Assembly: GCA_937929825.1 (NCBI GenBank)
Contig: CALFUV010000007.1
Location: forward strand, 1 to 53,564
From: an uncultured Patescibacteria group bacterium
GTDB lineage: Bacteria > Patescibacteriota > Patescibacteriia > Veblenbacterales > UBA10138
DNA: 53,564 nucleotides
Reading direction: 5' to 3'
Positions 1 through 53,564 of this stretch are shown here, in pieces. Made by a program: the position numbers and the translations under genes. Below the pieces are notes generated by a model, which saw nothing but the letters and a program-made list of their open reading frames with translations, made no database searches and was not told the DNA's origin. How positions within the stretch are numbered: the stretch's first letter is position 1; every line of letters starts with the position of its first letter.

Positions 1-236
1 GATTTTGATTACAATCTGATTATCTAACAAATACCTGAATATGGCCCCGGCTTTATTTCTACTGAAGTAACCCGTAGAGTTGAAGTTGAAAACAGATCTT
101 GGTCTAAATTTCATAATATGGAAGTAAGGGACTTTCAAAAATAAAAATTCCAGCTCGTCTCTCAAAAGACGAATACTTCAAAAATAAAGAAAAATTCCTC
201 GGAATATTAAAAGAAGAAAAGTTCTATATGTGGTGA
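1..236 (+). pseudogene. Possible degraded 3' end of a gene entering from the left edge
   Basis: Frame 1 reads DFDYNLII*QIPEYGPGFISTEVTRRVEVENRSWSKFHNMEVRD. Frame 3 continues LSKIKIPARLSKDEYFKNKEKFLGILKEEKFYMW* (TGA 234-236), directly followed by a terminator hairpin. Composition is protein-like but no family recognised. Confidence 0.3.
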
Positions 237-246
237 TCTTATTAAT

Positions 247-276
247 AAGGAGTTCCTAATGGAACTCCTTCCTTTT
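247..276. terminator. Intrinsic terminator hairpin between convergent units
   Basis: Perfect 10-bp stem AAGGAGTTCC-TAAT-GGAACTCCTT (247-270) followed by CCTTTTT, just past the stop of the 276..758 gene. Confidence 0.7.
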
Positions 277-758
277 TATCTTTTTTTCTTACCACTCACA
301 CGTTCTATATAACCTTTTAATAACCAAGAACTAGATTGAACCTTCCCGCCATGACCAACATTATAAACCATCTTAATCCCCAGCTGAAGACATAAACCAA
401 CTTCGGGCACTGGATCGCCATCTGGTTTTCTATCGCCACCATTAGCAAAAATATGCGGCCGTAAACTGGCTAATTCTGCACACACGCTCATATCTTTTGG
501 GTGTCTGTGATGCCTAGTCAAAATAACTTTATCCACCGGTTCCAACGCTTCAATTATTTCCTTACGCTCTTTTTCAGGCATAAAAACATGCTCTTTTTTA
601 GCTCGCAGCCAATTATCATTATTTAAAATCACCACTAACTTATCACCTAATTTTTTAGCGGCCTTAAACATTCGCACATGCCCAACATGCAACGGATCAA
701 AACCTCCGCTGACTGCAACTACTACTGGTTGCCTAGATTTTTTATCATTTTTTGGCAT
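276..758 (-). CDS. Cytidylyltransferase-like (HIGH-superfamily) nucleotidyltransferase
   Basis: SGGFDPLHVGH (HxGH) motif, ER..II..L..VD segment, FANGGDR and terminal SSS; TagD/RfaE-II/FAD synthase-like family. Confidence 0.85.
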   Translation of the reverse strand: MPKNDKKSRQPVVVAVSGGFDPLHVGHVRMFKAAKKLGDKLVVILNNDNWLRAKKEHVFMPEKERKEIIEALEPVDKVILTRHHRHPKDMSVCAELASLRPHIFANGGDRKPDGDPVPEVGLCLQLGIKMVYNVGHGGKVQSSSWLLKGYIERVSGKKKR

Positions 759-944
759 ACCTTTATAATAGGTATTATAGCTTATGTAAATAGAGTTAAC
801 TAGTTTACTTTATAACATTAAGGACTTGTATTAATTTAATCTTTATATTTGACAAAATAAACATTAATATCAGATATTAATTTGGGAAGATTTCCTACTT
901 CTCTGATAACTAAGTCGACTGTGAAGATATAAACTCGCGGTTTC

Positions 945-3665
945 TTATTGTCCATGACACTTTTTATATTTTTTTCCACTGCCGCAAGGACAAGGATCAT
1001 TACGCCCTACTTTCTGCCCAGTCTCATTACGTGGTTTAGCCATTAACGGCGCCCCAGTTGATGAAATAGCTGAAGCAAAAATGCTCCTCGCTTCGGTTTG
1101 AGTTTTAGCCGGCCCCTGTTCATGGATTTGCCGATTTGGGGCAGCTGCTTGCGCCGCCTGTTGAACTACACCAACTTTAAATATATTATAAACTACTTCA
1201 CGTCTAATTGAAGCTAATAAATCTTTATACATACGAAAAGCCTGACGTTTGTATTCCACTAAAGGATCGCGCTGACCATATCCTTGCAAGCCAATACCTC
1301 CACGCAAATAATCCATAGAAGTTAAATGCCTTACCCATAAATTATCAATTGCCCGCAGTAGAAGAGTTTTTTCCGCTTCACGCATTATATTTTCAGCTGT
1401 TGGCATAGCTAGTTGACGAGCTTGATATATTATTTGCTGTTCTGTATTTTCATAAGCTTGTCTGGCTAAATAAATAAGATAATTAATTATTTTATCGCGC
1501 GCCATAGCATCTTCAGCAGCGTCACCGGCTTGAGATTCCAATTCATTAAGTTTTTTTCTAACTTCTTTAGGCACTGGAAACATGGAATTAATAGCCTCAT
1601 AAATTTCATCTAAATTCCATTTACTCTCATCCTCCAGCGCGGTATGAAAAGCTACTAATTGAGATATTTCTTCCTCTACCATTTCAAAGACCTGATTTTT
1701 AAGATCTGATGGATTATTAGTAGCTGCCCTTAACAATGCCCGTCGCCGAAAATAAATAGACTCGCGCTGTTTATTTAAAACATCGTCGTATTCTACTAAA
1801 TTTTTACGAATATCGAAATTATGACCCTCTACTTTTTTCTGCGCCTGCTCAATAGACCGAGATACCATTTTATTTTCAATAGGTATATCTTCTGGTAAAC
1901 CGAGTTTTTCCATTAAATTCTTAACCCGATCGCCGCTAAATATTCTCATCAAATCATCTTCCAGTGAAACATAAAATTGTGATTTACCAGGATCACCCTG
2001 ACGACCAGCACGACCTCTTAACTGATTATCTATACGCCTAGATTCATGCCTTTCTGTGCCTAATACAAATAAGCCGCCTGCTTTTTTAACAAAATCAGCT
2101 TCATCTGTTTCCGGCGGATTGCCGCCCAAAATAATATCCACACCTCTACCCGCCATATTAGTAGCGATAGTTACAGCCCCCCTACGACCGGCTTGAGCTA
2201 TAATTTGCGCTTCACGTGCATGATTCTTGGCATTCAATACTTCATGAGGAATACCTTCCCGTTTTAACATTTCGCTTAGAATCTCATTTTTTTCTATAGA
2301 AATAGTACCAACTAATACTGGTTGTCCAGCTTGATGAAGTTCTTTAACATGATTAACCACGGCTTGAAATTTTCCCATTTCGCTTTTATAAACTTTATCA
2401 GACATATCTTGGCGTATCATCGGTCGATGTGTAGGAATACTAGTAACCTCTAAAGAATAAATTTTACTAAATTCCTCTGCTTCAGTGGCGGCAGTACCAG
2501 TCATACCAGCGAGTTTTTTATAAAGTCGGAAATAATTTTGAAAAGTAATAGTAGCTAAAGTTAATGACTCACGCTGAATTTTTACACCTTCTTTAGCTTC
2601 AATAGCCTGATGCAATCCTTCTGAATACCTGCGACCCGGCATCATACGACCGGTAAATTCATCTACAATAATAACTTCTCCATCGCGCACTACATATTGT
2701 TTATCTTTTAAAAATAATGTTTTTGCCCGTAAAGCTGACTCTAAAATATGTATCATGTTATAACCACCCTCGTCGTATAAATTTTTTATGCCCAAAAACT
2801 TTTCTGCTTTATTTATACCAGCTTCGGTAAAAGTAGCTGCTCGCATTTTTTCATCCACATTATAGTCTTCATTTTCCTTCAAAGTAGCTACAAAGCGAGC
2901 CGCATCATAATAGCGGTCGGTAGCTTCTTCAGCTGGCGCAGAAATAATCAACGGCGTGCGCGCTTCATCTATTAAAATACTATCGACTTCATCCACAATG
3001 GCATAATTGAGCTCGCGCTGTACCATTTGTTCCTCACGCCAAACCATATTATCACGCAAATAATCAAAGCCATACTCGTTATTGGTACCATAAGTAATAT
3101 CCGCCTTATATGCTTCTTGTCGCGTTACAATCTTTAAATTATTTAACGAGGGTTCTTCATTGGTAACTTCGGGATCAAAAATATAAGCCACATCATGATT
3201 TATACAACCGACCGAAAGACCTAAAGCATGATAAATTTTACCCATCCAAATAGTATCGCGCCTCGCCAAATAATCATTAACCGTTACCACATGTACACCC
3301 TTACCGGCAAGCGCATTTAAATAAACCGGGGCAGTAGCGGTTAAGGTTTTTCCTTCCCCTGTTTTCATTTCCGCAATCTGGCCCTGATGCAAAACAATTC
3401 CACCGATTAACTGTTCATCAAAATGTCTTTGATTTAATACACGGCGTGCAGCCTCACGCACACAGGCAAAAGCCTCGGGTAATAAATCATCCAAAGTCTC
3501 CTCTTTATTCAAGCGGTCGCGGAAATATAATGTTTTTATCTTTAGCTCATTATCAGATAATTCTTGTATTTCAGATTCAAGCTGATTAATACGATCAACC
3601 AAGGGCCGAAGTTTAGCTACCGCTCGTTTATTAGGATCCCCAAATAGTTTATCTAAAAATGCCAT
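945..3665 (-). CDS. secA: Preprotein translocase subunit SecA
   Basis: EMKTGEGKT Walker [47 protein letters not shown]-terminal [19 protein letters not shown] zinc motif. Confidence 0.99.
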
Positions 3666-3710
3666 AAAGCAAACTTAACTGTACTAAATTATAATAACAA
3701 AAGCAAGTAT

Positions 3711-3745
3711 AAAAAGGGCGTATATTAATTACACGCTCTTTTTTT
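3711..3745. terminator. Bidirectional-type intrinsic terminator downstream of the decarboxylase gene
   Basis: AAAAAGGGCGTATA-TTAAT-TACACGCTCTTTTTTT imperfect stem flanked by A- and T-tracts. Confidence 0.6.
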
Positions 3746-3801
3746 ATTATCCGGTTACTCAGCTAAGCGATCATTATAAATATACCAAAACAATAAGCAT
3801 C

Positions 3802-5169
3802 TTACCAGCCAAACTGCTTGCCTATTTCTTCAGCTGTTTCTCTTTTACGGGCAATTGTTATAATGCCGTTTTGAATCACTATTTTCATAGGTGATGATAA
3901 TAAACAATGATGTGAAGATAAGGCGTCTTGATATGCCCCGGTATCAAATACAGCTAAGTACTGCTGTTCATTTGGCTCCAGTGTATCTAAAGAAGGCATC
4001 GGCACATAAGTACCACCAGCTGTATACTTATCATCTGAATCGCAAGATAAACCGGCCAGCCATACTCTACTTAATTTCTTAGCCTGTAAACGATTAACGG
4101 GTACAATATGCCATTTTTGATGAATAGCCCAAGTATCTTTAAGATCATTCATAAAACTGCCGTCCACAATATACCATTTGCTCACAGTTGAGCTTTGCGG
4201 CACAATTTTTTCACTCAACACCCGATAAATTGTAACTTGAGCCGGCGCTACTAAATAACTGCCCCATTCTACCAAGATGTCAGGATGAGGAATATTCGCT
4301 ATATCACAAGTTTTTATAATTGTTCGAACTATACGTTTGACTATAGCTTGGGTAGAAAAAAGCGGTTTTTTTTCAAACGGTACTGGCATACCTCCACCTA
4401 AATCTATCATATCCAAATTAGGATTATTTTTTCTCAACTTAATATAAACAGCCATAGCTTTTTTTAACGGTCTTACAATATCCTCCACATATTCTAACTG
4501 CTTAGAAGTATGATAATGAAGAAGTTTGAGATTACGAATCCGGCCAAATGATAAAATTTCCTCAGCTGTTAAACCAAAACGGTTGAATTTATTATCCCAA
4601 TGACCACGAACTTTAACTTGGGTATCCAATCTAATGCCAATATCTCCCCGAAAAGTTGAAAGCGCTGCTAGTTCAAATTTATCCTCAATAATCGGTGTAA
4701 TATTTAAACCTTTTTCCCTTAATTCGGTTATAAGTGATAAATACTGATTAGTCTTGGGGCCATTACAAATAACGCGGATTCGACTAGAAAACTGCTCTTG
4801 CTCCCACATACGTTTAACCAGCCAAAGTTCATTAGAGCTGGTGACTTCTAAATTTCCGCCCTCAGAAAGTATTGGCAGAATGAATTCCTTATTCTGACTG
4901 GCTTTCATGGGATAATGATAAAAAAACTTTCCCCGATAACGGAAAGATTTTATTGTTCTATTAAAAATATCAATCGTCTCCCTCAAACGCCGCTCCACAA
5001 TATAAGGAAAAGCTATCTCTAATGGTGTACCAAATTTACACGCCAGATCATATAGATTATATTGATAATTACCTTCACGTAAAACAAGTTCTCCATCCCG
5101 ACTAATGCCAAAATCAGTCGTATTAAATTGCGGATTGCCTAACTTCCAAAATTTTATAAACCTGTTCAT
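3802..5169 (-). CDS. speA: PLP-dependent fold-type III decarboxylase, arginine decarboxylase-like (short form)
   Basis: YPMKASQ PLP-lysine motif, ICNGPK, DLGGG, CDSDD, TGAYQ, DGSFMNDLKDTW. Substrate assigned by family resemblance only. Confidence 0.7.
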   Translation of the reverse strand: MNRFIKFWKLGNPQFNTTDFGISRDGELVLREGNYQYNLYDLACKFGTPLEIAFPYIVERRLRETIDIFNRTIKSFRYRGKFFYHYPMKASQNKEFILPILSEGGNLEVTSSNELWLVKRMWEQEQFSSRIRVICNGPKTNQYLSLITELREKGLNITPIIEDKFELAALSTFRGDIGIRLDTQVKVRGHWDNKFNRFGLTAEEILSFGRIRNLKLLHYHTSKQLEYVEDIVRPLKKAMAVYIKLRKNNPNLDMIDLGGGMPVPFEKKPLFSTQAIVKRIVRTIIKTCDIANIPHPDILVEWGSYLVAPAQVTIYRVLSEKIVPQSSTVSKWYIVDGSFMNDLKDTWAIHQKWHIVPVNRLQAKKLSRVWLAGLSCDSDDKYTAGGTYVPMPSLDTLEPNEQQYLAVFDTGAYQDALSSHHCLLSSPMKIVIQNGIITIARKRETAEEIGKQFGW

Positions 5170-5544
5170 TTATTTATTTTTACCGCGTAGGCTGTCATAC
5201 CAAGCCATAAACTTTTCCTTAGCTCGTCTTATTTGCCGCCAATCATTTTTTTCTTGTCTGGCTTTAGTTTTTTTAATTTGCCTTTCCAATACCGGTATAA
5301 GCAAATCAATGGCGGCGTGCATTTCACTAGACTCTTCCGCTACCCTAATATCTGGTCCGGGAACTTCTAAAGTTACGGTTGCTCGATGCATTAAACCACC
5401 CCGCTTATTTTTATCCACCTCCATATCTACCTTAGCTCTTATAATCCTGTCCCAATAATTTGCCATTTTACCTATTTTTTCCTCAACATAAGCGCGTAAA
5501 GATGGTGTAAGATCAAAATTCTTACAACTAATTATTATGTCCAT
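5170..5544 (-). CDS. hpf: Ribosome hibernation factor / ribosomal subunit interface protein (short HPF/RaiA)
   Basis: KNFDLTPSLRAYVEEKIGK and MHAAIDLLIPVLERQIKKTK, typical S30AE domain. Stop abuts the speA ATG (TAAATG). Confidence 0.92.
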   Translation of the reverse strand: MDIIISCKNFDLTPSLRAYVEEKIGKMANYWDRIIRAKVDMEVDKNKRGGLMHRATVTLEVPGPDIRVAEESSEMHAAIDLLIPVLERQIKKTKARQEKNDWRQIRRAKEKFMAWYDSLRGKNK

Positions 5545-5634
5545 TGGTTTTTATTGGTTAAGAATAATGCTTATAAAATATAGAACAATGGCCAGCAAGC
5601 CGCAACCCGCTGGGCTTACATATTAATAAAACTA

Positions 5635-6606
5635 TTAAAAACCTATATATCTAACTTCTTCCTGCAATTGAATACCAAATTGATCACGCACTTGTTGTTT
5701 AATGTATGAAATCATCTGCACTACCTGCTCGGCCTTACCACCGCCAATATTTATTAAATAATTAGCATGATCCTCCGACACCTGAATACCCCCAATAGTT
5801 TTGTTTTTTAGGCCAGCTTTATCTATAAGCCAACTTGCTGGCAACTGACCTTTTTTAATAAAGTCTTCTATTTTTTCCTCTCCTTTAAATTTATGTCTAA
5901 CTTCTTCAATATCTACAATAGGTACATTCATAAAAATACAACCCGATGATGGTTTGTGATACGGCTGACCCCGTCGCGCGGCAATGAATTTTTTTACTAA
6001 TTCTTGACTTGTCTCAAAACTACCTTTATTTAAATTAAACAAAGCACTCAAGATAATATCATTATTTTTTTTAAAAATTGAATTCCGGTAAGTAAACTCA
6101 CATTCCTCTTTGTTTAACAATACCAATTTATCTTCACGGCAAACTGTAACATTTTCTACCCAATCTCCAATAAAACCACGTTCTACCTGCGGCACACCGG
6201 CGTTGCCATAAATCGCCCCGCCCACAGTTCCAGGAACTGCTACCAGCGGTTCAAAACCAGACAGGCTGAAACTAACAGTCTTCTGTACTAAAAATCCTAA
6301 ATTAACTCCGGCTTCAGCTGTAACTTTAGTACCTTCTATTTGCCAATTATTATTTCTTGCCAATACTACCAAACCATTAAAACCCTTATCTGAAACTAAA
6401 ACATTGGATCCACCGCCTAAAACCAAAAATGGGATTTTAAATTCATTAGCTACTTGTGCGGCTTTAATTAAATCAGCGCTTGAGCGTGCCTCAAAGAAAA
6501 ATTTAGCCGGCCCGCCAATTTTAAAATTAGTATAAGGCGCCAGTAGAACCCTGCTTTTAACTTCTTTTCCTAAATTTTCCTTTAATTGTCCTATGGTTAC
6601 TGCCAT
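5635..6606 (-). CDS. murB: UDP-N-acetylenolpyruvoylglucosamine reductase (likely start ATG 6606 rather than 6645)
   Basis: YTNFKIGGPA, LGGGSNVLVSD, PGTVGGAIYGNAG, SSGCIFMN, HANYLIN, LQEEV. Confidence 0.96.
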   Translation of the reverse strand: MAVTIGQLKENLGKEVKSRVLLAPYTNFKIGGPAKFFFEARSSADLIKAAQVANEFKIPFLVLGGGSNVLVSDKGFNGLVVLARNNNWQIEGTKVTAEAGVNLGFLVQKTVSFSLSGFEPLVAVPGTVGGAIYGNAGVPQVERGFIGDWVENVTVCREDKLVLLNKEECEFTYRNSIFKKNNDIILSALFNLNKGSFETSQELVKKFIAARRGQPYHKPSSGCIFMNVPIVDIEEVRHKFKGEEKIEDFIKKGQLPASWLIDKAGLKNKTIGGIQVSEDHANYLINIGGGKAEQVVQMISYIKQQVRDQFGIQLQEEVRYIGF

Positions 6607-6751
6607 AGATATCTTAAGACTAAAATAAAAAGCCTTATTTAGCAAACCAAAATCTATGAAACAATGATTATATATTCTGTTTTTTGCCTTAATTTTTACC
6701 CTCTTTAAGCTAAAAATCTTATATTTATTAAGCTAAAATTTTCCACAAGCC

Positions 6752-6780
6752 TTGACAAAATCTTCAACTTGCGCTATATT
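6752..6780 (+). promoter_or_regulatory. Sigma70-type promoter driving the structured leader/islet
   Basis: TTGACA (6752-6757), 17-nt spacer, TATATT (6775-6780); predicted TSS ~6786-6788. Confidence 0.8.
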
Positions 6781-6786
6781 TATATG

Positions 6787-7121
6787 TTATTTAAAAATCA
6801 ATCATAGTGTGATCTGCCGGTTAGTGCTTGCTGGTAATTCCTACCAAGAGTATTTATCTAGGTATCAGACTAAAGCACATAAATTCCAGCTGTAGTTGAA
6901 TAAACAGTAATGGATGTGAAGCAAAAATTGGTATCTGGATAAGCACTTTTTCTGTTAGCACATTTACAAACATTTGTATTTACTGACTAGGAGGGAGACA
7001 AACGATTAAGTAATCGCTTCTAACTGGTTCACACTAGTTACTGGCGACATACATAATCGCGGATACAATGGTCTTCGGACAAAGTTGTGCCATGATCTCC
7101 TCCCGATCAGTAAAAACAAAT
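6787..7121 (+). ncRNA. Unassigned large structured RNA / 5' leader (~330 nt)
   Basis: Many helices with G-U pairs only on the + strand: 6849-6868/6928-6947 (20 bp, one mismatch), 6973-6998/7096-7120, 6805-6824/7020-7036, and a C(UUCG)G hairpin 7071-7080. Lies between a consensus promoter and the next ATG, with no sizeable ORF. Confidence 0.7.
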
Positions 7122-7146
7122 TATAAACAAAAAAAGGAAACAAACA

Positions 7147-7503
7147 ATGAATTCGCTTGAAAAAAAACCAGATTATTATTTCTGGATAGGAGTGCTACTA
7201 ATAATTACCGTCGTGTTGGTGGTACTTACAGGCATAATAGGGTTTAATCCGACACCTGATGGGAGCACCCCATTGTTCTTCACAATTTTATCCGTATTGT
7301 TACTAATCTGTATATACTTATGGATATTAATAATACTAGTATATACTAGGAAAGAAATTGTAAGTTGGATTACTACGGAATTTGGGCTGCCAAGGTACGT
7401 CTCAAAATTAATATACCTTAGTATATTAATATTTACCACAATAATTTTCTTTAATCCCATCACAATAAATTTCTTCGTTCGTTTCTCCTTCCTAGCGCTC
7501 TAA
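7147..7503 (+). CDS. Hypothetical integral membrane protein (~3 TM)
   Basis: 118-aa ORF with three hydrophobic segments and AAGGA upstream; no family recognised. Confidence 0.7.
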   Translation: MNSLEKKPDYYFWIGVLLIITVVLVVLTGIIGFNPTPDGSTPLFFTILSVLLLICIYLWILIILVYTRKEIVSWITTEFGLPRYVSKLIYLSILIFTTIIFFNPITINFFVRFSFLAL

Positions 7504-7620
7504 TCAGCCAAGCCTAACTTCATCAAAAAATTATAAAAAGTTGGGCTCTCTCCTAGGCTCGTGAACTGCTCGCGCTTCTGGGAGATAAATATACAAAAAA
7601 CAAACATAGGAGTTAAAAAA

Positions 7621-8085
7621 ATGAAGATCTTAATATTCGTAACCTTTTTGTTGTTGGTTGGCTGTGCTACTAACTACCAAATAATTCCAGTGGCTACTGA
7701 ACCACCAACAAATGAACTTGAAGGGGTCAGGTACTTGTTGGTGCCTGCTCAAGATACAAAAAAAGGTACATCAATGTTTTTAGATATTAAGAACATTGAA
7801 CAAGGAACGATTAAATCAGTAAGCATCAATGGTATAAAGATAGGTAATTTTGCTGCCGGCGAGGGTTTATATATGAGGTTTACTAATCTCATATATAGTC
7901 TGTCTGAAAAAAAGTGGGACAGACGCTGGGACAGAGTCTATGGCGCTTATCGCACCATATGCTTGATTCATGTGATAATTCACGTCGATTTAATCTCTGG
8001 AAAATCCAGAAATCCTCATTGGAGTAAAGATTTCTGGATAAGCGAGGACAATATTGGCCACGGCACAATTAGAATATCTATTTAA
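7621..8085 (+). CDS. Hypothetical lipoprotein (start ATG 7621)
   Basis: AGGAG Shine-Dalgarno before ATG 7621; MKILIFVTFLLLVGC signal with lipobox LVG-C; followed by a terminator. Confidence 0.75.
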   Translation: MKILIFVTFLLLVGCATNYQIIPVATEPPTNELEGVRYLLVPAQDTKKGTSMFLDIKNIEQGTIKSVSINGIKIGNFAAGEGLYMRFTNLIYSLSEKKWDRRWDRVYGAYRTICLIHVIIHVDLISGKSRNPHWSKDFWISEDNIGHGTIRISI

Positions 8086-8094
8086 TTTAATTTT

Positions 8095-8130
8095 GCGGTT
8101 AGATTTCTTCCTTAATCTAGCCGCTTTTTT
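8095..8130 (+). terminator. Intrinsic terminator of the islet
   Basis: GCGGTTAGATT-8 nt-AATCTAGCCGC 11-bp stem (one G-U) followed by TTTTTT. Confidence 0.85.
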
Positions 8131-8139
8131 ATATAAAAA

Positions 8140-8177
8140 CATTTTACTTTTTGTCTAGGTAGACAAAAAGTAAAATG
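8140..8177. repeat. Perfect 18-bp inverted repeat with 2-bp spacer
   Basis: CATTTTACTTTTTGTCTA-GG-TAGACAAAAAGTAAAATG. Confidence 0.95.
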
Positions 8178-8236
8178 AGTAAAATTTAAAAAATGTTACT
8201 TACACTTATTAATTATTAATTAAAAGTCACTAACCA

Positions 8237-9643
8237 TTAAAACTCACTACCTGTCATCAAACCAAATTGGGAAATTAATTTATCTCCTACCTGCCAAACA
8301 TTACCAGCCCCCATGGTAATCACTAAATCACTGCGATTAGCGGTTTTGGCTAAATAATCAACCGCTTCAGTAATAGTTGGCTTGTAAATAGTTTTGGTAT
8401 GATACTTTATCACCTCGTCTACTAACTTAGCTGATGTTATTTCACCTGTTTTTTCACGGGCTGAAGAATAGGTATCAATAATTATCACCTCATCAGCTTC
8501 CCCAAAACATTGACCAAAATCACTTAATAAAGCTTGAGTACGGCTAAAAGTATGTGGCTGAAACACGACTCTAATATTTTTATAAGGATAAAAAGCCCGT
8601 GCGGCCTTCAGTGTGGCTTTAATTTCTGCCGGGTGATGACCATAATCATCAATCAAAGTTACACCATTAATTAATCTACCCTTCATTTCAAAACGCCTTG
8701 CTGTACCTTCAAAAGAAGCTAAACTTGTTCTAATTACTTCCAAATCAACTCCTAAACGTCTAGCTACAGCAATTACAGCCAAAGCATTAGCTACATTATG
8801 AGAACCTATTAACTTAAGCCAAAACTCACCTAAATACTCCTCCCTTTCCATAACAGAAAAATGCCACCTGCCCTCATCTAACCACATTCTGACCATTTGA
8901 AAATGACCATTAGTTAAACCATAACTGATGATTTGTTCGGGTTGTAAACCAGCCTCAGCAACTGCTTTTTTAACATTGTCTGTATCATAACAAGCCACCA
9001 CAAATCCAGTTGGGGGTATTTTTTTCAAAAAATCTACAAAGGTGGCAAAATAATTTTCAGGCGTAGGAAAAAAATCAGGGTGATCCCATTCTATACTGGT
9101 TAAAACCGCTATCTGGGGCGTAAAATATTTAAATTTATTTTGATATTCATCAGCTTCAAACACAAACAACTCGCCACTACCTAATAAAGCGTTGCCACTA
9201 AACTGCGGAACTGCTGAACCAATAACAGCCGAGGGGGATAAATTAGCATCTTTTAAAACATGAGCCAGCAGGGCCGAAATGGTAGTTTTACCATGAGAAC
9301 CACAAACTGCAATAGATTTATATTGACGAGTTAATTCTCCTAAGGCTTGAGCATAATCAAGTACAGGAATCTTTTTAGCTAAGGCCGCTTTTACTTCCAA
9401 ATGATCATTACCGTAAGCACTAGAGCGAATAACTAAATCAATAGGCTGTTCCAAATGTTGGGCATTAAACTCTTCCCAAAAATTAATACCTGATTGGTTT
9501 AAAACCTGATCTGTAAAAAATTTCTCATCTGTATCGCTACCACACACCTCCCAACCACGGCTTTTTAAAAGTTGAGCCAGGGCAGTCATGCCCACACCTT
9601 TGATGCCAATAAAATATATTTTTTTAGCCTGCTCTAAATTCAT
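8237..9643 (-). CDS. murC: UDP-N-acetylmuramate--L-alanine ligase
   Basis: IGIKGVGMTALA, GSHGKTT, EADEY, DHPD, DDYGHHP, FQPHTFSRT, MGAGN. Confidence 0.97.
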   Translation of the reverse strand: MNLEQAKKIYFIGIKGVGMTALAQLLKSRGWEVCGSDTDEKFFTDQVLNQSGINFWEEFNAQHLEQPIDLVIRSSAYGNDHLEVKAALAKKIPVLDYAQALGELTRQYKSIAVCGSHGKTTISALLAHVLKDANLSPSAVIGSAVPQFSGNALLGSGELFVFEADEYQNKFKYFTPQIAVLTSIEWDHPDFFPTPENYFATFVDFLKKIPPTGFVVACYDTDNVKKAVAEAGLQPEQIISYGLTNGHFQMVRMWLDEGRWHFSVMEREEYLGEFWLKLIGSHNVANALAVIAVARRLGVDLEVIRTSLASFEGTARRFEMKGRLINGVTLIDDYGHHPAEIKATLKAARAFYPYKNIRVVFQPHTFSRTQALLSDFGQCFGEADEVIIIDTYSSAREKTGEITSAKLVDEVIKYHTKTIYKPTITEAVDYLAKTANRSDLVITMGAGNVWQVGDKLISQFGLMTGSEF

Positions 9644-9648
9644 AATTA

Positions 9649-10713
9649 TTATTTAATCTTATTTAGTTCCTCAAACACTAAGCTTGCTATTTTACCTGCC
9701 GCCCCTGTAGGTATTATTTTTTTAATATTCTGACTCAAATTATTCAATAAACTTTTATTATTTAGCAACTCGCTTACGTTAGCAATTAATATTTCTGACG
9801 TCAATCCTTGAGCCAATAAAAATTTAACAGCTTTTTGCTCGGCAAAATAAATAGCGTTTTTTTCCTGATGACTATTGGGTAAAGGAATGACTAAAGCGGG
9901 TTTACCTAAAACCGATAATTCTGACAAAGTTCCCATACCAGCTCTGGTAATTACCAAATCAGCGGCTGATAAAAAAAGTTGACTGTTTGTAGTGAATGCT
10001 AATGGTATATAACCTTCACTTGGTTCTGTTTTTATTTTACCACCAGTCAAATGAATTATTTGCGCCAGTTCTAAAAGTTTTTCTTTAGACTGTATTATTA
10101 GTTCATTTAATTGTTGGGCACCAGTACTACCGCCAATAATAAGTACCACTGGTTTAAGGGGGTTAAGATTTAATTTTTTCTTAGCCATTTCCGGAGTCAA
10201 ATGGTTCTCAAATTCTTGTCTAACTGGATTGCCCGTTAAAATTGTTTTAGCGGCTGGAAAATCTTCCACTGAAACTGGTAAAGAAACGGTGATCTTCTTA
10301 GCAATGGGGATTATTAAACGATTAGCTAAGCTGGGCACCACATCCTGTTGATGAAGAAAAACCGGCACACCATAAAAATAAGCTGCCCAAGCCACCGGTA
10401 CAGCCACATAAGAACCAGCTGTTAAAACTGCTTGCGGTTTATTATGACCTAATCGCCATATAGCTTGTAACCACCCACCAAATATCCAAACAATGTCTAT
10501 TAAGTTTTGCCAGCTCCAATAACGCCGAAATTTACCGGCCATAATTGGTTTATAAACCAAACCATAATCTTCTATTATTTTTTTTTCTGGGCCATGTTCA
10601 GTACCCCACCACTCAAATTGAATTTCTTTTTCTTTAACTTGTATTTCCTTAACCACTGCCAGTAATGGTGTTACTGATCCTAAAGTCCCGCCGCCAACAC
10701 AAATGATCTTCAT
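9649..10713 (-). CDS. murG: Undecaprenyl-PP-MurNAc-pentapeptide GlcNAc transferase
   Basis: GGGTLGSV, TGNPVR, GGSTGA, TRAGMGTLSEL, HQEKNA. Confidence 0.96.
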   Translation of the reverse strand: MKIICVGGGTLGSVTPLLAVVKEIQVKEKEIQFEWWGTEHGPEKKIIEDYGLVYKPIMAGKFRRYWSWQNLIDIVWIFGGWLQAIWRLGHNKPQAVLTAGSYVAVPVAWAAYFYGVPVFLHQQDVVPSLANRLIIPIAKKITVSLPVSVEDFPAAKTILTGNPVRQEFENHLTPEMAKKKLNLNPLKPVVLIIGGSTGAQQLNELIIQSKEKLLELAQIIHLTGGKIKTEPSEGYIPLAFTTNSQLFLSAADLVITRAGMGTLSELSVLGKPALVIPLPNSHQEKNAIYFAEQKAVKFLLAQGLTSEILIANVSELLNNKSLLNNLSQNIKKIIPTGAAGKIASLVFEELNKIK

Positions 10714-10718
10714 AAATT

Positions 10719-11858
10719 TTAAGATGTTTTAACTTGCCTAGACATGCTAATTAAAATTCCAGTAGCTGCTAAAACTGTTGTTAGAGCACTTCCACCAGCA
10801 GAAACAAAGGGTAGAGGCACGCCAGTTAAGGGTATAATTACCAGCATAGAAGCAATATTAATACACATTTGCCAACCCAACCAACCAATAATACCTGCTC
10901 CTAAAATTTTACCAAACATATCAGGGACCTGACGAATGATTTGAAAAGCCCTGGCAAACCAAGCAGCAATGATTAATAAAAAAATAGCCGTAAACACAAA
11001 ACCAATTTCCTCGGCAATAATGGCAAAAATAGAATCTCCTGTTATTTCCGGTAAATACAAATGTTTTTGTCGGGAGTAACCTAATCCTAAACCAAACCAA
11101 CCTCCAGAACCAATCGCCAATAAAGCCTGATTTATATGATAACCAATTCCTTGTGGGTCAAGTTCAGGGTGTAAAAAAACTGTTAAACGTGCGGCGCGAT
11201 AGGGAGCAATTTTAACAAGTAGCCATAATACAGACGCACCTAAAAAAGCCAAACCTGAAATATGAATAAAACGCGCTCCAGCCACAAAAAAAGATACCAC
11301 CGAACTTACAATAATCACGGTGGTTGTGCCAACATCTGGCTGTATAACAATTAAACTGGCAATAATGGCCAAAGTAATGGTAAAAGGAATTAAACCAGCT
11401 CTAAAACTTCTTACACCACTTATACCCTTATTTTCCAACCAAGCGGCCAAATAAATCAAGAAAAGTAATTTAACAAATTCACTGGGTTGGATAACAAATG
11501 GGCCAAAATCCAACCAGCGTTTAGCACCCCCAGAACTAACACCTAAATGGGGTAAAAAAACCGCTACTAAAGATAAAATACAAAAAAATAAAGCTGGTAA
11601 GGCTAATTTTTTAAGTTTCTGATAGGGCCAAATACTAAATACAAACATCACTACTAAGCCCGGCAATACACCAAACAAAGTTTGGTGCTTAACAAAATAA
11701 TAACTATCACCAAACTTTTGAAAACCAACTACCGATGAGGCTGAAGAAAGAAATAACAAACCTAACAATACCAAAACAAATGTCAAAACTACAAAAGCAT
11801 AATCGGGTTTAGCGGTACGATAATTATTAGGCGAAGTTAATCTTTTAAATACTCCCAT
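10719..11858 (-). CDS. ftsW: SEDS peptidoglycan polymerase FtsW
   Basis: GAKRWL, QPSEFVK, QPDVGT, DSIFAIIAEEIG, PLTGVPLPFVSAGGS; position between murD and murG. Confidence 0.95.
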   Translation of the reverse strand: MGVFKRLTSPNNYRTAKPDYAFVVLTFVLVLLGLLFLSSASSVVGFQKFGDSYYFVKHQTLFGVLPGLVVMFVFSIWPYQKLKKLALPALFFCILSLVAVFLPHLGVSSGGAKRWLDFGPFVIQPSEFVKLLFLIYLAAWLENKGISGVRSFRAGLIPFTITLAIIASLIVIQPDVGTTTVIIVSSVVSFFVAGARFIHISGLAFLGASVLWLLVKIAPYRAARLTVFLHPELDPQGIGYHINQALLAIGSGGWFGLGLGYSRQKHLYLPEITGDSIFAIIAEEIGFVFTAIFLLIIAAWFARAFQIIRQVPDMFGKILGAGIIGWLGWQMCINIASMLVIIPLTGVPLPFVSAGGSALTTVLAATGILISMSRQVKTS

Positions 11859-11861
11859 CTT

Positions 11862-13253
11862 TTAATTCAAAGCTAATACTGCTTTTTTAAAAGCTTCACC
11901 TCTATCAAACTCGTGTTTAAAAAGACCAAAACTGGCAGAGCCTGGTGATAATAATACAACATCGCCTGCTGCTGCTACTTTTTTAGCCCAATTTACAGCC
12001 TGTGTCATAGTGGTTGCAAGTATTATTTTTTTATAACCAATCAACTCCTTTTGCAGCTTAACTGTAGCTGTGCCGGGCAATAAAATTAACACTTTGACTC
12101 TTTTTTTAATATGTTTAGCCAAATCTCTATAAGACAATTTTTTATCTGTACCCCCGGCTATTAATATTATTTTATGTTTCTTAAAAGTATTCAGTGCGGC
12201 CTTAGTGGCGTCAGGTGAAGTAGAAGTAGTGTCATTATAGTAAAATACTTTATTTATAGTTTTAATATACTCAAGTCTATCATGTAATCCCTTAAACTCT
12301 TTAACTGCTGTTTTAATTTTATCTGCTGTGACACCCAATAATCTTGCCGTAACAACAGCTGCTAATACATTTGACAAATTATGTTTGCCGGGTAAGGATA
12401 TATCGCTAATTCTAAATAAAATTTCATTTATTTTACCTGCTGTAAAATAAACTTTTTTATCCTTTATATAGCATCCTTGACTGACTTGTTTTTTTACAGA
12501 AAACCAATAAACTTTGGCTTTGGCTTGCTTTACCATTTTTCGAGTATTAAGATTATCCCAATTTAAAATCAAGCTATCATCTGCCTCCTGGCCAGTAAAT
12601 ATCATGGTTTTAGCCTGAATATAATCAGTAAAACTTTTATATCTATCCAAATGATCTGGTAAAACATTGGTAATAACTGCATAAGGAATTTTAAGTTTAT
12701 GCACACCAACCACTTCTAATTGCCAGCTGGATAATTCCAAGACAACAAAAGAATCATTTTTCAAACTATCTAACACATCAAATAACAAATTATCGCGAAT
12801 ATTACCAGCCACCACAGTTTTTGGATTTATTTTTTTTAACACAGCACCCAACAAAGAAACTGTAGTCGATTTTCCTCTGGTACCAGTCACTGCTGCTATA
12901 TTTTTTGTAGGACAAAGTTTTAAAAAAAGACTAGCTTCGTTTTCAATCAAAATTCCCTCTTTTCTAGCAACTTTCAATAAATCATGATCTGTCGGCACAC
13001 CCGGATTTTGAATTATCATATCACAATCTTTAAGCAAGCTTAAAGGATGCCTGCCTAAAACTAATTTTATTGATCGACTTTTTAATTTAGCTAAACTCAC
13101 AGCTAATTCCTGTTCTGTTTTAATATCTGTGACAGTAACCTTAGCGCCATGCTTAATTAGCCAGTTGGTAACTGCCACACCACCACCATGCAAACCTAAA
13201 CCAAAAACCAAAACCCTAAGACCTATAAAATCTGAATATTTCATAAAAATCAA
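11862..13253 (-). CDS. murD: UDP-MurNAc-L-Ala--D-glutamate ligase
   Basis: VTGTRGKSTT, ELSSWQL, DHLDRY, YNDTTST, LLSPGSASF..F..EFDRG. Confidence 0.96.
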   Translation of the reverse strand: MIFMKYSDFIGLRVLVFGLGLHGGGVAVTNWLIKHGAKVTVTDIKTEQELAVSLAKLKSRSIKLVLGRHPLSLLKDCDMIIQNPGVPTDHDLLKVARKEGILIENEASLFLKLCPTKNIAAVTGTRGKSTTVSLLGAVLKKINPKTVVAGNIRDNLLFDVLDSLKNDSFVVLELSSWQLEVVGVHKLKIPYAVITNVLPDHLDRYKSFTDYIQAKTMIFTGQEADDSLILNWDNLNTRKMVKQAKAKVYWFSVKKQVSQGCYIKDKKVYFTAGKINEILFRISDISLPGKHNLSNVLAAVVTARLLGVTADKIKTAVKEFKGLHDRLEYIKTINKVFYYNDTTSTSPDATKAALNTFKKHKIILIAGGTDKKLSYRDLAKHIKKRVKVLILLPGTATVKLQKELIGYKKIILATTMTQAVNWAKKVAAAGDVVLLSPGSASFGLFKHEFDRGEAFKKAVLALN

Positions 13254-14281
13254 ATTCCCTTATCAACTAAAGCTAAAATTAAACCGATAACAGCGGTAAC
13301 TGCAGAGATTACCCAAAACCTCATTACTATTTTAGGCTCAGGCCAACCAATAGCTTCTAAATGATGGTGTAATGGTGCTGACAAGAAAACTTTCTTACCT
13401 CTAATTTTTTTAGAAAGCACTTGTATAATAACTGACAAAGATTCCAAAACAAACAACAAACCAATGATTGGCAATAATAAAACACTATTAGTTAACATAG
13501 CAACAATGCCCAGCGTCACACCTAAAGACATAGCTCCGGTATCACCCATGAAAAATCTGGCCGGATTTATATTAAACCACAAAAAAGCCAACAAAGCTCC
13601 TACAATAACACCACAAAAAGTGGCTAAATCATATTTACCTTGTAAAAAAGCAATTGCCCCAAAGGCGGCAAAAGATGTTAACAAAGTTCCGCCAGCTAAA
13701 CCATCAAGGCCGTCAATTAAATTAACTGAATGAGAAGTGGCCACGATTATAAAAATAAAAATAGGAATATACCACCAGCCAATATCAAATAGTCCCCAAA
13801 AAGGTACATGAATTGATGTCCAGCCTAATTTGTAATAAAACCACCAAGCACCAACCATGGCAATAGCAGTGTATATAAATAATTTATGTTTCATGGTTAA
13901 TCCTCCGCCATTAGGTCCGTAACGTTTAATATTAAACCAATCATCTACCAACCCCACCAAAGCCGAAGCGACTAAAGCGCCTAAGGGTAACAGTGTTTCA
14001 CTTCTGGTTAAAAAATTGAAATGTATAATATTTAACTTATCTAAATAAAAAAAAGTTAAGGCTACAACTAGAGTGGTAAACCAAACTAAAATACCGCCCA
14101 TAGTCGGCGTGCCGCTTTTGCCTGCGTGTAAAGAAGACATAATAGGCGCACTGACTGAATCACGAATTTGTTTGCCTAAATGATATTTATATAAAAAATA
14201 AGTAAGTCCAGGCGTAGCCAATAAAGCTAGTAAAAAAGATACTGTGGTAAGAATAAGTATTTGTAATACCGGTAGAATCAT
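13250..14281 (-). CDS. mraY: Phospho-N-acetylmuramoyl-pentapeptide transferase
   Basis: GTPTMGG, VDDW, NLIDGLDGL, FMGDTG, APLHHHLE. Confidence 0.98.
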   Translation of the reverse strand: MILPVLQILILTTVSFLLALLATPGLTYFLYKYHLGKQIRDSVSAPIMSSLHAGKSGTPTMGGILVWFTTLVVALTFFYLDKLNIIHFNFLTRSETLLPLGALVASALVGLVDDWFNIKRYGPNGGGLTMKHKLFIYTAIAMVGAWWFYYKLGWTSIHVPFWGLFDIGWWYIPIFIFIIVATSHSVNLIDGLDGLAGGTLLTSFAAFGAIAFLQGKYDLATFCGVIVGALLAFLWFNINPARFFMGDTGAMSLGVTLGIVAMLTNSVLLLPIIGLLFVLESLSVIIQVLSKKIRGKKVFLSAPLHHHLEAIGWPEPKIVMRFWVISAVTAVIGLILALVDKGI

Positions 14282-14290
14282 ATATAAAAT

Positions 14291-14665
14291 TTAAATATTA
14301 ATGCGTATTAATAACCAACACAACCATATGGCGGAGACCACTATAAATACAGCTGTCCATAACCAAAGATAAACAAGCGCTAAACTGGTACGACTAACAA
14401 AATATGCTAATACTAAATCTATAAGAACCATGATTGTGGCTATTGAAGGCATGATTATAAACCAAAAACCAGATACCAGCCAATTTGCCCCTACATAAAT
14501 AGAATAACGTAAAATAACAGTTTCTAAAGATAATAATTTAATTGATAAATACCATAAAAAAATAAGGGATAAAAATGCTAAAATAGCTGGCACTAAAACA
14601 GCTGGACGACGCCAAAATGCCCGCCAGTTTTCCCTCTGCCAAAATAAAAATGATCGCCAAATCAT
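14291..14665 (-). CDS. Hypothetical membrane protein heading the mraY operon (likely start ATG 14665)
   Basis: Three hydrophobic segments with an ILRYSIYVG loop. The upstream ORF extension to 14818 overlaps the divergent promoter region. Confidence 0.65.
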   Translation of the reverse strand: MIWRSFLFWQRENWRAFWRRPAVLVPAILAFLSLIFLWYLSIKLLSLETVILRYSIYVGANWLVSGFWFIIMPSIATIMVLIDLVLAYFVSRTSLALVYLWLWTAVFIVVSAIWLCWLLIRINI

Positions 14666-14731
14666 AGTAAATATACCTGTGGTTAGTTTAGTATTTAAAA
14701 CCTCATTTTGGCAATGCTTGTTTATTATCAG

Positions 14732-14760
14732 TTGCGATATATCATAAAGTTTAGTATAAT
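14732..14760 (+). promoter_or_regulatory. Sigma70-type promoter of the pilus operon
   Basis: TTGCGA (14732-37), 17 nt, TATAAT (14755-60). Confidence 0.65.
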
Positions 14761-14823
14761 AATTACATATTTCCCAATTAAATAAATGGAATACATTTAA
14801 ATAAATAAACAAAAACAATCAAT

Positions 14824-16551
14824 ATGTTGAGCCAGGATTACTTAACACAAGCCTTATTAGCCAACAAAACCTTAACTGCGTCTGAATTAAAAGAAATCAA
14901 GGAAAAAATTAAGGCTGACAATATTGGTTTGGAAGAATATTTGATAAAAAAACGTGTTGTTACTGAGGAAATTTTATATGAAATGGCGGCTAGGCATCTT
15001 CATATTCCCTATATTGATCTAAAAAACCAAACTATTAGAAAAGATATTCTTTTATCAATCCCGGAACCTATTGCTGAGGCTCATGGAGTTATTGCCTTTG
15101 ACCGTGATGAAACCGGAATTAAAATAGCTACTACCGACCCTGATGATTTACAAACTTTTGAATTTTTGGAAAGAAGCTTGCAAACAAAATTACAAATTTA
15201 TTTAACGTCACCCTCATCATTTCGTGAAGCTTTAAAACAATATCATCAAAGCTTGCGTGCTGAATTTGCCAAACTGACTGGCGTTGAAGAAAAAAAAGAT
15301 GATATTAAAGAAGGAAATTTACAGGAATTAGCTGAAGACTTACCTGTAGTAAGGATAGTAGACACTTTGCTCGAATACGCTATTTTCGAGCGTGCTTCTG
15401 ATATTCATATTGAACCAACTGAAACACAAGTATTGGTACGTTATCGGGTGGATGGTATTTTAAAAGATGTTATGACTTTACCGAAAAATATTCAACCCGG
15501 TTTAACAGCTAGAATTAAAATTCTATCTAATCTTAAACTTGACGAACATCGTTTACCCCAAGACGGACGCTTTAAAATAAAAAATAAAGAATATGAGTTT
15601 AGTTTTCGTGTTTCTATCATACCTGTATTTGATGGTGAAAAAATAGTTATGAGGTTATTACAGGAATCAGGTCAAGTATTAACACTCGAACAACTAGGCT
15701 TGCAAAAAAAACCATTTGAAATATTGAAAAGAAATATTGAAAAGCCTCATGGTATGATTTTGGTCACCGGTCCTACCGGCTCAGGTAAAACTACTACCTT
15801 ATACTCAATTATGAATGTTCTAAACACAACTGATGTAAATATTTCCACTATTGAGGATCCTATAGAATACCGCATGCCTCGCATCAATCAAAGTCAAGTT
15901 AATCCACGTATTGGTTTTTCCTTTGCCAGCGGCCTTAGAGCTTTATTAAGACAAGACCCCGATATTATAATGGTTGGCGAAATTCGTGATCTAGAAACAG
16001 CTGAAATTGCTATACACGCCGCCATGACAGGGCATTTAGTACTATCCACTCTACATACTAATGACGCAGTTGGTACCCTGCCTCGTTTACTAGATATGGG
16101 CATTGCGCCTTTTTTGGTGGCTTCAACCACTAACTTAATAATTGCCCAAAGACTTGTCAGAAAAATATGTCAAAATTGTATCACCTCTTATCAATTATCT
16201 TCCAAAAATGTAGATGATCTTGCTAAACAACTTGATCTCCCGGCGCTACTTAAAACCTTTATAAAAGAGGGTGCTATAACAGAAAATCAAAACATGGAAA
16301 ATCTGCTGTTTTTTAGGGGAAAGGGATGTAAACAATGTAACCAAGAAGGTTACAAGGGTAGAATAGGTATTTATGAATTATTTGAGATTACACCAGCTGT
16401 GCAAGAACTAATTTTAAATAGAGCTACTTCTCCTCAATTAAAAAAAGCTGCCTTAGCACAAGGTATGTTAAGTTTACTTGAAGATGGCTTTTTGAAAGCT
16501 AAAAACGGCATCACTACTATTGAAGAAGTATTGAGGGTAACTAAAGATTAA
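14824..16551 (+). CDS. pilB: Type IV pilus extension ATPase (PilB/GspE family)
   Basis: ASDIHIEP, RLPQDGR, GPTGSGKTTT, TIEDPIE, LRQDPDIIMVGEIRD, TGHLVLSTLH, CxxC..CxxC. Confidence 0.96.
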   Translation: MLSQDYLTQALLANKTLTASELKEIKEKIKADNIGLEEYLIKKRVVTEEILYEMAARHLHIPYIDLKNQTIRKDILLSIPEPIAEAHGVIAFDRDETGIKIATTDPDDLQTFEFLERSLQTKLQIYLTSPSSFREALKQYHQSLRAEFAKLTGVEEKKDDIKEGNLQELAEDLPVVRIVDTLLEYAIFERASDIHIEPTETQVLVRYRVDGILKDVMTLPKNIQPGLTARIKILSNLKLDEHRLPQDGRFKIKNKEYEFSFRVSIIPVFDGEKIVMRLLQESGQVLTLEQLGLQKKPFEILKRNIEKPHGMILVTGPTGSGKTTTLYSIMNVLNTTDVNISTIEDPIEYRMPRINQSQVNPRIGFSFASGLRALLRQDPDIIMVGEIRDLETAEIAIHAAMTGHLVLSTLHTNDAVGTLPRLLDMGIAPFLVASTTNLIIAQRLVRKICQNCITSYQLSSKNVDDLAKQLDLPALLKTFIKEGAITENQNMENLLFFRGKGCKQCNQEGYKGRIGIYELFEITPAVQELILNRATSPQLKKAALAQGMLSLLEDGFLKAKNGITTIEEVLRVTKD

Positions 16552-16555
16552 TTTT

Positions 16556-17770
16556 ATGAAATACAAATACACAGCGCGTAACAAAAATGGAGAACTAGAA
16601 AATGGAGAATTAGAAATAAATTCAGAACATGAACTAGCTGAATATTTAAGAAACAAGGGATTGTTACTCACTAGTGCTGAAATTATTGGGCAAAAGAAAA
16701 AAAACAAGACTAAATTTAGTTGGCCTTTATTTAATCGTGTAAAAACAGTAGAAAAAGTTTTCTTTACCCAAAACCTGCAAGTGATGGTAAAAGCAGGTTT
16801 ATCTGTTTCTTTGGCTCTTAAAACTCTAGCCCAGCAAACTAATAATAAAAGTTTTCGGGATATTCTAATGGATCTTCACGCAAGAGTAGATAAGGGCAAT
16901 ACCTTGGCTGATTCTATGGCTAATTATCCCAAAGTATTTCCTGAAGTATTTATAAATATGATTAGAGCTGGTGAGAAAAGCGGTAAATTAGAAGAAGTCT
17001 TGCTTCAACTTACAACCCAACTAAGAAAAAGTCACGCCTTAATAGCAAAAGTAAGAGGTGCTCTTACTTACCCTGTTGTAGTTATTACAGCTATGATTGG
17101 CATAGGTATTGCTATGATGGTATTAGTCATACCAAAAATCACTGGTATATTTGAAGAGGTTAATGCTACTCTACCTCTGCCTACCAGAATACTAATGAGT
17201 ACAAGTGATTTTATGATAGCTCACGGACCTATACTTGCTGTAGCCTTTATTGTATTGGCAATAATATTCTGGCGAATAATTCATACTAAAAAAGGAAGTT
17301 TTATTTGGCATGGTTTTTTATTAAAAATGCCTATTATTGCTCCGATACTGCGCAAAATAAATTTAGCAAAATATGCTAGAACTTTTTCCTCATTAATTAA
17401 AACAGATATTCCTGTTGTCCAATCTTTCCAAATTACTGCCAGTACTTTAAGTAACTCTCATTATCGTCAAGTAGTAGAAGAGGCTGCGGAAAAAGTAAAA
17501 AAGGGTATACAAATAGCGGCTATTTTGGGTGAATATCCTAAACTTTTTCCTCCCTTGGTGGTACAAATGATTTCTGTAGGTGAAGAAACAGGTACTATAG
17601 ATACCATCTTAGATGAACTGGCAAATTTTTATGAAGAAGATGTAGATAGAACTATGTCTAATCTTACAACTATACTTGAACCAATTTTAATATTAATTTT
17701 GGGAGCGGGCGTGGGAGGCTTGGCTGTATCCATAATTTTACCTATATATTCACTTACCCAAAATATTTAA
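16556..17770 (+). CDS. pilC: Type IV pilus platform protein (PilC/GspF)
   Basis: GEKSGKL, ALTYP, GEETG, LEP; duplicated GspF domains. Confidence 0.95.
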   Translation: MKYKYTARNKNGELENGELEINSEHELAEYLRNKGLLLTSAEIIGQKKKNKTKFSWPLFNRVKTVEKVFFTQNLQVMVKAGLSVSLALKTLAQQTNNKSFRDILMDLHARVDKGNTLADSMANYPKVFPEVFINMIRAGEKSGKLEEVLLQLTTQLRKSHALIAKVRGALTYPVVVITAMIGIGIAMMVLVIPKITGIFEEVNATLPLPTRILMSTSDFMIAHGPILAVAFIVLAIIFWRIIHTKKGSFIWHGFLLKMPIIAPILRKINLAKYARTFSSLIKTDIPVVQSFQITASTLSNSHYRQVVEEAAEKVKKGIQIAAILGEYPKLFPPLVVQMISVGEETGTIDTILDELANFYEEDVDRTMSNLTTILEPILILILGAGVGGLAVSIILPIYSLTQNI

Positions 17771-17781
17771 ATTCAAAAGAT

Positions 17782-18231
17782 ATGTCTCGAGCCGGTTTTA
17801 CTGTTTTTGAATCATTAGTTGTGATTGCAATTATTAGCTTAATCATTATTTCTTCACTTCCGGCTATTCGTACATCTCAACAAAATTCATTACTTCAACG
17901 TGAAGCTCGCTCATTACTAAATGATTTAAGACTAGCCCAACAATTAAGTATTAGCAAACAATTTCCTCATCTGATAAAAATTATTAACACCGCTCCCCAT
18001 AAATATCAACTAATTTCCCGTTCAGAAAGTGATACAATAATAAAAGAACATATCCTAAATCCAAAAGTTAGTTGGCAGGATACTGGGGGATTTACAAATA
18101 ACGAAATAATTTTTAATAATATTGGCGCTATTCAAGGTAGCGAAACCGGCATTATTATACTCAAAAATATTGCCAATAATACAGCGTCTTTGGAAATTAA
18201 AACCTCAGGTTATGTTAAAATTTTTCAATAA
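17782..18231 (+). CDS. Minor pilin (FimU/GspH-like)
   Basis: Class III signal G|FTVFE plus hydrophobic helix; LRLAQQLS motif. Confidence 0.85.
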   Translation: MSRAGFTVFESLVVIAIISLIIISSLPAIRTSQQNSLLQREARSLLNDLRLAQQLSISKQFPHLIKIINTAPHKYQLISRSESDTIIKEHILNPKVSWQDTGGFTNNEIIFNNIGAIQGSETGIIILKNIANNTASLEIKTSGYVKIFQ

Positions 18232-18643
18232 TAAATCAAAAGGTTTTAGTGTAATTGAAGCATTAATAGCTACCAGTATATTAGCAGTGGGACTTATTGC
18301 TATCTTAAGCATTTTTCCTTTTGTCTTAAGAATAAATAAACAAGCTGAAATGACTAGTCTAGCTTCGGCTCTGGCCCGTGCAAAAATGGAACAACTAATA
18401 GTCCTGCCTTATGATCAGCTGACGCCCGGCAACTTTGAAATCAGGGCCCATGTAACTACAGACCCAAATAATCCTCTTTACATTTTTGAAAGATCTTCAA
18501 TCATTACTCTAGTAGACAACAACCTTTCTACTAGCCAAACGGATACTGGTCTTAAAAAAATTCAAGTTATTGTTTATTGGCCAAGAAGTGGCAGTAATGA
18601 TGACAGCTATATTACTTTAACTAGTTTAAAAGCCAGAAAATGA
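18212..18643 (+). CDS. Minor pilin (PilV-like), likely start ATG 18212
   Basis: KG|FSVIEALIA prepilin cleavage motif. Confidence 0.85.
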   Translation: MLKFFNNKSKGFSVIEALIATSILAVGLIAILSIFPFVLRINKQAEMTSLASALARAKMEQLIVLPYDQLTPGNFEIRAHVTTDPNNPLYIFERSSIITLVDNNLSTSQTDTGLKKIQVIVYWPRSGSNDDSYITLTSLKARK

Positions 18644-19185
18644 AATTTAGCCGTGGTTTTTCACTATTTGAAGTATTAATTGGTATTCTCATTACTTTAT
18701 TATTGTTATTAGCTACATATTCTGTATTCATTCTTTCACAAAAAACCGAGCGACCTATTGCTAATCGGGCAGAAATCACACAAAACCAACGCGCAATACT
18801 CGATCGCATGACACGCGAATTAAGACAAGCTACAGCTATTGTCACAACATTACCTGCTAATGAAATCAAATTTGAAGATGGTCATGATATAATTAATCAA
18901 AACCCTATCCAATACATAAGATACTATGTTACCAATAATAACCTTTGGCGAGAAGTTTCATATTATTATTTTCCTACCGATCCCTCCACTCATGTCCGCT
19001 ATAATGAATTAGATGAAAATGGTTTACCTCCTCAAATTCAATTGATTGAAACCAAACTTATAGGCGAGTACATAAACTCGCTAACATTCACCGGCGGTGC
19101 TATAATTACTATAAGCCTACAATTTACAAAAAATGATCAAAACTTAATTATTATTACCGATGTTTCTCCACGCAACATCAACTAA
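18640..19185 (+). CDS. Minor pilin (PilW-like)
   Basis: RG|FSLFEVLI; DRMTRELRQA helix. Confidence 0.85.
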   Translation: MKFSRGFSLFEVLIGILITLLLLLATYSVFILSQKTERPIANRAEITQNQRAILDRMTRELRQATAIVTTLPANEIKFEDGHDIINQNPIQYIRYYVTNNNLWREVSYYYFPTDPSTHVRYNELDENGLPPQIQLIETKLIGEYINSLTFTGGAIITISLQFTKNDQNLIIITDVSPRNIN

Positions 19186-20377
19186 AAATCCTAAGGGTTT
19201 TATTGTTATTGCGGTTTCTGTAGTAATAACTGCTCTGCTTTTCATATCAGGATATTTGGTAGAACAGTCATTTAGTGAAAGTCGTATAGCTAAAAGCGAA
19301 AACTCTGCTACCAAGGCTTATTATATTGCCGAGTCAGGGGTTAATGAAGCTATTTATTTATTAAAAAATAATCCTACCTGGAGATTAGGTTTTTTATCAG
19401 GCACACTAAACAATGAAATTTATAGTCGTAATAATGTTTTTGATAACAATGGTTCATATTCTATATCAGCCACAAGTATAGCTAGTGGACTAGTTGATAT
19501 TACAGTCACTGGTTATTTTAGCATAGGTAATGAACAATCACAAAGAGTTATCAAAACACGCTTAGCCCGAGCTACTGGCACTGGTCTTAATTGGTCACAA
19601 TCATTTTATGCTGGTGGCCAAGGCGCCCAACAAAACGGTAATCTGACAATAGAACGAAATTGTACTATCAACGGCGGCAAAATTCACGCCAACCAACTGG
19701 TAAAAGTTACCAGTAAATCAACTTTAACAGTCAACAATGCTCAAGTTTCTGCCAGTAATAACATTATTGTCAATAATCAATCTACACTGGTTCTTAATAA
19801 TAGCACCCAAAGTGAAGGTACATCTATAATCGCTCTACCCCAAGTTGATATTGATTCCCCTTCGCCTACATCATTAAAAAACCGTGCCAATCAAACTTAT
19901 ACTTCCACAGCCTTTTCAGCTCTGCCTTCAGGAACAGTTCTAAATGGCATCACTTTTGTAACCGGTAATGCCAATTGGAATAATAAAAATATAACAATTA
20001 ACGGGATTTTGGCAGCTAGTGGAAATATAACTGTTAACTTATCATCGGGTAATTCTTTTTTAATTAATGTTAATGGTGGAACTGGTTCTGGATTAATAAG
20101 TAAAAGTGGAATTTATCTAAATTTAAATAGCGGTAATTTTACAGCTAATGGTTTATTGTATACTCCTGCGGCTATCTCAGTTAATTTTAATGATACAAAC
20201 CCAATATTTGATTTAACTGGCGGTTTAATTGGCTGGCATGTCACCTTTAGCGGTAACGACAATGGTACCTGTGTAATTACCTATAATCAAGATGTATTAT
20301 CCACGCCTCTGGATCCTGTATATAACGGCAATGAAAGCCCTATTATAGAAGTTAATCACTGGGAAGAGCAATATTAA
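19160..20377 (+). CDS. Large minor pilin (PilX-like) with Asn/Gly/Thr-rich C-terminal domain
   Basis: KG|FIVIA lacking Glu5, KAYYIAESGVNEA PilX-type N-terminal motif, terminal WEE. Confidence 0.82.
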   Translation: MFLHATSTKNPKGFIVIAVSVVITALLFISGYLVEQSFSESRIAKSENSATKAYYIAESGVNEAIYLLKNNPTWRLGFLSGTLNNEIYSRNNVFDNNGSYSISATSIASGLVDITVTGYFSIGNEQSQRVIKTRLARATGTGLNWSQSFYAGGQGAQQNGNLTIERNCTINGGKIHANQLVKVTSKSTLTVNNAQVSASNNIIVNNQSTLVLNNSTQSEGTSIIALPQVDIDSPSPTSLKNRANQTYTSTAFSALPSGTVLNGITFVTGNANWNNKNITINGILAASGNITVNLSSGNSFLINVNGGTGSGLISKSGIYLNLNSGNFTANGLLYTPAAISVNFNDTNPIFDLTGGLIGWHVTFSGNDNGTCVITYNQDVLSTPLDPVYNGNESPIIEVNHWEEQY

Positions 20378-21459
20378 TGTTATTCAGTAATCAACAAATC
20401 AGTTTAGGTCTTGATATTAGTGACCGCTCAATAAAAGCGGTACAGTTGAAGCGAAATATAAAGGGCAAGCTAGAACTTCAAGCCTTATCACAACTGGATT
20501 TACCTCCGACTATCTTTGAGGAGGGAGAAATTAAAGACTCTGATGGACTAACACAATTCATAATCAAACTTATAACCAAACCTCAAATTGGCTCTTTTAA
20601 TACTTCTTATGTCACAGCCTGTTTACCAGAAACAAAAACCTTTATTAAAGTTATAGATATACCTCCCATGCCAGAAAAAGAAATTCATAACGCGGTTAAA
20701 TGGGAAGCTGAACACCATATACCTATTCCCATAGAAGATACTTATTGGGATTGGCAAAAAATTGATACTCCAGCCAAGAATAATGCCAGATTACCAGTAT
20801 TATTAGCGGTTGTCCCTAAAAATATTGTTGATACTTATACCGCCGCTATTAACAACGCTAAGCTCACGCCTTTAGCTCTTGAGGTTGAAGCTGTACCTAT
20901 AGCAAGAAGTCTTTTGCCATATTCAAATTCCAATCCTAAAAATACTGCCACAATGATTATTGACATGGGCGCAACTCGCACCAGTTTAATTGTTGTTGAT
21001 TTAAACTCTATTCAATTTACAGTTTCATTACCTATTTCTGGTAGAAGGGTTACAGAAACTATAGCCAGATCGCTTAAATTATCTGAAGAGCAAGCTGAAA
21101 AAGCTAAAATAATCTGCGGTCTTGATCCTAAAAAAAGTCACGGGGCTATTGGTGAAATATTGCATCAAACCATAGATGATTTGATAAATCGCATCAGGGA
21201 GTCAATAATATTTTACAGAGAACATTTTCCTGAGGGCAATAAAATAGGCGAAATACTTCTTTGTGGTGGCGGTTCAAATTTTAAATTAATTGATAAACAT
21301 TTAAGTTCCAGCTTGGAACTGCCTGTTAAAAAAGGAGATCCTTGGTTAAATCTTAAACCCAGTCCACCTCCTCTGAAAAACAATGAACTTATTTCCTACA
21401 CGACTGCTTTGGGTTTAGCTTTGCGTACATCTTTAAATTCAAGTGACTACAGTCTATGA
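20377..21459 (+). CDS. pilM: Type IV pilus assembly protein PilM
   Basis: GLDISDRSIK, IIDMGATRT, LCGGGS actin-like motifs. Confidence 0.93.
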   Translation: MLFSNQQISLGLDISDRSIKAVQLKRNIKGKLELQALSQLDLPPTIFEEGEIKDSDGLTQFIIKLITKPQIGSFNTSYVTACLPETKTFIKVIDIPPMPEKEIHNAVKWEAEHHIPIPIEDTYWDWQKIDTPAKNNARLPVLLAVVPKNIVDTYTAAINNAKLTPLALEVEAVPIARSLLPYSNSNPKNTATMIIDMGATRTSLIVVDLNSIQFTVSLPISGRRVTETIARSLKLSEEQAEKAKIICGLDPKKSHGAIGEILHQTIDDLINRIRESIIFYREHFPEGNKIGEILLCGGGSNFKLIDKHLSSSLELPVKKGDPWLNLKPSPPPLKNNELISYTTALGLALRTSLNSSDYSL

Positions 21460-22001
21460 TGCGAATAAGTTTAAATTTATTATCACCACAGCAAAAAGAA
21501 TACTTGAAGTACGAACGAGCTTATTTTTATGTTAGAACCGTCATGTGGTTAATGATTATTTTTACTATTACAATATCTTCCCTGTTATTAATAGCCAGAC
21601 TAATGTTACAGGATAATTATGCAACTGTCCTTACTACAACTGCCATGGTAAACAATAAAAATACAGTAATAGATCATGAAATTGCCAATCTAAATAAAAC
21701 TTTAATGGAAATGGAAAAAATCCAATCTGATTTTATAAAGTGGTCTAATATAATCATAGATATTAATTCAGTTATACCAGAAAATATTGAAGTCACCTAT
21801 CTTAATTTAGAACAAAAAAATCGTTTATTTAATTTACACGGTAAAGCCTTACGACGGGAAGACTTTTTAAACTTAAAATCAGCATTGGAAAAATTGCCTT
21901 ATTTAGAGGAACTGTCTTCTCCGCTGACTAATTTATTACTCCGTGAAAATGTGAGTTTTGAATTTTCAGGTAAAATTAATTTCAAAAAGGTTAGTCTTTA
22001 G
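21456..22001 (+). CDS. pilN: Type IV pilus assembly protein PilN-like
   Basis: N-terminal LNLL motif, single TM, coiled coil, IPENI; follows pilM. Confidence 0.8.
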   Translation: MMRISLNLLSPQQKEYLKYERAYFYVRTVMWLMIIFTITISSLLLIARLMLQDNYATVLTTTAMVNNKNTVIDHEIANLNKTLMEMEKIQSDFIKWSNIIIDINSVIPENIEVTYLNLEQKNRLFNLHGKALRREDFLNLKSALEKLPYLEELSSPLTNLLLRENVSFEFSGKINFKKVSL

Positions 22002-22014
22002 AATTATTTAAAAT

Positions 22015-22581
22015 ATGCGCTTTAGTTTTATTCATACGCCTAAACAAAAAATACTTTCTGTTATTGTTTTTACGATACTTTTTACAATAGCTATATTTTC
22101 TCTTATAGCTTACCCTAGTATTAAAATAATAAAACAATTATCTGATCAAATATATGAACAACGTATAGAATTAGAACAAATGTATCAAAAAGGAAAAATA
22201 CTTAAAAAAACATTACATGAATACGAACAAATAAAACCTATCATTCCTTCACTTAGCCGTGTTTACTTAACTCGCGGTAATGAGCTCGAATTTATAACCT
22301 CCCTAGAAGAATTAGCTACAACTAGCGGTGTAATAGAAGATAAAAAATTAGCTGCTCCGGATCCTAAAAAAGTAACTAACCAATTACAATATCAACTACA
22401 AATTAGTGGCGATCTTAAAGGTTTTATACGTTATTTGGCCGCTTTAGAAGCACTTGATTTTTATGTAAATATCAACACCGTAAGATTATCCATTTCAACC
22501 GCACAACAAACTATAAACCAAACAGTAACCAAACCTGCTCTTCAGGCTATTCTTCTAGCTACTTCTTTTTATAAACCATGA
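22015..22581 (+). CDS. pilO: Type IV pilus assembly protein PilO-like
   Basis: Single TM, coiled coil, G...FIRYLAALE motif; follows pilN. Confidence 0.72.
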   Translation: MRFSFIHTPKQKILSVIVFTILFTIAIFSLIAYPSIKIIKQLSDQIYEQRIELEQMYQKGKILKKTLHEYEQIKPIIPSLSRVYLTRGNELEFITSLEELATTSGVIEDKKLAAPDPKKVTNQLQYQLQISGDLKGFIRYLAALEALDFYVNINTVRLSISTAQQTINQTVTKPALQAILLATSFYKP

Positions 22582-22925
22582 CAATCATAAAAATTAAAAA
22601 ATTAAATTATATTAAGTTATTAAAATTTTTACCAAATATAACACTAGTGCTGTTATTGTTTGGGTTTATATCAACTATATTTTTTCTATATCAATATTTC
22701 TACCAAACTATTGCTCAAGTAAAAGTTGTGAGTATACTTAAAAGTCAGATCTCTTTAAATCAAGTTAATTTACCCTTATACGAAAAAGTAATAAATGATT
22801 GGGAAAATAAAAAAAGATTTGATGAGTCTAGTATAGATAAAATAAAAGATCATTTCCAACCTATAACAACCACCAATCAAACAATAAATAAACCAACTAT
22901 TGAAGAGGTAAACTTAATTGAATAA
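22578..22925 (+). CDS. Hypothetical bitopic membrane protein ending the pil operon
   Basis: Overlaps the pilO stop; one TM helix. Confidence 0.65.
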   Translation: MTIIKIKKLNYIKLLKFLPNITLVLLLFGFISTIFFLYQYFYQTIAQVKVVSILKSQISLNQVNLPLYEKVINDWENKKRFDESSIDKIKDHFQPITTTNQTINKPTIEEVNLIE

Positions 22926-22938
22926 AATAAGTTTTTTC

Positions 22939-23178
22939 TTAAACCGCTATAACCTCTTTGATATCCGGCAAATCTTTTTTTAATGCTTCTTCCAATCCGA
23001 ATTTCAAAGTAATAGCAGATAAAGAACAATTCTCACAAGCACCTTGTAAATTTACGTAAACACGACCACTATCGGCCTCATAATCAACAAAAGATATATG
23101 GCCACCATGCCCAACAACATAAGGTTCAGCTTCTTCTAAAATCTCTTTAATTTTGGCAATCATCTTTTCTTTTTCCAT
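22939..23178 (-). CDS. NifU/Nfu-like Fe-S carrier domain protein
   Basis: PY...HGG.I, LQGACENCSLS..TLK (CxxC). Confidence 0.9.
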   Translation of the reverse strand: MEKEKMIAKIKEILEEAEPYVVGHGGHISFVDYEADSGRVYVNLQGACENCSLSAITLKFGLEEALKKDLPDIKEVIAV

Positions 23179-23185
23179 TTTTTAA

Positions 23186-23986
23186 TTATGGTTCATTCTT
23201 TAATACTATCATAATTCGCCGACCATTCATAACATCACTGTTATTCCAGTCTCTAACCGCCCCGGCTAATACTTTTTCAGTATACCTATAACTCTCACCA
23301 CGTTTGGTGCCCGGATCATTAACAATAAATTCTGAACCTTCATATCCTTTAACTACCAACATATGATACAATGGTCCAGGTCGTCTAAAATATGGATTAC
23401 CTAATTGACGGCCGGCGGTTGGAATGATAACAGGCCGACCATTATTTATTTCATTTCTAATTATCTCAGCAGAATATTCTAGCACATCGGCATTTTTATC
23501 ATATTTATCCGCTAATACTTTAACCACTTCAGCGGCGGTTAAATCCACACCATAACCATTATCTTCTTGCCATTTAATAAGTTCTAAAATAAGTTCCTCA
23601 GCTTCTGCTGGTGGTATTTGTAGATTCTTTCTACCAGCTAAATATTCCATAACCATAATAATACTAGCCTCTTCACAAGCTTCCTGATAAGGCATTCCCC
23701 AATTAGCAAAGGGGGCTTGTGTGGTAAACGGTACTGGTAGAACTTTAATTTTAGAAAATGAAACTTCTATATTTTTAGATTGAGTGCTTTCTATAGTATT
23801 TAAATTAACCTGATTATTAAACTCTTCCGTATTCTTATTAACTTCACTACTAACTAATTCTTCTGTGAATAAATTATCTTGCTCTGTATTATTACTATTT
23901 AATAAATCATTATTAACACTACTACACGACGTTCCTAAAAAAACCAGGAAAACTAAAATCAGAAATATGATAAATTTTTTATTCAT
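23186..23986 (-). CDS. Lipoprotein with C39-like cysteine peptidase domain
   Basis: Lipobox GTS-C; VPFTTQAP, ACEEAS (Cys), YHMLVVKGY (His), VNDPG (Asp). Confidence 0.82.
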   Translation of the reverse strand: MNKKFIIFLILVFLVFLGTSCSSVNNDLLNSNNTEQDNLFTEELVSSEVNKNTEEFNNQVNLNTIESTQSKNIEVSFSKIKVLPVPFTTQAPFANWGMPYQEACEEASIIMVMEYLAGRKNLQIPPAEAEELILELIKWQEDNGYGVDLTAAEVVKVLADKYDKNADVLEYSAEIIRNEINNGRPVIIPTAGRQLGNPYFRRPGPLYHMLVVKGYEGSEFIVNDPGTKRGESYRYTEKVLAGAVRDWNNSDVMNGRRIMIVLKNEP

Positions 23987-24017
23987 AGTTAATTAATTCT
24001 ACATAATATTTATATTC

Positions 24018-24046
24018 TTGACTAGATTTGAATACTACTATATAAT
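24018..24046 (+). promoter_or_regulatory. Sigma70 promoter of rpmA
   Basis: TTGACT (24018-23), 17 nt, TATAAT (24041-46). Confidence 0.8.
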
Positions 24047-24082
24047 CAATCGCAGATTTAATTAACTATTACTCTTAAAATT

Positions 24083-24367
24083 ATGGCTCATACCAAAGCG
24101 GGTGGCTCAACCAGTCTAGGCCGCGATTCTCAAAGTAAACGCCTTGGGGTAAAATTATTTGCCGGGCAACCAGCTAAAGCGGGGATGGTAATTGTTCGTC
24201 AACGGGGTACTAAATTTTTCCCCGGGCCAGGTGTAAAAAAAGGTAGTGATGACACCTTATTTGCTGCGCGGGCTGGCACTGTTCAATTTCTTAAAAAATG
24301 GCGCCGATCTTACACCGGTAAGCTAAAACTAGCTAAAGTAGTTACAGTGATACCACAAGAAAAGTAA
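24083..24367 (+). CDS. rpmA: 50S ribosomal protein L27
   Basis: [37 protein letters not shown]. Confidence 0.99.
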
Positions 24368-24372
24368 TATTA

Positions 24373-24411
24373 ATTACAAAAAACCCGTTAAATAATAGGG
24401 CTTTTTGTAAT
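24373..24411. terminator. Bidirectional terminator between rpmA and pyrG
   Basis: ATTACAAAAAACCC...GGGCTTTTTGTAAT inverted repeat between convergent genes. Confidence 0.65.
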
Positions 24412-24432
24412 TTTACAAGGGTAATAGAAATA

Positions 24433-26091
24433 TTAACCATTAATACAAGACTTGATAAACTCTCGAAATAACGGGTGTGGCTTAAGAGGACGAGATTGAA
24501 ACTCAGGATGAAATTGAGTACCAAGCATAAAAGGATGACCTTTTATTTCAGCTATTTCTACTAAATTCTTTTGTGGATTAATGCCAGAAAAAACAAAACC
24601 GGCTGATTCAAATTGCTGACGGTACTTGTTGTTAAATTCGTAGCGATGGCGATGTCTTTCAAAAATAATAACCCGCCCGGACCTTTGTTCAAGAGGTACA
24701 GCTGAAGAATCCTTTGTTGTATAAGCCCGATAAGCTATAGAATCAGGTTTCAATTCACAAGCATACGCCCCCAAACGCATACTGGCCCCCATATGTTTGG
24801 CGGCTAAATTAACACGTTGTTCCTGCATAATATGAATTACCGGATGTTTAGTATCAATTTGAAATTCAGTTGAATTAACTTCTTTGCTTTTTAAAATTAA
24901 ACGACCGAATTCAATAGACATTATTTGCATACCTAAACATAAACCAAAATAAGGCACATTCTGTTCACGACAATATTGAGCGGCCATAATTTTACCTTCA
25001 ATACCCCTGACACCAAAGCCCCCCGGTACCACTATACCATCTGCTTCTTTAAATTTAGACCATTCACGTTTATCTTTTTTTTCCAGTTTTTCCGAATCAA
25101 TATCAATAATTGATAATCTTACTCTACAAAAAGCAGCTGCTGACTTTAAAGCTTCATGAACGCTTATATAAGCATCTCCATGGGCCGTATATTTCCCTAC
25201 CAAAGCCACTATTACCTTTTTTCGGCCACTTTTTAATGATTTAACCAAATTATACCAAGAAGACAAATTTGGTTTTTGTTTTTTCAAATTAAAATGCCTA
25301 AAAATAAGCACTGATAAGCCATTAGACTCTAAATCTAACGGAACTTCATAAATAGATTTCAATGTTGGACAAGGAATGGCGGCTTTTATTGGTACATCAG
25401 CAAAGAGAGCAATTTTTTCCAATAATTCTTGGGGTATTTTTTTGTCAGCCCGGCAGAAAATTATATCCGGCTGAATACCAACTCGATGTAACTCTCTAAC
25501 TGCCATTTGAGTTGGTTTAGTTTTAAGTTCACCTGAAGTCTCCAAGTAAGGTAATAATGTTACTAACGCAAACATGACATTTTCCGTACCTACCTCACGA
25601 TGCCATTGCCGTGCAGCTTCTAAATATGGTTCACCTTCTATATCTCCCACTGTACCACCAATTTCTATTAATAAAAAATCAGGCGATGTCCTAGAAACCG
25701 CTTCACGAATACGATCCTTAATTACGGTGGTAATATGAGGAATTACCTGAATTGTACGTCCCAAATAACTACCTTGTCTCTCGGCAGATAATACCTGCTG
25801 ATAAACTTGACCAGTGGTAATATTTGACTGACGAGACAACGGTTCATCAATAAATCTTTCATAATGGCCTAAATCCAAATCAGCTTCATAGCCGTCATCT
25901 GTTACAAAAACTTCACCATGCTGATAAGGCGACATTGTTCCTGGATCAATGTTTAAATAAGGATCCATTTTCATAACAGTCACCTTGTAACCTGCTGCTT
26001 TAAGAATAGCGCCTATGGCTGCCATAGCCGTCCCCTTACCCAAACCAGAACAAACACCACCGGTTACAAAAATATATTTTGTTTTGAGCAT
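24433..26091 (-). CDS. pyrG: CTP synthase
   Basis: FVTGGVCSGLGKG, DPYLNIDPGTMSP, KTKPTQ, GLCLGMQ, ERHRHRYE, QFHPE. Confidence 0.99.
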   Translation of the reverse strand: MLKTKYIFVTGGVCSGLGKGTAMAAIGAILKAAGYKVTVMKMDPYLNIDPGTMSPYQHGEVFVTDDGYEADLDLGHYERFIDEPLSRQSNITTGQVYQQVLSAERQGSYLGRTIQVIPHITTVIKDRIREAVSRTSPDFLLIEIGGTVGDIEGEPYLEAARQWHREVGTENVMFALVTLLPYLETSGELKTKPTQMAVRELHRVGIQPDIIFCRADKKIPQELLEKIALFADVPIKAAIPCPTLKSIYEVPLDLESNGLSVLIFRHFNLKKQKPNLSSWYNLVKSLKSGRKKVIVALVGKYTAHGDAYISVHEALKSAAAFCRVRLSIIDIDSEKLEKKDKREWSKFKEADGIVVPGGFGVRGIEGKIMAAQYCREQNVPYFGLCLGMQIMSIEFGRLILKSKEVNSTEFQIDTKHPVIHIMQEQRVNLAAKHMGASMRLGAYACELKPDSIAYRAYTTKDSSAVPLEQRSGRVIIFERHRHRYEFNNKYRQQFESAGFVFSGINPQKNLVEIAEIKGHPFMLGTQFHPEFQSRPLKPHPLFREFIKSCING

Positions 26092-26093
26092 AT

Positions 26094-26546
26094 TTATTTA
26101 GACCTTATTATTAAATTAACAGTGGCTTTAATATCATTGGAAAAATTTATCGTAAACTGATGTTGACCAACTGTTTTAATATGTGCAGGTATAAAAATTT
26201 GTTTGGGTAAAACCTCTATTTTTAATTGTTCTTTTATAGCTTGGCTTAATATTTCAGGAGATATTGAGGCGTATAAAGTTCCGGCTGAAGAGGCTGGTTT
26301 TACAATAATTATTTGCTTGTTATTTAAGGCCTCTGCCTTAATTTTACCCTGACTAACTAAATAATCCTCTTTCTTTTGTATAGAGACTTTTTTTTGCAAT
26401 AAGTCTTTTGTTTTATTAGGTGTTGCAGGTACGGCTAACCTGCGAGGAAAAAGATAATTAAGAGCAAAACCATCAGCTACTGTCTTAATTTCATCAATCC
26501 GCGCCACTCCAGCCACATCTTTAATAAAAATCACCTTCATAATCAA
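26094..26546 (-). CDS. rplI: 50S ribosomal protein L9
   Basis: MKVIFIKDV, VADGFALNYLFPRRLA, GTLYASI, IKTVG. Confidence 0.95.
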   Translation of the reverse strand: MIMKVIFIKDVAGVARIDEIKTVADGFALNYLFPRRLAVPATPNKTKDLLQKKVSIQKKEDYLVSQGKIKAEALNNKQIIIVKPASSAGTLYASISPEILSQAIKEQLKIEVLPKQIFIPAHIKTVGQHQFTINFSNDIKATVNLIIRSK

Positions 26547-26564
26547 CTGATTTAAAAAAGACTA

Positions 26565-27830
26565 TTAATTGTTTTTGTTTAATATTTCCAAAGCTCTCTC
26601 AAGTTGAGGATCTTTTTCTTCTTCAATATCCTGACGCGTTAGCTCCACTTCAATATCAGGTGTAAGTCCAACAATATCTATAGAACGTTCATTAGGTGTA
26701 AACCATTTAGCTATTGTAAGCTTAACTGCGCTGCCATCGGGAAATTCTTGTAAATCCTGAACCGACCCTTTACCAAATGTTTTTTCTCCGACTATAGTTG
26801 CCAACTGCCAATCTTGCAATGCACCAGTAACTATTTCTGAGGCTGAAGCTGAACCACCATTAACCAAAACAATTGTGGGTATATTGGCTAAATTACCCGG
26901 ACCAACACTCTTATAATCATAATAATCTCTTTCAGGTAACTTTTCTTTTACCACAACTCCATTGGCTATCCAATAACTAGCTACAGCAATGGCCTGATCC
27001 AGAAAACCGCCTGGATTATTTCTTAAATCTAAAATAATAGCACTGGCTCCTTGCGCTTTAAGATTTTGCCAAGAGGCATTAAATTTTTTGTCCGTATCTT
27101 GAGAAAAATGAACTATTTTAATATAAGCTATATTTTGACCACTGGTAGTTTTTTTCATTTCACTTCTTACTGTCTGAATGGTAATTTTATCTCTAATAAT
27201 CTTTATTTCCTTAGGTTCGTTTGAGCCTTTAGGTAATATGGTTAAAACTACGGGCGTTCCTCTTTTACCTCTAATCAAAGTGACAGCATAATCTACTGCC
27301 ATGCCAGTAGTATCAATGCCATCAATTAAAATTATGCGATCACCTGATTTAAGTCCTGCTCTTTCTGCTGGTGTAGCTGCCAAGGGGGCTATAATTACTA
27401 AATTATTGTTACGAAGTCCTATTTCAGCGCCAATACCGTCAAAAGTTCCTTCTAATTCATTGTTAAACTCTTGAGCTAATTGAGGATTCATAAAAATAGA
27501 ATATGGATCTTCAAGTCCTGCAACCATACCCGCTAAAGAGCCATAAAAAAGCTTGGTATCAGTTAGAGGGCGACTATAGGCATGACGATGTATATAATCC
27601 CAAACCTGCCAAAACAATTTGAAATCTACATCTTTTGTTAAATAAGGCGGCGGCTCACTATGAGTATTGTAAACTTGTCCGCTCCCTTTTAATGGAACTG
27701 AACTTGGTTGAGCTGTTATGTAACCTAAAACAAAAGACAATATAACAAAAATGACCACTAAACTTAGGGGGGTGGCTCGTTTTTGTTTACGAGATTCTGT
27801 TACTGAATTTGATGACAATATTGAATTCAT
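26565..27830 (-). CDS. ctpA: C-terminal processing protease (S41A) with PDZ domain
   Basis: GIGAEI PDZ motif, LDLRNNPGG, SASASE, TFGKGSVQ. Confidence 0.93.
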   Translation of the reverse strand: MNSILSSNSVTESRKQKRATPLSLVVIFVILSFVLGYITAQPSSVPLKGSGQVYNTHSEPPPYLTKDVDFKLFWQVWDYIHRHAYSRPLTDTKLFYGSLAGMVAGLEDPYSIFMNPQLAQEFNNELEGTFDGIGAEIGLRNNNLVIIAPLAATPAERAGLKSGDRIILIDGIDTTGMAVDYAVTLIRGKRGTPVVLTILPKGSNEPKEIKIIRDKITIQTVRSEMKKTTSGQNIAYIKIVHFSQDTDKKFNASWQNLKAQGASAIILDLRNNPGGFLDQAIAVASYWIANGVVVKEKLPERDYYDYKSVGPGNLANIPTIVLVNGGSASASEIVTGALQDWQLATIVGEKTFGKGSVQDLQEFPDGSAVKLTIAKWFTPNERSIDIVGLTPDIEVELTRQDIEEEKDPQLERALEILNKNN

Positions 27831-27892
27831 TACTTGATTAAATTACTTTCAACTTCAAATGAGTTTATCATAAAATGAGTACTGGGTCAAAA

Positions 27893-29149
27893 CTAAACTC
27901 GCATAATACTCGCGCCAATATTCTTTAATCTTTCTTCCAAAAATTCATAACCTCGATCAATAGGATAAACATTCTTTATAATACTTTTACCCTTCGCAGC
28001 TAAGGCGGCTGTTAATAAAGCCAAACCGGCTCTAGCGTCCGGCGCTTCTATAGTTCTACCTTCAAGCTGCCTAGGCCCTTGTATAATAACTCTATGTGGA
28101 TCACATAAAGTAATGTCCGCGCCCATTTGATTAAGTACATCAGTAAAAAACAGACGACCTTCAAAAATAGTTTCGTGAACTAAACTATGACCAGTAGCTT
28201 GAGTTAAAAGAACTGTCATAGAAGATTGCATATCTGTAACAAAACCGGGGTACTCATGCGTTTTAATATCAACTGCCCGCAAATTTTTCCAATGTTTAAC
28301 AAGTATTTCATTCTGGCTAATATCAAACTCCGCTCCCATATCGCGCCAAACACTCAAAGGAACTTCTAAATGCTCCGGCTGACAATTAGTAACTGTTATT
28401 TGACTGTTGGTGGCTAAAGCCAACATTATAAAAGTACCAGCCTCAATCCTGTCAGGCATCATAATAAATTCTCCAGCTCCAAGTTCTTTTACTCCTTCTA
28501 TATTTATAATTGGTGTCCCTGCCCCGCTTATTCTAGCACCCTGACTATTTAAATAATTAGCCAAAGCAACTATTTCTGGCTCTAAAGCTGCGTTAATTAA
28601 TTTTGTAAACCCATCTGCCAATACCCCAGCCAGCATCATAGTTTCTGTCCCTGTTACGCTAATTTTGGGAAAAACTATTATTCCGCCTTTTAATTTTTTA
28701 GCGCGTAATTTATAAGTCAGATCCTTTGTTTCTGTTACCTCAACACCTAAAGATTGAAAACCTTTCAAAAATAAATCAATCGGGCGTCGTCCTATTTTAC
28801 AGCCTCCCGGATGAGATAATTCAACCTCGCCAAATCTCGCTAAAAGAGGGCCGGTTAAAACCGTTGACGCCCGTAATTTATTAACTAAATCTCGCGGCAT
28901 TAAGCCAGATGAAACTTTGCTCGTATTAACTTTATAAACACCTTTTGCTAATTTGTTCACACTAGCACCTAATCTTTCCAATATTTCAAATTGTCTTTTA
29001 ACATCTTCTATTTCCGGAACATTAACTAAATCCATATCATCTTTAGATAACAAAGAAGCGGCAATAGCCTTTAAAGCCAAATTCTTAGCGCCGGCTACCG
29101 GCAATTTACCTGATAATTGATATCCGCCCTCAATAATAAAATCTGACAT
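27893..29149 (-). CDS. murA: UDP-N-acetylglucosamine 1-carboxyvinyltransferase
   Basis: GAKN, LRAS, PGGCKIGRRP (active-site Cys), PDRIEAGT, YPGFVTDMQ, IDRGYE. Confidence 0.98.
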   Translation of the reverse strand: MSDFIIEGGYQLSGKLPVAGAKNLALKAIAASLLSKDDMDLVNVPEIEDVKRQFEILERLGASVNKLAKGVYKVNTSKVSSGLMPRDLVNKLRASTVLTGPLLARFGEVELSHPGGCKIGRRPIDLFLKGFQSLGVEVTETKDLTYKLRAKKLKGGIIVFPKISVTGTETMMLAGVLADGFTKLINAALEPEIVALANYLNSQGARISGAGTPIINIEGVKELGAGEFIMMPDRIEAGTFIMLALATNSQITVTNCQPEHLEVPLSVWRDMGAEFDISQNEILVKHWKNLRAVDIKTHEYPGFVTDMQSSMTVLLTQATGHSLVHETIFEGRLFFTDVLNQMGADITLCDPHRVIIQGPRQLEGRTIEAPDARAGLALLTAALAAKGKSIIKNVYPIDRGYEFLEERLKNIGASIMRV

Positions 29150-29271
29150 ATTGATATATTAATTATTTATCTATCTCAGTCTTAAAGACTTTAGCAATTA
29201 ATAAAGCCATGCTAAACTAAAAATGCAGATATATATATTTTAAATCATAAATTGATAAAAAACAAACTTTT

Positions 29272-30693
29272 ATGACATTATTCTCCAGACGCCTGATATA
29301 CCTATCTTTTATATTAGTTTTTATAATTGCTGGTTTTTTAATACTGTTTTATTTACAAGGATACAGATTTGATACAAACGACTGGGAAATTAAAAGAACT
29401 GGGGCTATTCAAGTTGAATCAAGACCAAAAGGAGCTAAAATTAAACTTAACGGCCAAATACTCTCAAATAGTACACCAACTACGATTCTTTCTCTTTCGC
29501 CGGGTGAATATAATTTAGATATTATCATGGAAGGTTTTCAAACTTGGTCCAAAAAAATAAAAGTTCTGCCATCTGAAGTTGTTTTTTCGGGTGATGTTAT
29601 ATTATGGCCAGAACCGAATACCGGGCAACCCTTAGAAATAAACGGGCTACAAAAATCATGGTTATCAAATAATGGAGAAAGCTTATTATACTTAACCAAA
29701 GCAAACAGCGCCTCCGAACTTTGGTTGTTAAATCTTAAAAGCAGTCAAACTAACTTATTAACCAGAACAACTGAATCGGAAATTATTAATGCTGTTTGGA
29801 GTCCTTTAAATAGAGAAATATTAATTCAGGAACGAATTAAAGATAAAAATTTATGGAAAATTTATAATTTAGAAAATGGACTTTGGGAAGAATTACCAAC
29901 TCCCGGTAGTTTAAATTTTAATGTTGTTCAATGGAGCAAAGAAAAAAACTTATTATACGCCTCAACAACAACTGAATTATATGAAATAAACTTAAAAAAC
30001 AATTCCCATAGAATTATCTGGCGTGAAAGACTAGTTGATTTTAGGATACGTCATAATATTGTATTCGGCCTTAACCGAAACGGCGAAGCTCTCAATCTTA
30101 AGCTTTTAAATTTATCAAACTTAAAAACTTTGCCCCTGCCAGAAATGTCAATATTATCATCTAATGTAAATTTTCTTGATAATAGCGGTGATTGGGTACC
30201 TTTATTTGATATTGACAGGCACACTCTTTATTTATTAAATTCGCCTTTAATTGAAGAAAAACCAATTCGGCGATTGCCAGATGTTACGGCTATAAATTGG
30301 CAAAACGAAAACAGTCTTACTATTACTAATAATTTTGAAATATGGCTTTATGATCCTCAAAAGGATTCTTTGGAATTTGTGGAGCGTTTAGGCACAAGCT
30401 TAAATGGGGCTTGGCGTTATGCAGAAGAGCAATACGTTATTTTTTACGGAGCTAATGAGGTTTGGGTAATTGAACTTGATACTAGAGGAAATCGCCAACG
30501 CTGGTTATTAAGTAATTATGAGCAGGATGTTGTAAAAATAATGCTAAGCCCAGACCATAAAACACTCTATGTGCAAACTACAACTGATATATACCGTCTT
30601 AATCTTCAACCAGAAACCCGTTCTTTCTTGCAGCCAACTGATTTGCCCTCAACAATGATTCAAAAGTACCTGCGTCCGTCCAATAACCAGTAA
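29272..30693 (+). CDS. Membrane-anchored PEGA-domain protein with probable beta-propeller
   Basis: N-terminal TM, GYR...TGAIQVESRPKGAKIKLNG...TP...LSPGEY (PEGA), repeated WS-type blades. Confidence 0.8.
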   Translation: MTLFSRRLIYLSFILVFIIAGFLILFYLQGYRFDTNDWEIKRTGAIQVESRPKGAKIKLNGQILSNSTPTTILSLSPGEYNLDIIMEGFQTWSKKIKVLPSEVVFSGDVILWPEPNTGQPLEINGLQKSWLSNNGESLLYLTKANSASELWLLNLKSSQTNLLTRTTESEIINAVWSPLNREILIQERIKDKNLWKIYNLENGLWEELPTPGSLNFNVVQWSKEKNLLYASTTTELYEINLKNNSHRIIWRERLVDFRIRHNIVFGLNRNGEALNLKLLNLSNLKTLPLPEMSILSSNVNFLDNSGDWVPLFDIDRHTLYLLNSPLIEEKPIRRLPDVTAINWQNENSLTITNNFEIWLYDPQKDSLEFVERLGTSLNGAWRYAEEQYVIFYGANEVWVIELDTRGNRQRWLLSNYEQDVVKIMLSPDHKTLYVQTTTDIYRLNLQPETRSFLQPTDLPSTMIQKYLRPSNNQ

Positions 30694-31330
30694 GTTTAGA
30701 AAATTTCATAGTTCCGGCCTTAATATAATAATTATTAACATCTGTAATTTCCAACTCACCCCGAGAAGATGGTTTTAATTTTTTTATTATTGAAAAAACT
30801 TGAGTGTCATAAAGATAACAGCCGGTTACTACCCAATTAGAAGGCGACTTTTGGGGTTTTTCAATAATTTCAATTATTCTATCACTCTTAACACAAGCTA
30901 CACCAAAACGAGAAGGATTAATTACTTCTTTTAAGAAAACATGAGCGCCTATTGGCTCCGTTGCAAAATTTTTTATACTACCAGATAAATTATCCTCATA
31001 AATATTATCTCCTAAAATAGCCACCACCGGCTTATTATCTGCAAAATCTTCAGCTAATCCCAGGGCTTGGGCAATTCCCCCGGGCTCATCCTGAAGTTCA
31101 TAAGAAAGTTTAACTCCCCACTCCTTGCCTGACCCAAGTAAATGTAAAAAATGACCGGCATGCTCTGGCCCAGAAACGATTAAAATTTCTTTCAAACCAG
31201 CTTGCACCAAAGTTTCTAAAGGATAATAAATCATGGGCTTGTTGTATATAGGCAACAAATGCTTATTGGTTACTTTGGTTAATGGCCTAAGACGAGTACC
31301 TAGACCACCGGCTAAAATCACTCCTTTCAT
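30599..31330 (-). CDS. rmlA: Glucose-1-phosphate thymidylyltransferase (short SpsI/RmlA form)
   Basis: ILAGGLGTRLRPLT..NKHLLP, LGDN, EKP, RGELEITD, WTDAGT. Confidence 0.93.
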   Translation of the reverse strand: MKGVILAGGLGTRLRPLTKVTNKHLLPIYNKPMIYYPLETLVQAGLKEILIVSGPEHAGHFLHLLGSGKEWGVKLSYELQDEPGGIAQALGLAEDFADNKPVVAILGDNIYEDNLSGSIKNFATEPIGAHVFLKEVINPSRFGVACVKSDRIIEIIEKPQKSPSNWVVTGCYLYDTQVFSIIKKLKPSSRGELEITDVNNYYIKAGTMKFSKLTGYWTDAGTFESLLRANQLAARKNGFLVED

Positions 31331-31723
31331 AATACTATTCTATCACCTTTATCAGTCTAACTCTAGCATAAATTTTAATCTGATCACCAGTTTTGAAATA
31401 TAAAATTATATTTTTAAATCCAAAACCATTCATGATCATAAACTAACACAATAGATCTTTGCCAAATAGTTTTCTAAAATCTATTCTTGGCATTAAACCA
31501 CCCGAACTTAACTCATCTTTATTTGTCATAAAATTAAATTCATTTAAATTATTATAAAAAAATTGTTTTTTATTTGTCAGCCTTTACAAAAAATTTTTAA
31601 TAAACCTCTTATATTTTATACATATTTTAGACTAACTATATGATGAATCAAATAAAGAACAATTATTGAAACAATACCATATACCATTAAACTTATTTAT
31701 TCTATTTAATAAATTTTGTACAT

Positions 31724-32566
31724 TTATAAGCCAATATAATCAACCAAGGCTTTTTGCCAAAAACGCAAAGGTGAAAATTTTCTATTAATAAGTATGCCCC
31801 AACGAGGCCGATTAGCCGCTGAACAATACTCAGTTGAAGCGATTGGTAAAAGTGGGGTCTTTAATTTTTTAATTCGCCAAATTTCTTGGGCTATTTCATA
31901 CCATGAACATACTCCCTCGTTCACTAAATGATAAATTCCAGGATTATAATGTCCCTTTAACAAATTAACAACTGCTTCAGCTAAATCTTTAGTATAAGTA
32001 AGTTTACCATATTGATCATTTACTACTTTAACTTCTGCTCTTTCCTGTGAAAATTTAATAATAGTCTCAATAAAATTCATAGCTCTGGGTTTACCGCGCT
32101 GCGGCGTTTTACCATATAACCACGAAGTTCGTATTAAAAAACCATGTTCGTATTCTATCACATATTTCTCTCCCGCTGCTTTTGATTGACCATAAATATT
32201 AATTGGGTGAGGTAAAGCAGTTTCGTCATAACCTGACTGGTTTTCTCCATCAAAAACCATTTCCGTTGAAAAATGAACTAATTTAGAGCTAATTGCTCTA
32301 GCTCCGTCAACTAAAAATCCAATTGCCTCACTATTTAATTTATATGCTACTTCCCTATTTAATTCAGCGCCATCAACATCAGTAAACCCAGTGGCATTAA
32401 CTATAATATCAGGATTAATTTTCTCAATTATTTCTTTTACCGCTACGCTATTAGTAATATCAACCTCCTCTCTGTCAACTCCTACTACTTTATTTGTCCA
32501 CGCTTTCAATTGTCTTTCTAAATCATTTCCCAGCATACCCCGATTACCAAACAACAAAATAGGCAT
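31724..32566 (-). CDS. rmlD: dTDP-4-dehydrorhamnose reductase-like SDR
   Basis: GNRGMLG, TDVDGAE, STEMVFDG (variant of STDYVFDG), YGQSK, RTSWLYG, NDQYG. Confidence 0.88.
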   Translation of the reverse strand: MPILLFGNRGMLGNDLERQLKAWTNKVVGVDREEVDITNSVAVKEIIEKINPDIIVNATGFTDVDGAELNREVAYKLNSEAIGFLVDGARAISSKLVHFSTEMVFDGENQSGYDETALPHPINIYGQSKAAGEKYVIEYEHGFLIRTSWLYGKTPQRGKPRAMNFIETIIKFSQERAEVKVVNDQYGKLTYTKDLAEAVVNLLKGHYNPGIYHLVNEGVCSWYEIAQEIWRIKKLKTPLLPIASTEYCSAANRPRWGILINRKFSPLRFWQKALVDYIGL

Positions 32567-32585
32567 AATTTATTTTATTCCAAAA

Positions 32586-32984
32586 TTAATGATTGATAGC
32601 TTGCTTAAATTCATTATAATCTGTAATATAATCTTCCCTTTTAGGGTTATAAGATGTGGAAGATATTGCTATTACTACTGTACCTGCCTGCCAAACTTCA
32701 AAATGATGCCATACATAATTACCTACATATATCGCATCGCCTACTTTCAATTCTATATCCTGACATACTTTACCATCATCAATTTGCATTATTGTCATAC
32801 CGCGAACACAAAAGAAAACTTCTTGTTCAATTTTATGACAATGTGAACCGGATGGCTTTATGCCGTCAACAATAGCATAAACTCTTTTAATCTCAAAAGG
32901 CACATGTTCTATAACCTCCAAAGGTATTAAGGTGAACCTTTCGTCTGTATATACTGGTAATTTGAATTTTTTGAACTTGTCCAT
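32586..32984 (-). CDS. FdtA/QdtA (WxcM-like) cupin, dTDP-sugar 3,4-ketoisomerase family
   Basis: PFEIKRVY, GSHCHK, VWH, Y...DYI..Y..F pattern. Confidence 0.85.
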   Translation of the reverse strand: MDKFKKFKLPVYTDERFTLIPLEVIEHVPFEIKRVYAIVDGIKPSGSHCHKIEQEVFFCVRGMTIMQIDDGKVCQDIELKVGDAIYVGNYVWHHFEVWQAGTVVIAISSTSYNPKREDYITDYNEFKQAINH

Positions 32985-32987
32985 AAT

Positions 32988-33995
32988 TTATGATAAATGT
33001 GCATTCATATCTATTCGCCTTTTTTCAAGTTTAGCGACCCACTCCGTATTTTCCTGATACCATCTGATAGTATTCTTAATTGCCTGTTCAAATTTATATA
33101 AAGGCCGCCAGTCCAATTCTCTTTCTATTTTAGAAGAATCTATGGCATAACGACGATCATGGCCCGGCCTGTCAGCGACAAATGTAATTAATGATTCCGG
33201 TTTACCTAATTCTTTTAAAATTATCTTGGCTATTTCTAAATTTGAACGCTCATTATGTGCACCAATATTATAAACTTCTCCCGGACTTCCTTTACGCAAT
33301 ACTGCATCTAAAGCGGCACAATGATCCAAAACATAAATCCAATCACGAATATTTTTCCCATCACCATACAAAGGTAGAGGTTCATTACGCATGGCTTTAA
33401 AAATGAAAAAAGGAATCAACTTTTCGGGAAATTGATAAGGGCCATAATTATTAGAACAATGAGTAACACGGACATCAGTACCGTAAGTTTTAAAAGCCGC
33501 CCTCGCCAACATATCGCCACCGGCTTTAGCTGCCGCATAAGGCATATTAGGCGCTAAAGGAGTACTCTCAGAAAAAGTTTCATCTGAATCCAAATTTAAA
33601 CTACCATAAACTTCATCGGTTGAAACCTGCACCATTATTTTGACACTATGCCGTCGCATAGCATCCAATAAAATTTGAACCCCTAAAGTATTTGTTAAAA
33701 CAAATTCACGATTACCCGAATGAATACTTCTATCTACATGGGTTTCAGCTGCAAAATTAACAATTGCTTCAATATTATTATTTTCTAACACTTTACTTAC
33801 TGACGTTTCACTAGTTATATCACCTTGAATAAATTGATAACGCTTGTTATTAGCCACAGCCGCTAAATTATCTAAATTACCAGCATAAGTTAATTTATCA
33901 AAATTAACTATTTCTGAATCAGTATAATTTTCTAACTGATAACGAATAAAATTTGAACCAATAAATCCAGCACCGCCGGTTACAAGTAATTTCAT
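32988..33995 (-). CDS. rmlB: dTDP-glucose 4,6-dehydratase
   Basis: VTGGAGFIGSN, DKLTYAGN, AAETHVDRSI, STDEVYG, YAAAK, NNYGPYQFPEKLIP, DRPGHDRRY. Confidence 0.97.
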   Translation of the reverse strand: MKLLVTGGAGFIGSNFIRYQLENYTDSEIVNFDKLTYAGNLDNLAAVANNKRYQFIQGDITSETSVSKVLENNNIEAIVNFAAETHVDRSIHSGNREFVLTNTLGVQILLDAMRRHSVKIMVQVSTDEVYGSLNLDSDETFSESTPLAPNMPYAAAKAGGDMLARAAFKTYGTDVRVTHCSNNYGPYQFPEKLIPFFIFKAMRNEPLPLYGDGKNIRDWIYVLDHCAALDAVLRKGSPGEVYNIGAHNERSNLEIAKIILKELGKPESLITFVADRPGHDRRYAIDSSKIERELDWRPLYKFEQAIKNTIRWYQENTEWVAKLEKRRIDMNAHLS

Positions 33996-33998
33996 ATA

Positions 33999-34244
33999 CT
34001 AAGTATCAATCTGCCTACTTAATAAATATCTTTTTTAGGGCTGAGATTAAACATCTATCTTAACACCTAGGCTTTCTAATTTTTTAAAACTGCCTGCTGA
34101 TCTATTTCTGCTAAAACATATAAACAAACAGATGTTTTTCAGCCTGCTAATAGCTAATATACGACTCTTAGCTAAAGCCGCTGCCAATCCTTTTACCAGC
34201 GGCATATACTGACCAGCCCAATCAATTATTTTTTGTCCTTTCAT
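33999..34244 (-). pseudogene. ahcY: Adenosylhomocysteinase remnant (N- and C-termini only)
   Basis: N-terminus KGQKIIDWAGQYMPLV resembles AhcY G..KIEWA...MP. C-terminus AEIDQQAVLK/(frameshift)/KLESLGVKIDV*SQP*KRYLLSRQIDT* resembles EID..VA..KL..MG..ID.LT..Q..YL.SW..GT*. Two in-frame stops, a frameshift and a large internal deletion. Confidence 0.8.
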
Positions 34245-34274
34245 AATTATTATTTTAACACATAAATAATATTC

Positions 34275-34658
34275 CTAGCGACGCCTTTTAGATTGGGCCT
34301 TCCTTACTCGTTCCTCTGAAGAGCCAAAATGATGCGCCAATTCATGCCAAATGGTTTCTGCAACTTTGTTTTTTACCTCTTCAAAATTAAAACAAGAATT
34401 AACTATTGGTTTTTTGAAAATTGTTATTTTATCAGGCAAAGCGCTGTAACCTACGCCGCGGACAGTTTGCGGTACGCCTTCATACAAACCAAATAAACTC
34501 TGTTTAGGCGGCATATTTAATTTATATAATTGCTGGACTGATGGCTCTTCCTCCCACACCACAACAACATTACTTAACAGTTTTCTAAATTTCTCCGGAA
34601 TCCTTAATAATGAAGCTGTTATCAAATTTTCGAATTCTTCATTGCTAATCTCAACCAT
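34275..34658 (-). CDS. Zinicin-like metallopeptidase
   Basis: LFGLYEGVP, PDKITIF, HELAHHFG. Confidence 0.9.
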   Translation of the reverse strand: MVEISNEEFENLITASLLRIPEKFRKLLSNVVVVWEEEPSVQQLYKLNMPPKQSLFGLYEGVPQTVRGVGYSALPDKITIFKKPIVNSCFNFEEVKNKVAETIWHELAHHFGSSEERVRKAQSKRRR

Positions 34659-35076
34659 GGACTAAGATTTCTTTAATGCTGGCTCTTATTTTTTTGGCTA
34701 TTTCATCCATTTGATTACCTTCATATTCTTGAGCAGGCCATAATTCTAAACCGTCCTTATTCTTCCTGGGAATAACATGAACATGGGTATGAAAAATTAC
34801 CTGTCCTGCTGATGAGCCGTTATTTAAACCTAAATTATAACCATCAGCTGCTACACCTTTCATAATACCCAAAGCTATTTTACGCACTACAGTATAAAGA
34901 CGACCAATAACTTCAGGTGGCGTGAGATCAAATCTGTCAAAATGAGCTTTAGGTATTACTAAAGTATGGCCATAACTTACCGGATGAATATCTAAAAAAG
35001 CTAAAAACTCCTGATCTTCGTATACTTTAGATGATGGTATAATATTATTGACTATTTTACAAAAAACACAATCCAT
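34651..35076 (-). CDS. HIT family nucleotide hydrolase
   Basis: CVFCKI, GHTLVIPK, AGQVIFHTHVHVIPR histidine triad. Confidence 0.95.
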   Translation of the reverse strand: MDCVFCKIVNNIIPSSKVYEDQEFLAFLDIHPVSYGHTLVIPKAHFDRFDLTPPEVIGRLYTVVRKIALGIMKGVAADGYNLGLNNGSSAGQVIFHTHVHVIPRKNKDGLELWPAQEYEGNQMDEIAKKIRASIKEILVHG

Positions 35077-35077
35077 A

Positions 35078-35560
35078 TTAATACAACATTAATTCCTGCC
35101 TTACTCGGGCAATAAAAGCTTGGGCAGCTTCTTTTTCTTCTTCTGCTGGTGCCCAAGTAGGGTATTTTTTATGACTATGATCTTGCCACGGACCCTCTAC
35201 TACCTCATATAAAGCCGTAGCTGGTTCGAGAGCTACTGTCATATGCCAAGCGCCGGGCGGAACTTCAACCCCCCACGGACTTTTGCCAAATTCCAGTACT
35301 ACATGTTCTGATATCCGGCCGTCCTCGGCAAACAATACCACTAATAATTTACCTTGTAAAACTATAAATACCTCCACTTTGTCTGGATTTTCATGCTTAT
35401 GCGGTCGTACATAAGAATCTGTTTCTAAAACCGATACAAGTCGCTGAATTTTCTCATCATTGGAAACATGCATAGCATAAGAACTGCGGCGTCTGGCAGA
35501 ATTTTCTGCTGCTCGCGTTACATCTTTAACAAGGCTATCATCAATTAATTTTAATTGCAT
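35078..35560 (-). CDS. WbuC-family cupin-fold metalloprotein
   Basis: RRR...MH, QRL, SYVRPHKH, E.F.VLQG, PPGAWH, EGP, WAP.E. Confidence 0.85.
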   Translation of the reverse strand: MQLKLIDDSLVKDVTRAAENSARRRSSYAMHVSNDEKIQRLVSVLETDSYVRPHKHENPDKVEVFIVLQGKLLVVLFAEDGRISEHVVLEFGKSPWGVEVPPGAWHMTVALEPATALYEVVEGPWQDHSHKKYPTWAPAEEEKEAAQAFIARVRQELMLY

Positions 35561-35564
35561 AAAT

Positions 35565-35858
35565 TTAATTAACTTTCAAAGCTAGTAATACAATGATTAT
35601 AGCAAAAATTATTAGACTTGTGTACCAAGTTAACTCATATGACTTAACCTTACTACCAGCCAGCCAGCTTGCCAAACCTCCAGCTAAAATAATATTTAAA
35701 TCAAAATACAAACTAACCATCCCCGGCCTAAATAATTCCAAAGAAAAAAGCAATAACCAGCTTATCAACAAACCTACACTCATTTCAGCCAAAAAAATTC
35801 TTACCGCCGCAATCACCCGATTATTTACAAATTTAGCCCATAAATCAATTAAAATCAT
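35565..35858 (-). CDS. Small hypothetical membrane protein
   Basis: 97 aa with ~3 hydrophobic segments; in operon with its neighbours. Confidence 0.6.
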   Translation of the reverse strand: MILIDLWAKFVNNRVIAAVRIFLAEMSVGLLISWLLLFSLELFRPGMVSLYFDLNIILAGGLASWLAGSKVKSYELTWYTSLIIFAIIIVLLALKVN

Positions 35859-36379
35859 AATTGTTTAATTATTCTAAACCACCAATCAATGTCAGCTTTT
35901 TTCCGATTTAAACTAACTTTAGCACCTTTAATCACAACATCGCCTGCCTGCAAACCGGGAGAAGAAATTATAAATCTTATCTTATTACCCGGCCGAACAT
36001 ATTTTATTTCCCTAGCCTCATAATTATAATACGCCAAACCATCAGCTGATTTGACAATTTCTTGTTCTTGAAAATCAAAAGAGAATTCTGGTCCTGTTTG
36101 CAAACCAAGTTTAATAGGCGCAGAATCTGCTGTAACTAATAATTCTAAAGATACTCTGCCAGTTCTAATAGGCACCCGAAGATCTATATATACCGGTTCT
36201 TGTTGAATAATTATGCCAGTAGCGCTTCTTTCCACCCGGCCAGCCGGTAGCAAAACATCAAAATAAGCAGTTCGCTGGCTAAAATCAGTAAAAGCGACTA
36301 ATAAACTATTAGCCCAAAATGACTGATAAAATATATAGCCTAATAATATCACTGGTATTAACCAACGAATGTGTCGCAT
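35855..36379 (-). CDS. Hypothetical protein with N-terminal membrane anchor
   Basis: 174-aa ORF overlapping the downstream gene; no family recognised. Confidence 0.65.
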   Translation of the reverse strand: MRHIRWLIPVILLGYIFYQSFWANSLLVAFTDFSQRTAYFDVLLPAGRVERSATGIIIQQEPVYIDLRVPIRTGRVSLELLVTADSAPIKLGLQTGPEFSFDFQEQEIVKSADGLAYYNYEAREIKYVRPGNKIRFIISSPGLQAGDVVIKGAKVSLNRKKADIDWWFRIIKQL

Positions 36380-36383
36380 ATTA

Positions 36384-37982
36384 TTAGTTTAAAAGATAAA
36401 ACTGATAAAGACTAAAATCCTGCCAACCATACTGCTTAATAGCTAAACCTAAGTTATAATTTTTAAGATTCAAATTAATCCTCTTCAAATCATCAGGTCT
36501 TAATGTTGATCTAAACCAATAAACGGGTATTTGATTTTGTACTAATCTAACTACTGCCTGATAATCAGTTGAAGATGCTAAGTTATAAATAACAGACCTT
36601 TCCGGCCAAAATATTTTATCAGTTAAGCCGGTAACAATGACGCTATTTGGTTCGGTTAAGGCCTGAACCTCTCTGTTCCAATTTTCAAATCTTTTAACAT
36701 TTGCTTTTATTTGGCCCAAACCCTCCAACGGTTCCCACCAAACTAAATTGATTGATAAAATAATATAACCACCAAATAAACCAAAAACTAAGACTCGTCC
36801 CCATTTTTTTTGCCATACCTTACTTATAAAAACAGCGGCAGGCCATAATAAAAGGCTAAAAACAGGCAACCAATAACGAACATAAGAAGTGCCAATAGTA
36901 ATAGCATTGGGATCGGGATTATCGTTAAAAAGCCAACTACCATAAACAACAACCAGCCAAACACTAATTAATAAGACAACTAATAAAAATTTTTGAGCTT
37001 GTTTTGTTTGTTGTCGCCAAGTAAATAAAAAATAAACCAAACCAACCATAACAAAAATTGCCCACCACCAAATTAACTGCCATAAATAATTTTTAGCAGT
37101 AAATAAAATAACGCGTGGATGAAAACCAAAAGGTAATAATAATTGCGGCAATAATCCCAAGGCCTGTGGTATATTAGTTACTTGTTTTAAATCTTGACTA
37201 TAACCAACTGATATAATTGAACCATAAATGCTGTAATTAGTCACAAACACCGGCAAAAAACTAATCAATGCTCCTAAAATTAATAACCACAAATACCTAA
37301 CAACCACCTGATGCCAATTTAAACTTAACCAAATTAGACCACAGGTCACCAACCAAAAAATTTCTGAAGTTCTCATAGCCAAAGCCGCACCTAGAGCCAA
37401 TCCTCCAGCTAAATATGGCCACGGCTTACCATTTTTAATAGCTAACATTAAACAAACTATAGCTAAAAGCAAAAAATCAAAAAACAGGGCATTGTGATAA
37501 AAAGATCGGCTATGGTAATACCAAAAAGCTGGATGAAAAGCCAATAACAAAACAGCTATCAAGGCTGAGCGTTTATCAGATAATTCTCTTACCAACCAAT
37601 AAAAACAGGACAAACCTATAATTGCCGCTAAGGGGGTTATGAGGGGCATAATGGACTGACCAAAAATACGACCCAAAAAACCAATCAACAGTGGTAAACC
37701 TAAAAAGCTGGCTGGCGCTAATTGTCCTTTAATTATATGGGTGCTACGAGGATGAACTATGGGTTCTAAAGTTATTTCATTTAAACCTGCTGGCGCTGTT
37801 AAGCTATAGCCTTGAGCTAGACGATGAGCAAAATAAGCATTAGCTGCTTCGTCTGGAGAATTAAAACGCCGGGGCAGATTAAAATGGAAACTGCCATATA
37901 AAAATAACCCCAGGGGCACTAATAATATAATCAGGTAATAAAATCGAAATTTAAATAATTTTGAAGAAATAACCATATTCAT
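36384..37982 (-). CDS. GT-C fold (PMT/ArnT-like) membrane glycosyltransferase (start possibly 37976)
   Basis: SPDE acidic loop motif after the first TM, many TM helices, R.SE, RYWLP, extracellular C-terminal domain. Confidence 0.78.
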   Translation of the reverse strand: MNMVISSKLFKFRFYYLIILLVPLGLFLYGSFHFNLPRRFNSPDEAANAYFAHRLAQGYSLTAPAGLNEITLEPIVHPRSTHIIKGQLAPASFLGLPLLIGFLGRIFGQSIMPLITPLAAIIGLSCFYWLVRELSDKRSALIAVLLLAFHPAFWYYHSRSFYHNALFFDFLLLAIVCLMLAIKNGKPWPYLAGGLALGAALAMRTSEIFWLVTCGLIWLSLNWHQVVVRYLWLLILGALISFLPVFVTNYSIYGSIISVGYSQDLKQVTNIPQALGLLPQLLLPFGFHPRVILFTAKNYLWQLIWWWAIFVMVGLVYFLFTWRQQTKQAQKFLLVVLLISVWLVVVYGSWLFNDNPDPNAITIGTSYVRYWLPVFSLLLWPAAVFISKVWQKKWGRVLVFGLFGGYIILSINLVWWEPLEGLGQIKANVKRFENWNREVQALTEPNSVIVTGLTDKIFWPERSVIYNLASSTDYQAVVRLVQNQIPVYWFRSTLRPDDLKRINLNLKNYNLGLAIKQYGWQDFSLYQFYLLN

Positions 37983-38016
37983 ATTATACCAGTAAGAAAT
38001 GCTACAATGATACTAT

Positions 38017-40080
38017 ATGACAATTAAAGCTATAGCTAGTTTTATTGCCCTTCTATTAGCTGTCAATTCATGGGCTTGGCAAGAACAATCATTAGGTTTT
38101 GGCTTGGGAATAACTTGGTTAGTCATAACAGCTTGGTTATTAAGCGGTAGACTGGCCGATATATTAACATATAAAAGCGAAAGGATAGCTTGTGGTTTAG
38201 TGATAATTTTAATACTAGCCAGTTTAGTATCAACTATGGCTTTTTATTTAAACTTGTTTAGAAATTCTTATATTTTTATTCTTATAGCTTTACTGCCGTG
38301 GTTAGGTAAAAACACCAAAGAGTCGCACATAAAAAACGTGGCCAATAAATTGGTGGTAGTAAAATTAATTAACTGGTATTGGAGAATTTTATATATTTTA
38401 ATAGCTAGTAAAACGTGGCTTATTATACTGGCTTCGTCAACTCAAGAAGCTATTCGCTCTCCTTGGCAGGTCATTTCACCAAAAATTTTTTTAATGTTCG
38501 CCATTACAGCTGCCTTAGCTATAATTATAGCTCTTCAAAGCTCTAACTTTTTATGGCTAATACCTTTATATTTAATCTTTTTAGGAGTACTAGGCCTGAT
38601 TTATCCCTTAGGTTACGGGTTTGATCCTTTTATTCACCAAGTTTCAGAAAAAATACTTCTAGAAACAGGTACAATTTTACCTAAGCCATTTTATTATATA
38701 GGACAATACACTATGGTGGTTTTTTTGGCGACGGTTTTAAGATTACCAATTAACTTAATTGACATCTGGCTGGTACCTATAATAGCCAGTTTATTGATTC
38801 CTTTAATGGTTGTACTTTTAACGCGCCGCTTTATTAATTCAGGGTCATGGTCACTAGCTTTAGCATTAGTACCAACTATTTTCTCTTTAACTACTTTTAC
38901 CTATACCACCCCTCAAAGCTTAGCTTATTTATGGGTATTAACTACTATTTTTTTATTGGTAATCCAAATATTGGGAGCTAGAATACCAGTTATATACATG
39001 TGGCTAACCGGCGCAGCAAGTTTAGTTACTCATCCTCTCGCCGGGCTACCTATTATCGGCTTGTTATTTGCTAAAACAATAAAAGATTACGGAAAAAATC
39101 TTAAATATAAGAGATTGTTATACTGGTTAGGGGGAATTTTCTCTGCTTTAATAGTACCCATCTCTTTTGCTATATTCAGCTGGTTAAAACCATCGGCCGC
39201 CAGTATTATATTAACCTCGGATATAATTGGTAATATAAAAAAAATAGGGCTGGATGTATTTAATCAACTGCCTTTTTGGCCCAGATTTATTGATTTACCA
39301 GATATTGTTTATATTTGGGGACGCCCAGCTGGATTATTTTTTATTATATTAGCCCTGATCGGTTACTGGGTGGCTAAAGAAAAAATGGCTGGTTTACGCT
39401 GGCTTGGTTGGGCTGCAATATGGCCAACTGTCGGCTATTTATTGCTATCATTGCTAACAGAGTTTCCAAATCTACCACCAAATGAACAAAATTTTTATTC
39501 CATTAGACTTTGGGATTTAGCTTTATTAATGCTTTGGCCGTTGGCAATTTGGGGTGTCTATCAAATTTTAAAACTCCTACTTATTAAAATTAATCACCCT
39601 AGTAATATTATTTTACTAAGTTCGCTTTTATTAACTGTCAGCTTTTATTTAAATTACCCTCGCTTTGATATTTGGCAAAGACATACTGCTTATAACACTA
39701 CTTATTATGATGTAGCGGCAGTAAAATTAATTGAAAAAATGGCTGAGGGAGCACCTTATGTCGTATTAGCCAATCAGGCTGTATCGGCAGCGGCGATAAG
39801 AGAATTTGGCTTTGCTAAATATTTTGACGGTAACTTTTACTATCCACTACCCACCGGAACTAATCCTTTGTATCAAATTTATTTAAACGCAGCTGAACGT
39901 AACCTGCCTAAACGTGAAATAATTAAACCTGCCGCCCCACCGGGCGTGCCTCAAGTATTTTTAGTTCTCAATCGTTATTGGGCTAATTATGAAAATCTTA
40001 AAAAAATAGCAATGAAAGAAGCGGATGCTTGGTGGGAAATAGGCCAAGGCAGAATTACTGTTTACCGCTACGACTTTTAA
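38017..40080 (+). CDS. Polytopic membrane protein, possible GT-C glycosyltransferase
   Basis: More than 12 hydrophobic segments; GFDPFIH loop, HPL motif, soluble C-terminal domain; glycan-locus context. Confidence 0.6.
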   Translation: MTIKAIASFIALLLAVNSWAWQEQSLGFGLGITWLVITAWLLSGRLADILTYKSERIACGLVIILILASLVSTMAFYLNLFRNSYIFILIALLPWLGKNTKESHIKNVANKLVVVKLINWYWRILYILIASKTWLIILASSTQEAIRSPWQVISPKIFLMFAITAALAIIIALQSSNFLWLIPLYLIFLGVLGLIYPLGYGFDPFIHQVSEKILLETGTILPKPFYYIGQYTMVVFLATVLRLPINLIDIWLVPIIASLLIPLMVVLLTRRFINSGSWSLALALVPTIFSLTTFTYTTPQSLAYLWVLTTIFLLVIQILGARIPVIYMWLTGAASLVTHPLAGLPIIGLLFAKTIKDYGKNLKYKRLLYWLGGIFSALIVPISFAIFSWLKPSAASIILTSDIIGNIKKIGLDVFNQLPFWPRFIDLPDIVYIWGRPAGLFFIILALIGYWVAKEKMAGLRWLGWAAIWPTVGYLLLSLLTEFPNLPPNEQNFYSIRLWDLALLMLWPLAIWGVYQILKLLLIKINHPSNIILLSSLLLTVSFYLNYPRFDIWQRHTAYNTTYYDVAAVKLIEKMAEGAPYVVLANQAVSAAAIREFGFAKYFDGNFYYPLPTGTNPLYQIYLNAAERNLPKREIIKPAAPPGVPQVFLVLNRYWANYENLKKIAMKEADAWWEIGQGRITVYRYDF

Positions 40081-40143
40081 ATAATAAAGCAATGAAAGTA
40101 TTAAAAATATAAACTCCTTATAAAATAACTTTTAAAAATATTT

Positions 40144-41343
40144 TTAATGCTTCACCACTTTAGAAACTACCAGTTGAGAAACATATTTTTCCAACGTTCT
40201 ATCGGCAAAAACTCGACTACCCGTTAACCCGGCTTTTAACAATTCAGCCGGATTTTTAAGACACCAGCTTACTTTTTTAGCAAAATCATCACTATCGCCA
40301 GGCTTGTATAACCAGCCTGTTTTTCCTTCTTCAACAAGCTCCGGAATACCCCCCAAATTCACAGCCAACACCGGAGTACCGGCTAACAAAGATTTGGTAA
40401 TTGAAGTTGGAGAATTTTCATAACATAAACTGGGTATAATTGATAGATGGCTAGATTGATAAAGTGCATCAATTTCAGACTGTGACATAAGATCGTGTAC
40501 AACAAACCTATTATCTTCTCCTATCAAATGTTTTAATTCTGTCACACGTGATTTTTGACCCACCGCCACCAAATGTAATATAAAGTTACGCTGTTTTAAT
40601 CTTTTAATCTGCTCCACTAACCAAAAAACTCCCTTATGAAACTCAAACTGGCCTACATATAATAGACGAAGTGGTTCTGCTGTGGTTTTAATATGTGGAG
40701 TGGCTTGAAAAGGCGGTACTGGATTAGGCAAAACTCGGATGTGACTGTGCTTAAAAAATCCCCGTTGTTGATGTTCTTGAAGTAACCAAATAGAAGGAGA
40801 AATAACAGTTAATACAGGCTCAAAAAGCCAACCTGTTATCTTCTGATAAACTTTCATTGACCAAGAACGATAAATCTGCCCCCAGATAAATAAACCAGTG
40901 GGATGAAGTAGTTGCACATCATGCAAAACATGAGTGTGTGGAATTTTTAGTTTATTTAAAAGACGCGGTACATTAAAACCTAAACCCATTAAATTAAAAC
41001 TTATGGCTTGATCCGGTTTAAATTCATGAATAATTTTTTTAAGCACATAACCGGTATGCCAGTTCCATAAATTAATCAATTGCCATAAAAACCTAAAGGG
41101 ATAAAAAAACTTGGAAGCATTTAAATAATGATAAAAATTTAAAGGATAAAAACGATAAACATCCACCCCTTCCTCTTGGCGTAACTCAGGACTTAATTTT
41201 TTTACACTAGGCCAAGGCACTGTAGTAACCACTGCCACTTTATATCCTTGCCTTACTAACTCCTTAACTACTTCCTCACCTAGATATTCAGCCCCGCCGC
41301 GCACATAAGGCGGATACAAATTTGATAAATACAAAATTCTCAT
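40144..41343 (-). CDS. Glycosyltransferase family 4
   Basis: YPPYVRGGAE, YVGQFEFHKG, PSLCYENSP, GTPVLAVNLGGIPE. Confidence 0.92.
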   Translation of the reverse strand: MRILYLSNLYPPYVRGGAEYLGEEVVKELVRQGYKVAVVTTVPWPSVKKLSPELRQEEGVDVYRFYPLNFYHYLNASKFFYPFRFLWQLINLWNWHTGYVLKKIIHEFKPDQAISFNLMGLGFNVPRLLNKLKIPHTHVLHDVQLLHPTGLFIWGQIYRSWSMKVYQKITGWLFEPVLTVISPSIWLLQEHQQRGFFKHSHIRVLPNPVPPFQATPHIKTTAEPLRLLYVGQFEFHKGVFWLVEQIKRLKQRNFILHLVAVGQKSRVTELKHLIGEDNRFVVHDLMSQSEIDALYQSSHLSIIPSLCYENSPTSITKSLLAGTPVLAVNLGGIPELVEEGKTGWLYKPGDSDDFAKKVSWCLKNPAELLKAGLTGSRVFADRTLEKYVSQLVVSKVVKH

Positions 41344-42464
41344 GATAACTGACGATAAATATCAAGCAACCTTTGGCCAACGACTGGCCAACGGTAATTC
41401 TCCTGTACTCTCTTAAAAGCTTTCTGTCCCATTATAGTTCTCTGTTCCGGGGAATTTAATAATCCCTCCAAAGCTGCGGCTAAACCTAACTCGTCTCCCG
41501 GCTCTACCAGTAAACCATTTTCTCCCTGAATAACCAGTTCCCGAACACCAGGTAAACGTGAGGCTATTACCGGCAAACCCGTAGCCATAGCTTCCAAAGC
41601 TACCAGGCCAAAAGCCTCAGCCGAATTAACTGAAGGTAAAACAAAAACCGACGCTAAACGATAATAATCCGGTAATTCGGCTACTGGTACATAACCGGCA
41701 AAAATAGCTTGTTTACCAAGTTTTAAAGCGCGGGCCTGTTGTTGATAACGATTACGCCAAGATCCTCCGCCAACTACTATTAGTTTCCAATTACGATTAT
41801 TTAATCTAGTTAAAGCTCGTAACAAAATTGATAAACCCTTAAAAGCATGAGCTTTATCTAAAGTGGCTACAAATAATATTACTGCTTCGCCGTAACGCAC
41901 ATTGAATTTTCTTACCAATCTCTCTGGCTCGTCTCCCGGAAAAAATCTATCATCAACTCCAAAAGTCACTACTTGCCACTTTTCCGCCTGTCCCATTCTT
42001 GGCAGAGCCACACTTTTAATATAATCTGCAGTGGCCGCAGTTAAAACATCTGCCCGAAGCGCTATTCTTTTATCGGTGTAATTCAAACTTGCCTTCATTA
42101 ACCACCCCCGTCCACCGCTAGTCTGCGGCAACATATGATAAGTAATTATTAATTTTATTCTTGGATTTAAATTAACTAATCTTTCTTGCACACCAAAAAA
42201 AGGATAATGTAGATGAACGGCGTCAAATTTATCTAAAATACTTTTTAACCCAGGTAACCAAGCTGCTTTACCCCAAGCTAACAACGGCTTTTTAGCCACC
42301 ACATTTACCCCCGGCGTATTCATAAATGTCATGGCCGGATGATAACTGGGTGTAATAACTGTAACCTGATGCTCAGCTGTGAGTAACGAAGCATACTGCC
42401 GCGCTACTTCACCTATACCTCCACCATAAGGCGGATAAACGCATGATAAGTGTACTATTCTCAT
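41340..42464 (-). CDS. Glycosyltransferase family 4
   Basis: YPPYGGGI, FKG, EAFGLVALEAMATGLPVIAS (EX7E). Confidence 0.94.
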   Translation of the reverse strand: MRIVHLSCVYPPYGGGIGEVARQYASLLTAEHQVTVITPSYHPAMTFMNTPGVNVVAKKPLLAWGKAAWLPGLKSILDKFDAVHLHYPFFGVQERLVNLNPRIKLIITYHMLPQTSGGRGWLMKASLNYTDKRIALRADVLTAATADYIKSVALPRMGQAEKWQVVTFGVDDRFFPGDEPERLVRKFNVRYGEAVILFVATLDKAHAFKGLSILLRALTRLNNRNWKLIVVGGGSWRNRYQQQARALKLGKQAIFAGYVPVAELPDYYRLASVFVLPSVNSAEAFGLVALEAMATGLPVIASRLPGVRELVIQGENGLLVEPGDELGLAAALEGLLNSPEQRTIMGQKAFKRVQENYRWPVVGQRLLDIYRQLS

Positions 42465-42486
42465 AACTTGCTTAATTGTACCATGA

Positions 42487-43536
42487 TTACCAGCGGAAAA
42501 GCGGCTTTAACCAACGCCAAACAAAAGCCGATAAAGGATTAAATAAATATTTAGTCAAAAAACCTGTTTCTTCAGCTTGATAAACTATTTTATCAGCCGC
42601 ATAAGCTAATAAGTCAACATTACGCTTATTACCTAAAGATTTAATTTGCCGTTTAAACTGGAAAATCATAGACCAGCTTCTAGGCTTCATAAAATAACCG
42701 TAAGATTTAAATTTTTCTAAAAACCACCCCTTAAAAATGCTGATTATTAATAACATTATTTCTGAAATAATAAAAAAAGGCCCTAGTAATAATAAAGTTC
42801 GCCAACTAAAAATTTCATTCCAAACAATCAACCGATTACGTTCCATGTAATAATACTTACACCGGCTGCGCGCTGATTCATAATAATGAACTACCCGCGC
42901 CACCGGCAAGACAGCCAAGCGCCAACCGGCTATACGCAAACGCAAACTAAGTTCCAAATCTTCATGATACATAAAGAGCTCTTGATTAAAAAAACCAACC
43001 TGCTGTAAGGCTTTGGTTCTTAACAATACTGCTGCGCCAGATAAATAAGGCGGCTCGGTATTATTTTTAAGCCACAATACTTTTAACTTGGCTTCCTCCA
43101 TAGTTAAACCATTGCCGCCAGACTCGGCAAAACCCAAATAGTGAAAACTGTTGCCTATAGAATTTACTCTGCCGTCCGGCAATAAAATAGCCGGTTGCAC
43201 ACCGCCAACAACCGGATTATTTTTCAAATACTCAACCAATAAGTCTAAACAGCCCGCAGTAATCTCTGTGTCTTGGTTCAGCAAAAAAACTGCTTCAGCA
43301 CCATCATTTATAGCGGTTTTGATTCCAAAATTATTACCGCCGGCAAAACCAAGATTAATTTCTTGTTTGAATAATTTTATTTCAGGAAAACCAGCAACAA
43401 TTACTGCTGAATTATCAGTAGAAGCGTTATCAATCACATAAACCGGCACCTGTGGCGCATAAGTTTGACAAGATTTTAAACATTTCTCCAGCCACTTCTG
43501 TCCGTTATAGCTAACAATAACAATCGCTGTTTGCAT
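42487..43536 (-). CDS. Glycosyltransferase family 2 (WbbL/rhamnosyltransferase-like)
   Basis: IVSYN, IDNASTD, NLGFAGGNN, LLNQD, FMYHED. Confidence 0.9.
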   Translation of the reverse strand: MQTAIVIVSYNGQKWLEKCLKSCQTYAPQVPVYVIDNASTDNSAVIVAGFPEIKLFKQEINLGFAGGNNFGIKTAINDGAEAVFLLNQDTEITAGCLDLLVEYLKNNPVVGGVQPAILLPDGRVNSIGNSFHYLGFAESGGNGLTMEEAKLKVLWLKNNTEPPYLSGAAVLLRTKALQQVGFFNQELFMYHEDLELSLRLRIAGWRLAVLPVARVVHYYESARSRCKYYYMERNRLIVWNEIFSWRTLLLLGPFFIISEIMLLIISIFKGWFLEKFKSYGYFMKPRSWSMIFQFKRQIKSLGNKRNVDLLAYAADKIVYQAEETGFLTKYLFNPLSAFVWRWLKPLFRW

Positions 43537-43610
43537 AAAAAATATACAATTTCAATTTTACCACAAAAATACCATTCAAAAAAGCGATGCGGTTGTGTAA
43601 TATTATGTAA

Positions 43611-44051
43611 CTAAATATGTTTATTTATTTTTTGTCTCTTAAACAAATTATCCAAACTGAACTTATCTAGCTCGCTAGCCAGCAAAGCTAAAGCCGCACC
43701 AAGTAGCCCGACATTTTTCCAAATTAAAGAAAAATCCAGAATAACAAAAAACAGCACAAATACAATAATTGAAACCAAGGCGGTTAAGGGTACTAAAAAA
43801 CCAACCAATAGTGCGAGTCCTAGAAGCAACTCCAAATACGACTGCACCCAAACAAAACCTTCGGGATCAAACGGCAACCAATAAAGACTGCTCACCAAGT
43901 CAATGGCTTCGCCACGATTAGCACATACGCCAATAGAGCTTTCGGGTGAAATAATTTTAGATAAACCACTCCAGAAAAAAATAAATCCTAAACCAAGGCG
44001 TAAAAACAATGGTAAGTATGGTTTTAACTTTAATGAAAAATTTTCTAACAT
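43611..44051 (-). CDS. DoxX-family membrane protein
   Basis: LRLGLG..F..SGLSK, ELLLGLALLVG, KNVGLLG. Confidence 0.82.
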   Translation of the reverse strand: MLENFSLKLKPYLPLFLRLGLGFIFFWSGLSKIISPESSIGVCANRGEAIDLVSSLYWLPFDPEGFVWVQSYLELLLGLALLVGFLVPLTALVSIIVFVLFFVILDFSLIWKNVGLLGAALALLASELDKFSLDNLFKRQKINKHI

Positions 44052-44054
44052 AAT

Positions 44055-44390
44055 TTACTTATCCTCTTTTTTATTCCTTAGCGCTAGCTCACGTACAATT
44101 CTGGTTAATTCTCGTTCATGGCGCTCCAGACGTACAAATATCTTAAATAATAAATAAAAAGCCAGCACCACGGACAAATAGATTACCAAATCGCTACCAC
44201 GACCTACACCTACCAATTGGGCTAAATAGGAAGCTGTATCGGGCACAATAATCAAAAAAGCCGCCACCAGCCAAAGCAGGAACCATTCCACAAATTCACG
44301 TTTAGTGAGCTCACCGACAGCCAAACGTTTATACAAACGCCAAAAAATTACTAAAACTATTATTAATAAGATAATTTGAATAATGCTCAT
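44055..44390 (-). CDS. DUF2304 small membrane protein (GacJ-like)
   Basis: LAQLVGVGRGSDL and C-terminal LTRIVRELAL; directly after a DPM1-like GT2. Confidence 0.88.
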   Translation of the reverse strand: MSIIQIILLIIVLVIFWRLYKRLAVGELTKREFVEWFLLWLVAAFLIIVPDTASYLAQLVGVGRGSDLVIYLSVVLAFYLLFKIFVRLERHERELTRIVRELALRNKKEDK

Positions 44391-44399
44391 AAATTTATC

Positions 44400-45074
44400 T
44401 TACCGCAAGAACTTACCTATTAACAAATCCTTTACTATCTTGGCGGCAGGAAAACTACCCTGCTTAGAAGAATGTAAACTGTAATCAGTATAAACAACCG
44501 TTACCGGAACTTCTTGATAAGGTATCTTGTGTTTGGCCAGCTCTTGGATTATCTCGGAACTTATAGCCATTCTGTCCTGTTTTAAATTCATTAATCGCCA
44601 AGCTTCAGCGGTAAAGGCTCGCAAGCCGTTATGCGTATCAGTTAATTTTAAACCACTAGTTACCCAAGTAAATAAAACAGCCAACTTTAAAGTAATTTTT
44701 CTCAAAATTGGTATATTAACCGCTCGCCCCAAAAATCTGGAGCCTAAAGCGGCGCTAGATTGACCTGCTGTAAGCACAGATATCAATTTAGGTACATCAG
44801 TTGCATCAAATTGTCCATCGGCATCAAAATGCACTATCGCCTGTGCCCCTTGCCCCAAGGCGTATTCACTGCCTGTAATCAAGGCTGCGCCATAACCACG
44901 GTTTACTAAATGACGTAAAACTATTGCCCCGGCCTGTTTAGCTACTTCAAAAGTATTATCTGTAGAACCATCGTCTACTACCACCACCTTATTAACATAA
45001 GGTTTAAGACTTAAAATTACCTGACCTACTGAATACTCTGCTTCATAAGCAGGAACAACAGCTGTTACTTTCAT
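44400..45074 (-). CDS. DPM1-like GT2 (polyprenyl-phosphate glycosyltransferase, GacI-like)
   Basis: VVDDGSTD, RHLVNRGYGAAL, FDADGQ, GSRF, TDTHNGLRA. Confidence 0.92.
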   Translation of the reverse strand: MKVTAVVPAYEAEYSVGQVILSLKPYVNKVVVVDDGSTDNTFEVAKQAGAIVLRHLVNRGYGAALITGSEYALGQGAQAIVHFDADGQFDATDVPKLISVLTAGQSSAALGSRFLGRAVNIPILRKITLKLAVLFTWVTSGLKLTDTHNGLRAFTAEAWRLMNLKQDRMAISSEIIQELAKHKIPYQEVPVTVVYTDYSLHSSKQGSFPAAKIVKDLLIGKFLR

Positions 45075-45988
45075 AATATTTCTTTAAACCACTTTAATGT
45101 TTGCCTTAAGCCATCTGTTAAAGGGGTTTGTGCTTGCCAACCTAAATCACGCTTAGCGCGAATAGGAGATAAAGAACTGCGTTTAACGTCATTTGGCCGC
45201 GCTGGAGCATAAGTAACATTAGGCACAGTTCCGGCAACCTCACCAATTTTAACTGCTAATTCTCTGATAGAAATTTCCTGGCCTGTACTTAAATTGTAAA
45301 TTCCCCGACCCTTTTCCATAGCAATTATCAAACCCTGCACAGCATCAGAAACATAAAGAAAATCGCGTGTTTGCTCGCCTCGCCCCTCAATCACTAATTT
45401 TTTATTACTTAATACAGCCGCCGCAAACTTAGCCGCTACCCCGCCCTCACCCGAATATCTTTGTCTTGGTCCGTAAACATTAGACAAACGAACAATGACT
45501 GCTGGTAACTGGCCATTAGATTCAAATAATGACAAGTATTGCTCGGCTGAGTATTTAGAAACAGCGTAAGGTGAATTTAACTGTAAGTCAGAGTCTTCAG
45601 GAGTAGGTATTTCTCTGGCTTGGCCATAAACAGCGGCAGTAGAAACAAATAAAAATTTTTTTAAGCTACGCCCCGCAGCCGCGGCCAAAGTATTTACGGT
45701 TCCTAAAATATTAACGCTGGCGTCTTTAGTTGGTTCACGAACAGAATCAACTACACTTAATTGGGCAGCCAAATGACAAATATAATCTGGCCGCCAATCA
45801 CGCACCAAAGAACGAAAAGCTTGAGTACGAACATCCAGCTTGCGCCAACTGACTGTTTTAGGAATATTGCTTTTTTGACCGGTAGATAAATCATCAACTA
45901 CTGCCACCTGATAGCCGGCCCTAATTAAGTGTTCTGTTAAATGAGAGCCAATAAATCCTGCTCCACCGGTTACTAAAACCCTGTTCAT
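45071..45988 (-). CDS. NDP-sugar 4-epimerase (GalE-like extended SDR)
   Basis: VTGGAGFIGSH, STAAVYG, YAVSK, NVYGPRQ, QTRDF. Confidence 0.88.
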   Translation of the reverse strand: MNRVLVTGGAGFIGSHLTEHLIRAGYQVAVVDDLSTGQKSNIPKTVSWRKLDVRTQAFRSLVRDWRPDYICHLAAQLSVVDSVREPTKDASVNILGTVNTLAAAAGRSLKKFLFVSTAAVYGQAREIPTPEDSDLQLNSPYAVSKYSAEQYLSLFESNGQLPAVIVRLSNVYGPRQRYSGEGGVAAKFAAAVLSNKKLVIEGRGEQTRDFLYVSDAVQGLIIAMEKGRGIYNLSTGQEISIRELAVKIGEVAGTVPNVTYAPARPNDVKRSSLSPIRAKRDLGWQAQTPLTDGLRQTLKWFKEIL

Positions 45989-46025
45989 TATATTTTCAGC
46001 TTCTTAAACTTAAGTTTTAAGATAA

Positions 46026-47069
46026 TTAAACATTAAAACTTTTGGAAAATGGATCACCGGCCTTCATATCCAGTAAATTTTGATGAGCTTTAAAATAATC
46101 AATAGTTTGACGCAAACCTTCAACTAAAGGAATTAAAGGAAACCAGCCTATTTCTTCTTTAATCTTACTAATATCAGGCACTCCCTGTTTAGATAAATAA
46201 GGAGGCGGTGTTTTATTTTCCACCGGTAATTTTACATCTACTAACTGCATAATTAGTTTAGCTACATCTATTAATTTATATTGTTCCGGCGAACCAAGAT
46301 TATAAATACCGCTACCTGTATGCGACATTAGTTTTATTAATCCTTCCACTACATCGGAAACATAGCAAAAAGTGGAAATATCATCTTCAGCGCCGTAGAT
46401 AACCATCGGCTGTTTAGCAATAGCTTTATTGACTAAATCAGGAATCATGCGTCCATCGTTTAATTTAGTACGAGGACCATAAGTATTAAATATTCTGGCA
46501 ATTATAAAAGGCATTTTTTTGGCAGTAGCATAACTATAAACCAAACTTTCAGCATATCTTTTGCCTTCGTTATAACAACTACGCGGACCAACCGGATCGA
46601 TATAACCCCAATAATTTTCGGTAAAAGGCTGGTTATTATAAGGTTCACCATAAATAGCTGCCGTAGAAGCATGTACTATTTTAGCGTCAGATTTATAAGC
46701 AATTTCTAAAGCGTGTTTGGTGCCTTGTGCATTAGCTTGCAGCGTTTCTAATGGTAATTTTTTGTATTCCAGAGGACTTGTAGGACAGGCTAAATTATAA
46801 ACTTCCTGCACGCCCTGAACTTTAACTTTAAAAATATCCAATTCAGGAAAACTTTCCAAATCAAGCGGCTCGGACATATCGTGGCGAATGAATTTAAAAT
46901 GAGGATTTTGAAGTAATAAATCAATATTTTCTTCCACACCGGTAATAAAATTATCAACACAAATGACATTTCTGCTCTTCACTAACTCATCACACAAATG
47001 AGAGCCAATAAAACCAGCGCCGCCGGTTACCAGGGCTGTTGGCCTATCTAATAATTTTACGGGTGTCAT
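46026..47069 (-). CDS. UDP-glucuronate decarboxylase (UXS)-like SDR with altered active site
   Basis: VDNFITG, NLACPTSP, YWGYIDPVGPRSCYNEGKRYAE, RIFNTYGPR, DGR; TSE motif replaced by TAA. Confidence 0.85.
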   Translation of the reverse strand: MTPVKLLDRPTALVTGGAGFIGSHLCDELVKSRNVICVDNFITGVEENIDLLLQNPHFKFIRHDMSEPLDLESFPELDIFKVKVQGVQEVYNLACPTSPLEYKKLPLETLQANAQGTKHALEIAYKSDAKIVHASTAAIYGEPYNNQPFTENYWGYIDPVGPRSCYNEGKRYAESLVYSYATAKKMPFIIARIFNTYGPRTKLNDGRMIPDLVNKAIAKQPMVIYGAEDDISTFCYVSDVVEGLIKLMSHTGSGIYNLGSPEQYKLIDVAKLIMQLVDVKLPVENKTPPPYLSKQGVPDISKIKEEIGWFPLIPLVEGLRQTIDYFKAHQNLLDMKAGDPFSKSFNV

Positions 47070-47120
47070 AAATTAATTAATTATATATTTATTTTAACTA
47101 AAATAAGTGTTCTTATCAAA

Positions 47121-47558
47121 TTAAAAAACAGAATCTATCCGAGAACAAAAAACGAGCTTCTTTAAAACCCTAAAATAAAGAATCATACCCAAACCAATAA
47201 TTATAATCTTGGCCAAAAGATCATAAACACCTAAATGAGAAACTAACCACCACAACCCCAACTGAATAAAGCCAATATAAACTAAAGAGGTGCTTAAAAA
47301 TTCAAAATACTGCCGCCAAATTTTGCCGTGTTTAACTTTAAAAGTCCAATGCCGGTTCCAATAAAAACTGTTAAAGTTAGCTATTAAAAAAGCCAAAAAG
47401 TTAGCCAGTAAATAATGTTCCTGCCAATAAATAAAACTGCGAGTTAAAAAAATATAAACTATAAAATCAACCAGCGCGTTGCTAACACCCACAGTTAAAA
47501 AGCGGCTAAATTGCCATAGAGTATTCTTGATTCTATTTTCAATAACCGGCACGGTCAT
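47121..47558 (-). CDS. GtrA-family membrane protein (lipid-linked sugar translocation)
   Basis: RFLTVGVSNALVD, AN, NSFYWNRHWTF, AK; 4 TM. Confidence 0.9.
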   Translation of the reverse strand: MTVPVIENRIKNTLWQFSRFLTVGVSNALVDFIVYIFLTRSFIYWQEHYLLANFLAFLIANFNSFYWNRHWTFKVKHGKIWRQYFEFLSTSLVYIGFIQLGLWWLVSHLGVYDLLAKIIIIGLGMILYFRVLKKLVFCSRIDSVF

Positions 47559-47623
47559 ATAAAAATACTTAAAAAAATAAATTTTTTAATTACCTAAACC
47601 TAATAAATATTGGAAACGTAAAT

Positions 47624-49858
47624 TTATTTAAATGTACCAACATTTAAACCGCCTCGGAAACTTTGATCACCTACAAAAAACTGGGATTTAACCTGACCTT
47701 TATTGTTAAAAACCCGTAAATGAGGCCCGCCGCCTAAACCGGGAGTAGTAACAAGCTCAGCCAAACCATCGCCATCCAAATCCCCCACGGCCACATTCAC
47801 TCCACCGCGAAAACGTGAATCATAAGCAAAAAACTGCTGTAATAATTTACCATCGCTATTGAATATTCTAACTTGCGGCCCGCCGCCGCTACCAGCGCCA
47901 ACTACTATTTCAGCTTTACCATCACCATTCATATCCCCCACGGCCACATTCACTCCGCCGCGAAAAGTAAAAGGATAAGCAGAAAACTCGCGACGTAAAT
48001 TACCGACGCGTTCAAAAACACGCAAAGGTAAACGCGCGCCACCAGAAGGTGTTACTATTACTTCATTGTAACCATCGCCATCCAAATCACCCACGGCCAC
48101 ATTTATACCACCGGTATAATTAGCCTCATAAGGTACAAACTGATGTAATCGATGGCCTTCTACATTAAAAACACCTACCATATTAGCACCCCCCGGCCCA
48201 ACACCTAAAACTATATCAGCTAAACCATCGCCTGTTATATCACCAATAGCTAAACTCAATCCGCCGCGGAAGCTTTCTGGGAAAGCCATGAATTGATATT
48301 TTAACTGGCCTTGTAATGTCCAGATTCTTATATGCGGCCCGCCGCCCTGACGTGGCGCTGTTATAATTTCTATTTGTCCATCACCGTCCACATCACCAGC
48401 CGCCACATTTACACCGCGTAAGAATTTAGGATCGTAAGCTAAAAATTTTTGCATTAACTCACCGGAAATATCATAAGTTGAAATATTAGCTGACGCATTG
48501 GAAAAAGGCGCTAGAAGCACCGGGCTTCTACGGGGAAACTTAGTGCTGTTAGCCAATTCAAAGGCTGAACGCAAATTTAAACGCCGGCCAATTTGTCCGC
48601 GATGCTCTGGTAAATTTTTGGCATCAATAAGATCACCGGAAGCTAATAAAATATCGCGTAATTGTGATGGTGATAAAATAGGGTAAGCGGATTTAAGCAG
48701 CGCCAAAGCGCCCGAGACCATCGGCGCGGCTACTGATGTGCCGCTCCAATAACCACCATAAAGCTTATTTAATTTAGGTTCCGATGAGAAAACAAATTGT
48801 GTACTAAAAATACCGGTACCGGGCGCTGAAATATCAATGCAACGTGAACCATAATTGGAAAATTCAGCCAGCTTATCGGCGCTATCCACCGCCGCTACGC
48901 CAATCACAAAATTTTCACCATTAAAACCCTGCTCACAAACAGGATATTGCGGCACACGATTTAAATTAACGGCTAAAGATTCTTCATTACCAGCGGCCGC
49001 CACCACCAAAATACCAGCCGAGTATGCTCGCTTAATTGCATCATCTAACACCGGATCAGATAATGATCCAACAAAGGAAAGATTAATAATATCTGCTCGG
49101 TTACGAATAGCATAATCAATCCCCCGCGCCACAGTAACGGTATCGCCTACACCCTTGCTGTCTAAAACTCGCACCGGCATAATGCGAGCTCGCCAAGAAA
49201 TACCAGCCACACCTTGTCCGTTATTGCCCACAGCCGCCGCCACACCGGCTACAATGGTACCGTGTTGAACAGCCAACTCTGTCCAACCATCTTCCAATTT
49301 AGGCGTACCACCGGGCACGTTGCGCACAAAATCCCAGCCATACTGATCATCTATATAACCATTATCATCATTATCAAGGCCGTCTCCAGGAACTTCCCAA
49401 GGATTAAACCAAATATTAGCCGCTAAATCAGGATGATTAATATCCACTCCTGTATCCAAAACGGCTATCACCGGACGAAGATTACTAGTTATTACCTTAT
49501 CCCAAGCTAATGGCGTTTGAATTTGCTCTAAATACTGTCGCTGTTCAGAATAATACGGATCATTAGGAACTAAAGATAAAGTGTATTCTCTAACAGGTGA
49601 TACCAAGCGTATTCCCGGTTGTAAGTTCAAATATTCAAAAACTTGTCCTGAATTCAGCCGACTACTACAGTTGTAACGGGATATTTCACCGCTCTGCCAT
49701 ACGGCCGCGTAAGAACAATTATTTTCTTTTTCTGTAACCGGCTCTAAAGTTAAGACTGACGCTGTCAACCCGGTAGCAGACGTTAACCATACTAAATAAC
49801 CCGAGATTATTCCCGGGATTAAAACAAGGGTTAACTTAGAAATAATAAATCTTCTCAT
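47624..49858 (-). CDS. Secreted S8 subtilase with C-terminal FG-GAP/VCBS-like repeats
   Basis: Triad LDTG / HGT / GTS, AAAGN oxyanion motif; five GD(V/I/L/M)xGDG repeats with GG(P)xxRxF. Confidence 0.93.
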   Translation of the reverse strand: MRRFIISKLTLVLIPGIISGYLVWLTSATGLTASVLTLEPVTEKENNCSYAAVWQSGEISRYNCSSRLNSGQVFEYLNLQPGIRLVSPVREYTLSLVPNDPYYSEQRQYLEQIQTPLAWDKVITSNLRPVIAVLDTGVDINHPDLAANIWFNPWEVPGDGLDNDDNGYIDDQYGWDFVRNVPGGTPKLEDGWTELAVQHGTIVAGVAAAVGNNGQGVAGISWRARIMPVRVLDSKGVGDTVTVARGIDYAIRNRADIINLSFVGSLSDPVLDDAIKRAYSAGILVVAAAGNEESLAVNLNRVPQYPVCEQGFNGENFVIGVAAVDSADKLAEFSNYGSRCIDISAPGTGIFSTQFVFSSEPKLNKLYGGYWSGTSVAAPMVSGALALLKSAYPILSPSQLRDILLASGDLIDAKNLPEHRGQIGRRLNLRSAFELANSTKFPRRSPVLLAPFSNASANISTYDISGELMQKFLAYDPKFLRGVNVAAGDVDGDGQIEIITAPRQGGGPHIRIWTLQGQLKYQFMAFPESFRGGLSLAIGDITGDGLADIVLGVGPGGANMVGVFNVEGHRLHQFVPYEANYTGGINVAVGDLDGDGYNEVIVTPSGGARLPLRVFERVGNLRREFSAYPFTFRGGVNVAVGDMNGDGKAEIVVGAGSGGGPQVRIFNSDGKLLQQFFAYDSRFRGGVNVAVGDLDGDGLAELVTTPGLGGGPHLRVFNNKGQVKSQFFVGDQSFRGGLNVGTFK
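47765..48103. repeat. Near-identical DNA repeats inside FG-GAP blades
   Basis: 47765-47797 vs 48071-48103 (33 nt, 1 mismatch); 47780-47813 vs 47933-47966 (34 nt, 1 mismatch). Confidence 0.85.
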
Positions 49859-49967
49859 TGCTAAATTACTATACCAAAAAAGGCTAGTTTTGTGAATTAT
49901 AACTTAAACTATTACTAATATTTATCTTAATACTGCTTCAAGCGGCTTTTATTTGACAATTTTATAT

Positions 49968-51998
49968 TTACGGCGCTAACGTAAACTGATTTACCTTACG
50001 CCAATCAATTTCATTAATGACAACTATTTTATCATCACCAATAATATACATATAGTCATTAAGGTAAAGGGCTCGTTTGGCAATAATATCTGAAACGACC
50101 ATAGTTAATTTAAGATCATCAGACTTATAATTAAAAATATAACCTCCACGGGAACCCGGAACAAAAACAACGCCATGTTTGCTATCATGCAAAAAGGCAT
50201 GATGCGTTTGTGATATTTCAGACCAATAATCATCAAGTAAATATTTAGCTACTTCAAGTGGATTGGCAGAATCTGAAACATCAAACAAAGAAAGTTTAAC
50301 CTGATTACCCTCCTGCCCCACACCCAAGATGCGATTATCGGCTACCTGATGCAAATAAGAAGAAAAGCCCGGAATTTTAAGTTCACCGGTCATTTGGGGA
50401 GCGTACGGATTTGATAAATCCAGCACATAAAAAGGATCAACTTGCCTAAAAGTTACCACATAACCGCGATTACCTATAAAACGCACTGAATAAATGCGTT
50501 CAGTTTTACCCAAATCTTTAACTACGCCAACCTGCACCATATTGGAGTCCAGTACATAAACATCACTGGCACCGAGGTCTTGTGAAAAAAACCAATTATT
50601 GCCAAAAGTAGTAGCTACACGCAAATAACCCTCATATTCATCCAGTGAAAACTGATTTAGTAAAGAGCCCGGCACAACGCCGGTAGCTATTACCGCCAAA
50701 TCACTGACTCTAATTTTTACCAGACCAGTACGCTCAAAATCACGTTGTCTGGTTTCTATATAACCCGATATCTTGTTTTGCATTTCATTTTCAAATTTTA
50801 ATAGTTCATCTTTACTAAGTGAACGTTTATAACGCTCTAATAATTGATAAAATTCGTTAATTTTTGAATCTTGAGAAATATCGTAAGTTCGTAATTTAAT
50901 TAAACTTTCCCTAAGCCAGCTGGGCAGTAAATCAGGTTTTTCAGTAACTGCACCAATTATAAGATCCGCTATATCGCCGGGGTATGAATAACTTATGTAA
51001 ATATTATCCGGAAACATAGCCACTACTGAAGAACCAGCGGACCCTAAAAAGGCTAGGCTTTTTTCAAGCCTGCCATTTTCCGGATTAAAAGACATTACGC
51101 TAAAAGTGCTGTCTGCTGGAATTACCTGTACCGGCCGATAGACTGAAGAACAGGGCACAGATACTGTTTCTTCATTAACTATAAATGGTTTCATAGGACA
51201 GGGTTTTTCTGTATCAGCATAAGCTCGGGTAACCACATAAATTTTTTCATTCATCAGGCGGGCGGCTACCAAACTATTATTGTCGTTATATTTAATTTCC
51301 CAAGCTTTAACCGGTGAGGCTGGTGTATTTATATCGTAAGCGGCAATTTTATCATGAGCAAAAACTACTAAAATTTTATTAACCAATAACATTTCGCCTT
51401 GCGTATCAATTTTGCCAATCTGTGCTAATTGCTCCGGCGGCCAAGCCTTCACTACTTTTAAAGTGCCAGATATAAAAGGAGGTACAATATCAATCTCCGG
51501 CCTTAAAAGACCGCGCCAAGGGTAATAATAATTTGATTGCGACAAGAAAATATTCTTGCCGTCTGTTTTCACAATATCCGGCTCATCTATACCAGCTACC
51601 TGTACATTAGTTTCAGATATTCTTTCTGGTCCAGCTAAACCAATATCCTCAGCTTGTTTAGTATTAAAGGCGTCCAGACCCAAATTACTTAAATCACCTC
51701 TTTCTTGTATAGCTCTGGTGGGCATCATCATACCATAATTAAACGAGCTAAATTTTTGGTTTGATTGGGCTATATAATCTCTGTACTCATCGGGAGAAGA
51801 AAACGCTAATACTTTGGTATCAATACTGCCTAAAGAGATTGGGGATTGTTTTTTAATTATTTTATAAGACTGATAACTGGTTATCTTGCCAGGTGAAGTA
51901 AAATCCATTACGGCAATACCTAATACAACTAACACAAGGCCAATACTAATTAGGCTTACGGTTACCAAAACCGCTCGCGGGTCAAAATATTGTTTCAT
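49968..51998 (-). CDS. Membrane-anchored beta-propeller domain protein (Beta_propel family)
   Basis: SETNVQVAGIDEPDIVKTDG, LNQFSLDEY.GYLRVATT, ERIYSVRF, VVTFRQVDP, GELKIPGFSSYLH. Confidence 0.9.
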   Translation of the reverse strand: MKQYFDPRAVLVTVSLISIGLVLVVLGIAVMDFTSPGKITSYQSYKIIKKQSPISLGSIDTKVLAFSSPDEYRDYIAQSNQKFSSFNYGMMMPTRAIQERGDLSNLGLDAFNTKQAEDIGLAGPERISETNVQVAGIDEPDIVKTDGKNIFLSQSNYYYPWRGLLRPEIDIVPPFISGTLKVVKAWPPEQLAQIGKIDTQGEMLLVNKILVVFAHDKIAAYDINTPASPVKAWEIKYNDNNSLVAARLMNEKIYVVTRAYADTEKPCPMKPFIVNEETVSVPCSSVYRPVQVIPADSTFSVMSFNPENGRLEKSLAFLGSAGSSVVAMFPDNIYISYSYPGDIADLIIGAVTEKPDLLPSWLRESLIKLRTYDISQDSKINEFYQLLERYKRSLSKDELLKFENEMQNKISGYIETRQRDFERTGLVKIRVSDLAVIATGVVPGSLLNQFSLDEYEGYLRVATTFGNNWFFSQDLGASDVYVLDSNMVQVGVVKDLGKTERIYSVRFIGNRGYVVTFRQVDPFYVLDLSNPYAPQMTGELKIPGFSSYLHQVADNRILGVGQEGNQVKLSLFDVSDSANPLEVAKYLLDDYWSEISQTHHAFLHDSKHGVVFVPGSRGGYIFNYKSDDLKLTMVVSDIIAKRALYLNDYMYIIGDDKIVVINEIDWRKVNQFTLAP

Positions 51999-52215
51999 AT
52001 AATAAATTTAAATAATAAAATAACTCACCTGTATTATATAACGAATAGACCACTATTGTGTAACCTTGGGGATATTTTCTTACTTTATGTAACTTTTTTA
52101 TTAGCTGGCAAAATTATAAATATTCTACTGCTATAGATAAAAAATTTTTTGATAATTAAATGGTACATCCATAAAATTTCAACGGCCACCAACATTAACC
52201 CGTAAGCGAGATTGG

Positions 52216-52266
52216 CATCATCATACTCATGACCGGCAAATTTGCGCTGTTCGCTGAAAGTACCTG
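52216..52266 (-). repeat. Exact 51-bp direct repeat of the Rhs core (orphan Rhs remnant); other copy at 53464-53514
   Basis: CATCATCATACTCATGACCGGCAAATTTGCGCTGTTCGCTGAAAGTACCTG identical at both sites; encodes GTFSEQRKFAGHEYDD. Confidence 0.97.
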
Positions 52267-52332
52267 TTATTAACTCAAAATGATTTTGGACACAATTTAT
52301 ATATTATATAGTTTAAAAAGCTACACAATACT

Positions 52333-52632
52333 TCATCTTATAAATAATTTATAGATAATAAAAGGTGGAAGCATAAGAAAAATACCAAACATTAGTCCAA
52401 CAAAACCAAAAATCTTACTCAAATTTAAGTTGCTTTTGTAGAATACTTTTATTCCATAAATCACCATTATAATACTCAGAGGTAAACGAATTAATAGATA
52501 CTTTATTATTTCGCCCATTTCAGACCAATACATAAACATATTTACAGTAACAATTATGCCTATCAATACTAAATAGATAAGGCCCATTAAATTTTTATCC
52601 TGTTTAATTGTTTGTAACTTTGCATTTACCAT
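52333..52632 (-). CDS. Putative Rhs immunity protein (3-TM membrane protein)
   Basis: Starts 7 nt after the Rhs stop; 99 aa, hydrophobic; canonical toxin-immunity position. Confidence 0.65.
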   Translation of the reverse strand: MVNAKLQTIKQDKNLMGLIYLVLIGIIVTVNMFMYWSEMGEIIKYLLIRLPLSIIMVIYGIKVFYKSNLNLSKIFGFVGLMFGIFLMLPPFIIYKLFIR

Positions 52633-52639
52633 ATAGTTA

Positions 52640-53564
52640 TTACTTTTTAATATTCGGCTGAATATACTTATCCCAAACTTGTGACTTTGACCAAATTTTT
52701 GTATGAGCGCCCCACATAGTACCTATGGTATTACGAGAAGCGTCAATATTCTTTGCACTATTTATCCAAAAACCGGCTAGACCAAATTCCCCAAAACCAA
52801 TAAATTCTCCAACTTTTCTACCCTTCTCGCCAAATATGTTCCCTATCCACTCAGTAACTGACATTTGACCTCCACCAAATACTTGTACGGCATCATAATT
52901 GCTGTAGATATTAATATGATTCTTTATGATGGCCGTATTGGGCTGATAATCATCTCTAACAGGGACAGCTAGCGTTACTAAATTATCAATTGATCTTTCA
53001 ATTTTTTGTGATGCCTCAAATGTTATATTACCTCCATGACTGTGGGTAACAATATTTAACTTCTCGTCATCGGCAAACTTATAATTATTAACAAGATTAA
53101 CTAATCTGCCCGCTGCTTCTGTGCGAGCCCATCTATTATCATTACCTGACCAATTAAATATGAAAGTGTTTTTATCTTGAAATGTATCTTGCAAACTTTG
53201 GCCAAGATGTGAGTTTTGAACAGTATTATAATTATAATTCGTACCGGGAATATACAAGGTCAACATCCCACTCGGATCAATGGCGTTAAGAGGGTTGTTT
53301 AGGGTGTAGGCATAAGTATTCCAGTTTTGGGGATTGCTGATGATTTGCATAAATTTATTAGGATTAGTGGTTTGAAAACCGACTATTTCCAATGGATCTT
53401 GGGAAATGAATCTACCCATAGCTCCATCATAATATCTGGCGTTCATATAAATTAGACTGGTATCATCATCATACTCATGACCGGCAAATTTGCGCTGTTC
53501 GCTGAAAGTACCTGCTTTTTCATCCAGCCTGATAGAGCCAAAAGGGTAATAATCAATTAGTTCT
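52640..53564 (-). CDS. Rhs-core polymorphic toxin, 5'-truncated by the window edge, with C-terminal alpha/beta-hydrolase (lipase-like) domain
   Basis: Frame is open to 53564: DYYPFG...RKFAGHEYD...YMNARYYD...GRFISQDP...NTYAYTLNNPLNAIDPSG, then a C-terminal domain with THSHGG nucleophile elbow. Confidence 0.92.
   Translation of the reverse strand, partial: ELIDYYPFGSIRLDEKAGTFSEQRKFAGHEYDDDTSLIYMNARYYDGAMGRFISQDPLEIVGFQTTNPNKFMQIISNPQNWNTYAYTLNNPLNAIDPSGMLTLYIPGTNYNYNTVQNSHLGQSLQDTFQDKNTFIFNWSGNDNRWARTEAAGRLVNLVNNYKFADDEKLNIVTHSHGGNITFEASQKIERSIDNLVTLAVPVRDDYQPNTAIIKNHINIYSNYDAVQVFGGGQMSVTEWIGNIFGEKGRKVGEFIGFGEFGLAGFWINSAKNIDASRNTIGTMWGAHTKIWSKSQVWDKYIQPNIKK

Follow-up and report, generated by a model that had tools for sequence, protein, structure and literature searches.

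The window, a stretch of 53,564 nucleotides from an uncultured Patescibacteria group bacterium, was examined around a region where an earlier note, made from the letters alone, had placed one large structured RNA behind a consensus promoter. The features of this locus, in window positions, are as follows.

5635–6645, − strand: murB, the divergent upstream gene, which bounds the locus and lies outside the RNA
6741–6751, + strand: conserved block, TTCCACAAGCC, abutting the −35 hexamer on its upstream side; family consensus GTTCC..AAC.C
6752–6780, + strand: sigma-70-type promoter, TTGACA-17 nt-TATATT, matching at 11 of 12 positions
6786–6792, + strand: putative first transcribed letters, GUUAUUU; consensus.A..TGTTATTT past the −10 hexamer
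6785–6957, + strand: module D1, a single-copy structured RNA with hairpin, pseudoknot, rod and U-run
6958–7135, + strand: module D2, a member of a multi-copy family of three-way-junction leaders
7122–7146, + strand: A-rich spacer with a weak SD, GGAA, at 7136–7139, ahead of the start codon at 7147
7147–7503, + strand: downstream gene 1, a 118-aa protein with hydrophobic segments
7621–8085, + strand: downstream gene 2, a lipoprotein-like protein, 154 aa from an internal Met, N-terminus MKILIFVTFLLLVGC

The murB product (UDP-N-acetylenolpyruvoylglucosamine reductase) matches Pfam MurB_C (E 6.7e-27) and FAD_binding_4 (E 6.7e-20), and the gene also neighbours the locus in genomes G001, G008 and G007. 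Homologues of the 118-aa protein come after D2 in G001 and G008, and a homologue of the lipoprotein-like protein occupies the same place in G002. Pfam offers no family for these two downstream proteins or for two spacer ORFs, and the downstream-protein search of the Protein Atlas gave no match at or above 0.9.

The TTGACA-17-TATATT promoter noted before is present and is kept in orthologues and at other D2 loci. A promoter with at most two hexamer mismatches precedes D2 in 44 of the 46 rows printed, the extended consensus is common to the copies, and it was from these 44 rows that the promoter-block consensus was built. In the window's own genome the full extended motif occurs only at the three D2 loci. 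Taken as a class, promoter-like sites show no excess in 6300–8300 (six found, 8.1 expected). Transcription would start at about 6786–6788.

Between murB and the 118-aa ORF at 7147 there is no conserved ORF, just as had been claimed. The longest ATG-to-stop ORF has a median length of 0 aa across 30 D2 copies and 6 aa across 17 D1 copies, and the gaps between the copies of the window's own genome (G000) and of G001 are not multiples of three. A coding reading of the modules was rejected because no open frame that begins with a start codon is conserved.

Folding of 6785–7146 on the + strand gave −98.3 kcal/mol (z −4.47, with none of 100 shuffles as good), compared with z −2.29 and two of 100 shuffles as good on the − strand, in agreement with the expectation of a better-than-shuffled fold on +. 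Folded alone, D2 reached z −7.04 (0/200 shuffles as good) and D1 z −3.03 (3/200).

No Rfam 15 model matched at its gathering score anywhere in the window. At E ≤ 10, the 6600–7250 interval drew five chance-level matches of 12.6–17.6 bits against cut-offs of 46.7–80, all to eukaryotic or archaeal snoRNA or miRNA models or to unrelated ones. The scan thus returned nothing meaningful at either level, and the earlier failure to recognise a known RNA motif is upheld. D1 is like 6S RNA (RF00013) in its size of ~170 nt, its strong promoter and its rod-like helix with internal loops. It is unlike 6S RNA in its leader position and in its ~60-nt 5′ extension, whose hairpin pairs into the internal loop of the rod. 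We rejected a 6S identity because RF00013 has no match at E ≤ 10, either genome-wide or in 6600–7250, and because internal sequence past that extension closes the rod of D1; 6S RNA is a rod that has a large central bubble and is closed by its 5′ and 3′ ends. An SRP-RNA identity for D1 was dropped because a motif scan of the region found no helix-8-like site and because no Ffh or FtsY was found: Ffh M domain, SRP54 GTPase and FtsY were all undetected in the genomes examined, and neither RF00169 nor RF01854 matches in the genome. RNase P RNA and tmRNA were also rejected, the genome's copies lying at C3:13427–13810 (234.1 bits) and C4:83517–83901 (94.1 bits), respectively. Listings of the CPR/Patescibacteria literature on noncoding RNA contained no description of such motifs.

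Comparison with relatives divides the flagged stretch, once taken for a single large RNA switch, into two separate conserved RNA modules behind a shared promoter. The modules adjoin directly in G000, G001, G009 and G013. Elsewhere they lie 64–578 nt apart, with roughly 280–500 nt of unrelated sequence between them in G002, G008 and G016, and the spacers of G002 and G008 contain unrelated small ORFs. D1 is followed by a D2 on the same strand in 17 of the 18 genomes that have it; G007 has D1 without D2, and there D1 stands 30 nt ahead of the SD of a 40-aa hydrophobic ORF. D2 occurs without D1 at 32 of its 49 loci, two of them in the window's own genome.

The separability of the modules speaks directly against the original proposal, a single ~330-nt RNA whose 5′ segment (6805–6824) would pair with 7020–7036 of the second domain, as a pseudoknot or mutually exclusive fold, to switch the operon. 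In the window's own genome this duplex does stand out (−25.5 kcal/mol, with five of 200 shuffled segments as good). However, in none of 13 orthologues does it do so (z −1.1 to +1.3), and the switch model is therefore unsupported. In G001, which belongs to the same genus and whose copy aligns end to end at 80% identity, the pairing yields only −14.3 kcal/mol (z +0.7); there the tip of D2 arm P2 is unchanged and the 5′ segment is different. We regard this attractive model, corrected by comparison with relatives, as extremely improbable.

The elements of D2 are:

6972–6995, + strand: 5′ strand of closing helix P1, with SD-like GGAGGG at 6990–6995; pairs with 7098–7121
7098–7121, + strand: 3′ strand of P1, with anti-SD-like UCCUCC at 7098–7103
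7003–7058, + strand: arm P2, with base 7014–7018/7043–7047, tip 7022–7028/7033–7039 and conserved UGGU...ACU
7061–7091, + strand: arm P3, with tip GUC-UUCG-GAC, loop 7074–7077 and conserved 3′ bulge AAAG at 7081–7084

With model R1, D2 reaches 187.6 bits in the + direction and 49.7 bits in the − direction; the model finds 49 sense copies distributed over all 21 of 21 genomes of the order, one to five per genome. Covariation in homologues had been named as a check on the structure, and it is plentiful. In the alignment of 30 D2 sequences 93.3% of cells are paired, against 32.8–52.5% in slid controls, and 33 of 41 pairs show double changes, values reached by none of 500 shuffles. The closing stem claimed for the second domain is present, with compensatory changes in relatives, as a helix of ~21 bp. 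Double changes affect 11 of the 13 pairs of its outer helix; the inner one, UGGAGG/CCUCCA across the family, is near-invariant. The 3′ end of the 16S rRNA of the same genome reads ...CACCUCCUUUCU.

Within the closing helix four hairpins had been drawn. Two elements of that drawing, the 7021–7040 tip and the C(UUCG)G hairpin, are kept with compensatory changes, but both the minimum-energy fold and the consensus arrange the interior as two arms, P2 (about 7003–7058) and P3. P2 is found in the minimum-energy fold, and double changes occur in five of five and five of seven pairs of its helices 4 and 5. The corresponding counts for helices 6 and 7 of P3 are five of five and three of three, and the P3 consensus is cttcGg.caAA. 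Helices, not junctions, contain most of the letters that are invariant in D2. The proposal that G-U pairs mark + as the transcribed strand is borne out for D2, where, for example, the G-U pair 7026/7035 is invariant in 30 of 30 sequences.

This invariant pair also bears on whether D2 could be a dispersed palindromic repeat of the REP/ERIC/MITE type, its inverted ends merely mimicking an RNA helix. D2 is like such repeats in being multi-copy and in having a long terminal inverted repeat, and the covariance models do weakly score the opposite strand, with 13 of 62 matches antisense. Unlike them, it has a fixed orientation, all 49 copies being sense to promoter and downstream ORF, and a promoter of its own. 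The conserved G-U pairs are strand-specific, sense scores are three to four times antisense scores, the internal arms covary as well as the ends, copies are few (one to five) and partly orthologous across genera, and no transposase context was seen. We consider a repeat of this type a most unlikely explanation.

In rRNA precursors, the processing helices formed between leader and trailer are RNase III stalks. D2 P1 resembles these in being a near-perfect helix of ~21 bp formed from sequences that flank a structured core. It differs in that this core is a 100-nt two-arm RNA and not a known stable RNA.

The position and orientation of D2, downstream of a promoter and just ahead of ORFs, are those of a cis-acting 5′ leader. 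For 43 of the 49 copies, an ORF of 50 aa or more begins no further than 90 nt from the end of the model. The first ORF encodes a hydrophobic segment in 33 of 49 cases, compared with 136 of 427 crude 50–200-aa ORFs of the window's own genome, an odds ratio of 4.4 for copies that are not independent of one another. The ORFs after D2 are mostly small membrane proteins or lipoproteins, yet they are diverse, with 67 singletons on clustering. Over 34 copies, the predicted probability of being unpaired averages 0.61 in the ribosome-site window (−18 to +5) and 0.24 in the D2 body; the ribosome-site value for the copy of this locus is 0.77. A type I toxin–antitoxin reading, for which small hydrophobic ORFs and multiple copies might speak, was set aside because many of the downstream genes encode lipoproteins of 130–200 aa or non-membrane proteins.

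In six of the 49 copies, of which one is cut off by a contig end, no ORF reaching 50 aa starts in the next 90 nt. In at least four of the six (G015a, G020b, G015b and G000c) a terminator-like hairpin follows D2, an arrangement that fits a free-standing small RNA; among the terminator-bearing copies are the one on contig C22 of the window's own genome and the D1-linked copy of G015. It is accordingly conceivable that one or both modules are genes for trans-acting sRNAs, D1 of ~165 nt with its own terminator and D2 of ~150–180 nt and possibly cut at its closing helix, the ORFs being reached by read-through only. The strong hairpin plus U-run at the end of D1 and the strong conserved promoter at every copy favour this, as do D2 P1 and the D1 rod, which we take to be of a double-strand length suited to RNase III. 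Yet 43 of 49 D2 copies lie within 90 nt of the start of a same-strand ORF with no terminator between, D1 is bound to one syntenic locus beside murB, and no conserved single-stranded seed region was seen. On balance we find the sRNA explanation rather unlikely.

The elements of D1 are:

6815–6836, + strand: hairpin P1, 6815–6821/6830–6836, with conserved loop UAGUGCUU
6824–6829, + strand: 5′ strand of the pseudoknot, GUGCUU in the P1 loop, pairing with 6873–6878
6873–6878, + strand: 3′ strand of the pseudoknot, AAGCAC, in the internal loop just 3′ of the rod's 5′ strand
6846–6869, + strand: 5′ strand of the rod, 24 pairs with 6927–6950
6889–6908, + strand: apical hairpin, with loop motif GUUGAAUAA
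6927–6951, + strand: 3′ strand of the rod and U-run (UUUUU at 6947–6951), of intrinsic-terminator-like shape

D1 scores 152.7 bits with model R2, which gives sense matches in 18 of the 21 genomes of the order, one per genome, none in G004, G014 and G020, and none in 147 genomes from other families of the class. A wider search by sequence pattern returned at least 120 stretches, which are chance matches; R2 recognised one among the 80 listed, and R3 none of the three tried. D1 is a single syntenic locus adjoining murB and is not dispersed. Across 17 aligned sequences 90.7% of cells are paired and 22 of 38 pairs have changes on both sides; again none of 500 shuffles reaches these values.

Hairpin P1 is present in minimum-energy folds, and all five of its modelled stem pairs show double changes among the 17 sequences. 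It takes the place of a hairpin UGGUA/UACCA at 6832–6846 that had been proposed; the letters would allow that hairpin, but relatives keep 6815–6821/6830–6836. Similarly, the segment AGUGCUU had been thought to compete for 6941–6947, whereas its conserved partner is AAGCAC at 6873–6878; at 6941–6947 the letters AAGCAC occur in some species only, and most have AAACAC. Each of the seven modelled pairs of this pseudoknot is 89.7–100% paired. There is a matched G-C to A-U change in G016 and G003, which are of the same genus, and in G019, as read by eye, both partners are replaced (AGAAGAG/CUCUUCU).

The long rod followed by a U-run was correctly seen from the letters, and it too has compensatory changes in relatives, being 94.1% paired with changes on both sides in 15 of 24 pairs. 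The consensus of the 17 aligned copies keeps CACC-UUUUU, its end reading ...CACCUUUUU, and one row ends in N. Our terminator scan did not list the rod because the loop limit of the scan is 8 nt. The inner helix 6889–6893/6904–6908 was likewise proposed before and is present with compensatory changes; its UGU/ACA in this genome is UGC/GCA in relatives.

D1 thus carries a stable hairpin that leads directly into a U-run, with same-strand genes downstream. Terminator-type leaders or attenuators are a known category, as are the orphan riboswitch candidates that comparative genomics has produced. D1 is like these in being a conserved, covarying 5′-leader fold that ends in a hairpin and U-run before genes, and the G007 copy shows the plain layout of leader, SD and ORF. 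It is unlike them in that its terminator stem has 24 bp, is conserved in sequence and is itself part of the conserved fold, which has no Rfam match. Ordinary terminators are far shorter than this rod and less conserved in sequence, which we count against an attenuator. No conserved antiterminator pairing was found for D1. A candidate pairing of GUGUUU in the 5′ strand of the rod with CAAGCAC was rejected, since it fails in G019, where, by eye, the pseudoknot partners have changed.

Leader position, fixed orientation and complex covarying folds in both modules raise the possibility that one or both are ligand-sensing riboswitches, with D1 acting on transcription through the rod as terminator and D2 serving as an aptamer whose P1 gates the start site. 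The pseudoknot and terminator-like end of D1, its position directly ahead of SD and ORF in G007, and the junction and conserved unpaired letters of D2 (the AAAG bulge) are all consistent with this. So is the joint change of D2 positions 7005, 7013 and 7048 between G000 and G001, by which two exclusive D2 helices would both be kept, in a comparison of two sequences only. On the other side, helices account for most of D2's invariant letters, its ~21-bp closing helix would be stable with or without ligand, and the ribosome site is predicted to be open in the default fold. Moreover, the diversity of the downstream genes (67 singletons) indicates no shared metabolite, D1 has no conserved antiterminator, and one to five copies per 0.6–1.3 Mb genome is a high density for one class. 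We therefore judge ligand sensing to be unlikely.

The explanation we prefer, and to which we give about even credence, is that of a two-module leader ahead of envelope genes, in which D1 is a terminator-type attenuator and D2 a stabilising leader with an open ribosome site. The promoter at 6752–6780 would drive this leader ahead of the small membrane-protein and lipoprotein genes. In D1 (about 6786–6951) the hairpin loop is predicted to pair into the internal loop of the 24-bp rod, with UUUUU directly after it. Given this terminator shape, transcripts would either end at the U-run as RNAs of ~165 nt or continue into the operon. D2 (about 6965–7128) would be one copy of a promoter-plus-leader cassette used one to five times per genome in the order and standing before diverse genes for small, probably envelope, proteins. 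Its closing helix would lock the anti-SD-like CCUCC onto the upstream GGAGG and leave the true ribosome-binding site in the open A-rich spacer. D2 most likely acts in cis, by stabilising the mRNA and keeping the start site accessible for strongly expressed envelope genes; it may also be a handle for a shared RNA-binding factor. What the comparison demonstrates is conservation, covariation, copy number, orientation, placement with respect to promoters and ORFs, and a ribosome site predicted to be open; transcription, termination at the U-run and effects on translation or mRNA stability are inferred. The earlier suggestion of a new riboswitch or attenuator ahead of the membrane-protein and lipoprotein genes survives in part. 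An undescribed structured RNA on the + strand with a strong promoter is there, and attenuation by D1 is viable, but a conserved switch helix is absent and the D2 fold leaves the ribosome site open.

Structured 5′ UTRs that stabilise the mRNAs of strongly expressed surface proteins are known, slpA being an example: its 5′ UTR forms a stable stem-loop that protects the transcript from decay and leaves the ribosome-binding site exposed (PMC10221546). Like that Lactobacillus leader as described there, D2 combines a strong promoter, a stable leader and an exposed ribosome-binding site before envelope or surface proteins. D2 is set apart from slpA leaders by its three-way junction, its conserved tertiary-looking motifs, its SD/anti-SD-like helix and a cassette that serves many unrelated genes per genome. 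There is no sequence relation, and stabilisation by D2 is a prediction. At the 5′ end, some tens of single-stranded nucleotides come before the closing helix, a layout unlike that of a classic 5′-end protective hairpin. Nor would stabilisation alone call for features as elaborate as the near-invariant GGAGG/CCUCC helix, the conserved tip of P2 and the AAAG bulge. We count these points against our preferred explanation.

These are ultra-small, host-dependent bacteria, known almost only from DNA, and the control of their envelope proteins is essentially unknown. At this one locus stand two well-supported families of RNA structure that are absent from catalogues, and one of them is a reusable promoter-plus-leader cassette that appears to define a small regulon of envelope-protein genes across an order. 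The covariance models, the exact helices to mutate and the conserved promoter block provide testable handles on gene control. Should the SD/anti-SD-like helix or the D1 pseudoknot bind a factor or ligand, they would represent a new regulatory class; if neither is bound, D2 would be a further example of the stabilising leaders of abundant surface proteins.

A more speculative and, in our estimation, very unlikely view is that the D2 cassette is a lineage-specific tag that would direct small membrane-protein and lipoprotein mRNAs into a dedicated post-transcriptional pathway, for example by membrane recruitment of ribosomes or of an RNA-binding factor, with D1 as a second, attenuator-type layer at one locus near cell-wall genes. 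The bacteria concerned are without detectable SRP protein, SRP receptor or SRP RNA in the genomes examined.

Finally, the motif of the D1 apical hairpin is doubled in some longer versions of D1.

The locus lies on contig C7 of genome G000, which comprises 801,535 bases in 30 contigs at a completeness of 98.17%, and is laid out as follows:

5635–6645, − strand: murB (Pfam MurB_C and FAD_binding_4)
6646–7146: non-coding stretch between murB and the 118-aa ORF
7147–7503, + strand: 118-aa hydrophobic ORF, 3′ of the RNA
7621: internal Met of a lipoprotein-like ORF that follows the 118-aa ORF

The promoter claimed in the earlier note is present, with TTGACA-17-TATATT at 6752–6780 matching 11 of 12 positions; as a class, promoter-like sites are not enriched between 6300 and 8300 (six found vs 8.1 expected). 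On the + strand, 6785–7146 is predicted to fold at −98.3 kcal/mol (z −4.47, 0/100 shuffles as good), and on the − strand at −83.5 kcal/mol (z −2.29, 2/100 shuffles as good). No Rfam family was matched at its gathering score anywhere in the 53,564 bases, and at E ≤ 10 the interval 6600–7250 gave five matches of 12.6–17.6 bits, far under the cut-offs of 46.7–80. Since the promoter is there, the fold is better than shuffled controls and Rfam offers no match, the basic observation of a structured RNA behind a promoter holds.

A BLAST search covering G000 and 60 relatives returned an end-to-end match only in G001, of the same genus (80% identity), together with two-piece matches in relatives G002 and G008 and a partial match in G016. 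Alignment of the loci showed that conservation is confined to the first ~170 nt (6785–6957, here D1) and the last ~180 nt (6958–7135, here D2). Unrelated sequence of roughly 280–390 nt parts D1 from D2 in G002 and G008, and the distance is ~500 nt in G016; the single ~330-nt RNA of the earlier note is therefore two modules. Neither contains a conserved ORF, in agreement with the earlier note, which saw no credible ORF in the stretch. The spacer of G002 (L004:915–1088, +) holds a 57-aa hydrophobic ORF and then a hairpin, and that of G008 (L005:1253–1477, −) an unrelated 74-aa Cys-rich ORF, likewise followed by a hairpin; no Pfam family was found for either protein. The interval between D1 and D2 seems to attract tiny genes. 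Covariance models were built for each module: R1 and later R3 for D2, and R2 for D1.

R1 matched all 21 genomes of the family, which are also all the genomes of the order in our sample. Run on 50 loci at E ≤ 0.001, it gave 62 matches, namely 49 sense copies (one to five per genome) and 13 weaker antisense echoes at the same sites. The copies that R1 found in G000, with the promoter blocks there and in relatives, are:

C7:6958–7135, + strand: D2; promoter block plus TGTTATTT at 6741–6792
C14:28866–29044, − strand: D2; promoter block plus TGTTATTT at ~29044–29113
C22:7923–8100, − strand: D2; promoter block plus TGTTATTT at ~8100–8165
Relatives: promoter block plus TGTTATTT at 46 loci

The five-sequence model R1 found no match in 147 genomes that represent some 89 further families within the class, and the 30-sequence model R3 matched 10 of 147 genomes outside the order, with the same core UGGAGG...GCUUCGGCUCAAAG...CCUCCAG. 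One such locus in another family (L106, G106:C1:253916–255828, −) has three D2-like copies inside 2 kb, two of them nearly identical in the core. At another (L111, G133:C6:14777–14960, +), also from a different family, the D2-like match precedes by ~850 nt an ORF with an N-terminus (...SRILGLIRDRLLAS) that we take to resemble MurJ.

Covariation, which the earlier note had proposed as a check, was assessed for D2 on the 30 best of the 49 sense copies. Among these, 93.3% of cells pair, vs 74.5% in shuffles and 32.8–52.5% when the 3′ partner is slid, and 33 of 41 pairs show double-sided changes, counts that are inflated by the relatedness of the sequences; none of five measures was reached in 500 shuffles. 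The slid controls argue that the covariation signal is real. The modelled fold is a three-way junction. Its helix P1 combines an outer segment with free covariation (11 of 13 pairs) and an almost invariant inner one (UGGAGG/CCUCCA; in the window, GGAGGG at 6990–6995 with UCCUCC at 7098–7103). P2 forms a long arm, and UGGU...ACU, with an invariant G-U, is retained at its tip; P3, which bears the conserved bulge AAAG on its 3′ side, ends in a three-pair tip with a UUCG cap. On its own, 6965–7128 folds with z −7.04 (0/200 shuffles as good). The conserved G-U pairs and the gap between sense and antisense scores (187.6 vs 49.7 bits) fix the strand as +, in agreement with the earlier reading of the G-U pairs. 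G000 and G001 differ in a coordinated way at positions 7005, 7013 and 7048, so that in both species 7011–7017 can pair with either 7002–7007 or 7044–7048; from these two sequences alone, a bistable element inside D2 may be hinted at.

R2 found D1 once per genome, in sense, in 18 of the 21 genomes of the order; it had no match in G004, G014 and G020 (rated 95, 100 and 95% complete) or in the 147 genomes from other families. Of those 18 genomes, 17 have a same-strand D2 copy 0–578 nt downstream. In G007, D1 stands without D2: it is flanked by murB and by a hydrophobic 40-aa ORF, which comes with an SD and a terminator of its own. Across 17 sequences 90.7% of D1 cells pair, vs 39.5–46.0% when slid, with double changes at 22 of 38 pairs, 15 of them in a 24-pair rod, and the observed values were reached in 0/500 shuffles. 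Folded alone, D1 gives z −3.03 (3/200 shuffles as good). The rod (6846–6869/6927–6950) runs into UUUUU, an end kept across D1 copies. The conserved hairpin is 6815–6821/6830–6836, in place of the one previously drawn at 6832–46. The GUGCUU(G) of its loop has a complement, (C)AAGCAC, at 6873–6878, in the internal loop that directly follows the rod's 5′ strand. For the seven pairs in the model, pairing runs at 89.7–100%; G016 and G003, of one genus, have AUGCUUG/CAAGCAU at these partners, and in G019 both are, by eye, swapped for AGAAGAG/CUCUUCU. This pairing and these matched changes support a loop-to-internal-loop pseudoknot in D1. The competing pairing of AGUGCUU with 6941–47 did not survive comparison, as 6941–47 reads AAGCAC in some species only.

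The earlier note had also proposed a switch in which the 5′ segment crosses over to pair with D2. Such a duplex is strong in G000 (predicted −25.5 kcal/mol, 5/200 shuffled segments as good) but is not conserved: in 13 orthologous D1/D2 pairs none stands out (z −1.1 to +1.3), and in G001, where the P2 tip is identical and the 5′ segment differs, it reaches −14.3 kcal/mol (z +0.7). The crossing helix is thus peculiar to G000, and we reject the switch model.

On comparative evidence, D1 and D2 each represent a candidate new family of RNA structure; the general kind to which they belong, the structured 5′ leader, is a known one. Their comparative support is unusually good, and the promoter-leader cassette is reusable. 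RNase P and tmRNA are ruled out, neither being this locus in G000, and 6S and SRP RNA gave no match. A REP/MITE-type repeat was rejected for D2 on account of its fixed orientation, strand-specific signal, covarying internal arms and few copies. No description of such motifs turned up among the literature listings. As to the signal recognition particle itself, G000 has no match to PF00448 (SRP54-type GTPase), TIGR00064, PF02978, RF00169 or RF01854, and a six-frame scan found neither DTAGR nor the G1–G4 motif series; SecY, in contrast, was detected at 356.7 bits. No SRP54-type GTPase was detected across the family's 21 genomes, of which 12 gave P-loop matches of ~19 bits and nothing more, and at E ≤ 1e-10 PF00448 was found in 0/151 genomes sampled from the class and 0/121 from the phylum. 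The components that went undetected may truly have been lost, or their absence may be peculiar to the genome copies examined.

The promoter of each D1/D2 locus bears a conserved block; the consensus comprises GTTCC..AAC.C abutting TTGACA and, a few bases past the −10 hexamer, TGTTATTT; among 46 promoters listed, 44 have at most two hexamer mismatches. The full motif is confined in G000 to the three D2 loci, and this restriction, with the shared consensus, indicates that the recurring unit is promoter plus leader. The conserved block suggests a contact for a dedicated transcription factor or sigma. In 43 of 49 D2 copies, an ORF of 50 aa or more begins within 90 nt of the model's end, after an A-rich spacer bearing an SD. 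The other six lack such an ORF: a contig end truncates one, and a terminator-like hairpin comes after at least four, including the C22 copy of G000. When 34 leader-plus-start regions were folded by partition function, the mean unpaired fraction predicted for −18..+5 was 0.61 (0.77 for the C7 copy) vs 0.24 within D2, so the default fold of D2 would not hide the ribosome site.

Every functional step for D1 and D2 is one that we infer. D1 is most likely a terminator-type leader, modelled as promoter, structured domain, main helix with U-run, and genes; G007 has the same layout without D2. By its anatomy, D2 is most likely a stabilising leader that would keep the ribosome site exposed in front of highly expressed envelope-protein genes, a role described for the slpA 5′ UTR (PMC10221546). 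The conserved letters of D2 are mostly helical and the promoter block is common to its copies, which suggests that a common trans-acting factor, and not a metabolite, would act on it.

The proteins downstream of D2 are diverse (67 singletons by all-against-all BLASTP) and mostly small, and either hydrophobic or lipoprotein-like. A hydrophobic segment occurs in 33 of 49 first ORFs vs 136 of 427 crude 50–200 aa ORFs of G000 (odds ratio 4.4), an excess whose p-value overstates the effect because the D2 copies include orthologues. Three ORFs (L059, L094 and L052, after copies in G008, G008 and G001, respectively G008b, G008c and G001b) form one group of 123–137 aa starting ...KK.G.F.LDLL..LSP..., N-termini that, having Asp at +5, we take to resemble a prepilin-type signal.
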